NCBI GenBank assembly: GCA_964234715.1
Contig: OZ174285.1
DNA length: 64,000 nt
Source: Podarcis melisellensis
Lineage: Eukaryota
Reading direction: 5' to 3' (one strand)
The translations under genes were made by a program, and so were the position numbers. This document shows, in pieces, positions 1-64,000 of the stretch. Below the pieces are notes generated by a model that was given only the letters and a program-made list of their open reading frames with translations, made no database searches and was not told the DNA's origin. Within the stretch, counting starts at the first letter, position 1. The number at the start of each line of letters is the position of its first letter.

Positions 1-174
1 AAATATTACCTCGGGTTAAGAACTTTGCTTCAGGATGAGAACAGAAATCGTGCAATGGTGGCGCAGAGACAGCAGGAGGCCCCATTAGCTAAAGTGTTGC
101 TTCAGGTTAAGAACAGTTTCAGGTTAAGAACAGACCTCCAGAACAAATTAAGTTCTTAACCCGAGGTACCACTG
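1..174. mobile_element. Tc1/mariner-superfamily (pogo/Tigger-like) MITE, right part
   Basis: Ends ...CCGAGGTACCACTG|TA; same family as 6433-6662, 29983-30208 and 36801-37039. Confidence 0.8.
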
Positions 175-2910
175 TAAAAGGTCCAGAAACCTACTTGTTG
201 TTTTAAATGGCTGAAATAAATAAAAGTACATCAAGGAATAGCCTAGCCCCCTATATCTCCATCCACACCCCATGGCCACATCAGTTTTGAAAACACAAAA
301 TGCTATATGGTGTGCAGTCCACAATGGGCCACATCCATCAGCAACACTACTGCAAATATTTTTCAATGAAATGGTCTTATAAGGAGCTGGCAAAGGTGAA
401 GCATTCCCCCCCCCTTCTGTTCTCACCATTGTTTTGATTCTCATTTCCTAATTAATGACAGTATAATTTATTCCTCATGTTATTAAAAGACAACACTTTT
501 GAAGAAAATGACAGTGTTTACCTTCCCTGGGAACACTGGTTGCTTAAGACATAAACACATTGCCAGGATGTTTATAAAATAACTGCCAATTAGAACTTTG
601 AATTAAAAAAGGTTTACCAGCCTGAATCTACAGATTCAGATCGGATGAAAAGTATGAAATGAAGTAGTTTGCACTTCATCTCTTGCTTCAGTCTTATTTT
701 ATGGCTCTCTCTTCTCACAACAGTTGTGAATATAGACGGGATTTACAATAGTACTAAGCTCTCCTACCAAGAGACACATATAAAACTGTCATTGGGCAGC
801 TCATGCTGTCTGAAGTTAGTGGATGTTGACAAAGAACATTGCTAAGACTTAGAAGGCACTGAATTTTCTTCCAGCTCAGAGTGAGACAAGACTTGGGCCT
901 GGGGGAAGGGAGTTATTGGCGAGTTTATTTAACTGTTCACTATAACCTCCTTGTCTCGACAAGCATCCAGGACTGGCAATCTTAAGAATGACTTTTTTCT
1001 CACTTGTCAACTTGATGGAAGGAAAGACCTTAAAAGAAGAGCTCTCTAAAAAGCTAATTTGCTAGAAGCCTGTGCATGTAATGGGTCCGATGTAATGATT
1101 AGAATGCTAATGTTTAAAAAAGCTTGAACATTTTGGAACGCAGTGGAATATGGACTTTATCAAGCTGATGTTTTAATGAGGAGAAAAATGCCACCAGTTG
1201 TCTTGCCAAGCCAAAATCTTTCTGCTTCTAAGAATACCATTGACATGTCCCTAGATACAATCAAAGAAACATCTGCACTGCTTCCAGGCTGCTATTGTTG
1301 CTGCTAGAAACCAGGGATGTATTCAGACATATGCAAAAATGGACTTTGGAGTAAATCATCATCAGATAGACGTTTTAAAACCTGTGTTTGAATCCCCAAA
1401 GCTATAAGTTTTGAAGGGGAAAGAAGACATCTAAGACATAACAGAACATTGACATTAATTCATCTAAGCAGATTTGATAATGTAGGTATGATTTCCTAAC
1501 ATTAAAACATGTCTGCAAAACCTTTAATTTGTTATAATTCATTGCTATATTTTGATATAATTCCTTGACTGAGAGGAAGAGACTTGAGAATTACAACCAC
1601 ATGAAGTCTAGCATGCTTTTAAAGATATTTTGTCTTCCATTCTCTGGAACTATTTTTCATCAAGGTACCTAGTAAATTATACTAGAACTCAAGTAACTGC
1701 AGTCTACAAATCCCTTCCTCTCTAGCAATCGTAATGAAGCTAATGCACATAATTACAAAGTAAGTTGTTTATGGACTGAAACTGAAGCTTCATTTGCTTC
1801 AAGCTGTATTAAATGTAGCTTTATATCTACGTAAAAGAGTAAAGCAAAAGGGAAGCTACATCATCTACTGTACCTCCTGAGTTCTTCATTGCACAGAAGA
1901 TGTAAGCCAGTTGTAAATATAGTGTTTCTTACTGTATTTTAGTGCTTCATTTTAAAGCAACACAGGAACAAGTAACAGTAGTATAAAACATGACTTGTAA
2001 CAGTGCATAAAGAGTAAACATTTACAATGTTGGAAGGAATGCCGTACAGTAAATATAGACAAACCACAGTGTTTGGACATTAAAGGTTATTTGAATGGTG
2101 TGTCAAACATATGTAATCTTTAGAGCAGGGAGCCAGGTTTTCGTGCTCAGATTCAGGGCAATGGGAAGCACAGGTATTTGTGGCACATTTATTTTGTGGT
2201 TATTCTACTAACCAGTGATTTTGAGAAATTTACTACCTGATATACTTTGTGGGTTCTATCCAATGAAGTTGACCAGTTAGCGCAAAGACTTCTGTGCGCA
2301 ACATATTGCAGATATTAATACTGTGCAGTTTGAAACAACTGGGTGTATAAAAACGGACTCCTTTTGGAAACGAAGCAGCCCAATGAAGAGTGAGCCTGAT
2401 CAGTGGTCACACAATATAGAGTACTGGTGTGGCTAGATAGTGGTAGAAGGGGAATGAAATAGGGCATATCTAGCTGGAATGCTAAACCGGAACAATAACA
2501 TTTTGTTGTACGTCCCACTTTTGAATCCATCATTTGAACCTTTTAAAAAGAATGACTAAGTGAAACTTGGTCAATTTGTCCATTACAACATATTTAAAGC
2601 TTGCTTTTGCCTTTGCCTTCAAAGTACTTACCATAAACTCCTTTACCCCCATGCACCAATTTGATTGTGATGATCTAAAATTTCTGGCAACATTGCCTCT
2701 TCATAACATAAACGTAATCTTGCAATAAATCCTCCCCCCTTTCAGTGCATGTGTGGAATTAGTGACATCAAATGGGTTTTGCCATCTTTACAGCCCCCCT
2801 TTTATATGACTTATAAATTAATCTTATTCCAAAGATACTTTAACTATCAGTGCTTACACACTGCCAAAGTAAATTTAAAACAGATTCTACCATATTATAT
2901 TTTAAAATAA

Positions 2911-3232
2911 AAAGGCGACCAAGGGGTTGCATCACTCATCTCACTTTTCAGGCCAAGGGAGCTGGCATTTGTCCACGTACAGGTTTCTGGGTCATGTGGC
3001 CAGCATGACTGAACCGCTTCTGGAGCAACGGGACACCGTCACGGAAGCCAGAGTGCACGGAAACGCCATTTACCTTCCCGCCGCTGCGGTACCTATTTAT
3101 CTACTTGCACTGGTGTGCTTTCAAACTGCTAGGTTGGCAGAAGCCAGGACAGAGCAATGGGAGCTCACCCTGTCATGGGGATTTGAACTGCCGACCTTCC
3201 GATTGGCAAGCCCCAGAGGCTCAGTGCTTTGA
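2911..3232 (-). mobile_element. Sauria SINE, diverged and truncated
   Basis: Shares the core tttaccttcccg...cctatttatctacttgcac...actgctaggttggcag with the other copies. Confidence 0.8.
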
Positions 3233-3473
3233 ACGTGGCTAGCACTGTGGTCCTCCTTCTACTGAACTTCTCTAGAATGCGCTGTCACTCCAAAGCTGCT
3301 CAATCTCAAGACGTCAGAACAGCCTTCGTCGACCTGCCACCTTCCAGACGTTTTGGACCACAACTCCCAACAGCCCCAACCTGCAGCACCAAACCCCTGG
3401 AAGGCACCAGGTTGGTGAAGGTTGAACTAGAGACTGAACACTATCTATCCCAGATGCACACCTTTGGCTTGTG

Positions 3474-3605
3474 CAGGGTTTCCCAAAACTTGGGTCTCCG
3501 GCTGTTGTTCACGGACTAAAATTCCTAGCCCCCCTGACCCCTGGTCCTGCTATCTAAGGATGATGGGAGTTGTAGTCCAAAAAAACCAACAACTGGAGAC
3601 CCAAA
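3474..3605. mobile_element. hAT-type palindromic MITE (gggagttgtagtcc family); related diverged copies at about 4904-5035, 7420-7560, 24200-24330, 29720-29830 and 41490-41625
   Basis: Similar to the intact copy at 63292-63427. Confidence 0.6.
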
Positions 3606-3799
3606 TCCTGCTTTTAGAGGCGGAATAGTTTGGAGGGACCAGACTTTTTCCAACCATCCCACAGGACATGGGCGCAGCCAGGATTTGTGTTAGAGTCTGC
3701 ATGCCTTTTGTTAGGGGATGGGGCAGAGCAGAATCTGTTTGCTATGCCTTTTTATTTATTTTTATTTATTGGGGCGGGGGTGGCAGCATGCCCCAGGAG

Positions 3800-4204
3800 C
3801 AGGGTTGGATTTAGGTTTGATGAGGCCCAAAGCTACCAAAGGTAATGGGGCCCTTTCTATGTCCAGCTGTCCTCTGTCAACAACAAATTGTTGCTGTTTT
3901 CTGTGTTGAATATATGCTATATGGTAATTTATGGATCTAAGTGGTATCTAAAGCCATTTGCACATGCAGAATGTAGGCACCCTATATATAGAAATGAGCA
4001 AACCAGGGATATTTTAGGGAGTAAGCTAGCAGGCACGGCCCATTACATCACAGGAGCCTACACAACACAAAACAGTTGCTGCATATAGGTTTTATTTTAT
4101 TTGGTTTTTTACCTTATATTTCGGAAATGTACATCCAGTTTTTTCCTTACTTTAAATTTTTTGAGAGCTGTAGCTTGTTTAGCTTATAGGTGAATCCGCC
4201 ACTG
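3800..4204. mobile_element. hAT-type non-autonomous DNA transposon just upstream of the PPIC CpG island
   Basis: 8-bp TSD CCCAGGAG (3792-3799, 4205-4212); imperfect TIRs CAGGGTTGGATTTA / CAGTGGCGGATTCA. Confidence 0.8.
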
Positions 4205-4329
4205 CCCAGGAGCACCAAGATTTGAAGAACCAAGCGGTAGTGTGCCCAACCCTTTTTTGTGTGTTTTTGTAGCGCTCTGGGGAATTATTTCCTTTACCAT
4301 TCGTGCTTCAATTCATCTGGGGCCTGAAG

Positions 4330-4900
4330 AGGCGCAGAAGGAGGCCTAAAGTTACCTCAGACGACACACCCAACCAACCAACCAACGGGCCTTCAGGGCT
4401 TCTGAGGCAGAAAGCAGCGCGGAGCGGAGGCTGCCTGCCCTTCTTGAGGCAGCTTCTCTCCCTGACAGAAAGCCCGGCGAGCTCGGGCCGTTTCCGAGTC
4501 CGAAACCCCTCAGCTCCGCTCCGCTTCCTCAGCCCTGAAACGAAGCGTCTCCGGCTCGCTCCGCCTCCTGCCACGGTGTCCGTTATTGGGGGGGCTGCGG
4601 GGCCTACAGAGCCGAGACGCGCAGGCGCCGGGAGGCCGGGGGCGCGCGCCTCCCTCTCCAGGCCGACCGCGGTCTCCAGTCGCGGCCACTGAGGGGAAGA
4701 GGAGATGGGCCGCCTCGCCGCCCTTTCGCCCTGGCTGGTCGCGGCCGCGTGCCTCCTCCTGCTGGCGTTCGTCTGGGGGGCCGAGGGCTTCAAGAAGAGA
4801 GGACCCGCCGTGACCGCCAAGGTGACTATGGCTGGGTGGTCGTCCTGTCCCTCCCCTCTTTCTTTGGCTTGAGGGTCAACGTCTTTCCACGCCGGCCTCC
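4330..4900 (+). promoter_or_regulatory. PPIC: CpG island / PPIC promoter and first exon region
   Basis: Sharp rise in GC and CpG content around the PPIC start codon; inverted CCAAT (ATTGG 4585-4589) and GC-box-like motifs upstream of ATG 4705; good Kozak context gagATGG. Confidence 0.8.
4705..4821 (+). CDS. PPIC: PPIC exon 1 (signal peptide), MGRLAALSPWLVAAACLLLLAFVWGAEGFKKRGPAVTAK
   Basis: 117 bp; hydrophobic signal peptide followed by GAEGFKKRGPAVTAK, matching the cyclophilin C N-terminus; donor AAG|gtgact at 4822. Confidence 0.95.
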
Positions 4901-5328
4901 TCCTCAGAGTTTCCCAAACTTGGATTTTTTTTACTACAACTCCCGTCATCCCTGACCGCTGGTCTTTTTAGCTAGGAATGATGGGAGTTGTAGTCCGAAA
5001 AAAAACCCCAAACACAGCTGGAGAGCCAAAGGGGGGTTGTGGCGCAAGGAAAAATGCTGGCCACCACGTAGGCGTGCAGATGTGCTTGTAATGCCAGAAA
5101 ATTGCTTTTCCTCTCTATTTTCCAGCTGTGTGCTTGATGAATAACCAAGCTTTTTGGGGGTGGAGCGGGGCTGGAGGCGAGTGAGGACATCATCATCATC
5201 ATCGTTGTTGTTGTTGTTGTTGTTATTGTTAATTGAATTTATATACCCCCAGGTCTCAGGGCAGTTCAAAGGATAAAATCAGATGCTCCCATGTTGGGTG
5301 AAATTTATATTTTACATGCGTAGTAATA

Positions 5329-5687
5329 AAAAGGTAAAGGTACCCCTGCCCATACGGGTCAGTCTTGACAGACTCTAGGGTTGTGCGCTCATCTCACTCT
5401 ATAGGCCGGGAGCCAGCGCTGTCCGCAGACACTTCCGGGTCAAGTGGCCAGCGTGACAAAGCTGCATCTGGCGAGCCAGTGCAGCACACGGAACACCGTT
5501 TACCTTCCCGCTAGAAAGCGGTCCCTATTTATCTACTTGCACCCGGGGGTGCTTTCGAACTGCTAGGTTGGCAGGCGCTGGGACCGAGCGACGGGAGCGC
5601 ACCCCGCCGCGGGGATTCGAACCGCCAACCTTTTGATCGGCAAGTCCTAGGCGCTGAGGCTTTTACCCACAGCGCCACCCGCGTACC
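5329..5687 (-). mobile_element. Sauria SINE, full length, young CpG-rich subfamily
   Basis: tRNA-like head and (ACCTTT)n tail on - strand; TSD ATGCGTAGTAATA (5316-5328, 5690-5702). Confidence 0.9.
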
Positions 5688-6432
5688 ATATGCGTAGTAA
5701 TAGTTCCTGCATATTGTATGAGAGCCACCGGCTGGACACAAGCCTATGGCCGTTCAGTAATCTTGCATCTTATGCGCGTTTAACTTGTGCACATTCCGCA
5801 TTCAAGCCCATGTAATTTAGGTAATCACCCACCCACAGTAGACTGCTTTCCAAGGTGATTGTATTGTTTGCACATATCTTGTTCCCTACACTTTATGTTG
5901 TTTAATCCACGGTGTGGCCGATATATTCTTATTCAGTAGACTTTTGCTTGTACAACTCTTGAGGTAGAGCTAGGCATCAAAAAGAAATGGGGAGCTGTTG
6001 CAGCATTCTAATACTGAGTTGGGATGGGGACTTTGCGGCCCTCCAGATGTTGCTGGGTGACAGCTCTGATCCACCCTGTTGGCCTTGCTGGCTAGGGCTG
6101 AAGGGAGTTGGAGACCAGCCACATCTGAATGGCTGCAGGTTCCTCATCCCTCTTCTATTGGATGCAACTACTCTCTGATTTTCCCATTGCTACTACTGAT
6201 ACCCAGTGAGGTGAGGTGGTGAAATGCACAGAGCAACTGTGTATTGTTGGTGTGATGACTTAAACTTGTGCAGTGGGGGTTCTCCCAATCCCCTCCATAC
6301 CCTTTGAATCTCCACAATTATCTTGGGGTGGTGATATTGGGAGCGTCCCCAGAACAGCTTGCAGAGGGCGGAAATGGTGGGGGGTCATGGTGAGGTTTTT
6401 TGTTTTTTAAAAAAGAAAATTCTGTAGATGTA

Positions 6433-6662
6433 CAGTGGTACCTTGGGTTACAGACGCTTCAGGTTACAGACGCTTCAGGTTACAGACTCAACTAACCCAG
6501 AAATAGTAGCTCGGGTTAAGAACTTTGTTTCAGGATGAGAACAGAAATCACCCAGCGGCAGCTGGAGACCCCATTAGCTAAAGTGGTGCTTCAGGTTAAG
6601 AACAGTTTCAGGTAAGGATGGACCTCCGGAATGAATTAAGTACTTAACCTGAGGTACCACTG
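6433..6662. mobile_element. Tc1/mariner-superfamily MITE
   Basis: TA|CAGTGGTACC...GGTACCACTG|TA; internal direct repeats of cttcaggttacagac. Confidence 0.88.
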
Positions 6663-9124
6663 TACATCTCTTGTAAGGTAGGGATGTGTACTTTAGGCAA
6701 CTGGAATATACATTGGATTTTGTAGAAAAATCCTGGTCTGCAGCTGCTCCTCAGTTAGTGAGCAAAAGAGAGCAAAAGCCAAGTGCATTCTAGCATTTGA
6801 CAATCTGCAGACCTTGGTGAGGGCTTTAATTCCTTCATAGTAGTAGTCATTACAAGATATGGCGAGTTTCAGCAGATATCCCGATCAGCACCAATTGATG
6901 AGAAACCCAGATTTTTGCTTTTAAATGGTCATTTAAGAGGAAAGCAAGGAAAGATTAATGGGTATTTTTTTATGCTTCCTTCTAATATAACTTAATGTGT
7001 ATGCCTCTTCAGCAGCATATGCAATCAATTTGGCATTATTTAACCATCTGTGGTAGTGAGCTCAGGGGCCCCTACCTCTGACCCCCATTTTTGAAAGATG
7101 TTTTTCTCCTGAAAGCTGGATCATCTCACTGCTTTGCCACCTCTCCCTTGTGTTCTGTTTTCCTGACATGTTCTCTTCTTGAAGAAGTGCATTAGAGAAC
7201 AGGTACTATGACATCAGCCTAGTATAAATTGTGCCGTAAAAGCTGTAAAAAATTGACATTCTGGTATCAATTAACACAGATAATTCATCTCAATTTAATA
7301 TTCCTCTGTGTTTTGCTTCCAAGGCAATAGATAGTCATTGAAGCTTGAATCCAGATCTGTGCATCATTTTATAAGTAATAATAAAACATTCTTAGAAATG
7401 GATAAAATGGATTTGGTCAGTGGGTAGAGAACTTGTAGCCCTCCAGATGTTGGCATACAACTCACATTACTTCTTTCTGACCATTGACTGTACTGACAAT
7501 GAGCTGATGGGAATTGGAGTCCAGCAGTATCTGGAGAATCACAAGTTTCCATCCCTGGAAGAGGCAAAAGGAAGAATTTGAGAACAAGTTCAATAGATCT
7601 CATGGGACACTCACAATACTCTTGAAACTGGTTGCTTCCCCTCTCCTTATATAATGAATGGCTGTCTCATTAAAATTTCTTTAATAATAGGATCAATAAC
7701 ACAGTGGGGGTCAGATAAACAGGAAAGAGAAGGCAATATGAAGACAACTGAACACAATAAAATGATTACAGTAAAACAATCCCTTTTGAACAGGCACTTA
7801 GATCTTCTTTTTACCTGTGTTGGGTTGGTTGAAAGGGCTTTAGGGCTAAACTAGATATGATGCTAAATGCATCACTTGCTATTGTCTTTAATTTTTCCAC
7901 CATTGCTAAAAGCAGTGCAAAATTCAGTAACTTGGAGAGCTTCTGCAGCCTATTGATAACTCAAAAAAATACCCGGATACAGTATATTTATTTTTTAAAT
8001 CTCATTGGTATTGTGTGTTTTCTTAAGCTTTTATCCCTTTCTGAAATATGACACTTTATGCATTCTGTACGTCGTGAAAAATCACATCCACCAGACCTAA
8101 TATTATCACAATCACCCCCTCTAATCGCAAACTGAGATGGTTGAGTGTTGAATCAACACTGGAACACTGGGAAGAGCTCAAAAAGGATTGACCATGCTCC
8201 AAAGCCACAAAATGTTGAATACTGGATAATAAAATGATAAAACGATGGAGGGAGGAATAGCCTAATTGAACTCCTTATAGCTTATCACGAAGCTGGAAAC
8301 CTGAATAGGGATATACTGCAACCCTTTGTATAAGGTCCTACTTGTACACTTGTATTTCAGAATTCTCAATTCCATCTGACATTTCCTTTCACTTACCTCC
8401 TATGAGAGATTTGAATAGCTCCATAACCAGATGAATAAAATAAGTTTTCTGGATATAGCTTGACATTTCATATCTTAGCTGATGTTTCTTCTGTATTGAG
8501 AAGGTTGAAAGAATTATATGGAAGTAAGCATCTGGCTTGCATGTATAAATTGGACCTTCACTTCCTATTTGTCCGAATTAGTGCCACCAGTGTAACAGGT
8601 TGCATTCTATTTGTTGAACTTTTAGAGGGAGATAAAACTCCCAGGAATTGCCTGTCTGATAATATTGTAGCTTTTTAAATGCAATATTGAAAATAGTGAA
8701 AGTGAAGAATTAATATGCAGAAATCCTTTTTATAAAAATGCTGTGTACATTGTTTGATTGATTATTATATAATTCGAAAGGAAAAAAAATGTAATACCAA
8801 GTCCTTCGATCCAGCAGCGCTCACGTAATCAGAATGGGGAAGGTGATACTTTGCTGATGCTTCCCCCACCCCAAATTTGCTCCAGAGAGTTAGGGGATCA
8901 GTATGGGAGGGGACCCAGAGGGCTATGGGGGCAAGGTGGAATTGGCAAAAAGTCCCCTCCCCACTTCCATGCCTGAGATCCTCCACTGCATCACAGGTCC
9001 TTGTGTGCACAGGCAGAACTCCCATGAATGGAAGGGCACCTTTGGATCCTACCAGACTTATTTCTTGCATTAATGATATTCTGTGGTTTTCAATTATTGC
9101 TTTTATGTTTTTGGAAATTTGTAG

Positions 9125-9238
9125 GTATTCTTTGATATACAGATAGGCGGCAAAGACGCTGGCAGAATTGTAATTGGATTGTTTGGGAAAGTAGTACCAA
9201 AGACGGTGGAAAACTTCGTTAAACTAGCAACTGGAGAA
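9125..9238 (+). CDS. PPIC: PPIC exon 2, [38 protein letters not shown]
   Basis: 114 bp, tttgtag| acceptor, |gtaaga donor, phase 0; cyclophilin domain start. Confidence 0.97.
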
Positions 9239-9329
9239 GTAAGAACTTTAAAAAAATGTTTTGTACATGCATTTTAGTGAAAAGATAAATGAAGTTTTGT
9301 GTGTTTGTGTGTGCACATATTAATGTGGT

Positions 9330-9692
9330 AAAAAGGTAAAGGTAAAGGTACCCCTGCCCGTACACGCCAGTCTTGCCAGACTCTATGGTTGTGCGCTCAC
9401 CTCACTCTAGAGGCCGGGAGCCAGCGCTGTCCGCATACACTTCCGGGTCACGTGGCCAGCGTGACAAGCTGCATCTGGCGAGCCAGCGCAGCACACGGAA
9501 CGCCGTTTACCTTCCCGCTGGTAAGCGGTCCCTATTTATCTACTTGCACCTGGGGGTGCTTTCGAACTGCTAGGTTGGCAGGCGCTGGGACCGACGACGG
9601 GAGTGCACCCCGCCGCGGGGATTCGAACCGCTGACCATGCGATCGGCAAGTCCTAGGCACTGAGGTTTTACCCACAGCGCCACCCGCGTCCC
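9330..9692 (-). mobile_element. Sauria SINE, full length, same young subfamily as 5329-5687
   Basis: GGGACGCGGGTGGCGCTGTGGG head, ACCTTT tail; TSD ATGTGGT (9323-9329, 9693-9699). Confidence 0.9.
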
Positions 9693-9975
9693 ATGTGGTG
9701 CAGCATGGCAAATACTCCATCACATTCTAGTGAGGTTGAAATCAGTAGCTTTGACCCTCCTCTTCAGTTTGGAGCTGGGGCAGGAATTGTCCTCCCGAGT
9801 TCTGCTGCAGCCAGAAGCACAGTTAAACTGTCAATGTCTGCACTGCCTATGCCTGGCTGCTTTGGCTCTGAGTGATGGTAAGCATTTGGAGTACCTTTTT
9901 TGCCCAACACTAAAACAGCTTCAACTTTATGGAGATAAAGTCAGAGGTTGCTTTGCACTTCATGTCGGAAGTGCT

Positions 9976-10250
9976 CATAGGAACATAAGAAGAGCACTGC
10001 TGAATCAGACCAGGGGTCAGCATTCTTGGTCTCACAGTGGCCAACCAGGTGCTTATGGGAAGGTGTAAGCAGAACCTGTGTGCAGGAAGGCTCTTGATTT
10101 CTAACAGCTGCCATACAGAGGCATACTGCCTCCAGCAACAGGGCATGGCATCATGGTTATTAGCCCTTGATAGCCCTGTCTTCCAAGAATTTGTCCAGTC
10201 CTCTTTTAAAGTTGGTGGCTGTCACTATATCTTATGGAAGCAAATCCCAG
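9976..10250 (-). mobile_element. Old CR1-type LINE 3' fragment; similar remnants at about 54550-54850 (-) and 56700-56785 (+)
   Basis: cataggaacataagaagagc...gaatcagacca...ctcacagtggccaaccag resembles the reverse-complement 3' end of squamate CR1 elements. Confidence 0.55.
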
Positions 10251-10467
10251 CATTTGTGCTGAGCTCAGATGTCCAAAACAGCTGTGGGGATAATCACTAG
10301 CCCACTTCTCTAGCTCTATGGGGGGAGAGTTAATACCTATCTGAAACCTTATACAAAGTTGGATTAAGGGAAGGGTAGAGTCCTGAATACTGGAAGTGTT
10401 GGCTTGGTGACAATGACCAGCCAAAATCCGTTGAACCCTTTTCTAGTGGTTTCTCTACTTTTTGTTG

Positions 10468-10858
10468 GGTAAAGGTAATGTAAAGTTAAAGGACCAATGG
10501 ACGGTTAAGTCCAGTCAAAGGCAACTATGGGGTTGTGGCGCTCGTCTCACTTTCAGGCTGAGGAAGCCAGCGTTTGTCCACAGATAGCTTTCCAGGTCAT
10601 GTGGCCAGCATGACTAAACTGCTTCTGGTGCAATGGGACACCATCACAGAAGCCAGAGCACACAGAAACACCATTTACCTTCCTGCCACAGCAGTACCTA
10701 TTTATCTACTTGCACTGGCGTGCTTTCAAACTGCTAGGTTGGCAGGAGCTGGGACAGAGCAATGGGAGCTCACCCTGTCGCAGGGATTCGAACCGCTGAC
10801 CTTCTGATCAGCAAGCCCAAGAGGCTCAGTGGTTTAGACCACAGTGCCACCCATGTCC
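10468..10858 (-). mobile_element. Sauria SINE, full length, older subfamily
   Basis: Full internal similarity to the other copies; degenerate GGTAAA tail repeats on the left. Confidence 0.88.
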
Positions 10859-11224
10859 TTTACCTTTACCTTTTTTGCTGTGTGACACATCCTCAATATA
10901 ATAAATAATAAAATTAATAAATTATTTAGTATTTATACTGTAGGGCAGTGGGTTATTGTTTTGGTTTGTTACTATGGTGTGTATTTTTGTAATTTTCTAT
11001 TGTAAACCACCCTGTGATCCTTGGATGAAGGGTGGTGTAGAAATTTAATAAGTAATAAAATAATAACAATTAATTGACACAACCCCATCCGCCATCTCTT
11101 TTATCAAAAGTTCAGGGTGGCAGGCATCTTGTTGTTAATCTTTATTTAATCAATTGTTTATTTCATTATAGTGTATAGTATTTTGCCGAACTGAAATCAT
11201 GCCATTCTGAATTTTGTCTCGTAG

Positions 11225-11353
<129 letters not shown>

Positions 11354-12491
11354 TAAATGTAAAAGATATAGAACTATGTAGTCCACCTGATGCCAGTGAC
11401 AAAGTCCAGGAATGATGTACAACAATCAAACAAATCCAGAATATAAAATAATCATAATTTTCTCAAATTTAGAAAAACCAAAATTGGTAACTGCTATTTA
11501 CTTAGTGGGCTCTATGTCACTGACTGATCAATAAACAACCTTCCTGTGGCATATGTAAATAGTTAATTTTATTGTGATATAAGCATAGTTAAGGTTAATT
11601 TACAGAAGAAAACACAATTGATCTGGGATTTAATATGAGAAAAATATTTCTATCTTGATGCAGCTTCAAAGAAGCAGTTCTCTTTTTCCTCCCCAAAACC
11701 ATTTCCCCTGTATATAGATAAGTTCAGCATTGGTAGTTGGAATTGGGTCCCACTGTGTTCAATTCTCACCACACTTGAGTGGAATAAATCCCATTGACTA
11801 GGTCTTACTGCTACTTACTGCAGATCCACAATCATTGCCTTAATGGTGTTGAATTTGAATGTAAAAATACAAAGTGAGGCAGAGAATTGTCATATTCTGA
11901 TTCAGCAAATAAAGCTTTCAGAACACATTTAAAGACTAATTTAGTACAAGAAGCAAGAATTAATTTCATTTGTCCTGTTCTTGCAGAGGTGACTTAAATG
12001 TAGAAGCAGACATCTGCATACACATCTCCTGTTCAGATCTTGAAATGAGTGTCAAGTTGGGCAAGGGATCTTTTTGTGTGCTGTTGGATAGAATGAGAAA
12101 TTAGACACATCACATGTATATATTTATTAAGCACTTGCATGACTAGCAATGTCAGGACAACTTGTACAGAAATTATAGGGATAGAATAAACTACTTTACA
12201 CTGTCCAAACCTAAGCCATACTTTTTTTGGGGGGGGCAGAATCTTCTCTTCATTACTATTTAAGGTAAAGCCTTAAACAGTAAATACCCTTAAAGTACTC
12301 AGTTTTTTTGTGCCCACTAATTATTTAACTAAGACAGATCCATAAATGAATCATTGCTGCATAGTAGATATTAGATGACTAACTACTGTGGAGAAACTGC
12401 CACTGATATGGGATGTGAGTATAAGCAAGGGGCAAAGCATGCTTTATTTGGCTCCCTCCCCTTTCTAGTCTGAAGTGTCTGGGGAATTTTA

Positions 12492-15400
12492 TTTTTTTTA
12501 TAATAATGTTTTTATTTGCTTTTTTCCAAGGTCAGATACATCGTCAATTATTCAACAAAGGCAGTTTTACAGAAAGAAAAGGAAAAAGGTTATAAGCAAA
12601 AAAAGAGATCTTACTTTACAAAACAATTTTTCATGATCTACTGGACTTCCCCACATCTTCCATCCCCTGCATCTTTTTCAATAAAATAAAGTTACAGCAA
12701 ATTAATACCTTGTTTCCTGTGTTTTGTACTTTCCTCAATTGTATATTAGGTTTAGGGGAAATATTGTTAGTTCACAATTCCAACAGTCCTCAATATAGAA
12801 ACTTTACCCTAGACTTTAGTCATTTCATCATCAGAACTTAAATTCAGCAATATCAAAAATTTGAAATCTGAAGCTTGTTGTCTAAAAACTTAACAAATTC
12901 TCAACATTCACATAACTTATAATGTTTTTGTAAATAGTCCTTAAATTTTTTCCAGTCCTCTTCCACTGCCTCTTCTCCCAGGTCTCGGATTCTGCCAGTC
13001 ATTTCGGCCAGTTCCATATAGTCCATCAGCTGCGTATGCCACTCTTCCAGCGTGGGTAGCTCCTGTACCTTCCAATATTTAGCCAATAGAATTCTTGCTG
13101 CTGTAGTTGCATATAAAAAGAAAGTTCTATCCTTCTTTGTCACTCTCTGGCCCACAATGCCCAGGAGAAAGGCCTCTGGTTTCTTAGTAAAGGTATACTT
13201 AAATACCTTTTTCAACTCATTATAAACCATTTCCCAGAATGCCTTCACCTTCGGGCATGTCCACCAGAGGTGAAAGAACGTTCCTTCAGCTTCCTTACAC
13301 TTCCAACACCTTTTATCAGACAAATGGTAAATCTTTGCAAGTTTGACTGGGGTCATGTACCACCTATATATCATTTTCATAATGTTTTCTTTCAAGGCAC
13401 TACATGCCGTGAATTTCATATCGGTGTTCCATAACCTTTCCCAGTCTTCAAACATGATGTTGTAACCAATGTCTTGAGCCCATTTAATCATAGCTGATTT
13501 AACTAACTCATCTTGTGTATTCCATTTAAGCAGCAAGTTATACATTCTTGAGAGCACTTTCGTCTTAGGTTCAAGTAGTTCTGTCTCTAATTTTGATTTT
13601 TCCACCTGGAAACCAATCTTTTTATCTTTTTTAAACATCTCTTGAATTTGGGCATAGAGAAACCAGTCTCGCACCTTGTCCTTTATTTTTTCTAAACTCT
13701 GCAGCTTCCAATTATCTCCAACTTTTTCTATTATCTCACAATATTTAGCCCAACCACTCTCCATGTTAAGTACTTTGGTGGTCTTCGCCTCCGTTGGTGA
13801 CAACCACCTCGGTGTCTTATTTTCAAATAAGTCCTTGTATCTAGTCCAGACATTAAACAAAGCTTTCCTGACAATATGGCTCTTGAACAATTTATGTACC
13901 TTTACCTTGTCGTACCACAAATATGCATGCCATCCAAAAGCATTGTTAAACCCTTCCAGATCTAGGACATCAGTGTTTTCTAGTAGAAACCAATCCTTCA
14001 GCCAGCAGAAGGATGCTGCCTCATAGTATAACCTTAAGTCCGGCAGGGCAAACCCCCCTCTTTCTTTAGCATCTGTTAGTATTTTAAGTTTTATCCGGGG
14101 CCTTTTGCCCTGCCAGACAAATTTCGTAATGTCCTTCTGCCACTTTCCAAAACACTCCACTCTATCCACGATCTGCAGGGTTTGAAACAAGAATAACATC
14201 TTTGGCAATACATTCATCTTTACAGCTGCAATTCTTCCCGACAAGGTAAGTTTTAGTCTTGACCAGATTTCTAAATCCTTTTTAATTTCAATCCAGCATT
14301 TTTCATAATTATCTTTGAATAAGTTCAAATTTTTCCCGGTCAAATTCACCCCCAGGTATTTCACTTTTTTAGCCACATTTAACTCCGTTTCTTTCTGAAA
14401 CTCATCTATTTCTAAAGAAGTCAGATTTTTCGCCAAAACCTTTGTTTTTTGTTTGTTCAACTTGAATCCTGCCACCTGACCAAACTCATAAATTAATTCT
14501 AAAGCTCTTTTAGTACTAGCTTCTGGCTCCTGTAGTGTTAAAACCAAATCATCTGCAAAGGCCTTCAACTTATATTGTTTACCTCCGACCTGTATTCCTT
14601 GTACCTCCCGATCCTTCCTAATCAAGTTCAGCAGTACCTCCAGGACCGAAATAAATAGCAGGGGTGATAGGGGGCACCCCTGTCGTGTTCCTTTTTCAAT
14701 TCTGAACTCTTCTGTCACCACATTATTCACTATCAATTTAGCTTTTTGCTCTGAATAGATTGCTTCTATACCATTTTGAAACGCCCCTCCCACTCCCATC
14801 CCTTCCAAATTTCTCTTCATAAATTTCCAAGATATATTGTCAAAGGCCTTCTCTGCATCTATAAAAATTAATACAGCTCTTGTGTTCAAATTTGTCTGTA
14901 GTAGCTCCAGAACATCTATAATGTTCCTAGTGTTGTCAGACAGATGTCTACCAGGGAGAAAGCCTGCTTGGTCTTTATGAATTACTTCATTCAGAACTTT
15001 TTTAAATCTACTTGCCAGAATGTCAGCAAAAATTTTGTAATCCACATTCAGGAGTGAAATAGGACGATAATTCTTGAGTTGAGTCTTTTCAGATTCCAAT
15101 TTTGGTATCAAAGTGATGAATGCTTCTTTCCACGATTCCGGAGCCCCCTTCCCCTCCATAATTTGGTTACACACCTCCACTAATGGTTGAATCAAATAAT
15201 CTTTTAAAACCTTGTAATATTTGGAGGTGAGTCCATCTGGGCCTGGGGATTTCCCCAATTGCATGTTCTGAATGGCACTTTCTATTTCCTGCTGTGTTAT
15301 TCTGTAATTCAGGGTTGTTTGTTTATCTTGGGATAATTTTTTCAATCCGTTACTTTTTAAAAATTGAATAATCTCCTCCTCCGCCTGTGGACCTTGAGTA

Positions 15401-16172
15401 AACAGTTTTTTGAAATATCTCTGGAAACACTTTCTAATTTCTTCTGGTTTCTGAATACTTTCTCCATCAACCTCCAAGTTGGTAATAGAATTCAATTTGT
15501 GTCTCTTTTTCAGCTGCCATGCTAATAATTTTCCACATTTGTTTGCTGATTCAAAAGATCTTTGTTTCATTTGTTTAATTTTCCATTCTACTTCTTGGTT
15601 TATCAATTTGGCATATTGTGCTTGATGGAACTTAATTTCTCTTAACACTTCTTTTGACTTTGGGTTAAGTCTAAGTCTTTTTTCACCCTCTCGTATCTTC
15701 TCTAAAATCTTATCTCTTTTCCCATTCCAAAGTTTTTTCTTAATAGAATTTTGTTGAATCAGAAACCCCCTCATTACAGCTTTGCTTGCGTCCCAGATTG
15801 TTCTCTTGTCCACCGGGGTATTCATATTGATTTCAAAATAATCCTTCAACGTTTTTTGGGCCTTCTTCACAAAGAAGGCATCTTAAGTTTAGATAGCATG
15901 TGCTGGGCTGGTGGTAGAATTACTGGCATTCTCACAGATTCTCCAGGGCTAAACGGGTTAAATATTTCTCTAGTTTGTAATGGTGGTGTAACCTTAGTTG
16001 ATAGCTTCTCATGTGAGCATCCTTTGTGTGCAACAGAGGTGGCCAGAAGCCTACTTACAAATTTCACAAAACATATTTATATACTTTCTAAAGTGTTTTT
16101 AGACAGTGATTGTCCCTATCAAGGAAGAACCCCAAAGCCCATTACTAGTTTTTAAAGAAATTTTGCCTTTTA
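12492..16172 (-). mobile_element. 5'-truncated L1-clade LINE insertion in PPIC intron 3 (antisense), with about 300 bp of non-L1 sequence at its 5' end
   Basis: TSD aagtgtctggggaatttt(a) at 12473-12491 and 16173-16191; AATAAA (12516-12511) plus short A tail on - strand; about 410 bp 3' UTR; empty site reads CT/AAAA on the - strand, similar to the L1 endonuclease TT/AAAA target. Confidence 0.93.
12901..15870 (-). CDS. L1 ORF2 fragment: reverse transcriptase and C-terminal CCHC zinc knuckle; APE endonuclease absent
   Basis: 989 uninterrupted codons with RT motifs KSPGPDG, YRPISLLNVDYK, IDAEKAFD, GTRQGCPLSPLLF, FADDL, KYLG, plus GGFALPDLRLYY and CWKC-x8-H-x4-C. The start is a truncation point, not a true initiation codon. 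Confidence 0.92.
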   Translation of the reverse strand: MKKAQKTLKDYFEINMNTPVDKRTIWDASKAVMRGFLIQQNSIKKKLWNGKRDKILEKIREGEKRLRLNPKSKEVLREIKFHQAQYAKLINQEVEWKIKQMKQRSFESANKCGKLLAWQLKKRHKLNSITNLEVDGESIQKPEEIRKCFQRYFKKLFTQGPQAEEEIIQFLKSNGLKKLSQDKQTTLNYRITQQEIESAIQNMQLGKSPGPDGLTSKYYKVLKDYLIQPLVEVCNQIMEGKGAPESWKEAFITLIPKLESEKTQLKNYRPISLLNVDYKIFADILASRFKKVLNEVIHKDQAGFLPGRHLSDNTRNIIDVLELLQTNLNTRAVLIFIDAEKAFDNISWKFMKRNLEGMGVGGAFQNGIEAIYSEQKAKLIVNNVVTEEFRIEKGTRQGCPLSPLLFISVLEVLLNLIRKDREVQGIQVGGKQYKLKAFADDLVLTLQEPEASTKRALELIYEFGQVAGFKLNKQKTKVLAKNLTSLEIDEFQKETELNVAKKVKYLGVNLTGKNLNLFKDNYEKCWIEIKKDLEIWSRLKLTLSGRIAAVKMNVLPKMLFLFQTLQIVDRVECFGKWQKDITKFVWQGKRPRIKLKILTDAKERGGFALPDLRLYYEAASFCWLKDWFLLENTDVLDLEGFNNAFGWHAYLWYDKVKVHKLFKSHIVRKALFNVWTRYKDLFENKTPRWLSPTEAKTTKVLNMESGWAKYCEIIEKVGDNWKLQSLEKIKDKVRDWFLYAQIQEMFKKDKKIGFQVEKSKLETELLEPKTKVLSRMYNLLLKWNTQDELVKSAMIKWAQDIGYNIMFEDWERLWNTDMKFTACSALKENIMKMIYRWYMTPVKLAKIYHLSDKRCWKCKEAEGTFFHLWWTCPKVKAFWEMVYNELKKVFKYTFTKKPEAFLLGIVGQRVTKKDRTFFLYATTAARILLAKYWKVQELPTLEEWHTQLMDYMELAEMTGRIRDLGEEAVEEDWKKFKDYLQKHYKLCEC

Positions 16173-17045
16173 AAGTGTCTGGGGAATTTTAGCAGCTCAA
16201 GAATCTGCTGTAAAACCGCCTGCAGTTGCCTGTTGCACTGGTTTCCAGCACTTTTCTGAACCCAGTACTCAAGTGGATGTATGTAGAGCAGGAGAAGTTC
16301 TGGTAATGCTGGCCCAAGGCAAAGGAAAAATGGTGCCTCATTCATTTACATGTACAAAAGTAAAGCAACATTTGTGAGTCCTATGATGCATCTATGGACA
16401 GCAGCCTAGTTTAGGGGGTGCAAGTTAGACATTGTTTACTTCCCACCCCCAGCTGTTGCTTCCGGGAGCAACTGCCTTCCTCTGCCTAATGTTAGGGCCA
16501 GGCCTTGCTTCTGTTGGCTTTTCAACTGCCAGTTACCTGCTTGGCAAGTACGGTGAATCCATTCCCGCTCTTTCCCATCTTATACATGATCAGCTGTGCA
16601 TCAGCTTGCAGATGCATACTCTTGATCTTGGCCAGGGTGGTATTATATCACCTTAGGGAACAGCACCCCCCCCCTCCAAAAACCATTTTTATGGAAATGT
16701 CTAGAAAGAGATGCAAGCCGATTCCTCCTATTGCTATAGTACGCAAGTTGCAGATTCAGTGAACCTTCATAATTTGTTAGTGCTGGGGAAGGGGGGGTGC
16801 ATTAACACAGCCAGTGCCTAATTACATTGCATGCTGGGATTGCTCTTACTGTTGCAGTTAGCATGATTCCTGGTAGCTGATTCAGCAGACTATCTAGGAA
16901 GTTCCATTTAGGTGCACTGGTGAGGTTGAGGCAGTTGAAGGTGTTCTGGAGATTCAGGTGTTGGCCTATATCTTAAACCCTTTTAGGGGGGAAAAAGTCT
17001 AAAACAAAATATTGTTTCTTCTGAACCTGATGTCTTGTTTCCCAG

Positions 17046-17230
17046 GAAAGAGCATCTATGGAGAGACGTTTCCTGATGAAAACTTTAAGCTGAAGCATTA
17101 TGGTATTGGATGGGTCAGTATGGCTAATTCTGGCCCAGATACCAATGGTTCCCAGTTCTTCATTTCTGTGACAAGGCCTGGATGGTTAGATGGAAAGCAT
17201 GTAGTGTTTGGGAAAGTCATTGATGGAATG
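17046..17230 (+). CDS. PPIC: PPIC exon 4, (G)[61 protein letters not shown]
   Basis: 185 bp; cccag| acceptor, |gtaggt donor; NGSQFF and [10 protein letters not shown] motifs (cyclosporin-contacting Trp retained); phase matches exon 3. Confidence 0.97.
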
Positions 17231-17765
17231 GTAGGTAAAAAAATAACTATACTAGCTTTGTTCATTAGTTGGAAGCAGTGGGTATAGCAGAGAGTGGCTA
17301 ACCTGTGGCCTGAGGGACACATCCTCCCCCACAGTAGGTTTTTTGTGCCCCCATTTATAATTATTATTTTTAAAACAAACATTTAAAAAAAATGATTGCT
17401 CCCATAGGTCCCCCACTGAGATGCCAAAAGGACTTTTTTGGGGCCCTGCAAGGACTTGTAAAACCAGTCCATTTGAAATGTTTCTGATTGACCACTCTCT
17501 TGGGTACCCTGCAGTGACTGTGATGTCACAACATTTTTGTGAGGTTCCCCAAAAATGTGTCCTTTAATTTTTTTTAAATGGCCATCTGTGGGGTATGGAT
17601 TAATGAATGTTTTAAAAGCTTATCTAGAATTGTCTACATGAGTTCTGGTGTAGCCTCTGCTTTATAGACCCTTAGCAATTATCTAACTATTCTTAATTAT
17701 GATATATGTGTACACATCACTAAAGTGGGGAATGACATCATCATCATCATCATCACTGATTTATT

Positions 17766-17929
17766 CAGTGCTTTTTTCTAAAAAAAGTTTAAGGGTACTC
17801 TCATTTTGACTTAAGAAAATCACCAAATCGGGTAAAAGAAATACAGTAAATGGGAAAAAGTACAAAGATTCACAAAATGTTTAGGGGTATGCATACCTCT
17901 GTGTTGTCGTCCCCCCCAAAAAAGCACTG
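17766..17929. mobile_element. hAT-type MITE
   Basis: TIR CAGTGCTTTTTT; 8-bp TSD GATTTATT (17758-17765, 17930-17937). Confidence 0.85.
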
Positions 17930-18129
17930 GATTTATTAATCACCTTGTACACAACTGTCTCCAGGTGGTGCACAGCAAGAACAATTAAAAACAGATTAAA
18001 AACAGCAAATCCATTTAAAACAAAATTAAAATATTAATGCACATCAGGCAGCTGGCTACTGGTGTTCATGTTTTGGTAAACATCAGGACAGAGTGCTGTA
18101 ATTTGCTCTATGTGGAGCTTCCTTGTGAA

Positions 18130-18470
18130 GGACTGTTCAGAAGCTGAAACTGGTTCAAAACAGAGTTGCCGGGTTATTGGCTGCAGTCAGTTGCTGCAAA
18201 CATCTTGCTGGTGTTTCGCTGGCTGTGATCTGGCGCAATTTAAAGTGCTGGTGCTTCCCTTTAAAGCCCTAGGCGGCACAAGGCTTGCATAGCAAAAGGA
18301 ACACTTGCCCCCTTTTCAGCTTGCCTGTGCGTTGATGGAATTTTCGGATGCCCCCTCTGTGTTAAAGAGTGGTGGCCTAGGTAGTGGAATTCCCTCTCCA
18401 GAGAGACTTGCCTGGAAGCCCACGTTATCTTTTTAGCACCAGGTGAGGTTGTTTTTGTTTCCAGCTTTTA
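18130..18470 (+). mobile_element. Degenerate L2 LINE 3' fragment
   Basis: gcgcaatttaaagtgctggtg...tttaaagcccta (AQFKVLV..FKAL) is similar to the younger L2 copies. Confidence 0.55.
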
Positions 18471-18985
18471 AAGTTTAAATATTGCTTTTAGATGCTGCTC
18501 CGGTTTATTATTGTATTTTATTTTTTTTTAAATGTAAAACTGAAAGTGTTGACATGTGGGACATAAATGCTTTAAATAGTTTCTAGGGGATGGGGCACAA
18601 ATGCAGGCTCTTGGTGCCCACAGAGGTCTCCCCCAGTGCCAACAAGGGTCCTGTTTCCTGCCTTGGCTGAAATAAAGCCTGAAAGATGGCTCTCTACTGT
18701 AGGATTTTTTCAAGCCGAATTGTGGTGTGTGGGGCACTTTGTGGGGTGGTGTCTACAACTATCTCCAGCTGTCACTTCCCATTTCAAAAACACCCCCATG
18801 CCACAATTAGGTTTCAAAGCAGCCTACTATTTTCTATCAAAAGCACAGAAGCAGACTGTGGGGAGATACAGAGCAAAAAAATATAAGCAGAAGTAAAGAG
18901 AAATCCCACAAAATGTAAACTCAGCAGTACATTTCACATCTATGTTGTGTTTGACACCAGAGGTAAGTTTTTCTTCTTCTTTCAG

Positions 18986-19120
18986 TTAGTGGTGCACGCC
19001 ATAGAACTTCAGCCGGTAGATGACGACGACCGCCCTCTTCAAGACTGTGTGATTGTTAACAGTGGAAAAATAGATGTAAAAGAACCATTTGTGGTTGAAG
19101 TAGATGACTGGAGAAGTTGA
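18986..19120 (+). CDS. PPIC: PPIC exon 5 (last coding), [44 protein letters not shown]
   Basis: 135 bp; pyrimidine tract + ttcag| acceptor; cyclophilin-C-type C-terminus PFVVEVxDW; spliced CDS 645 nt = 214 aa. Confidence 0.95.
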
Positions 19121-19769
19121 CGGCAACGTGAGCAAAGGAACTGCAATGGTTTCTCCTCTGGCTAAAAGCAGGCAAGGATATCTGAAGATTCTTTTGCAAG
19201 AGAACGTGGTAACTTCACAGGCAGCATTGAAATATCTAGGTGCTAAATCCAGAGGACTACTTGATTGCCTTTCCAGGAAGTAGTTTTATGGGGGGAAAAC
19301 ATTAGGAATGTATTGACTTGAGTGGTTGAAGGCAATAATTTTCCTGCTCTTTGATTATTCACATGCTACTTTTATTAACAGCTCGCCCTCATTTTTTGGT
19401 CATGCGAGTCTCCCACCTTATGGATAGATCTGCTTATAGGGTTTTATAAAATATCTCATCCTGGAAACACTAAAGCATTTAGTAGTTTGTGGCGAATGGA
19501 AAACACACTCCTTCAGCCTGCTCCTCTAAAACATGTTCTCTGCTTCAAGCACCTGACACAGTTCTCTTTTCATATAAAGAATATTTGAGACTTCTTTCCA
19601 TTCCTTTTTATAACAGGGGTTTCCTGCATCAATGATGGACAGGTGTGCAGGTCCTATGGCATGTATGATGAATTTAAATTTGTTCAAATTCAATATATGC
19701 AGAATGTGAGCGTATTACTGTTGCAAATAAGTCTATACCCACTGTTGTGTATTGATATTTTATACATAC

Positions 19770-19775
19770 ATTAAA
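19770..19775 (+). terminator. PPIC: Candidate PPIC polyadenylation signal (ATTAAA)
   Basis: ATTAAA about 650 nt after the stop, followed by a T/GT-rich downstream stretch. Confidence 0.5.
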
Positions 19776-20188
19776 CTTCTGCTAAAAAGCTATTCTTGTT
19801 TTCTGAACATATTGCCCTGTTTGCCACGCAACAGTATAAAGATGTAAAAGTATTTTCATTCGCTGCATTTGCATGTAATGCTAAACCTTGATTAGCTACT
19901 TTCACTTTCAAAGACATGTGGCTTAGTATTAGTTATGAATCAGATATAATAGTTTAAATCCTGGTTTGGTATACAGTCTGGGGCATAATCCATGGCTTGA
20001 AGCTGTCCTGTTTAGAAATTGACCACAAGCTGTGATTCCTTCATAATTCTTAACACAACCACCAGACTAATAGAGCAGCAAGCATTGACAAAAGAATTCA
20101 ACTGAGTAGGTTGCTATTAACAAACACTAGAATTAGACCAGAAATAGATGCACGTCAAACGCTAACGTATGCAATGTAATGCCAATGT

Positions 20189-20194
20189 TTTATT
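20189..20194 (-). terminator. SNX24: Candidate SNX24 polyadenylation signal (AATAAA on - strand); a second candidate at 20600-20605
   Basis: TTTATT on + strand, about 710 nt after the SNX24 stop, with GT-rich sequence downstream on the - strand. Confidence 0.45.
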
Positions 20195-20902
20195 TTGGGT
20201 TCTGACATTTTGTGAAACATAAGCATATGGTTCACTTAGACAATTGACCTCTGAATATTTATTAGCTGATTATTTTTACCCATCATGTTCTGTCTGCTTC
20301 CTGCTACATAATGGTACAAGTTAATTAACATGGGAAAGTTATGCTCACCAAACAGAGTGTATTGGCTGAAAGCACAAGGTTTGTTGCCAGGGTCCTGAAG
20401 TAAATTTAAGTTATACTTAAGATAATATAGATATGATATAATCACATCAGAAATACTAATAATAAGCTTAGATTACATTTCAAGTTTGGGCAGTAATTCT
20501 CTTAACATTTTTTTCCGGTCTTGCCTGCGTAATAAGTTGCCCTGTGTACCCACTGCCAGCAGTGGATACTACACTGAGACAAAAGGCTTAGTGTAGTAAT
20601 TTATTATTTTAAAAAATCAATACATGATGAAAGTTGTTAGTGTAATTCAGCTTATGAATGTCAGCTTTTAAAACATTTGGAGTTGAGTAGACAGATTCAA
20701 CAGTAGCGTTTTCTCCATTCATCAATTTAAAAGCAGCAATATTAGTGATACACTAAATTAATTTTAAAAGGGGAAATGTTCCATCATTAAATACCATCTC
20801 CACTGTGACCACATTCTGTTGTCTTAGGAGTTTTACTAAAAATGTGCAGTTCCAAGGAAGAGGATGAGTTTATTTCGGTTACTATCCATCCAAACCCATT
20901 TT

Positions 20903-20973
20903 CTACCTGGGTTGTAGATGAGGATAAAACAATCCACGGAGAACACCTTCAATAACTACGTTTGGAAAGTCAT
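20903..20973 (-). CDS. SNX24: SNX24 exon 7 (last coding), (D)DFPNVVIEGVLRGLFYPHLQPR*
   Basis: 71 bp; poly-T tract + cccag| acceptor on - strand; matches the SNX24 C-terminus FPNVVIEGVL..FYPHLQPR; TAG at 20905-20903. Confidence 0.95.
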
Positions 20974-23900
20974 CTGGGAAAAAAAAGGAAAGAAGAAAAA
21001 CTGCTTTCTTACATATGTCAATACAATATAAATGTTTTTGTAGAACTTAACAAGGCAAGGCCCAGTGTAATTTAGGATATTGCATCACCACCATGTTTAT
21101 CCATGCTCAGGATTGTACTATTAGTAATGCTGTTTCAGCACTAAACCCACTTTAGTGTAGCACTGGGCATTGCCTGAATGCACTGCCAGATTTGTAGCTT
21201 ATTGATTTAAAGGGATGTTCTAATACTTAATGCTGCTAGGCTCCAGCTCTTTATCTGAATCTTTTCTCACAAGGAAGATGGATTACACTGGCAATTCAAT
21301 TTCTAACAAAATCTCAATACACTTGAAGGAATTCCAAGATTTCTACTGGGAATACTTCACAGCAGTTTTTCCATTGTAGTTTACAGCACTGTTTAGTCCA
21401 AGTTGACTGGAAGAGCCTGATGCCATCACATAAGCATCCTTAAAGCATCTAGTCAACGTAAAGGGACAGATTCTTGCAATAAGTTCCAAAGGAATAGTAT
21501 TCCTAAAAACAAAGGATGCTAATCATCATCATAAGATAAGCTAACGGGAGGAGACTTGCAGAGAAGAGAAGAAATGCATAAATGTGATTAAAGCACATTT
21601 ATTCTACAAGTCTATAGCATTTTCTCCAGTTTCACGTTAACTCTAAACAAACATAGACAAAGCATTGTGAAGAAACTAAATATAGTAAGACTTAAGTAAT
21701 TTATTTAACAAACACTGATCCATTATTACTGTTCAGGGATTTTGACTGCTGTAAATGTTCAACATAAGTCAAACTTTTGTGGTGGTGGTGGTGTTGTACT
21801 ACCCTTCATCTATAGATCTCAGGGCAGTTCACAACATAAAATTACAATACTATTCAGCCGTTTTTAAAATCAGCTCTTGGAATTTCACAAACACTTGTCT
21901 GACCTGAAAAACTAGGGGCTGCCCCCTGCTTGCCAGCCCCCTTGCCATTCCTCCCTACATTAACCCCTTAGAATTTATTCCCACACCATGAAACTGCTAA
22001 GATCATTTTGAAACTGTTTCTGAAGCCTTTTCTTCTACTTGACAGCCCTGCTTTGCATTCGTTTTCACCTTCACTGCCATGTCCATACTTCCTCCTCTTG
22101 TGCAAACCTCCCGCTGCACATAAACCATTTTCTGGGTAACTTCCTGCATTTTCCTTCTCCCACACATTGCAGCTACTAAGCACCCCTTTTCACCTTGCGC
22201 CCAGTTTTGAAGTCACCATCCTCTCCTACTTCTTTCATATCTTTGCTTCCATCTTCACTCCCATTTCCATGCCTCCTATGCCTTCCCTTTTGGGACCCCC
22301 CCTTACACTTTCACACATTTTCCTATACCCCTCCTTACTTTTCTCAACCCTTGCACACAGATCACCCCCATTTCCATTCCCCCCCTTGCCTAATTCTGCA
22401 GCCCCCTTTGGGCACACATCCCTTGATGATATATGTTACTGTATCTTTAAGATGACTACAGTCTTAAGAGCAAGCCTGTTAGCTTGTTCAGTTAGAGAAG
22501 GTAAAGTTCAGTGGTCAGATGTTATATGGGTGTTTGCTTGTTAAAAAAAATATCTGTTCTAAATTACTACATTGAATCTGGAACTTCAGACAACACATGG
22601 TTCCAGGAGTGAAATACATTGTGTGAAGGTACTCTGGAATATTTGAGGGCTCCAAATCCTTTGTCTCTCTCACATGACGCAGCTGAGGAATGGGAGAGAG
22701 AGAAGCTTGAGTACAGCAAGAAGGGAGGAATGCTGAAAGGGAAAAAGTGGCTGTTTTAAATGACGGAAGTTTGAGTAAAGCAGGAGTGGGGAGAGACTGA
22801 GAGGAAAGGGGTGGTTATAAACGAACAGAAATCTGAGTAAAGGTGGTATGGTGGAACACTTTAAAAAAAGCACACCCATTTTAAGAAGGAGAAACAGCAG
22901 AGATGGGTACAAAACAGAAACTAAGATAAAAGAGCTAACACAACTGCCCTCCAAACTCCATTCCCGCTGCATTCACAGCTTGTTTTAAAAGCTGACTTCC
23001 CCCCACCTCTCTCTAACCTCTGCCACAGTCTAAAAATGTCACGTTCTCAGTTTCCTCCATCTCTGCTTTACTCAAACATAGGCATTTTTTAAACCACCAC
23101 TTTCCCTCTCTCAGTGTCTTTCCCTTCTCAGTCCCATGTCAGGGGCACTGTTGTTGTGCCTTCACTTTTGCTCCTCTTCTCTACCCTCACTTTTTACAAA
23201 TCCAGGATTGTGATACGGTACTGCAAATCATCTAGTGGGGGCTATGTGACATTTTTATCAAACACAAAGAAAACTGCTTAAGCTTACGAGTACTGAGGCT
23301 GCACCCAGCAGCAGTGCTCTGCACACCTACATTGCTAATTTGAAGAGCTGTGGAGTAAGAATATAGGGACACCCCCAGCTTTCATTGACTATGGGGATTG
23401 GGGTGTGTGGGTGAGGATTCAGACTCCCAGCTAACCAAGCTGGTGGGTAATTTGCATGACCATGTTAGCAGCATTGACCATTGGACCACCCTTGGGCTTA
23501 GCAACAAAAACACAAGAGTTGTCCATCACAGTTGAAGTCTAACATAGATTGAACCATTTTAAGAGTTAGCAAAACATTTGGGCTGGTTATAAATAGAGAA
23601 GCAAAACTGGAAGCAATTAGTTACAAAAGGCTGCTTCTGTGAAGAATTAGACATACGGTGACACTGACCTTTTCCAACACAGGATAGATGTACTTGATTT
23701 CTCAAGGAAAATTATGTTCTACTTCATACAATCTCACAAATTAGCTTCATCACAATGCGATACTGACGAGAAGTTGCTAAGAATGTCAGAGGGTATAATC
23801 CAACCAACATCCTGCCTCACTAGTATTTTCCCCGCCAAACAAAGCCAATGAAAAACTATGCAATTATATATTTTTTTGCCTCATATATTCATTGCTCTTG

Positions 23901-24458
23901 GGTTGTTTGTGCTGATTCTATGCAGTCAGGATATAATGATATCAGATGCAGGAGTTCAGACAGTGGAACTGTTGGTATCATTTTATTTTACAAAAAGCAA
24001 GAGAGACTGACTTGGACTTCCCCTCTTTCCCATGGTAGTCCTCCTTTATTCCCATGCTGCAGCCCTGAACCAAGCTGTCTGCAAGCCCCTGCTCCCTAAA
24101 GCTGCTATTTGTCACAGAGAAGGAACTGCAGGGCTTAAGCCACCACAAATAATAGCAGCTTTTGAAAGTGAAGTGACTAGGGATCAATGTGAGCCTAAAG
24201 CAGAGGTGGAGACCATATGGTCCTTCAGATGTTGTTTGACGCCAACACCCTTCAACCCCAACAAAGGCCAATGGCCAGGAATGATGGGAGCTGTGGTCCA
24301 ATAATATCTGGGTGGCAATAGAATTCACATCCTTATAAAATAAACATCCCCTTCTTCCAGATCATACTGTGATCCAGATCAGGCTCCGCTGCATGTGATT
24401 TTTAATTTTTTTAAACTCAAAGACTTCAGAATTTCCAGGCACAGAACTCTTGCATCAA

Positions 24459-24925
24459 TTCCGAGCACAATTCAAAGTGTTGGCGCTGACCTTTAAAGCC
24501 CTAAACGGCTTTGGCCCTGCATATCTGAAGGAGTGTCTCCACCCCCATCGTTCTGCCCAGACACTGAGGTCCAGCACCGATGGCCTTCTGGCGGTTCCCT
24601 CACTGAGAAGTGAGGTTACGGGGAACGAGGCAGAGGGCCTTCTCGGTAGTGGCACCCGCCCTGCGGAACGCCCTCCCAACAGATGTCAAAGAGATAAACA
24701 ACTACCTGACATTCAGAAGACATCTTAAGGCATCCCTGCATAGGGAAGTTTTTAATGTTTGATGTCTTACTGTGTTTTAATTTGTTGGAAGCCGACCAGA
24801 GTGGTTGGGGCAACCCAGTCAGACGGGTGACATATACTACTAGTACTACTACTACTTCTTTTTCTTCTTCTTCTTCTTCTTCTTCTTCTTCTTCTTCTTC
24901 TTCTTCTTCTTCTTCTTCTTCTTCT
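24459..24925 (+). mobile_element. L2-clade LINE 3' fragment with (TAC)n/(TTC)n microsatellite tail
   Basis: FRAQFKVL..FKALNG.GP.YLKE.L translation; near-identical to 28617-29216; (TTC)n at about 24861-24925. Confidence 0.85.
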
Positions 24926-25144
24926 ATCATGCATAGTTTGACTCTACACTTACCGGTAATTAAGTCAGTCCAGCTACACTTTGCATCCTTTGAACTAAGT
25001 AAGGCTTCCCTTTTGATGTTTTGGACTACAAAGGTCTTGTACTCTGAAACATTTGGAAGGTATCAGGTTGGGGAATGCTAATTCTTGGCATGATATGACT
25101 GAAATATTATCATCTATTAAACATTGCCTAACATATTAGAACAA

Positions 25145-25210
25145 AGGAGTGCCTGGCGTGCTCTGGTCCATGGGGTCACGAAGAGTCGGACACGACTAAA
25201 CAACAGCAAC
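25145..25210 (+). mobile_element. Bov-B (RTE clade) extreme 3' fragment
   Basis: ggagtgcctggcgtgctctggtccatggggtcacgaagagtcggacacgactaaacaac matches the 3' end of the 59749-60045 copy. Confidence 0.8.
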
Positions 25211-25488
25211 ACCACATTATACTTCAAAATTGATGCAGGATAGATATAACCTAGGATTAAGATGTTAGCATTTTAAAAATCAAATCCTCTCCTTTTCAGT
25301 TACTAAGGGTGCTGTTTCTCTTTTCACAAAAGCCTTGGTTCCCAGCTATGATTTTAAATACCTTTAAAACTCCTGATATATTGCAAATTTATTAGAACTG
25401 GGGCTCAGCATGTATTAATAACAACGTGGTTTGTGTGGTGTAGGGTCAGATCAGTAAAGAGCTGTTAACAGATGACAGCTTTGATTAC

Positions 25489-25553
25489 CATTGGCTGCAG
25501 GCAAGACATATGGATCCCTTAGGAACAGCAGCACAGGCTGGTGGGACAGTTTG
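25489..25553 (-). CDS. SNX24: SNX24 exon 6, (S)KLSHQPVLLFLRDPYVLPAAN(D)
   Basis: 65 bp; tctag| acceptor, |gtaatc donor; phase-consistent with neighbours. Confidence 0.95.
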
Positions 25554-26188
25554 CTAGAAAGGTCAAGAACAGGAATGTCAGCATCAAGGGACAGTAAACT
25601 GAATGCACTACAAACTAGCTTTGATAAAGTGAGCTGATGTAGCTGGTTAGGTAGAATGTTTGCTTATATAAACCAATTTTATTGTAAAAGAAACAAAAAA
25701 CCATCTTCAAGGAATAAAGCTCATTATAGATTAGGTCACATTTTACTCAATACTAAGCATATTTATTCAGAAGCAAATCAAACAGAGTTCAGTGGGACTT
25801 ATTCCCCAGCAATCAAACCTAGTAATCCTGTCCTAAAAAACACACATGCTGGAATGATCCAATTCTAAAGTGAGGAGTTGAATACTGTAGATGTCAACAA
25901 CTCACAATGACTTTTTTTTTTAACACTTCAGCATTAATTTGTTTTACCTGCTAGACTGCCTTTGAGTATTCGGTCGGTTTAAGATTGCATAATTTTACTT
26001 TTAATCACATTGGACCAGTTAAAAGTTTTATTAATGCAAGAAACAGCAGATAACATGTACCCACAGAAAGCTTTTTAATGGGTGTTACAATACGGTTTTT
26101 AAAACATGCTCAATTATTCTATTGATCTCACATTTTAAAATATGAACAATATATTTCTCAATTGGAAACTGAAGTGGCAACAGCTTAC

Positions 26189-26221
26189 CTTGATTCTTCA
26201 GATTCTATTTCTTCAAAAGAG
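26189..26221 (-). CDS. SNX24: SNX24 exon 5 (33-bp small exon), (G)SFEEIESEES(S)
   Basis: ttcag| acceptor, |gtaagc donor; acidic peptide similar to human SFDETESEESS. Confidence 0.92.
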
Positions 26222-26949
26222 CTGAAATAATACATACAGAATAGGTTACACTGGACATACCTGAAACCCCCAAGCATTACATTCTTAAGAAAAGATCCTC
26301 ATTAAACAAAAGCAACAGTAATGACAAGGTAATTTCTTTCCCCTAGTCAGTGGGTTGCATGCAACTAAGTTATACCCAGAGTAGAACCATTTAAATTAAT
26401 GGACCTAAGTTGGTCAAACCCATTCATTTCAATGAATCTTCTTTGAGGATACAAAGCAGTGCCATTATAATGTTAATGGTCTTTTATGCTACCTAAACAA
26501 AAAAGCTCCCTGGCAGCCGGTTGTCCGAAATTCTTTCTTTATTTCATTGCATCCTGCTGCAGAGATCATGCACTGTGGCTTGTGCAGTTATCCCATTTTA
26601 AACAGCATATAATCAGGAACTCAGAAAAACCCCAAAACGCAATGGGGGATAATCCAAACTCTGATGTTAAGAGCTTCTTATCCTCTTCTATTAAGTCCAA
26701 TACTCTGCCACAGGCAAGACAATAAACAAATACAGGTTTCACTTGCTTCCATGCTTCATCTATGAAACAGCCACTGGAGTGCTGATTTTTTTAAAAAAAA
26801 ATCAAACGCAAGTGCAACCATAACATGTAACTCTTTTTGTAAATAAGCAGTGACTATTTTCAGACAGTGGAGTTGTACCAGAGTGTAGAACTAGTTCTAC
26901 AGTGGGGACTTGTACGCTGTATTTTGAGATTTCTAAGAAAAAGCCTTAC

Positions 26950-27044
26950 CCACAGCTTTCTGCTTTGGGGAGAGAAGGAAAATGACGGATGCTGAGGAAG
27001 TCGAGGAAAAATTTGGGAAGCTCTTCATTTTCTAAAATAATATT
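26950..27044 (-). CDS. SNX24: SNX24 exon 4, NIILENEELPKFFLDFLSIRHFPSLPKAESC(G)
   Basis: 95 bp; ttacag| acceptor, |gtaagg donor; end of PX domain. Confidence 0.95.
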
Positions 27045-27606
27045 CTGTAACAAAGAAAATTCCGATCAAGATAATGCCTACGTTAAATAGATTCTTTCTA
27101 TTACTTTCATAGAAATAAATATTGCTTTCTTCCTCCTTTGAAATGACACCTCCAAGAGCTGCAGCCACTCAATTTCTAGAATCTCATCCATCATGGTAGC
27201 AGAGCTGAGGAAGTCTTCTGAGTGTCTGGAGGTCTAGCTGATTTCATTAATGAAAGATTTAGAGCATGTTAACAAGCTAAGGCAAGTGTTTGGCTTGACA
27301 GATCAGCTTACAATGCACTGGTTCATCGGTACAATGATCGCGATCTGGCAAAAGTTTTGTAATGGAGGGACACTGAGTGTGTGACACTCAAAAGTACTGG
27401 AGCAGAAATGCTTATCTTTTACCACAAACAACCATTCAAGGGGGGGGGGATCTATCATTTATTAGAAAACTAAATTTTCAATAGATTTAATACAAAATAG
27501 GAAGCTTTTATCAGAGTCCTACTATGAAAACAATACATAATTCAGAGTCAGGAATCCTAATGATGTAATCAGAAGTTACTCTCTCCTTCCAACGTAAAAC
27601 AAGCCA

Positions 27607-27775
27607 CGGGGTGCCAATTTAAATAAAATATGGGGGGGGCAGGTAAGCCCTGTCTAATCAATCACATGATGTGGTCCATGGACACCATTTGAATGCCAAT
27701 GCCCATAAATTTAGGAGAAGGGGGCTGGCCCGCTCAAATATTTTATTTTATTTATCTTAGAAGCTGGCTCCTATG
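27607..27775. mobile_element. hAT-type MITE
   Basis: 8-bp direct repeat ACAAGCCA at 27599-27606 and 27776-27783; weak TIRs (ggtgccaat / ctggctcc). Confidence 0.6.
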
Positions 27776-28616
27776 ACAAGCCAAGAGAAGGAAGAAATAA
27801 ATTGTAGTGGATTGAGGGCTAGATTTTGACCAGATAGACCTGAGTTCAAATCCTGCTTGGTGAAGAAGCACACAAGGTGATCCCTTTTAGGGCTATGGAG
27901 ATAAAATGGAAAACCTCCAATAGCTTGTTGGAAGAAAGATAGTATAATACTCCTACCACCACCATAAATGCTTTAAAACATCCATCACCCTAGAGGATGA
28001 GTTTCTTGTGTTTTCTAGATAAGATTACACACAAATGCCTACATAATGAAAAGCATATTTCCACAGGAGAAAAGACCCGATCCTTGAAATCTTAAATAAA
28101 TAAAAAACCCCAGTTAATCCCATTTATCCAGGGTAATGAAAAGGAAACCAGATTTAAAAAAAAAGTTTTCATATTAAAAAATGCCTCACATTGATCTTGG
28201 CTGACAAAGGCAGAAGCCAGAATTGTCTAATATACTTAATGCGACTGCTCACAGAATAGTGCATAATAAGAACGCTGAAGGGCCATAAGATCATTTGTTC
28301 CAATCCCACAGCAAATGAGCCTCTAACCTTTGCTAATTTCTCCTGGCATTATTTAGTTCACAGTGTGCCGCAAAGGAAGAGGAGAAAGGTATATCCAAGC
28401 TAAAATCCACACTACTGTAGTTTGATTTATGACCTCAGCCATCTCCTTTAAACCCAGGATATTTCTACTATTCCAGAAGGAACAGATAATATCGAGCATG
28501 TGAGCATTTATTACATCAAGATGGCAGGAAGCGAAGGAGATGGAAGCTATAGATGAGCATTCTTCAGGAACTCTACAATGGTTTACCACTTGACTGCCAA
28601 CTGGTCACTAAAGTAG

Positions 28617-29168
28617 TCCCGCTTGGACTACTACAACGTGCTCTACGTGGGGCTACCTTTGAAGGTGACCCGGAAACTACAACTAATCCAGAATGCAGCA
28701 GCTAGACTGGTGACTGGGGGCAGCCGCTGAGACCACATAACACCGGTCATGAAAGACCTACATTGGCTCCCAGTACGTTTCCGAGCACAATTCAAAGTGT
28801 TGGTGTTGACCTTTAAAGCCCTAAACGGTTTAGGCCCAGTATACCTGAAGGAGCATCTCCACCCCCATCGTTCTGCCCAGACGCTGAGGTCCAGCACCGA
28901 GGGCCTTCTGGCGGTTCCCTCATTGCGAGAAGCAAAGCTGCAGGGAACCAGGCAGAGGGCCTTCTCGCTAGTGGCACCCGCCCTGTGGAACGCCCTCCCA
29001 TCAGATGTCAAAGAGATAAACAACTATCTGACATTCAGAAGACATCTTAAGGCAGCCCTGTTCAGGGAAGTTTTTAATGTATGACATATTAGTGTATTTT
29101 TGGTATTTGTGGAAGCCGCCCAGAGTGGCTGAGGAAACCCAGCCAGATGGGCGGGGTACAAATAATAA

Positions 29169-29216
<48 letters not shown>
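28617..29216 (+). mobile_element. L2-clade LINE 3' fragment with (TTA)n tail
   Basis: Translates LDYYNVLYVGLP..KLQLIQNAAARL..DHITPV..LHWLPV.FRAQFK (L2 ORF2 C-terminus, one internal stop); (TTA)n at 29170-29216. Confidence 0.9.
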
Positions 29217-29218
<2 letters not shown>

Positions 29219-29982
29219 GACACATGTCATAAAATTGAACCGCCACTATGGGGACAATCTGGGGCTTTTAGCCACATGGAAGTCTGTCAGCAGCCAACCA
29301 CTGTGAAGGAAGCAGACAACACTAAAGTAGATCTCCATGGTTACATCAGGGTTTTTTTTACAGATAAGACATAAACCTTGGAATTCTGGCAGGTGAAAAG
29401 CCTTCCAGTTCATCTTTAAATGAGAATTCTGCATTAAATGTGTCTTTCATTTGCATTTTGTAAAATCAGCACTCTGCTGCTACAAAATTCATCTTGCTCA
29501 GCATGGGAGGAGAGGTGAAGGGAGATGCAAGTCAAAGGGTATGTGAACTGCATAACAATACACGTTATCACAAAGAAAAGAAACTGCTAATAGTCACTGA
29601 TCTAGATACCAAGAGAAAGTATCGAGAAAGCTTTGCAGGCAACAAAATCCAATTTTTAATGCAGGCAAATAAAGCTTAGTCTAGTTTAGACTCAGCCTAC
29701 AGTATACTTTAACGGTCTACAGCAGCATTTCAAGCCAGTTGTGCTGCAGATGTTTTAGACTGTCAGTGTGGCCAGGGATGATGGGAGTTGTAGCTCAAAA
29801 CATTCACAAGGCACCAGGTTGGGAAAACTGCTGTATGCTGTTTAAGTCTGCTGGAACCCATGTGGGATACAAAGTTGATCCCTTTGCTTTCTATAGACTT
29901 TGGACAAAAGTTCATCTTAACTATGGTTTAGGAGGGGGAGCCAGTCTGAAGCCAGAGGTTAATTAGCTGAAATCAGAGATTA

Positions 29983-30208
29983 CAGTGGTACCATGGGTTA
30001 AGTACTTAATTTGTTCCAGAGGTCCATTCTTAACCTGAAACTGTTCTTAACCTGAAGCACCACTTTAGCTAATGGGGCCTCCCGCTGCCGCTGCACCTCT
30101 GGAGCATGATTTCTGTTCTCATCCTGAAGCAAAGTTCTTAACCCGAGGTACTATTTCTGGGTTAGCAGAGTCTGTAACCTGAAGTGTATGTAACCCGAGG
30201 TACCATTG
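29983..30208. mobile_element. Tc1/mariner-superfamily MITE (opposite orientation to 6433-6662)
   Basis: TA|CAGTGGTACC...GGTACCATTG|TA. Confidence 0.88.
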
Positions 30209-30319
30209 TAGTTGAAAACTACGGCTGGTGCAAGATGTTGCAAAACTTGAGATGAGCTCAGCCTCTCTTCCTACCCTCTTCCTCCTCCCTCTCCCACCAC
30301 TAGTTGTAAGGGAATAGTT

Positions 30320-30540
30320 TATACCTGAAAGAGCATCTCCACCCCCATCATTCAGCCCGGACACTGAGGTCCAGCTCTGAGGGCCTTCTGGCGGTTCCCT
30401 CGCTGCGAGAAGTGAAGTTACAGGGAACCAGGCAGAGGGCCTTCTCGGTAGTGGCACCTGCCCTGTCGAATGCCCTCCCATCAGATGTCCAGGAAATAAA
30501 CAACTATCTGACTTTTAGAAGACATCTGAAGGCAGCCCTG
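30320..30540 (+). mobile_element. L2 LINE fragment
   Basis: Near-identical to the internal part of 28617-29216. Confidence 0.82.
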
Positions 30541-33500
30541 AAGGAAGAAGTAGCGGCAGTGGTCAAGCAGGAAGGAATGGCAGCAGTGAACAGGGGCAGT
30601 GGCCAACACTGCAGGTGGCAAATGGGAAGATGGAGCACAATCTATCACCCCTCCCTACCTGCCACCTGAACCACATGGCTCATGATAGGGCCAGTCCAGT
30701 GGAAAGGGAAACAAACATTGTTGATTTTCTTACAGCTCTGCTGAAAAGGAGGGAAGTGAGCTCACAAACACAGTGCTTGCTTATGTAAGGTTAATCCATA
30801 GTTTTGTGTTATGTCTGAACACAGCCATTAGCTCTCTATGAAGATAAATCAAATGTAAATGTCTCTGTCATTTCCTGAGAGAGTCTGAGAAGGCTGGGAA
30901 TGTTTCAGGGTGTTCCATTCATATACCATCATCTCACAGCCAGTTTTAGTGACATGACAGCAGGCAGTCAAATCCCACCCACCCCATATCAGATGGTGGC
31001 TCAAGCAGGAACATGACAACTGTCTAAAAACGTTAGTTGCTGCTCCAAGTTTCAAAGGACATACTTTTGCACATTTGCACCCAAGATTTTTCATTAAAGG
31101 TCTATCTAAGTTATATGTGTACAACTCACAGTTTGGTATGGAATTAAATTATGTCTATTCATGGCAGTTTAATGCAATTGGCATGGCATGACCTAGAGGG
31201 ATTGTGAGCAAGAGAAATGGGTTAACTCATTCTATGGATATTTCACTCACAATCTGTATGCCACCTGTAACATGGGAGACCTAGTTTTTCCCAAGCTGCT
31301 GATACTTGGGACACAGTTGTTTTGCTTAAAACCTCCTTGCGACTGTGGAATACATTGAGCTGACCCATACATAACAGTCCTGCCTTGCACAGCTATGCTT
31401 TAGCAAGCCAGGAATGGGTGCTGAGCCCACCTATTCCTTGTCCTTCTCCCCATCCTGCAATCTCATTTGTTTGAATGAGATTTCCCCATAAATTCCAAAT
31501 GGAGAAATCTGACATAATGTCATTTGGTTAACCAGGGACAAATAATAATTTAGGATGCTTTAGAAAGAGACTTCTTGCATTTTCACCCTGCCCTCCGCCC
31601 AGTATGGACCCAAATATGGACTGTGCTTTCTGCCAGGGTTTGGCAAGGAAATCTGGTGCATTCTTATTCCATTCCAAAGAATGATGCGCCTGTTTAGTTG
31701 AAGAGAGGGGAGGGGAAGTCCATGCTGCATGGGCCTCGCCACTCTGATAAGCTTATTTTTGGCACACTAGTGTGGAAACTACTGCAACGAGCCCTGCCCG
31801 CCTGATGTTCTGAACTGCTTTTCCTGCCGTATGCAGTGTCTGAAATTATATCTCCATAATAACATCTAAATTCCAATTTCTGTAGCCGGAGTAAAGGGGT
31901 AAAATAATCCAGATAAAGTTTCGTGACATAGAAACATTTCTTACATTACCTGGGGCTACAGGTATAAAGTGATCCTAGGAGATCAAATTGTAGTTGAGCT
32001 GAAAATTTAATCAAGAGTGTATTAATCATTGCCACTTTTCACTAACCATTTTGAAGGCTATTTAAGAAGTTCTCTTCTAGAAATGTTTACCAAAAGTGGG
32101 GTGTTTTTTTTTTGGTATATTATGTAACAAAACCCCTAAAACCCCTGTTCTTCTACCTTCTCAGCCTCGTAAAAAAAGCATTATCCCAGAGGATGTTATT
32201 GGCTAGTTGCTCATGTTCTCTCAGTGACATCCCCAATTCTTAATTGTCAGTTATCTTTTCTCCTCTGGTAAGTAAAATATAGTCACAAAATTGCACAGGG
32301 ACTTGTTCTGCCTTAACCTTAGGTAGATGCCATCACGCAGTAGAAAACAGTGCTAAAATATCACAGGATAATGCTTTCTAGGATGGGAGACATATAAACA
32401 GCATAATGATTTCCCATGAGTTTCCTTTTTAAAAAAATTGTCACTAAAGCCAGCATAAATGGTGACACATCTTCACAGAGGACACTTTGAAATCGAACCC
32501 TGGCATTCTAGTTAGGTCCAGACCTACTCATCAGCCAATTATAACAGTAACTGAACAGCTTGCTAGAAACTTGGACAAGACCATTTCGCTAACCTTCCGA
32601 GAGCGCACTGGAGGACTGCATTGTTTTCAAAGATTGATTCCCCCCCCCCTTTTAACACACAAAACAGCTCTAAAAATTCAGGACACTCCCCACCCCGCAA
32701 GCCACCAATCATCCAACCTAGTTCTTCAAGACCACAACTATCTTCTGGCCAGAAGACTCAGCATGGTATGTGGTGGGCTGTGTTCCTGTAGGTTTAAATC
32801 CTTTGTGCGAGATTTCAGTCTGAAATGCCCTATTGTTAGGGTGAAAAAGTTCATGACAGTTTTTCCTCTCTTCACAGGGAGAGATGCTTTGCAATATCCA
32901 ATTCAGTGGTGCAGCTAAAAATGGGGGAAGGAAAAAAAATAAAAATCAATAAATCCTAGCTACAGTAAGTAGACTGGAGCGTCTGCCTCCACTGGGACTT
33001 AAACCCACGGTCTTTATAGAACACTTCGTAGTATATATTCCTCTGTTTGCCTTGTCTCCAACAGTCACTTAAAGAGCACTAACAATGATAAAAAGTTGGC
33101 AAAAGAACATTATATACTGGTGGGGGACGGGGGGAAACTAAGAAGGTTCCCAAGTAGGTTCCAATGTTTTGGTTGTCTTTTTTAAAAAAAGGAATAGAAA
33201 ACCTGTCTTCCTAATTTGTATCTTATATCCCCTCTACAACATTGTCACAGTAATGCAAAGTATGTGTTCAGAAAACAGCATTAAAGGATGCTGTTAGGAG
33301 TCAACAGTAGTCACATTCATACCTGCATAGGTCACAATTTAGGAAGTAAGCCAGAATGCCCATAGGTTAATGAAATGCTCCCCAGGCAAAAAAGGGAATA
33401 TAACTGATATAAAACTACTACATTTAAATGCCAATGGTCAAATTGAACGGCACATGGAAAACCATGCGGAGTGAAGCTGAAAAGCTGAATTAGGATGTGC

Positions 33501-33857
33501 ATGTTTCTCTGTGTCTTCTTCTCTTGAACCCGTTCAGTGGCTTGGATAGGAGAAAGCTTGTAAGAGAAAGGTCATGTGCTGCATTTCTGCTATGACCAGC
33601 CAATACACAAATCATATTTCACATCTTACAGAAGTTAGCATGAGTCCAGCTCCTAACACAATGGGTTGCATCCGATGGTTGTGCAAAGAAACTGCAACGA
33701 GACTTTATTCATTATTTCCATTTATAGACCACTTTACTATCCAAAGATCCTGAAGCTGTTTACACACACAAGTGCAATAAAACCATATCAAATGATTGTT
33801 AGGGACTGGCTGGATGAGGAAGAGTGGTGGAAGCAACCCACCCCAGAGCCTCCCTGG

Positions 33858-34105
33858 GAAGAAGAAGAGTTTGGATTTGATATCCTGCCTTTCACTCCCT
33901 TTAAGGAGTCTCAAAGCGGCTAACATTCTCCTTTCCCTTCCTCCCCCACAACAAACACTCTGTGAGGTGAGTGGGGCTGAGAGACTTCAAGAAGTGTGAC
34001 TGGCCCAAGGTCACCCAGCAGCTGCAGGTGGAGGAGCGGAGACTCGAACCCAGTTCACCAGATTACAAGACTACCACTCTTAACCACTACACCACACTGG
34101 CTCTC
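33858..34105 (-). mobile_element. Squam3-like tRNA-derived SINE nested in the solo LTR
   Basis: Head GAGAGCCAGTGTGGTGTAGTGGTTAAGAG with B-box GGTTCGAGTC on - strand; (TTC)n tail. Confidence 0.8.
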
Positions 34106-34482
34106 AGATGACTTAGATCCTGAAGCCTGATAGTGGGACACCAGCCACACCTCCTAGGAGGGGACAAGCTGAGAGGTACTAGAAGCAGGGAGCTTGAGGG
34201 ATCACGAAGAGGCAGAAGCAGGCAGGTGGCCCAGCACAGGGCAGGTTGATGAGGTTACCAGTTTGGATGCAGGCGCTGACAGAGATGACAGAGGGGAGCC
34301 AGACCCCACAGCTCTCCCACAGATTCACTCTGACAGCTTCTCTGCAGACGGCTCTCCGGTCCCATTTACTTCTAGAACATGACAAATGTTACATGATGCT
34401 GATCACCAAGCCAGGCAGGCACGGAGGGAGGGCCCTGGGGCTCACCATAGCAGGCGATGATGACAGAGGGAGGAGCCCTGAC

Positions 34483-34636
34483 CAGTGGCGTAGCGTGGGT
34501 TGTCAGCACCCGGGGCAAGGCAAGTAATTTGCGCCCCCTAACCCATGGATTTTAGTAGGGGCAGAGAGCTGCGAGTGCGAGCGCGCCCCCCCATGTTGCG
34601 CCCGGCCCCCCCTGCACCCCCCACGCTACGCCACTG
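34483..34636. mobile_element. hAT-type MITE nested in the solo LTR
   Basis: Perfect 17-bp TIR CAGTGGCGTAGCGTGGG; 8-bp TSD GCCCTGAC (34475-34482, 34637-34644). Confidence 0.92.
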
Positions 34637-34847
34637 GCCCTGACTCAGAAGGCTAGAGAGCGCATGAGGGGCTGCACACCAGTTCAAACAACTGCCTTTA
34701 TGCGCCTCCTTGTATTTTTTCTTTCCTTAATAAAGAAACCAACTGCAAGTTAGCCTTGCATCTCTCTCTTTCCTGGACCTGTGAATAACCTACTATGCCT
34801 GTCAGCTCCATGACACTGATTCACGTAACAAGATACATAAGGATTTT

Positions 34848-34880
34848 TACACACACAGACACACACACACACACACACAC
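34848..34880. repeat. (CA)n microsatellite
   Basis: Read directly. Confidence 0.9.
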
Positions 34881-35208
34881 AAAAAAAAAACTCACCTAGA
34901 GTATGGAGAAGGAATATTTAATCAACCAATGTTCAGTCTATGTTAGATGGTTCCTGACTATAAGTCTGCATTCAAGTGTTCTGCTTTCAAATTACTTTTC
35001 TTTGGTTTGTGAAGCTACTCCTTTTCACTTATGCCAAGGGAGCAAGAACTGTAGCAACCCACATAGGATCTTTTATGAGATTTCAATTGATATATGTTGT
35101 TTTATGCACTTTTCCCCTGTATTCCCACGTTGGGACCACTTGCACAAGGGTGGGTTAGAAATTCCATAAATATTTATTTATGTTAAGTGTCAAAAGGCAG
35201 ATCTTGTA

Positions 35209-35372
35209 AAACAACAACAACAACAATTTATTTAAACCTTGCCCATCTGGCTGGGTTTCCCCAGCCACTCTGGGCGGCTTCGAACAAATATTAAAAATAC
35301 AATAAAACGTCAAACATTAAAAACTTCCCCAAACAGGGCTGCCTTCAGATGTCTTCTAAAAGTCAGATAGTT
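35209..35372 (-). mobile_element. L2 LINE 3' end fragment
   Basis: Reverse complement of the 3' part of the 28617-29216 copy, with (CAA)n tail. Confidence 0.8.
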
Positions 35373-36359
35373 GTCAGATAGCTTTCATGTTCCACCTATG
35401 TACAGAACCTCTTGCCTGAAGTCATTTTAAATTTCAGGATGAGTCCCCTCCTTTTTCGGCATGTTGTCTTGCAGTTGGATATGCATAATTCTGCTGATTG
35501 AAGAAACCTGGACATTCCAACCAAAGCAAACAACTTGTGGTTGCCATTGTGCGTTTGGCAGGAATACCTGTATTGTGCCATTTCCCCATGCTCTCACCTG
35601 ATTCAATTTCCCCTGAAAATTCCACATATGCACTAACTTCTCATTTCATAAGTCAAATCTTCACTGCTGAAGGTCAAGGGCATGTCACAGAGAAAATGAA
35701 GCTCCTCGACTATTTTAGAAGGGATGTCACAACTGGCTCAGAATTTTTTGAAGTGTAAAATTATCACAGCTTCAGCTAGGAGAATGTGTACCCTTTAACA
35801 TCTCCTGTAGTGGTTACGTGCTATGAAGCTCTTCAGCCATCCTTTACAAGCGCCCCCACTTCTGCCTCCAGAGTCCTCAACAAACTTTCCCAATGTCTTG
35901 TATTATGTAAAGAAGTGAAATACCCCAAGCATTCTGATGTTTGTCTAACATAGAACTTCCATCTGCTTATATTGTACATTTTGCAAGGGTCAAATTAATG
36001 TCACATTGATGTAGTTTTGCCAGCACTCCATAGCTATTTGGAGAGATCTTTTCATTGTTTCTGCAATAACCTCTAGCGATCGCAGGGTTGACTTACAGGA
36101 GATATGTGATTTGCTGTTGGAGAAGCTGATTCATCAAAATTTAGGATATTCCAACCTACCCTCAATGGAGTCCCCTCTGTCTTAAATGCATGGAATGTCA
36201 TTTCATTACTGATAAAACCACTATAGTCCTTTACTTTGTCTTCAATGATAAGATAGTTCACAGTTTCAGAACTGATGTGCAGAATTCCAGTTGAGCACAG
36301 TAGAATTCTTTTTATGGTGCCGACCATATGAAATAGTCTGATTCTGATTTGGGATTGGC

Positions 36360-36745
36360 TCTAAACGGCCTCGGTCCTGTTTACCTGAAGGAGGGTCTCT
36401 ACCCCCATCATTCAGCCCGGACACTGAGGTCCAGTGCTGAGGGCCTTCTTGTGGTTCCCTCACTGCGAGAAGTGAGGTTGCAGGGAACCAGACAGAGGGC
36501 CTTCTCAGTGGTGGCGCCTACCCTGTGGAATGCCTTCCCATCAGATGTCAAGGAAATAAACAACTATCTTACTTTTAGAAGACACCTGAAGCCAGCCCTG
36601 TTTAGGGAAGTTTTTAATGTTCAATGCTGTACAATATTGTGTTTTTAAAATTCAGTTGGGAGCTGCCCAGAGTGGCTGGGGAAATCTAGTCAGATGGGTG
36701 AGGTATAACTTTATTGCTATTACTATTATTATTAATAAAAATAAT
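36360..36745 (+). mobile_element. L2 LINE 3' fragment
   Basis: ALNGLGPVYLKE...RAFSVVAPTLWNA translation and AT-rich tail. Confidence 0.85.
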
Positions 36746-36800
36746 AATTTTAAGATGCAGGAAGGGGATCTCTGTCAGGCAGTAGCAGTTTTAGCATGTA

Positions 36801-37039
36801 CATTGGTACCTCGGGTTACAGACGCTTCAGGTTATAGACGCTTCAGGTTACAGACTCTGCTAACCCAGAAACAGTACCTCGGGTTAAGAACTTTGCTTCA
36901 GGGTGAGAACAGAAATCGTGTGGCGGCGCGGCGGCAGCAGGAGGCCCCATTAGCTAAAGTGGTACCTCAGGTTAAGAACAGTTTCAGGTTAAGAACGGAC
37001 CTCCAGAACAAATTAAGTTCTTAACCCGAGGTACCACTG
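36801..37039. mobile_element. Tc1/mariner-superfamily MITE
   Basis: TA|CATTGGTACCTCGG...CCGAGGTACCACTG|TA. Confidence 0.88.
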
Positions 37040-37530
37040 TATGTTGAACTGCACTAGTCCTTTCTAGGAGAGTTTGGAGAAGGTAAGTCCCAACAAAGTA
37101 AGTCAGATTGGACAGTCTGGAATTCTGAACACTATTCTCAAGAAATACCTTTCCCCCCTCATTCATGTAGGGTGTAATTACTAGCCCCGGAAATGGTTTT
37201 GGGGCATCGCCACCAGAGCCAGCCCCATCATGAAGCTAAGTGAAACAAGAAGCTTCAGGCATGGGATTTGGCATTCCCCTCTTGTATATTTACTCCATTT
37301 CCCTCTGCTCCCATCAGTATATTAGGCTACAATGTATTATTTCCTTTTGTAAAATGAGTGCAGTTTTCTTCCCTTTTGCACACATGCAAAGAAGGGGGGT
37401 GGCGGGTGGGAATCAACACCACACCAAAACCCACCAGCAATGAGCATGCCTAGTTACGTGCTGCTCTGTAACTATAGGAGCAAATCAATAGCAGCTGAAT
37501 GCCATCTGCTTCGGGCAGCAGAACAGCACC

Positions 37531-37703
37531 NNNNNNNNNNNNNNNNNNNNNNNNNNNNNNNNNNNNNNNNNNNNNNNNNNNNNNNNNNNNNNNNNNNNNN
37601 NNNNNNNNNNNNNNNNNNNNNNNNNNNNNNNNNNNNNNNNNNNNNNNNNNNNNNNNNNNNNNNNNNNNNNNNNNNNNNNNNNNNNNNNNNNNNNNNNNNN
37701 NNN
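37531..37703. other. Assembly gap (N run)
   Basis: Run of n characters. Confidence 1.
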
Positions 37704-39335
37704 AATATTCAGGTCTCCACTCTTAGGAAGGCGAGTGGAGGGGAGCACTTGGCTTTATAAAAATCCACAAATTTAAGGAAGTGCCTCTTGCTGTTTCTAA
37801 AAACAAGCTCGCTTAGAAAACCAAAGCTTTTATTTATGCTAAACAGAGGGGTTAATAATGAGGACCCACTGTTCTAACCGCACAGTTCCCTAAATACAAT
37901 AAAGTTTCAGGTAGATACAGTTTTTCTACTAAAAATCAAGCTGTGATGGGATTTTCCTTTACTATGTGCTCTTCCAGTCAGACCACAAGCTGCCTTATTG
38001 CATTAGGCCTCCTGGCAATTGATTCAAGTAAAATTATTCTTGTCCAACAATGAAAACTACACTGCTTGATAGAGGTCTTGGAATAAAACTGCTTCTTCAA
38101 GTAAAGCTAGGGTTGCTAGAACTTGTTTTCAAAGCAACCCTTTTCCCTGTCATACTCCAACCCAGCTAGCATTATGTTCTTATGCTAAACTAAACTCAGT
38201 TAAGCATGAGCACTTGAAACCTAAATAAGCCTGTTTGGGGAGAAGTTCCCATTGAGTTCAATGGCATTCAATTACAGTAAAGTGAGTCTATCTCATGAAA
38301 CAAATTATATTCATGATTATATTACGAAACAAAAAATGTTCAACCATCTACTAGAAGATATATGATAAATTTATAACGGATGCTCCTAGATTTCCAATAT
38401 TTCTTTGGACTTGCAGCATATATTTCAATATATACAAATGCCTACTGGGAAATGTTACCAATTCAAGTAGGTAGTACAATAAATAAAAATCTCCTCGTGC
38501 TTTTACCAGTAATTATGTATCAATCTAAAATGGCTAATTAACATGAATAAACATAAATAGCTTGTCGGACTAAGGCTTTTGCAGTGCTAACACTGATCAG
38601 CATTTGTGTTCATCGCGTGTAAAGAGATTGTCCAAGTCTAGTCACAGAAAACTTCACAAAGGAGAATGTGTAACATGAGGCAGAACAATAAAAGGTCCAA
38701 GTGATGTTCAGAGACAAAACCTATTGCAGTTGATGGCAGTTGTGTAGGTTCTTTTTTGGGGGAGGGGATTGAATTCTATGATAGTAATACAAACCACACG
38801 TAGGAGGGTAAATTAACTTGTATAAAATCAAGGTGAACAGAGTTAACCATACTGTTTTTTCTTTATGGCTCAGCGCACACTGCCCTACTTTTTAAACTCC
38901 TCAAACAAGCCTTCAACAAGGCTTTTGAGCACTTGGTCTTGAAAATCCATTTCAATCCAAAATAATATATAATATTTATACCCATAAATGTGCTGCTTGT
39001 GCACTTCGTCTTCCAATGAAATCTGCTTACTAGAAAGCAGACTTCTTGAAATCTTTACTGTATTTATAGGAAATGTTGGTTAATAATCAGTTGCAATACT
39101 TCTACATGAATGTAGTCATTTGGGAACTACTCATGCCTTACAAATTGCAGCAGCCCGCTTTCATTTGATCGCATAAAACATGAACCTTAATCTAATGCTT
39201 TTTAACTACAGGCCACCTCGTTTTAAATAGACTCAAGTGCAAGCTTCAGTTTAACCATACGATTTTGATCAAATGAATAATATAGAACATGGTCATGGAG
39301 AAGTGCAGTAGTAGCTTTGAGTCAATGATCCAACT

Positions 39336-39554
39336 NNNNNNNNNNNNNNNNNNNNNNNNNNNNNNNNNNNNNNNNNNNNNNNNNNNNNNNNNNNNNNNNN
39401 NNNNNNNNNNNNNNNNNNNNNNNNNNNNNNNNNNNNNNNNNNNNNNNNNNNNNNNNNNNNNNNNNNNNNNNNNNNNNNNNNNNNNNNNNNNNNNNNNNNN
39501 NNNNNNNNNNNNNNNNNNNNNNNNNNNNNNNNNNNNNNNNNNNNNNNNNNNNNN
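39336..39554. other. Assembly gap (N run)
   Basis: Run of n characters. Confidence 1.
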
Positions 39555-41044
39555 NTATCCATATGACATCTCAGTCCACAGTGGGATAGGAATCCTACAG
39601 CAGCCTTGTAAAAAGAAAATCAGACTGAAATAAGGAAGGAGGGAGAAAAAGAAATAAGAGGACACTTTCAAAATTCCGCTTTTAAAGGAACAGGATTCTT
39701 TGCCTGCTTGAGGAAAAGAAACTCAGAAACAAGACTCAGTTTGAGGGTTTTAAATGCTAGCAAATTGATAACTTCACAGATTATAGAACCTGGGTGTCTC
39801 TTTTTTTTGTTGGCTTGCTTGTGAAAGCTCCAGGCATTTCCAGCAGAATAGCTGTGCATGAAGTATTTTTGTCTACAGTTCAGTGTTCCAGCTCAAACAC
39901 CGAACAGTGAGCAATAATAAGAAAGCTTGACTTCTGTTGTTACAGATTGGAGTAATTCAGTCCATGTGAAAGGAATGAACACTTCAAACACCAGACACAG
40001 AAAACTCCCCCACAGCCACCCCCACCCCGGTCATCAAACAGGAAACATCTAACAATGGAGAAGCCTTCGCCATAAAGAATTGCTGCTCTGCCTTCACTAG
40101 CAATTATAGGCATATGAAATATGAATTGCAATTGATTTTTCTCCTAGGGGTCACTTGGCTCCATGTTTTATGCGCTCTAGGCATTTATTTGGGTGGCAAA
40201 CATGACACGTTTTTATAGAAGGAACTGAGCAATGTAATCCTTGCTCAATCAAAGGTACTTCATTGTAGTGCCTGTTCCCTGACACTTGTCCCTCCCTAAT
40301 TCACGTGTGTGGGATTTCTTAATAAAGGCAGGGAAAATGAAATTGGCAATTTAAAAGGCCAACACAAGGCAGACATTCAACACTTACTAACCCTTTCTGC
40401 ACTGATGACAAATGGAAGAAGCCTGACAACTGCGTATTACAGAGACTTGCAGCTTTATTCTGACATCATTCCAGTCTTCATTATATAGATGCTGTGTGCG
40501 CTCAACAAAATAAATGAAAGGAAACTGTGTATTTATATGCTTCATAAAATTGATTGAGGAATTAACGATTAATTGAGTCAACCTCTCACATTAAAACTAG
40601 TTTCACATACTGAATATTTTCTGCCCACACATAAAAAGCAGTTTAAAATTTGAAAACTAGACAGATTATACAGTCGTTTGCTTTTGCTCCGTGGTTGGTA
40701 TATGCTAAGCATACATATGATCTGGACACTTTCTCTTCCTATTTCACTGGAGTTGAAATTAGAAGGCCAATACTGGTTTTGTTCAGTAATTATGATTTAT
40801 TGTTCTTCAATGTAGCATTCATCTGGTTGCTAGCATGAGCAGTATTCAGGGATAATGAGCTCAGTCCAACAGCACCTGAAGGGCACCACTTTCTCTATCC
40901 CTCTGCCAAACCACAGTTTTGAGTTTTCAAACATGAAACCACAAACAATGGTTTAGAACTGCTTGTCTGATTCCTTTTTCTATCATCTTAGCACTCAGCT
41001 TCATAAGTTCACTCTGGTGTAGCAGATTCTGGAGGCAGACATAT

Positions 41045-41229
41045 AGAGCAGCACACTGAATCGCTGTTTACCTTCCTGCCGGAGCGGTACCTATTTATCT
41101 ACTTGCACTTTGACATGCTTTCGAACTGCTAGGTTGACAGGAGCAGGGACCGAGCAACGGGAGCTCACCCCGTTGCGAGGATTTGAACCGCCGATCTTCT
41201 GATTTAACCCACAGCGCCACCCGCATCCC
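41045..41229 (-). mobile_element. Sauria SINE 5' half with internal deletion
   Basis: Head cccacagcgccacccgcatccc and core present; the segment between ttctgat and ttaaccc is missing. Confidence 0.8.
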
Positions 41230-43259
41230 TTAGGGTGGAGCTTACCTCCTCCCAAATTTTTTTTATACAAGTTGGTACCACTGTTTGTAGTACAAAGACA
41301 TCTGGAGTGCAATGAGTTCCCCACCTCTGACATATAATATACTAAAATCAGCGTGGCTCCCTATGCATATTGAAAAAGAAAGGGGGGGGGTGAGAAAACC
41401 TTTAGTGATGTCTTGTCCGGGACATTCTTTTCAACTTTCTGTCAGCTTATCTAAATAACTCCTGTGATGTGTATGGTAAGGAGGGCAACCTCCCCAAACC
41501 TGATGCCCTTCAGAGGTTTTGAACTACAATTCCCATCAAGCGCAGCCAGCCAATGGCCAATGGTCAGGGATGATAAGAACTGTAGTTCCAAACACCTGGA
41601 GGCACCAGGTAGGGGAAGGCTGTCCTATATTATCATATCAAGCAGATAAACGTTGAAACTACCTCTGCTGTAATACTGCCACTGAAGACCATTACTGAGG
41701 ATGGTCAACAAAGAGGTTTGCCCAAAGCTCATGCAAAGCACACACTGGAGAAGCAGAAAATTGAACCCAGGTCTCTCGAGTGTTTTGCTGACTAGGGTAA
41801 TGAGATGGCAAGGGCTAAAATGCTTCTAATCCAAGAAATAATTTACTTTATGTCAAATTTGTAGCCATTGACAGCATTGGCTTTGTCTGACTTTTCTACT
41901 AAGCCTTGAATTAATTGCTCTCAATTAATCTGTTCCAGTCTTTGATAGCTTATTTATCAGACAGGGAAAGATAGATTTAATGGTGCTTGCTTGAAACAGA
42001 TTCTTTAATTGGAAACACCAGAGTGTTTAGCTCACTTTGTGTTCTAGCAATTAAGGACAATTTGGAGAAGTGTTCCCCGCCCCCACTACTATTGTCTCCT
42101 TGATTAGATTTCCAAAGCAGCAGACAAAACAAATGACAATACTACCTGGCAATATTGGTTCAAATAAAAGCCCAACAGCCAAATTACTTACTATGAGAAA
42201 TGTGAGCCATCCCCATCAATTCCAGCATTGTCTTACATTTATTTCATTTTATCTTTGCCTCCTGTGCAACGCAAGGGCTACATTCCTTGCAAAATGCATG
42301 TCTACCCTGTTCTTTTCCACAATTATGTGTCCCTCCAAATAAGCCAAATCAACAGGAGAAATTATTTTTCTTGATTAAGGGCCCACATTTCTCTTGGGAT
42401 GAAACAAAAGGAACAATTAATCTTTCCTTATTTGTTCTCGGAAGGACCTGCATTCTTTATGTGTACAATAGCCAGGTACCTGTGGGCAGCCAGTCGGCAG
42501 CAATTAGGCTTGAGCTGAAAATGAATGGACTCTAGTCAGAGAGCCTAATCTGTTGAGAGTTTCTACTAGAGGGCAAGGTTATGCTGGGAAAATTCCCCTG
42601 TTGTGGAAATACTGTTAAAAATTACCTCTTGACTTCAGCATAATTAACAAGGCCTGGGAATTTATATGAACTAAGTAATTGGAAAGAATTAGCAAGAGAT
42701 ATATACATTAATCTTCAACCGTTACAAGGTGTTTAATGAAATTAAAGCACCGGGTCTACTTCATGCTTGTTTTAGTTTATGCAAACTTTAAGAGTTTCAC
42801 CTGTAGGATCAAGAACCAGGTGCAAGTCAAAAGAGGCATTGGGGATTGGGCATGTAAAAGAGAGAGAAAAAGGGTAGTGCTCTTTTTCCTGTTGCTGTAC
42901 TCCTGTCAAGAATAGGACCTGGGTGCATCAACACCCAGAACTTAGTTTTAACAAGTGTGAAAGGGTTTGCAGGTTAGTCACAGCTTGAGACTGCGGATTC
43001 ATACAGTGAATTAACAAATCTGTGGTATATCTAGATCATTCTTATAGAGCAAATGAGATTCACAGAGACTTTCAGCAGATACTGATCAGTCACGAATGAG
43101 AAAACCCATGTCACATAAGACCTATCAAGGGAATCATTTTATTTTAAATTAGAATGACACTGCTTCTGCTTTTGAAATCTTAGGGCTTATTTCCCATCAA
43201 GTAGCTGTTTTACACTACTAAAGTGTAAAGCTCATCATTCTAAAGCCCTAAGTGCTAAC

Positions 43260-44300
43260 CAAATAAAACTGATTATCTGGAACTGTTTCCAAACTGGTTT
43301 GGTACAGAAACCGTTTGGGTGTCCTGAGTAGACAACTTCTGATAGGAAAAACACCGAAGCCATTTAACTGATGCTTTTCCTGGATATCTGTGTTAGGATT
43401 CTTGCTCCGTGTTTGCAGTCATGGGATTGTTTTCTATCACATGACGGTGTATGTTTTCATTCCACAGTGTGGGAAGTGATGGAGACAGGATGTTTTGTGT
43501 TACTGTGTTCCGTGATGTTGGATTATTGTCCTTTGTTTCTTTCTCTTTGCTGTCTGATGAGAAAGAGGAAGGAGCTAAGTCAGAATGCTCTGAGTGTATT
43601 ATATGTAAATAAAGTAGATTAGCCAAAATGCTGAGCTATTGAGTCTGTTACACCAACCGCTAATACTCTGCTGTTTGTAAGTGTGCTAATGCCTCTTGGC
43701 ATCAGTTGCTGTGATGTTCGGGCTGGAGAAAGCTTTTGAAGCTTCCGAATGACTGACCAGGAGGGAAAGAACATGCCAGTCGGGCATGTGTCTCTACTGG
43801 GGTCCTACACATGAGTAGGACGATCCTAACAATCTGAGCAGCTTTTGATTTCATCGGTGAATTTGAGGATGGGGGCATCATTCTGCAGTGGTTTCATTTC
43901 CACTAGGCTGGTAGGTTGGAGATGGTGATGGGAAAGTTTCACACTGTGAAACTTGTTCTACAGTATTGCAGAGCTTCTGTTTTGTTTTCAGTGCTACTTA
44001 ACATCTACATGAAACTGCTGGCATGTCATGGATTTGAACGAGTGATGCTATCACAATGGTACCAGAACTGTTCCCTTTATGTAAGAACCAGATGTAGCAA
44101 TGGAAGTGACAAACTGATGTTTCAGTGAGAACCGCCACCACCACAAAACAATCTCACTCTTAAAGAGCAAGTTCATAACTTGGAGATGTTGTTCAGATCC
44201 AGTGCTTTGGCGTAGCACCAGTTTCAGCAAGGGCTATAGCCAGGGCTCCCTTCCTGGACAAAGATAACCTTGACACTTTGGTAATATCACACCTTCAAAT
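43260..44300 (+). mobile_element. Old degenerate L2 RT-region fragment interrupted by a solo LTR
   Basis: Remnants of GFGTET and LDI*AAFD (L2 LDLSAAFD motif, rejoined across the LTR) and LLNIYMKLL. Confidence 0.6.
43391..43831 (+). mobile_element. Solo LTR, 441 bp
   Basis: Perfect 9-bp terminal inverted repeat TGTTAGGAT...ATCCTAACA; perfect 5-bp TSD ATCTG; AATAAA at 43608-43613. Confidence 0.88.
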
Positions 44301-46571
44301 GCTGAACTCAGTTTGAGCATACTAGGATGTAAGTGCATGTTCAGGTAAATCCTAAGGGGTGGTAGGAAGTGAACCTAAAACAACCTAATGAGGGCTGAGC
44401 ACGCTCAGTAGTCACAGACCTTTGGGGAGCGGTCAAAAAAGCGAACTGGGGGATGGGGTTTAAAACAGAGTATCCTACGCAGGAGATGACTACTTGGCTA
44501 GAGAGGCTGATTGCAAGAAGTTAAGAAGCCAACTGGCAAAACCAATACTTTTCTCTCTCACTTCCCCACTGTTTGGAATTCTTTCTTCATTTCCTCACTT
44601 CTCACTACTATGAACTTCTTTACCCGGACTTTGCTAGGCTTGGTGATGAATGGGAAACTGAAGGGGAGACAGCTGGCAGGCAGAAAGGAGAAGCTGGCTG
44701 AGAGAGAAGACAAGGAGGCATGTGGAAGCTGAGCTGTTATCTCTGTGCATCTCTTCCTACATTGTCCTTTTTCAATCCTTCCTTTCCCTTCCTTCACCCA
44801 GTGGATGCCGCAGAAAGAGAGACATTGAGTAAAAAGCGATGCAAGAAGAGACACATATAAGAAGTACAGAGAAGCCATCTCATTGTCAGATAGGACATTT
44901 CCTGTTTCATACATAGAATCTATTTTTAAATGTCCCCAGGGACTGACGGGAGAGCTGTCCATAGAAATCAATTGGGAAATCCAAAATTTAAATGTAGCTG
45001 TAACCCAACTCTCAAAAAAAAAAAAAACCAACAACAAAGAGAATGTCTCCTGCTTTTTCTAAGTCTTATTTATTAACTTTTTTTCTAAATAGCCTTGCAG
45101 TACTGCAGATCCCAAGGGGCATTTAACTGTCTCCTTGGTGCAGGTATCTATTCTATTTTGTTCCCACAAGCTCAGGAAACATACATTCCCCAGAAAGCTA
45201 CTCCGGACATTTTGGAGAGGGGCGGGGTCCTCTGGAAGAGAATGGGAGGTAACATATGGGCTGCAGAAGGAGAATTGGTGGGAAATCCGCTTTTCCGATT
45301 CTTCTAGAAGGGAGCTTCTATTAGGTTTTGGTCCTTTCCACTAGAGAATGGGCCCTTCCATTTCCAGAAGGACAAGTCTGCACCTAGCTGAGAACTTGGA
45401 TATATCAGAAGGCTTTAGAAATATTGCATTAAAATGTTACAATAGTTTCTAAAAAGTATATAGCAATATGGGCTACAAATTGGACAATGAATGGAAATAT
45501 CTGCAACCTGATAAACTGTAAACTATGGATTTTTTTTTTAAAAAAACTGCAAGCAAAGGCTTGCACCAGACTCTAAAATGTCTGTGCTGTGAGACAAATA
45601 ATAATTATTGGTGTTTTCTATAATTAGTACAAGAGAGTCTCCCATCTCTAGAAGAGATACAGTTAAATATACCAAATGCACTGGGACGGGGGAATAAACA
45701 CTGGTAAAAACTTTTATTGATGCATTCTATATCAAATACCAGAGAAATGTGCGCTCTCTCTACAGAATCTAAAAACAGCTGGTAGCAACAATGATGGATT
45801 TAAGTTATTAACAGATCAAAAAAAGATGGATGGTGTTCTGCTTTTCTTAATCTACATCATCATCTAGATCTATTTAAAGATATGTGGTGCACTAACAAAC
45901 TTAGTTAAGGTTTCGATAAAATCAGTAGCATAATCTGCCCCGTTACATTGAGTCTGCATTGATCAATAAAATCACTTGTACTAGGAAAGTACTGTTAAAC
46001 ACTGACAATCCTAGCCATTAATATTATTTAACACACTGTTCACAATCTTTAATGAGGATAAAGAACATTTTGTCTCTTTACACTTATCATACTGCCCTTT
46101 CTAGAGATCCTTATAAACACAGCACAACAGTGATTATTCAAAACTAATCGGGGTTTCAAAGGACGAAGGATGCTGAATAATTTTTTTGTAGGTTTTCTGT
46201 TTGATTAATAGATGTTTTCAGTGGTTTGCTTTTAAAATAGATAAAAATGAAGTTAAATAAAATTTGCATTCATTCTTCCCAGGATGAATGTCCATTCATT
46301 TCTACCCCTCAAGAAACCTAGCTTCACAGTTCATGCACATATACCTACTAAGGTGATGAAACCACAAATTTAAATGCTTTTTACTACCACATATGGAGTG
46401 TAAAAACAAGGCAATTTTACCAGAAACAAAATCTGAAATGCAAACATAAAGAAGTAGCAAGTCTTAACAAAAAATGAATTAATAAATACAAAATTATGAT
46501 TCTGAACAGATATTCCTAGATCCTGGGTGCGGTGACATACCATGTTTAGCGAGTGCTACTGCTATTTGTTT

Positions 46572-46903
46572 AAAAAGGTAAAGGTAAAGGGCGCCTGACA
46601 GTTAAGTGCAGTTGCGAACAACTCTGGGGTTGCAGCGCTCATCTCACTTTACAGGCTGAGGGAGCTGGCGTTTGTCCGCTCCACAGACAGTTTTTCTGAG
46701 TCATGTGGCCAGCATGACTAAGCCACGTCTGGTGCAATGGAACACCGAAGCCAGAGCAGCGCATGGAAACACCAATTACCTTCCCTCTGGAGCGGTACCT
46801 ATTTTTCTACTCGCACTGGTATGCTTTTGAACTGTTAGGTTGGCAGGAGCTGGGACCGAGCAATGGGAGCTCACCCCGTTGTGGGGATTTGAACCGCTGA
46901 CCT
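46572..46903 (-). mobile_element. Sauria SINE, 5'-truncated
   Basis: AAAGGT tail repeats and core sequence. Confidence 0.85.
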
Positions 46904-49208
46904 GATTGTACATGTTAAAAAACACAAAAATCATGAGGAGTTGGTTGATGGCAACTGAAGGAAAGGGCTGCCCCAACAGTTGATTACAACTACTGTACTT
47001 CTCTTAAACTTGCTAGAACCTAAAACAGCTCCTTCTACTAAAGTGGATGAACAATATCTAGACAAATAAGAGGAAATACATGTCGGATCTCCTAAGCTTT
47101 GACAGTGACTGATGGGGTAACATTTCCCCCCATCTGTACAGGTGTGGAAGGACTGTATCACCTGTCCTTACTTTTTGATAAACAAGTGGCTGTAGTAATT
47201 AGGAGTTTTTTTAATCAATTATTTTTGTTGCATTTTTCTGTGTCATTTTTCTGAGAGTGGAGATCTACATATACACTGATACACTATTTTGCAACCTTTA
47301 CGCTTGTCTACTATAAACACATTCCGTGGGGTTGCCCTTGACACTGACTTGGATGCTTCAGCTAATGCAAAAAGCTGCTGCACATCTTTTCAAGAATACT
47401 GGAAAGCACGATGAGACACAGCCTTCGGCGTTTGGCTCTGGGATGCCTATTTGCTACCTGTTATGCTTGGATTGAATGGGAATGTGGATGGCAAGCTGAG
47501 GTAAGTTATTTTACTAGCAGCTTTTTCAATGCTTCCGATCCATTTAATTGGCAATCTCCATATCCAGGTTATCTTTATATGTAAAATAACAGATATCTGA
47601 CATTTCTTAATAATTATGGTAATCAAACTTCAAGTACATATAAGTACATTTACTCGTATTCTTCTCTTCCTATAACAAACTCCAACAATGCAATGTCTTT
47701 TGTTTTGTAGCTGTGTGATTTGTGCTCATACTGTATTGTGATGGCCATCAGCTACAAACAATAAAATTTATTGAACTTGAATTCCCACTGTTTATTTCAG
47801 ATTGTTAGAAGCTACTTGAGAACAGGGATTTGCCTATGTAACTCTACAATGAACGGTATTAACACCAATTATTTTTTCTTCTAATATTGTTAGACTTGAA
47901 AATGAAGATTGTTGGTCACCAGTGTAGGTGAAACATGATTAAAACATGTTTAATCTTAACTGTGACAAGTTTTCAAGTGCTTCTTTGAGAGACTGTGGAT
48001 CCATACAAGTAGCAAGCAGACCACTAATATATATAAGTATAAATAATACATAGAATAAATAAAATAAAACATAGAAGTAGGAGAAATTTATAATCTGCAT
48101 CTCTTTGTTTACTGCTCAAAACTTAAAAATATGTTTAGATTACAGAGCTTTAAACAGCTTCCACAGCATTAACTGCACCAATGAATTATTTTCCTGGGTG
48201 CAGCTATATTTTTGACATTTAATTCTTTCTTGCCTAGGTCAATCAAGCCATACAAACTTATTGTCGCAATACATACCAACATGCACACTTTATTTTTGTT
48301 TTTTTTTGTTTTAATTCTGTATGAGGAAGATGACTGGGAAGATATTGGAAGCAGTTATATTTTCTTCAAATCCAAAGACAATGTTAATTTTCACCAATAA
48401 CATTCCTTCTGCATAGACCACAGAAATCCTAAGTTTGTGCTCATTATGCCAATTAGTATCTAGAAGCTTAGCAGAGGCAAACTGTTTACTCCTACAGCAG
48501 ACACTTTTTATTCTAAGCTAGTACTGTTTTATCACAGCCTCTGATAGCTACACCTTATCTTAACCAAGACAGAAACCATTAGCAATGAGATTCTTCTGCT
48601 GAAAGAACTGAGATATGATCTATTATGCCAGTACTCAGAATATCAACAGACTATACAACAAGCATTCAGAGAAACAAAACAACAACATGTTCACTTCACT
48701 GTAGAACTACTGCATCTCCTAGAACCCAAATTCCTAGAAGGCTGGCAACATGATAGAAGAATTTCATACATTAAAAAAGTTCCAATATACAAGTCATTTA
48801 TATATGACACAACTGCTTTGTAATTTATATTGCATTGCTATCCTATAGCTGCTACAGAGCTAAATATTTCATGTTCAAGACACTGTATACTTAGAGCTGA
48901 ATATATAAATTTTTGTATCAGCATAGTATTGCTTTAGGTCAATGGGTTTTTTTTACTGCTCAGAATATCAAAACATGCTTTAGACTAGGGCTACAATACA
49001 GATGTGAAAGTGAACTACACTAATTGTTAAAGATTCATAATGAAATAACAAATAAGTTACTATATAGTCTTACTTCATTACCATAAAGGTTAGTCAAATA
49101 ATTGGTATTAGACTCATTTTCTTTCATTATATGGGTATACTGTTGGATACCAACAAAATGAGACCAGTTTCTAGTGCCATAAATGCATTTGCATACTTTA
49201 TTCTAAGA

Positions 49209-49392
49209 CGGGGTGCCCAAACTTTTTTTCAAAGAGGGCCAGATTTGATGAAGTGAACATGGGTGAGGGGCGACCAAAGTTGCTGAGCTTTTTTTTAGGA
49301 ATTTACCCAGCACATATACTGCCATGGGGGGGCTGGATTAAATCGACCAGTGGGCCAGATTAGGCCCCCAAAACGGACTTTGGACATGCCTG
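49209..49392. mobile_element. hAT-Charlie-type MITE
   Basis: 8-bp TSD TTCTAAGA (49201-49208, 49393-49400); TIRs cggggtgcccaaa / tttggacatgcctg. Confidence 0.85.
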
Positions 49393-50477
49393 TTCTAAGA
49401 GATATGTAATTTGATGAATATTTGTTTTTTTGTTTGTTCAGAGTAAAGCAGAACCTTGGAAGGAGGTTCTATCTCTGACTTAACGTAACGAACAGTTTAT
49501 TTTTTGTGTCAAATGCAAGTGACAATCTTCAGAAATACTGTGTTATTGAAGGAGAGATTATTATAGTTCTTACCTGCACTTCAGTAGTAGATCTACTGGG
49601 GCTTAGATCTAGGGGGCTGAGGGGAGCAGTGATACAACATATAAAAATATGATACAATTTAAATAGCAATAATGATCAACAACCCCAGCCCTAAATCCAA
49701 AACAATAATCCAGGGAGGAACACTGGAGTTAAATGTTATTCTTCTGCTTTAAGATTTTTCATATACACAGTATCTATCAGCCTGCTGAACAGCTGCAGAG
49801 AAGTTTTTTTTAATTGTTTGTCTTTGCTGTAAGAGTGATAATTTGCTGATCTTGGTTGCAGTGTTATAAAAATGAACAGGCTACCGATGCAGAAAAGTAA
49901 AATAATTTCAGATTTTTATTAACTAGTAAAAGAGATGACACAATTGGCTGAAATTAATTCAGTCAAAACCAGTAAACTGACTCACATTTAACACTAAAAC
50001 CATGGCTGACTGAGAATGTTTGAGTGTGGCGGTACTCAAAGGGAAAATGGTGGTTGATCCGCTGTTCCCCTGGTTGTCCTGCTGCCAAGCTGCCTGGAGC
50101 TAAACCATGGTTTAGCTTAGCATAACATATGAACTCGTGCTCGTGGTATGTCTGGAACCAACAAACCACAAGCTGTAGCCAAGGTTTGGCTTGCCGTGAT
50201 TTACCTGGGGGACAGAAACCACAAACCCAGGCTGGGGCATAATGCTAAGCAAATCCATAGCTTAGCTTGGACACCACAACCAGGGTAGTGGTGAAGTTAA
50301 TTGTGGTTTTTACAAAAGGTATCCGCACATTCATGTGTTCTTGCCTAGCCATGATTTGGCTCAACATTACATGAGAGCTGAGCCAGTATGTAAATGTTTT
50401 CCTGAGTAAAATGGTGAAGATGGTATATACCGACATGTTCTCCCATTCCATATATTCTTACAACACCTATTATTACT

Positions 50478-51048
50478 GTTTATTGTATTTATACCTCACT
50501 TTTCTTCCAAGGAGAGGGACGCAGATGCCGCTGTGGGTTAAACCACAGAGCCTAGGACTTGCTGATCAGAAGGTCGGTGGTTTGAATCCCCGCAACGGGG
50601 TGAACTCCTGTTGCTCGGTCCCTGCTCCTGCCAACCTAGCAGTTCAAAAGCACGTCAAAGTGCAAGTAGATAAATAGGTACCGCTCCGGCGGGAAGGTAA
50701 GCGGCATTTCTATGTGCTGCTCTGGTTCGCCAGAAGCAGCTTTGTCATGCTGGCCACATGACCCGGAAGCTGTACGCCAGCTCCCTCGGCCAGTAAAGCG
50801 AGATGAGCGCCGCAACCCCAGAGTCAGCCTCAACTGGATCTAATGTTCAGGGGTCCCTTTACCTTTTCTTCCAAGGAGCTCAAGGCTCTTCCATACATAT
50901 ATTTTATTTTCTCACCAGCAAGCTAGTTTAGGGTGAAAGATTGTGCCTGGATCCAGGTTACCCAGTGAGCTTCACGACCAAGCAGAGATTGAGCCAGAGT
51001 CTCCTCAGTCCCAGTCTTGCACTCTACTCATTACACTATGATGGTTCT
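50478..51048 (-). mobile_element. Old MIR/Squam3-like SINE split by a younger Sauria SINE
   Basis: caggttacccagtgagcttc...ctctactcattacac resembles the 33858-34105 SINE; contiguous once 50516-50878 is removed. Confidence 0.55.
50516..50862 (+). mobile_element. Sauria SINE, full length
   Basis: GGGACGCAG head, CCCTTTACC tail; 16-bp TSD CTTTTCTTCCAAGGAG (50499-50514, 50863-50878). Confidence 0.9.
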
Positions 51049-51321
51049 TGACCGCCCATCTTTGAATCAACTTAATTTACATCGCAGAGCTTTACCAAGC
51101 TCAAATATAGTACAACAGCATTACAACTATATCCCAGATAGTACAGAAGCAGTTAGCTACTACATTAAAAGGGTTGTTTATAAATATCTTAAACAAATAA
51201 ATATAGAAGAGATAAAATGGTTGCTTGAATACACAAGTTTGAAACAGCAAGTTGTTCACTGTGGCTGGGGAAACCCAGCCTGATGGGCAAAGTATAATAA
51301 TAATAATAATAATAATAATAA

Positions 51322-51686
51322 GCGCTATGGTCTAACTATTGAGTCTCTTGGGCTTGCCAATCAGAAGGTTGGCAGTTCGATTCCCCATGACGGGGTGAGC
51401 TCCTATTGCTCTGTCCCAGCTCCCGCCAACCTAGCAGTTTGAAAGCACACCAGTGCAAGTAGATAAATAGGTACCGCTGCGGCAGGAAGGTAAATGGTAT
51501 TTCTGTGCACTCTGGTTTCTTTCACGGTGTTCAGTCACGCCAGAAGTGAATAAGTCATGCTGGCCACATGACCCGGAAAGCTGTCTGCGGACAAACACCG
51601 GCTCCCTCGGCCTGAAAACAAGATGAACGCTGCAACCCCATAATCGCCTTTGACTGGACTTTACCGTCCAGGGGTCCTTTACCTTT
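51322..51686 (+). mobile_element. Sauria SINE directly after an L2 (AAT)n tail remnant (about 51260-51321)
   Basis: Core and ggggtcctttaccttt tail; about 150 bp from the SNX24 exon 3 donor. Confidence 0.85.
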
Positions 51687-51833
51687 ATACCTTATTATTA
51701 TGATACTTCACTGTGTCAATATTCTGAAACAATGGATGAGCATTGATGGATTTCAGTGGGTCAGCTCAAACCATGACTAAGTCTGGATCAAACACATGGT
51801 TCAAGGAAATAGGCACTGCTATAAGTAGCTCAC

Positions 51834-51938
51834 CTGTAAATAAGCTTCCAAACCTTGCCGACGCTGTTCCAGAACTTTGGGCACCCAGTTCCTTACATGC
51901 TTCGAAGGGATTTCTGGTGTTCTTATGCATTTCTTAAG
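51834..51938 (-). CDS. SNX24: SNX24 exon 3, LKKCIRTPEIPSKHVRNWVPKVLEQRRQGLEAYLQ
   Basis: 105 bp; tgtag| acceptor, |gtgagc donor; PX-domain PxxPxK and RRxxLExYL motifs. Confidence 0.97.
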
Positions 51939-54900
51939 CTACAAATATGAACAGAAATACATTTCTCCCAAATAAAGTCCCTTTAGAAATTTAAAAGAAA
52001 GCATTCAAAGAGAGGTAAAAACAGGGAATACAAAACTAGAAAGAAACAGGAAGGAGGGTTGGGGAGACAGGAAGACAGTGAAATGAATTTTGTTATCAAA
52101 AACCTTAACAGTCTACAAATAAACTGACTTTATTCCATTACAAATGTTATTGTATACAAGATGGTGTAGTGAATTTGAAATAAATACTATTAACAGGCAA
52201 CATGCTGGGCAATTTCTTAAAGCAAGAACTAAGCATTCTGTTATGTCAGTTAAATATTACTGTGTGAACTGGCCAATCTACACACCTAATAAAATCTAAA
52301 GAATTTAGTTTAACACAGATTTTAGCTGCACTCTTGTGTATTACGTGTATAGACAAACCTTAAAAACAGTATCACTTGCTCAAAATACAATTGACTTTAT
52401 CCCTTTCCAGGATTAGGCATTTAGAAAACAACAAATAAGCTGTGCAATACTGAACTACCCATATTTCACAGATATTTGAAGAAACAGAAAGCAAGGAACC
52501 AAGGGAATTCAACTGAAATCACAATGAAAAATAAAGTTCTGTAAATCTTAACTTGGATGTATATTGTGCTATATTAGCGACCTATTCCAGGCACTGGAAA
52601 ATGGTTCCAATGGAATAAGTGTAACTGTACTTCCCTTGTGGTAGCTAAATTTATAGGATTGCATATATAGCTGTTTTTTCATTCTGTCTTCCTTCCAGCC
52701 TCCAAACCACCTTTTAAATTTGGAGGACTTTAAGAAGTGGTTGGGTAGGTAAAGTTGCTTGACAAGGCCATACAAAACATGGGCTTGCACTATTATTTCA
52801 ATGTGCGTTAACCGTCTTCTACTAACACATTCCATCAGTGCAAGGATTTTTGCTTGCACATCAATACTTTTCCTCCCCGCTCCCCATGCCCTCCCCAAAC
52901 CTGCTCCAGATAGTTGGGAAAACTCCTAGGCCATATTTAGGGAGCCCACAAAGGTGGGGGGAGAATGTTCTGTTGAACGAACAGAAATCCCTGTGCTGAT
53001 GGAACAATGGTCTTATAGCAGTACACTGGATTCCACGCAATGGATTGGAAGTCTTCCTTTGTAGGAATGGCAGAAGCCACACCTGTATAGGAAGAAAGGA
53101 AGAATCAGGACTGCACTCTCCAGCGTGCTCCCAGTTCTTCATCTGAAATTGAATCACCTGAGGGTCTGTGACATCAGGAGATTTACCAAAATGGATTGTC
53201 AAGGATGGGAGAGCTCCATATCTCGTCTGCTAGCTAGCCACCTTGTTTAATTTGTTGTGCTTATCTTCCATTGTGTTGCTTTTAAGATATGCATATGGAT
53301 TTTCTTTATGTTGCTAGCCACCCTTTGGAGTATTTTATGATGGAAGGCCAGGATTCATATGTCTTAAACAACTAACTACTGGGAGACATCTGTGCGGGCT
53401 TTATCAAGTCACCCTCTCTTATCCTTAGGTCTCTCTTGTGTGTAGTAAGAACCACAACTCAGGACTGCTATAAAGATGAGCCAGAGAAATATTTGTAAAG
53501 CTGAATGAGTGATTAACAAGGTTCCAAGCAGAAGCCCATCTACGATTCAAAAGAGAAAAAGAGAAAGTGAAAAGCACTTAAGAGTGGATTTCCTATATTT
53601 GATACAAGGCGACATAGGTATTCTCTCACCTCTAAATGAATGTGATGGATGTGTGTGCGGAATTGCAAAGACAGAAACTCAAAATTGACTTTGACGTGCA
53701 CACCCACAGGAGTTGAGAAATTTACATTTCATCTTTGAGCCTGAGGAGATGTCACCCTATTGAAAGCTGTGTCAACAAAAGTCTCTGCTGATAAAAAGTT
53801 TGAACATCCAAAACCATTGCTCAAGGAAGACTATACAATACAATGGCTCATATACCCACACAATTGTTCTAGGAGAGGTCTTTAATAAGAAAACCAGTAA
53901 GGCAGAAAGGGAAAACCCAAAAATTCCACTGAAATTCCACTCATAAGTGATTTTTTTTTTTTGGTAGCATTTCTAGTTTGGAAGAATTAAGGAACACACA
54001 CCTTCTTGCTCTTACATCTCCACTTCCTGATAAAATGCTACATGAGCTGAGCACACTTTTTTAAAAAAAGTATGGTTGCATCACAGAAACATTATTGCAG
54101 GGGTGAGGAGCCTCCAGACTAAATGTAGCCCTCTAGGTCTCCTCATTTGGTCTGGCAGACCATTTTCAGCAAGCCACATGGGTGAGAGAATTTCAATGGA
54201 GCAATTGGGAGCTTAAAGCTCCCCAGTTGTTCGATGCATCCAGCAAAGCATGCAACTCTCTGCCTATCCTCCATCAGCTGATGGACAGATCACAGTGCAC
54301 CTTCAGTCCTCTTGAAGGTAGGGCCTTCAAAGGCATACTCCCATTCTCCATCATTCTCTGATGGGCAGATCAGAGCACATCCCCTTTTCCACTTCTCCTT
54401 CAAACTGCTGAGGTATGAAAGAGAAACTGGGAGGATAGAGGGGTACGTAAACCCTTTATAAACATCCCAGCCCTGGTCTGTGAATGTGTACAAAGGGCTT
54501 TAAAACAGCCCATCCTCCCATCTGCTTCAAACAGAGGAGGTAAGATAAAGCAGAGGACATAGGACAAAGCCATCATGACCTGTAGCCATTATCCGCCATT
54601 CTTCTAATCCTGTTTTTAAGCCATCCAAGCTGGTGGCCATTACTACATGTTGTGGGAGTGAATTTTATCTTTCGCTTGTCTCAAATCTTCAAAAATTCAG
54701 CTTCTCCGGATAACCCTGGGATTCTAGTATTATGCAAAAGGAAGAAAAACATCTCTAACTTTCTCCACCACATCATGTGCAATTTTATGCCCCCCTATCT
54801 TTACTTGCCTTTCCCCCTAAAGAGCCCTAAATATTGTATCCTTTCCCCACAGGGCTCGAAAGACAAAAGAAATGAAACACAAAAGATGCAGAAACCAGAG

Positions 54901-54970
54901 AAATCACTTTGGAACAAGTGGAGGGAAGGTTCAAGCAGAATCACTTTAACAACTTACGTACAATATTTAC

Positions 54971-55054
54971 CTTTTTATGAAGAGCATGAAATTCACTATA
55001 CCGCTTTTCAACAAAGTGCTTTCTTCCATTCATTAGTACCTCTATCTTAAAGAC
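54971..55054 (-). CDS. SNX24: SNX24 exon 2, [28 protein letters not shown] (exon 1 is outside the window to the right)
   Basis: 84 bp; ttacag| acceptor, |gtaaat donor; PX-domain phosphoinositide-binding KRYSEF motif. Confidence 0.97.
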
Positions 55055-55356
55055 CTGTAAAAACCAATTCAAGAGATTACTTTACCTGTTCAAAACCCTG
55101 TTTTGCTTTGTGATGTGTTTAAAGGAAAGAATTACTGGAGCTGATTTGTTCCCTCCCCCCAAACACAAGACACTCAGGAGATACTGAGGTGTAGCCACTG
55201 ATTAATGAGTGTGCTGGTTAAATCCCCTGCTAACCAGTGGGCTCCACAAATACATCCAAGGACAATTAAGATTTGTGAGGTTTAAAAAACTTCCACTATA
55301 CAATCAATCCAGTAGAAGCGCGCGCGCGCACACACACACACACATATATATATACA

Positions 55357-55986
55357 CCGTATTTTACGCCCTATAAGGCGCACTGGCCCATAGGACACAC
55401 CTCGTGTTTTTTGGGGGGAAATGAATAAAAAAAATTATTCTCCCCCCCAGCCCACAGAACAGGCTGCTACCGGGCGCGCAAGGCTTGCGGACACCTACCC
55501 AAAGCACGGGGCGTCCTCTGGAGGGCGCCCCGTGCTTCGGGCTGCAGGCTGCCGCCCCAAGCCTCGCGCGCCCGGCGGGACCTCCCCCCGGGCGTGCAAG
55601 GCTTGCAGACAGCAGCCCTAAGGACGGGGCAGGCTCTGCAGCCCGCCCCGTGCTTCGGGCTGCAGGCTGCCGCCCCAAGCCTCGCGCGCCCGGCGGGACC
55701 TCCCCCCGGGCGTGCAAGGCTTGCAGACAGCAGCCCTAAGGACGGGGCAGGCTCTGCAGCCCGCCCCGTGCTTCGGGCTGCAGGCTGCCGCCCCAAGCCT
55801 CCCGCCGGGTGCGCAAGGCTTGGGGACAGCTTCCTGAAGCGTGGAGAGCGAGAGGGGTCGGTGCACACCGACGCCTCTCACTCTCCAGGCTTTAGCGATA
55901 GCCTGCATTTGCCCCATAGGATGCACACACATTTCCCCTTCATTTTTGGAGGGGAAAAAGTGCGCCCTATAGGGCGAAAAATACGG
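55357..55986. mobile_element. Tc1/mariner-superfamily (Tc2/pogo-like CCGTA terminus) MITE with GC-rich internal tandem repeat
   Basis: TIR CCGTATTTT(A/T)CGCCCTATA(A/G)GGCGCACT, 26 of 28 matching; inserted in a TA-rich microsatellite. Confidence 0.88.
55526..55801. repeat. 118-bp tandem repeat, about 2.3 identical units
   Basis: cgtgcttcgggctgcaggctgccgccccaagcct recurs at 55531, 55649 and 55767. Confidence 0.92.
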
Positions 55987-58900
55987 TATATATAAAAAGC
56001 AAAACAACTCAAGAATATATGGGTCTTCCAGTGATGTGCTATCAACACATCAACAACCTTACACACATACATTTCAGTGATAGTGGTAGCATGTCTTGTG
56101 GAACACACAAAATATAAATGCAAAGACTATACTGCAGGTTAATTTCCACCTAACCTACATATTCATCTCTAGTCTCAGCTGGGCTTGCTCTAGTGTTTAC
56201 ACCATTAAAAAAAATGGTTTGGGCTCATTTTCTTTGCATGATGTGTATGACAGCTTTTGCTTCCTCCTGTGGAAGGTTGAAAGGCCAGCTGAAGATGCTC
56301 TCTAGTTCCACTAATTAGTAGCCACTAACATGACATTTTCTTGATTTTCAGGTCACTGGGTCAGATCTCAGGGCAGGTGACAAGAAGTATCTCAAAATGC
56401 TCATGAAAACATAACCTAGCAAAACCAAGGCCAGAAGAAAAGCATAATAAGGAGAGGCCATCGCTACTGGAACCAAATGTGCCTACTGCCAGGATTTGTC
56501 CTATTAGGAGAGCCTTGGATTAGATAAAGTCAGGGCACCAATATTAGAAACCAATTCTAGACCAGAAACTACCAACTTGAGAAAGGTTTTTGGATAGGGA
56601 ACCTTGGCATAGCTGCTGCGCTGTGCTAAACTAAAAGGGCAGGGGAGGAGCAAATTGAATGCAATTTGCCAGGTTGCTAGACATCAAAAGTTGGGAGAGT
56701 GCTGTTGCACTCAGATTTCTGGCTGGTTACTGTGAGAACAAGATATTGAACCAAAGAAGGCCTTCAGCCTGAACCAGCATGCTTGCGACAAGCCATGGTT
56801 TGGCTTAGCATTACATGTAAACGTGGCCAGTATGCCTGAAGACCCCTGAAACTGTTCTCTACATTGTCACGAGGATACTTTTATCACTCTAATGTAATCT
56901 GTTCACATTACACGGAGATAGTTAGAAGAGTCAGCATTTCAGATCATGTACTGGACTCTGCATGGAATCTGTGTACACAGCACACTTTTGGTCACCTTCA
57001 CCTTTTCTCTCCCTTTTCTTAACTTTATTCTGGAAGCTTAAGCCATTGGTGCCAATGACTGTGAGTACTAATTCTTCAAATTAAATGCTCTGACACACAT
57101 GACAACAATGCTCCATCGAGCCAGGGTTGCAGTGATCCAAAGGACTAGCGGCCAATGAGAATTGTAATGTCAGAAAGAGCTTATACTCACACATAGACAC
57201 ACATGCTCTTTCAGACATTATGCTGAAAGTGAATGGGGAAGCCAGTAGTAGAAAACTCTGTCTCTGCTCCTTCCACATTCAGAAAATATCTGAAGACTGC
57301 TATTCTTTTGGTTATGCATTCACATGTCAGTATGAGGAAGGGCATTTTGCACCCCTCAAAATAGAGTATTTATTATCCATATTATTAATTTAATTTCAAT
57401 TAGTCCTACTGTGGTTATCTGATCACTATTTAGAATCTCAGCATGAGTACTATGGTCAGCCTAATGTGGAACAAAGGTGTATTCTGAAGCAATACAGATT
57501 TGTGCATAAAAGAAAGGGAAACTTTCCTAACAGTTAAACATTTTGAGGTTTTATTAAATATGGACATGCATGTAGAAATTTTCATAATAAGCAGTAAAGG
57601 TCGCCTATAAAAGATCTTACCAAGCAACAAGTAATGAGTTTATAGCAATATAAACCCTAACAATTGTGTTTACACGACACGAACAATCCCCATATGAAAT
57701 ATTCATGCAGTTACCATACCACATTCTTATCTTAAAGTTGAGAGAGTAATGGGACTTCCCATAAGGACTGGGAATCCCTGACAGCCTCCTGCCTCCTCAA
57801 TGTCTAACCATCCAAAAATATTAAAATATTTGATCCTTCACCCATCCCTGCCCTAGGACAGAAGCAGCCATTGGGAGAAATGGCAGTTTCCCTTTCAAGG
57901 AAAATGACAGACTTTGGGGGAGCAAGTAGAGGGACAATTTTCACTAGGATACAGGATTCAGAGTTAAGAACACTTCCTGCAAGCCATGGCGTCAGTTGTG
58001 AACAAATCCCTCTTTCGATTGGCTGTAACTTCTTAAGTAAACAGAAAACTCGTTAATAGGTCAAATGTGTATTGTTCAATTATCTGGTTTGATCCGTTTA
58101 GCAACCGGCAAACATACAGTGTTATACATTGTCTTTTAACTGCATAATCAGTCAGCGCATTAAATAGAACAGATAAGATCTACAATGATTTGTCAGCCAA
58201 ATAATCTTAATTTCTCACCATTACCATAATAAAATCCATGCTCAATCCGTAACAAAGTATTTTTTTTCTGCATGGAGCCAATCCCTTATAGGGATAACAA
58301 TTAGACATTTAAAATGTCTGCCAGAATTTAACTCATATTAATAGGAAGAATAGCTTTTGGTTTGAAGTACGTGTGGAAACTCATATTTTTTTCTTCTGGC
58401 CATCATGCCAAGTAGATGACATTTTATTTTATAACCATCAAAAAGCTGGAGAGGAAGAACTGGGGCCTATTAAATCAAAGTCCTGTTTTAAGAATTCTTT
58501 TTAGGAAGCCATAACAAAGTCTTTCAAGGTTCTTGGATCAATCTGCATAACAGCTGTCTTTATTTAAAATTATTTTTTAACATAGACCAGTAAGTCATCA
58601 TCTGATTACCAGTTATAATAAAAATATGAAAGACAGTCGTAAGTTGGGGAGACTATCTTCCATCTTACTATAGCAAAAAAGCATATCCATTCCAATTTCC
58701 AGAACCAGAACCATATTCCTTTTCTGACTGCATTCCAGTTTTAAGCCTTGTGACTGAGAGACAGTGACATAATGGGAAGGGCTATAGCTCAGTGTAGAAT
58801 ATATGCTTTGGATCAGGGTCAAAAACTCATCGATATATAAGCGAATCGCCAAATGACACCCTAAACCTAGATTATGGTTGCCACAACAGAATGTCTAGGC

Positions 58901-59123
58901 ACCAATTTATTTTAAAATGAAATCATCATCATTTCATTTCAATACCACTTTATATATTTTTAAAAAAATCTCAAAGTGCTTTACAGCACATTAAAACATC
59001 AAATAAAACAAATGCAAGCTTCAAGGGAAATGTTTCAGATCCTTCTCTAAGTGACGTTTTCCTTTCTCTATATTTATTTACCTACTTTATTTAAATAGCT
59101 GCCCCATAGCAGCAGTACTCTAG

Positions 59124-59445
59124 GAAGCAAGTGTGGTGTAGTGGTCAGAGCGCTGGACTAGGACCTGGGAGATCCAGGTTCAAATTTTGAATGTTCCAGA
59201 AGTCGAATGTTTCGGTTTTCGAATGCAGAAAACCCAGAAGTAAATGCTTCAGTTTTCGAACGCGCCTCAGAAGTTGAACGGGTTCCTCTGAGTTTCCCCC
59301 CAATTTTCTCTATTGAATTTGCAGACTGCTCTTTGTGCCTAGGTTTTCAAATGTTTCGGAACTCAAACAGTCTTCTGGATTGGATTACGTTCGAAAACCG
59401 AGATACCACTGTACTCTTTGGAGAAAAAGGTGGGAGACAAATGCA
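59124..59445 (+). mobile_element. tRNA-derived SINE head (59124-59184) interrupted by a partial Tigger-like MITE (about 59186-59411)
   Basis: tggtgtagtggtcagagc...ggttcaaat A/B boxes; MITE ends ...CCGAGATACCACTG|TA. Confidence 0.6.
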
Positions 59446-59748
59446 GTATATAAGCTCTTCTGCTTACCTGCTTAAGACAACTGGAGGGCCCTGCCAGATG
59501 GAGATGTCAGACGCCAATCTGGCATCCAGAGATCTCCATGTGGTCGCAATTGGACCCGCGCCAGTTGCAAAGATTCCTGGCACCTGGGGAACTTCGAACA
59601 ATGTTTTGGATGCAGAAGGTCCCAGGTTCAATCCAGGGCAGCTTCAGGTAGGGTTCAAAAAGATTCCTGCCCCAAACCCTGCAAAGCTGTTGGCTGGCAG
59701 TGCATGTACAACAGTGAGCTGCAGGCAGTGGTGAAGTCAGGTGATTTT

Positions 59749-60045
59749 GTTGTTGTTGTTTAGTCGTTTAGTTGTGTCTGACTCTTCGTGACCCCATGGA
59801 CCAGAGCACGCCAGGCACTCCTGTCTTTCACTGCCTCCTGCAGTTTGGTCCAACTCATGCTGGTAGCTTCGAGAACACTGTCCAACCATCTCGTCCTCTG
59901 TTGTCCCCTTCTCCTTGTGCCCTCCATCTTTCCCAACATCAGGTCTTTTCCAGGGAGTCTTCTCTTCTCATGAGGTGGCCAAAGTATTGGAGCCTCAGCT
60001 TCAGGATCTGTCCTTCCAGTGAGCACTCAGGCCTGATTTCCTTAA
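59749..60045 (-). mobile_element. Bov-B LINE (RTE clade) 3' fragment
   Basis: Translates ...LMLGKMEGTRRRGQQRTRWLDSV...DRSAWRALVHGVTKSQTQLN; (CAA)n tail; 8-bp TSD GTGATTTT (59741-59748, 60046-60053). Confidence 0.9.
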
Positions 60046-61670
60046 GTGATTTTAGACCCTGCATTTACTGGTAACTTTGCTTGTTTCCAACTGAACATTC
60101 AATCCACTATAGCTCTGGTTTTCAAACTCTGTTTCCAAGACCCCTAGGATTCTCTGGAAGCTTGTGGAGGTTCCTTGTGAAGAACAGAAAACACTCTACA
60201 GATTCTGTCAGAACAACGAAGAGGTCCAAAATTTGGCCAGTCCATCCTTCAGACGAAAGGTTTTTACAAAGAAAATGAAAGGTTCATGAAAATAAGGTCT
60301 GATGTCTAAGTTGAGTTTGTCTCATTCCAAATGCAAACAATTGCGTTTGTTATTTTTCTCTTACGTTGGTTAAAGTTTAAAATTGTGCTTTCTCTTTTAA
60401 ATACCCTAATCACATCTCTCTCATCTGTTTATTTTTCAGCAAGCATTTGAATGTGACCCAGGAATGGTCTGCTTCAGCATGTAAAAAGTTTCTTTTTTAA
60501 AAAAGAAAATAATTGCTTTCTGTTAATGACTCATATACTCAAGAATTGTAGTAAGAGCTTATGCACAGTAATATAATTCACTTCTAGTTCCTAAAAAATG
60601 ACTTCGGATGAGTCAACAAACCATTCAAAAGAATGCTTTGGTTTTTAGAACTATTCTCTATAAAAATATATAAGACATACATTTTAACGAAATAGCAATG
60701 ATGCAATGATTTTAAAGTAATTCTAACTAGAAGAAGAACATACTGAAATCTGGATACTGCCTCTTTAAGCTCCTCCAGTTCTACCTACTGGATGCAGAAA
60801 GCTTTCCTGGGAATTAAAAAAATAAAAGCTGCTAGGTCAGGATGGGTGCCTGTGCTGGAGGCATGATCTTACAAAGAATTTCGGGAATGCCTAAGTGTCA
60901 GGAAGTGAATCTTGAGAGGGAAAATCTATATAGATAATTCAAGGAATGACAACTGTTTTCTGACATGTGTCAATCAGCTCATCCTCACTCCGTTTAATAT
61001 GAACTTTCCTTACCTCTTTTTGAAACCATCTTTTCAATCATTTCTGGAATCACTAGTGACAGCAAATACAGAGTGCATCTTCTGTAGCACTAGCATTTTA
61101 ATAATAATATGATGCAATGAATGAAATGCATATTTATTATAAGTCCACAAATATACCACTTAATGCATAATCTGATTAAACACAAACACAGCCTAACTAA
61201 AAACAATAAGGAAATAAAAACATAAGAGGTCACCTGCTTGCAAACTAGCATTAGTCAACTTTACAAATCCTGGTTGAATGCTGATGAACCTAATCTGCAT
61301 TTTTATTAGCCACCTGTAACCCTTGAACATCATCACAACTGATTCCACTCAGGTCAAGATTTCTCATAGACAACCTAGAGAGCATTCAAGAGATAACAAC
61401 CCATTTCAGAATCAATTTTACAAAACAGATGAAACAGATCTGACTATAGTTCACTGACTAAAAGCAAGCTATCCCTTCTAAGTATGTTGAACTTAGCTTT
61501 ACAAGAACAAAAATAAATAGCAGATAACAAAAAGAACCAGAAGCAACCGAGAGGGGAAATCTTATTGGTTATTTTGTTATTCTAATATGTGATTACTGGA
61601 ACTCTTAAAGCACCAGCAGGATCCAGTAATACAAAAACAGAAAGGATGCACACTGTACGGTCAAGTTATA

Positions 61671-61935
61671 CCCTATTTTTCGCTCTATAAGACACACCAG
61701 ACCACAAGACGCACCTAGTTTTTGGAGGAGGAAAACAAACAAACAAACAAAAATATTCTGAATCTCAGAAGCCAGAACAGCAAGAGGGATCACTGTGCAG
61801 TGAAAGCAGCAATCCCTCTTGCTGTTCTGGCTTCTGTGATAGCTGCGCAGCCTGCATTCACTCCATAAGACACAGACACATTTCCCCTTACTTTTTAGAA
61901 GGGAAAAAGTGAGTCTTATAGAGCAAAAAATATGG
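61671..61935. mobile_element. Tc1/mariner-superfamily MITE related to 55357-55986, with internal hairpin
   Basis: Termini CCCTATTTTTCGCTCTATAAGAC...GTCTTATAGAGCAAAAAATATGG; shares subterminal sequence with the 55357 element. Confidence 0.82.
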
Positions 61936-63291
61936 CATTTTAATGGAAGTCATAAAAAGCAAGAAGCTTTAAGCTTTCTAGAATATTCAAGGATATGCAG
62001 AACTCAATGTACTATTGAATCCATTATAATACAAATGAGGAAAGTTCAAAGGGCATGGAGGAATGGGAAAGGAAAACTTGTAACTGAGCATTGTCTTAGC
62101 TGACAGATCTCTAAAAGAACATTTTCTGATTCATCAGTGATTTGGTACCAAAGGAAGACTAACAAAACAATTTAACAGCTTTCATATTTTTAAAGAAGTT
62201 CAAAGAAAGACCAAAGGACTTAGGGAAGTACAACAAAAACAGCAAAACCATAGTGGGATATGAATAGGCCAGCTCATACCACCCTTCAAGCTCTGAAAGA
62301 CATTCACAGAATTTAAAGAGAACTTAATTCTTATCTTGTCCAGCTTTCTGCAGGACATAACTGCAGTATCCCTGACAGACTCAGTGGACCAAGAATCATG
62401 TTCGAACAACAACAAAAACTGGAATACATCTCAAAATCAACCCTTGCAAGAACAATTTCATAGTAACATAATGAAGCAGCAATGTAATAATAAATGTAAC
62501 AACCAACATTTCAGTACTGTAACTATAACAAGCTTACACTAACAACATTATACCTTCTGCCATTTGGAGCAATGGAGAATGAATCTGCTCCGTTTTCTGT
62601 ACCCAGTAATTCCTATACTTCTCCTTCCATTCCCTTTGCCAGAATAACCAGGAAGGAGAAATACTGTGAAAGTGAAACAATTGCAGATGGGAATTTATCA
62701 ACAGTCCACTTTGAGAAGGAAGGTGGTTGGGCCCTGGGCAGAATAAAAACTGAACTTCTTAATCAAGTATTTCAAATGTTAGAGTTCTGCTTATGTTTCT
62801 TTTAAAACAGTCAGGTTAAAATTATAGTTGAATATATGCACGTTAAAACCATACATATAGACTCTTAAAAGTGAATCAATGGCCTGCACATTGGTTTAGT
62901 GCAGGGATGGGAATCTAATTGGACTGGATCTTTATATCCTTTTACCCATCCCTGGGCCTAGTTTGGCAGGTGGGTGGGGTCATCCACCTGTCAATTGTCT
63001 GACGTCTCAAGGACACCAGGCCTACATGGTTTGAAATCAGGCTGTAAGGGCAAAGGTACAATACTTTGCAAGCACTGGTGATTAGCTGATAAGTGGGGCT
63101 TGCAAAGCTCCACACTCGTGACTTTGCAAGCACTCACAAATTCCCATTCTCCCCAGCCACAACTTTCCCTGTACCACGCATGATGTCATAGATGAATTCA
63201 GGTGTAAGACAAGTGGCCATGACTTTGCCAAAATGGCCTTGTGGAAGGTCTGGCAGACTGATGGATCCTCACCACTGGATTAGTATTAGGG

Positions 63292-63427
63292 CAGTGTTTC
63301 CCAAACTTCGGTATCCAGCTGTTTTTGACCTACAACTCCCATCATCCCTAGCTAGCAGAACCAGTGGTCAGGGATGATGGGAACTGTAGTCCAAACATAG
63401 CTGGAGACCCACGTTTGGGAAACACTG
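63292..63427. mobile_element. hAT-type palindromic MITE, intact
   Basis: TIR CAGTGTTTCCCAAAC; 8-bp TSD TATTAGGG (63284-63291, 63428-63435). Confidence 0.9.
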
Positions 63428-64000
63428 TATTAGGGAAATCTCAGGTTTGTGTGCTCTCTCCTCCTCTCTCCTCCAGTGTAGATGCAAAGAGAAAATAGAA
63501 AGTTTTCACTTCTCTTTTAAGTGGCCACATTAGTTAATTAATTTTTAGTCCCTCACAGGGCAAGGCTTCCTCATTTGGGCTGCTGCTGCTATTTCTCACA
63601 GCTTCTGGTTCCAGGTGCAAGAGGCCACAGGGAGAGGAAAGCTGTTTAGAAATAAATGAATTTGATCTGAGCTAATCTATTCTATTCATCAGACCCAAAT
63701 AAAACACAAAAAGCTTAAAATGCTGGATCTCCCTGGCAGATCATGTGCCCTTATAAATAAAATAAAATGGTGCCTCTTTCAATAAATACTAAAATGAAAT
63801 GAGTTTACACAACTATGAATAAAAGCAAGCAAGCAATTAAAAGGATAAAACAAACTTTGCAAATTCTGAACCTCCCTGACAAGACACAGGAGTCTCTCTC
63901 AAGAATTCTCCCCTCTCATCAGCTACTGCAGATAGAAAACGTGCAGTCTTCACAGTTGTATATTTATCTTGTCTGCCTAGCAGATAAATTACAGACTCGA

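Follow-up and report, generated by a model that had tools for sequence, protein, structure and literature searches.

Introduction

Unique sequence at the 5' end of an L1, inside one TSD, is known from human. Seventeen human mRNA/lncRNA-LINE-1 chimeras have been catalogued, 15 of them in the sense orientation (Law and Burns, Cell Genomics 2026, PMC13174262). Most carry first exons that end at splice donors, and these are joined to near full-length L1s (PMC13174262). The antisense chimeras are ascribed to twin priming, and the sense chimeras to splicing, ligation or template switch (PMC13174262). U6/L1 and other small-RNA/L1 chimeras, which are classical, are ascribed to template switch or RtcB ligation (PMC6789731, PMC4476161). 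Two further processes bear on such junctions. In the twin-priming 5' inversion (Ostertag and Kazazian 2001, PMC311219) a second segment adjoins the 5' TSD of a truncated L1. Snap-back synthesis is an in vitro activity of Pol theta and of bacterial non-LTR-type RTs (bioRxiv 10.1101/2022.03.14.484287).

The lizard insertion described here shares features with each of these systems and departs from each of them. Like the human mRNA/lncRNA-LINE-1 chimeras, it has unique sequence (the passenger) at the L1 5' end, one TSD, an EN-type site and a poly(A) tail; unlike them, its L1 is truncated in ORF2, the junction has no acceptor, exon and coding signals are both absent from the passenger, and the host is a lacertid. 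It resembles the U6/L1 chimeras in that the 3' part of a 5'-truncated L1 is fused to a non-L1 segment within one TSD. The passenger, however, is without an Rfam or tRNA match, and its length, about 300 bp, exceeds that of the small RNAs. As in the twin-priming inversion, the second segment adjoins the 5' TSD of a truncated L1, but the passenger is not the adjoining endonuclease-domain L1 sequence in inverted form, and only a trans version of twin priming, on another RNA, fits. Finally, the junction has the short inverted copy behind a 3' end, with a 4-nt loop, that is typical of snap-back by Pol theta and non-LTR-type RTs. In contrast to that activity, the lizard case is deduced from a single junction, beyond which come 290 nt of a different template. 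We consider it somewhat probable that the locus is a single-event L1 chimera, formed by target-primed reverse transcription (TPRT) in which a second, non-coding template was copied after the L1 RNA. Provisionally, it would be a further example of the class already catalogued in human.

Results

Structure of the insertion

The window, which is the whole 64-kb stretch of DNA that was analysed, contains only one L1. The parts of the insertion are the following:

12473..12491, no strand assigned: left copy of the TSD; ends in a TTTT/A endonuclease-type nick site; exact match to 16173-16191
12492..12900, minus strand: L1 3' UTR and short poly(A) tail, between the ORF2 stop codon and the TSD
12901..15870, minus strand: L1 ORF2 fragment; RT domain present, endonuclease domain absent
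15871..16172, no strand assigned: passenger, non-L1, about 300 bp, candidate second template; CpG-poor, no homologue, no RNA family
16173..16191, no strand assigned: right copy of the TSD; exact match to 12473-12491

The 19-bp TSD, identical at 19 of 19 positions in its two copies (12473-12491 and 16173-16191), encloses the L1 together with the passenger. The last bases of the left copy, TTTTA, are the usual L1 endonuclease nick site. Adjoining this copy is the poly(A) tail, which lies on the minus strand and appears as T8 on the plus strand (12492-12499); a polyadenylation signal, AATAAA, is found 12 nt inside the tail (minus strand, 12516-12511). On the minus strand, ORF2 runs without interruption for 989 codons before its stop (15870 to 12901). 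It spans residues about 258-1246 of a 1246-aa L1 family member, contains the RT domain (Pfam RVT_1, E 3.7e-38) and shares 91-92% identity with the ORF2 proteins of Podarcis muralis L1s. The 3' portion of the L1 is intact over 3.38 kb, with 5' truncation at ORF2 residue about 258. Because ORF2 has remained open for all 989 codons and is so similar to Podarcis L1 proteins, the insertion is young. With the TSD, the tail, the AATAAA signal and the TTTT/A site all present, this is an endonuclease-dependent L1 insertion by TPRT. The original prediction was that non-L1 sequence is fused to the 5' end of a truncated L1 within a single TSD, and this structure is confirmed.

The insertion is flanked by two exons of the host gene:

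11225..11320 (approximate), plus strand: cyclophilin exon on the upstream side of the insertion; covers Pro_isomerase profile positions 36-61 (E 1.6e-8)
17048..17230 (approximate), plus strand: cyclophilin exon on the downstream side of the insertion; covers Pro_isomerase profile positions 70-131 (E 2.2e-19)

The L1 thus lies in a cyclophilin intron, on the minus strand and antisense to the plus-strand host gene. Since the insertion is intronic and the L1 is antisense, there is no evident effect on the cyclophilin gene.

Some features of the rest of the window were recorded as well. It holds 23 ORFs of at least 110 aa, ten of which (112-213 aa) were scanned against Pfam. No match was obtained for those at 4308-4949 (minus strand), 44558-45037 (minus strand) and 59207-59734 (plus strand) or for the other seven, of 112-143 aa; these Pfam-negative ORFs may be relics of unclassified repeats. 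In 32 regions of the window a frame stays open for 93 codons or more. There are two runs of N, at 37531-37703 (173 bases) and 39336-39555 (220 bases), each shorter than the passenger.

The L1/passenger boundary

Alignment to 13 L1 family members places the boundary at a V codon (15870), and at most at 15872. The 13 members read ...FRDQEIVKKAQKT... at this point, with Q, E, I and V varying in more distant members, and the window reads *DAFFVKKAQKT. The alignment of the 1246-aa family member begins at about residue 254-258. One residue, the D four codons upstream of the boundary, is shared with the family and is judged from the alignment to be a coincidence. ORF2 homology had been expected to stop near 15873; it does stop at about that position, but the exact end is 15870, or at most 15872, and neither 15873 nor 15882. 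The in-frame TAA that had been noticed five codons upstream in the L1 frame is present at 15885-15883. An extension of the L1 into the passenger was rejected: in tblastn a few distant L1s reach 15945 or 16128, but they do so via stop codons and at low identity.

Homology searches with the passenger

When the passenger was compared by tblastn with 120 L1 ORF2 proteins, including the full-length protein that is 91% identical, both strands gave noise only against ORF2 and its endonuclease domain. This bears out the earlier observation that endonuclease motifs are absent from the frames read on both strands. Had a classical (cis) twin-priming inversion taken place, the plus strand should carry endonuclease-domain sequence, and the absence of such sequence there excludes this form; to that extent the claim that the passenger is not a twin-priming inversion holds. 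Nor was a second copy of the passenger found on either strand of the 64-kb window (blastn, word 7; the best match, 24 bp, is at chance level), again in line with the original prediction. Residues 258-1246 of this L1's own ORF2 and its 3' UTR are thereby ruled out as the source.

The passenger returned nothing in Rfam at E<=1 and nothing in a tRNA scan. An snRNA or small-RNA/L1 chimera was rejected on these grounds. A search for terminal repeats, a tail or a TSD belonging to the passenger itself found none.

Coding potential of the passenger

The passenger contains a minus-strand frame of 66 codons and a longer plus-strand frame of 93 codons. The former had been described as an exon-like open frame. 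The frame exists, but its exon-like character is not supported: it has no real homologue and its length is common in the window. Neither frame matched anything in Pfam or in a word-index search. A check of the minus-frame peptide for homology, which had been proposed earlier, yielded no true homologue in a length-limited word search, Pfam, PDB and Atlas. The exhaustive search by phmmer, against 1.84 billion representative proteins, covered the plus frame and returned P0121 as the sole match. This entry is a translated 52-aa tandem repeat, and its score is made up of eleven copies of one weak 23-aa match; it was rejected as spurious. In the PDB the plus frame had no match and the minus frame reached E 0.8 at best. 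In Atlas both frames fell under the recognition level that 91% of real proteins attain.

The lengths of the frames were evaluated against 299-bp tiles of the window outside the L1. A frame of at least 66 codons occurs in 38% of these tiles and one of at least 93 codons in 8%. The 93-codon frame has a p of about 0.01 against shuffled sequence, yet because 8% of real tiles match it, the frame was dropped as evidence of coding or of plus-strand sense. Judged from these frames and searches, the capture of a protein-coding exon is not supported, and the open frames would be no reliable pointer to the sense strand of the source. The tag|G site that had been proposed as a splice acceptor overlaps GTAAGT, which is equally readable as a donor. 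A separate plus-strand frame of 134 codons (15751-16155) starts in L1-antisense sequence, crosses the junction and extends into the passenger. It has the same sense as the host cyclophilin gene and shows no sign of use.

A hairpin at the junction

An inverted repeat lies on the junction itself:

15860..15879, no strand assigned: perfect 8-bp inverted repeat with a 4-nt loop (15868-15871), on the L1/passenger junction

One arm (15860-15867) is L1 and the other (15872-15879) consists of the first bases of the passenger. There are 26 comparable hairpins in the 64 kb, which gives a p of about 0.004 that the centre of one lies no more than 4 nt from a given position. The predicted stability is -10.5 kcal/mol (z -3.4) as minus-strand RNA and -7.8 kcal/mol (z -3.8) as plus-strand DNA, the latter being equivalent to first-strand cDNA. 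The position of the hairpin suggests snap-back or a base-pair-guided change of template, although it could be there by chance. That it is a true footprint is doubtful in our estimation. Such a footprint would have been left in one of two ways: by in vivo snap-back of a reptile L1 RT before the jump, or by a foreign RNA duplexed to the L1 RNA and joined to it in the loop. Duplexed RNAs joined in a loop would resemble the substrates of RtcB, the tRNA/XBP1 ligase.

The same inverted copy is open to a reading at the level of DNA. The passenger might be filler, either a genomic fragment or a repair-polymerase copy of distant DNA, that was captured when the cDNA was end-joined to the target. An 8-nt inverted copy at a junction is the classic signature of Pol theta-type snap-back repair, the composition of the passenger is like that of bulk host DNA, and L1 intermediates can join other DNA ends (PMC13526784). 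The 64-kb window, however, contains no template for such filler. Furthermore, repair-templated insertions are usually tens of bases long and not 300, which counts against this origin. We regard DNA filler as unlikely, albeit the best of the alternatives.

At the other end of the passenger, an 8-nt string, TAAAGTGT, which is found at 16086-16096, recurs over the boundary between passenger and TSD (16168-16178). This recurrence could mark microhomology at the 5' joining step; it is within chance, at roughly 0.06.

Base composition and the L1's own 5' region

The CpG o/e is 0.09 in the passenger, 0.10-0.11 in the flanking intron and 0.34 in the L1 body. This argument rests on about 300 bp, in which there is one CpG where the L1 rate would give about 3.7, and base composition and skew are uninformative beyond it. 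On the minus strand the passenger has more C than G, like the host intron, whereas the L1 has more G than C. The CpG depletion hints weakly at host sequence of an ordinary kind and long residence, as opposed to a young L1 5' UTR. In sequence terms the second template looks like CpG-depleted non-coding host sequence, for example an intronic, UTR or intergenic transcript.

These values bear directly on the possibility that the passenger is the 5' UTR or inter-ORF spacer of the L1 family itself, acquired through an internal deletion (a jump within the same RNA) or through twin priming with a wide gap. Of all second templates, the L1 RNA in cis is closest at hand, and a UTR would likewise show no protein homology. 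Both the CpG o/e and the C>G balance of the minus strand nevertheless match the host intron and not the L1, and the endonuclease-domain sequence that classical twin priming would have placed on the plus strand is missing. Coding parts of the 5' region fare no better: the exhaustive protein search leaves no room for an ORF1 origin in the plus orientation, nor do the 5-9 stops in every minus frame for a young coding piece in the minus orientation. An origin in the family's own 5' region is, in our view, distinctly improbable.

Spliced fusions, artefacts and double events

A host exon, or several, might have been spliced in cis or in trans onto the L1 transcript and the fusion RNA then retrotransposed. 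The majority of human unique-sequence chimeras are of such a type and in the sense orientation (PMC13174262), and the 5' end of the passenger abuts the TSD as the end of a full-length cDNA would. The junction itself speaks against splicing. The family has D-Q-E-I-V at this point, and because no Ile codon puts an AG before the retained (T)TGTG, the junction would have no canonical acceptor, as inferred from the family protein sequence. In addition, the human cases involve near full-length L1s while the lizard L1 is without ORF1 and the endonuclease domain, and the passenger shows no coding signal. We give a spliced fusion very little credence.

An assembly artefact, or a later second insertion that landed precisely where the L1 5' end met the TSD, is just as hard to credit, since the surroundings of the site are free of N runs (the closest lies at 37531), the passenger has no tail, TSD or terminal repeats of its own, and a chance landing on the exact boundary would occur about once in 3,700.

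Discussion

The reading that we favor, a single-event chimera made during TPRT, would begin with copying of the L1 RNA up to ORF2 residue about 258, at which point the first-strand cDNA would leave its template. Two routes for the departure can be proposed. The 3' end of the cDNA may snap back on itself for 8 nt and then move to the second template. Alternatively, the 8-bp duplex may hold the second template to the L1 RNA, so that the RT crosses over or a ligase seals the loop. About 290-300 nt of the second template would then be copied and the end joined to the target overhang. The orientation of the passenger would depend on the route: the sense strand of the source would be the minus strand after a forward switch or RNA ligation, and the plus strand after twin priming in trans. 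The assignment to the chimera class is provisional, being made by the structure of the insertion, and the class-defining step is the tracing of the passenger to its source.

The passenger shows no sign of coding capacity, and the insertion adds one case, in a lizard host, to a class catalogued in human. The insertion is very young, with an intact ORF and a perfect TSD, and both of its junctions are unblurred. If the source were found, the insertion could reveal the route by which a reptile L1 picks up foreign sequence, whether by template switch, ligation, twin priming in trans or repair filler, and the part of the hairpin in the mechanism could also be shown. Should either reading of the hairpin as a footprint be true, it would provide a sequence-level rule for the pickup of arbitrary host RNA by L1.
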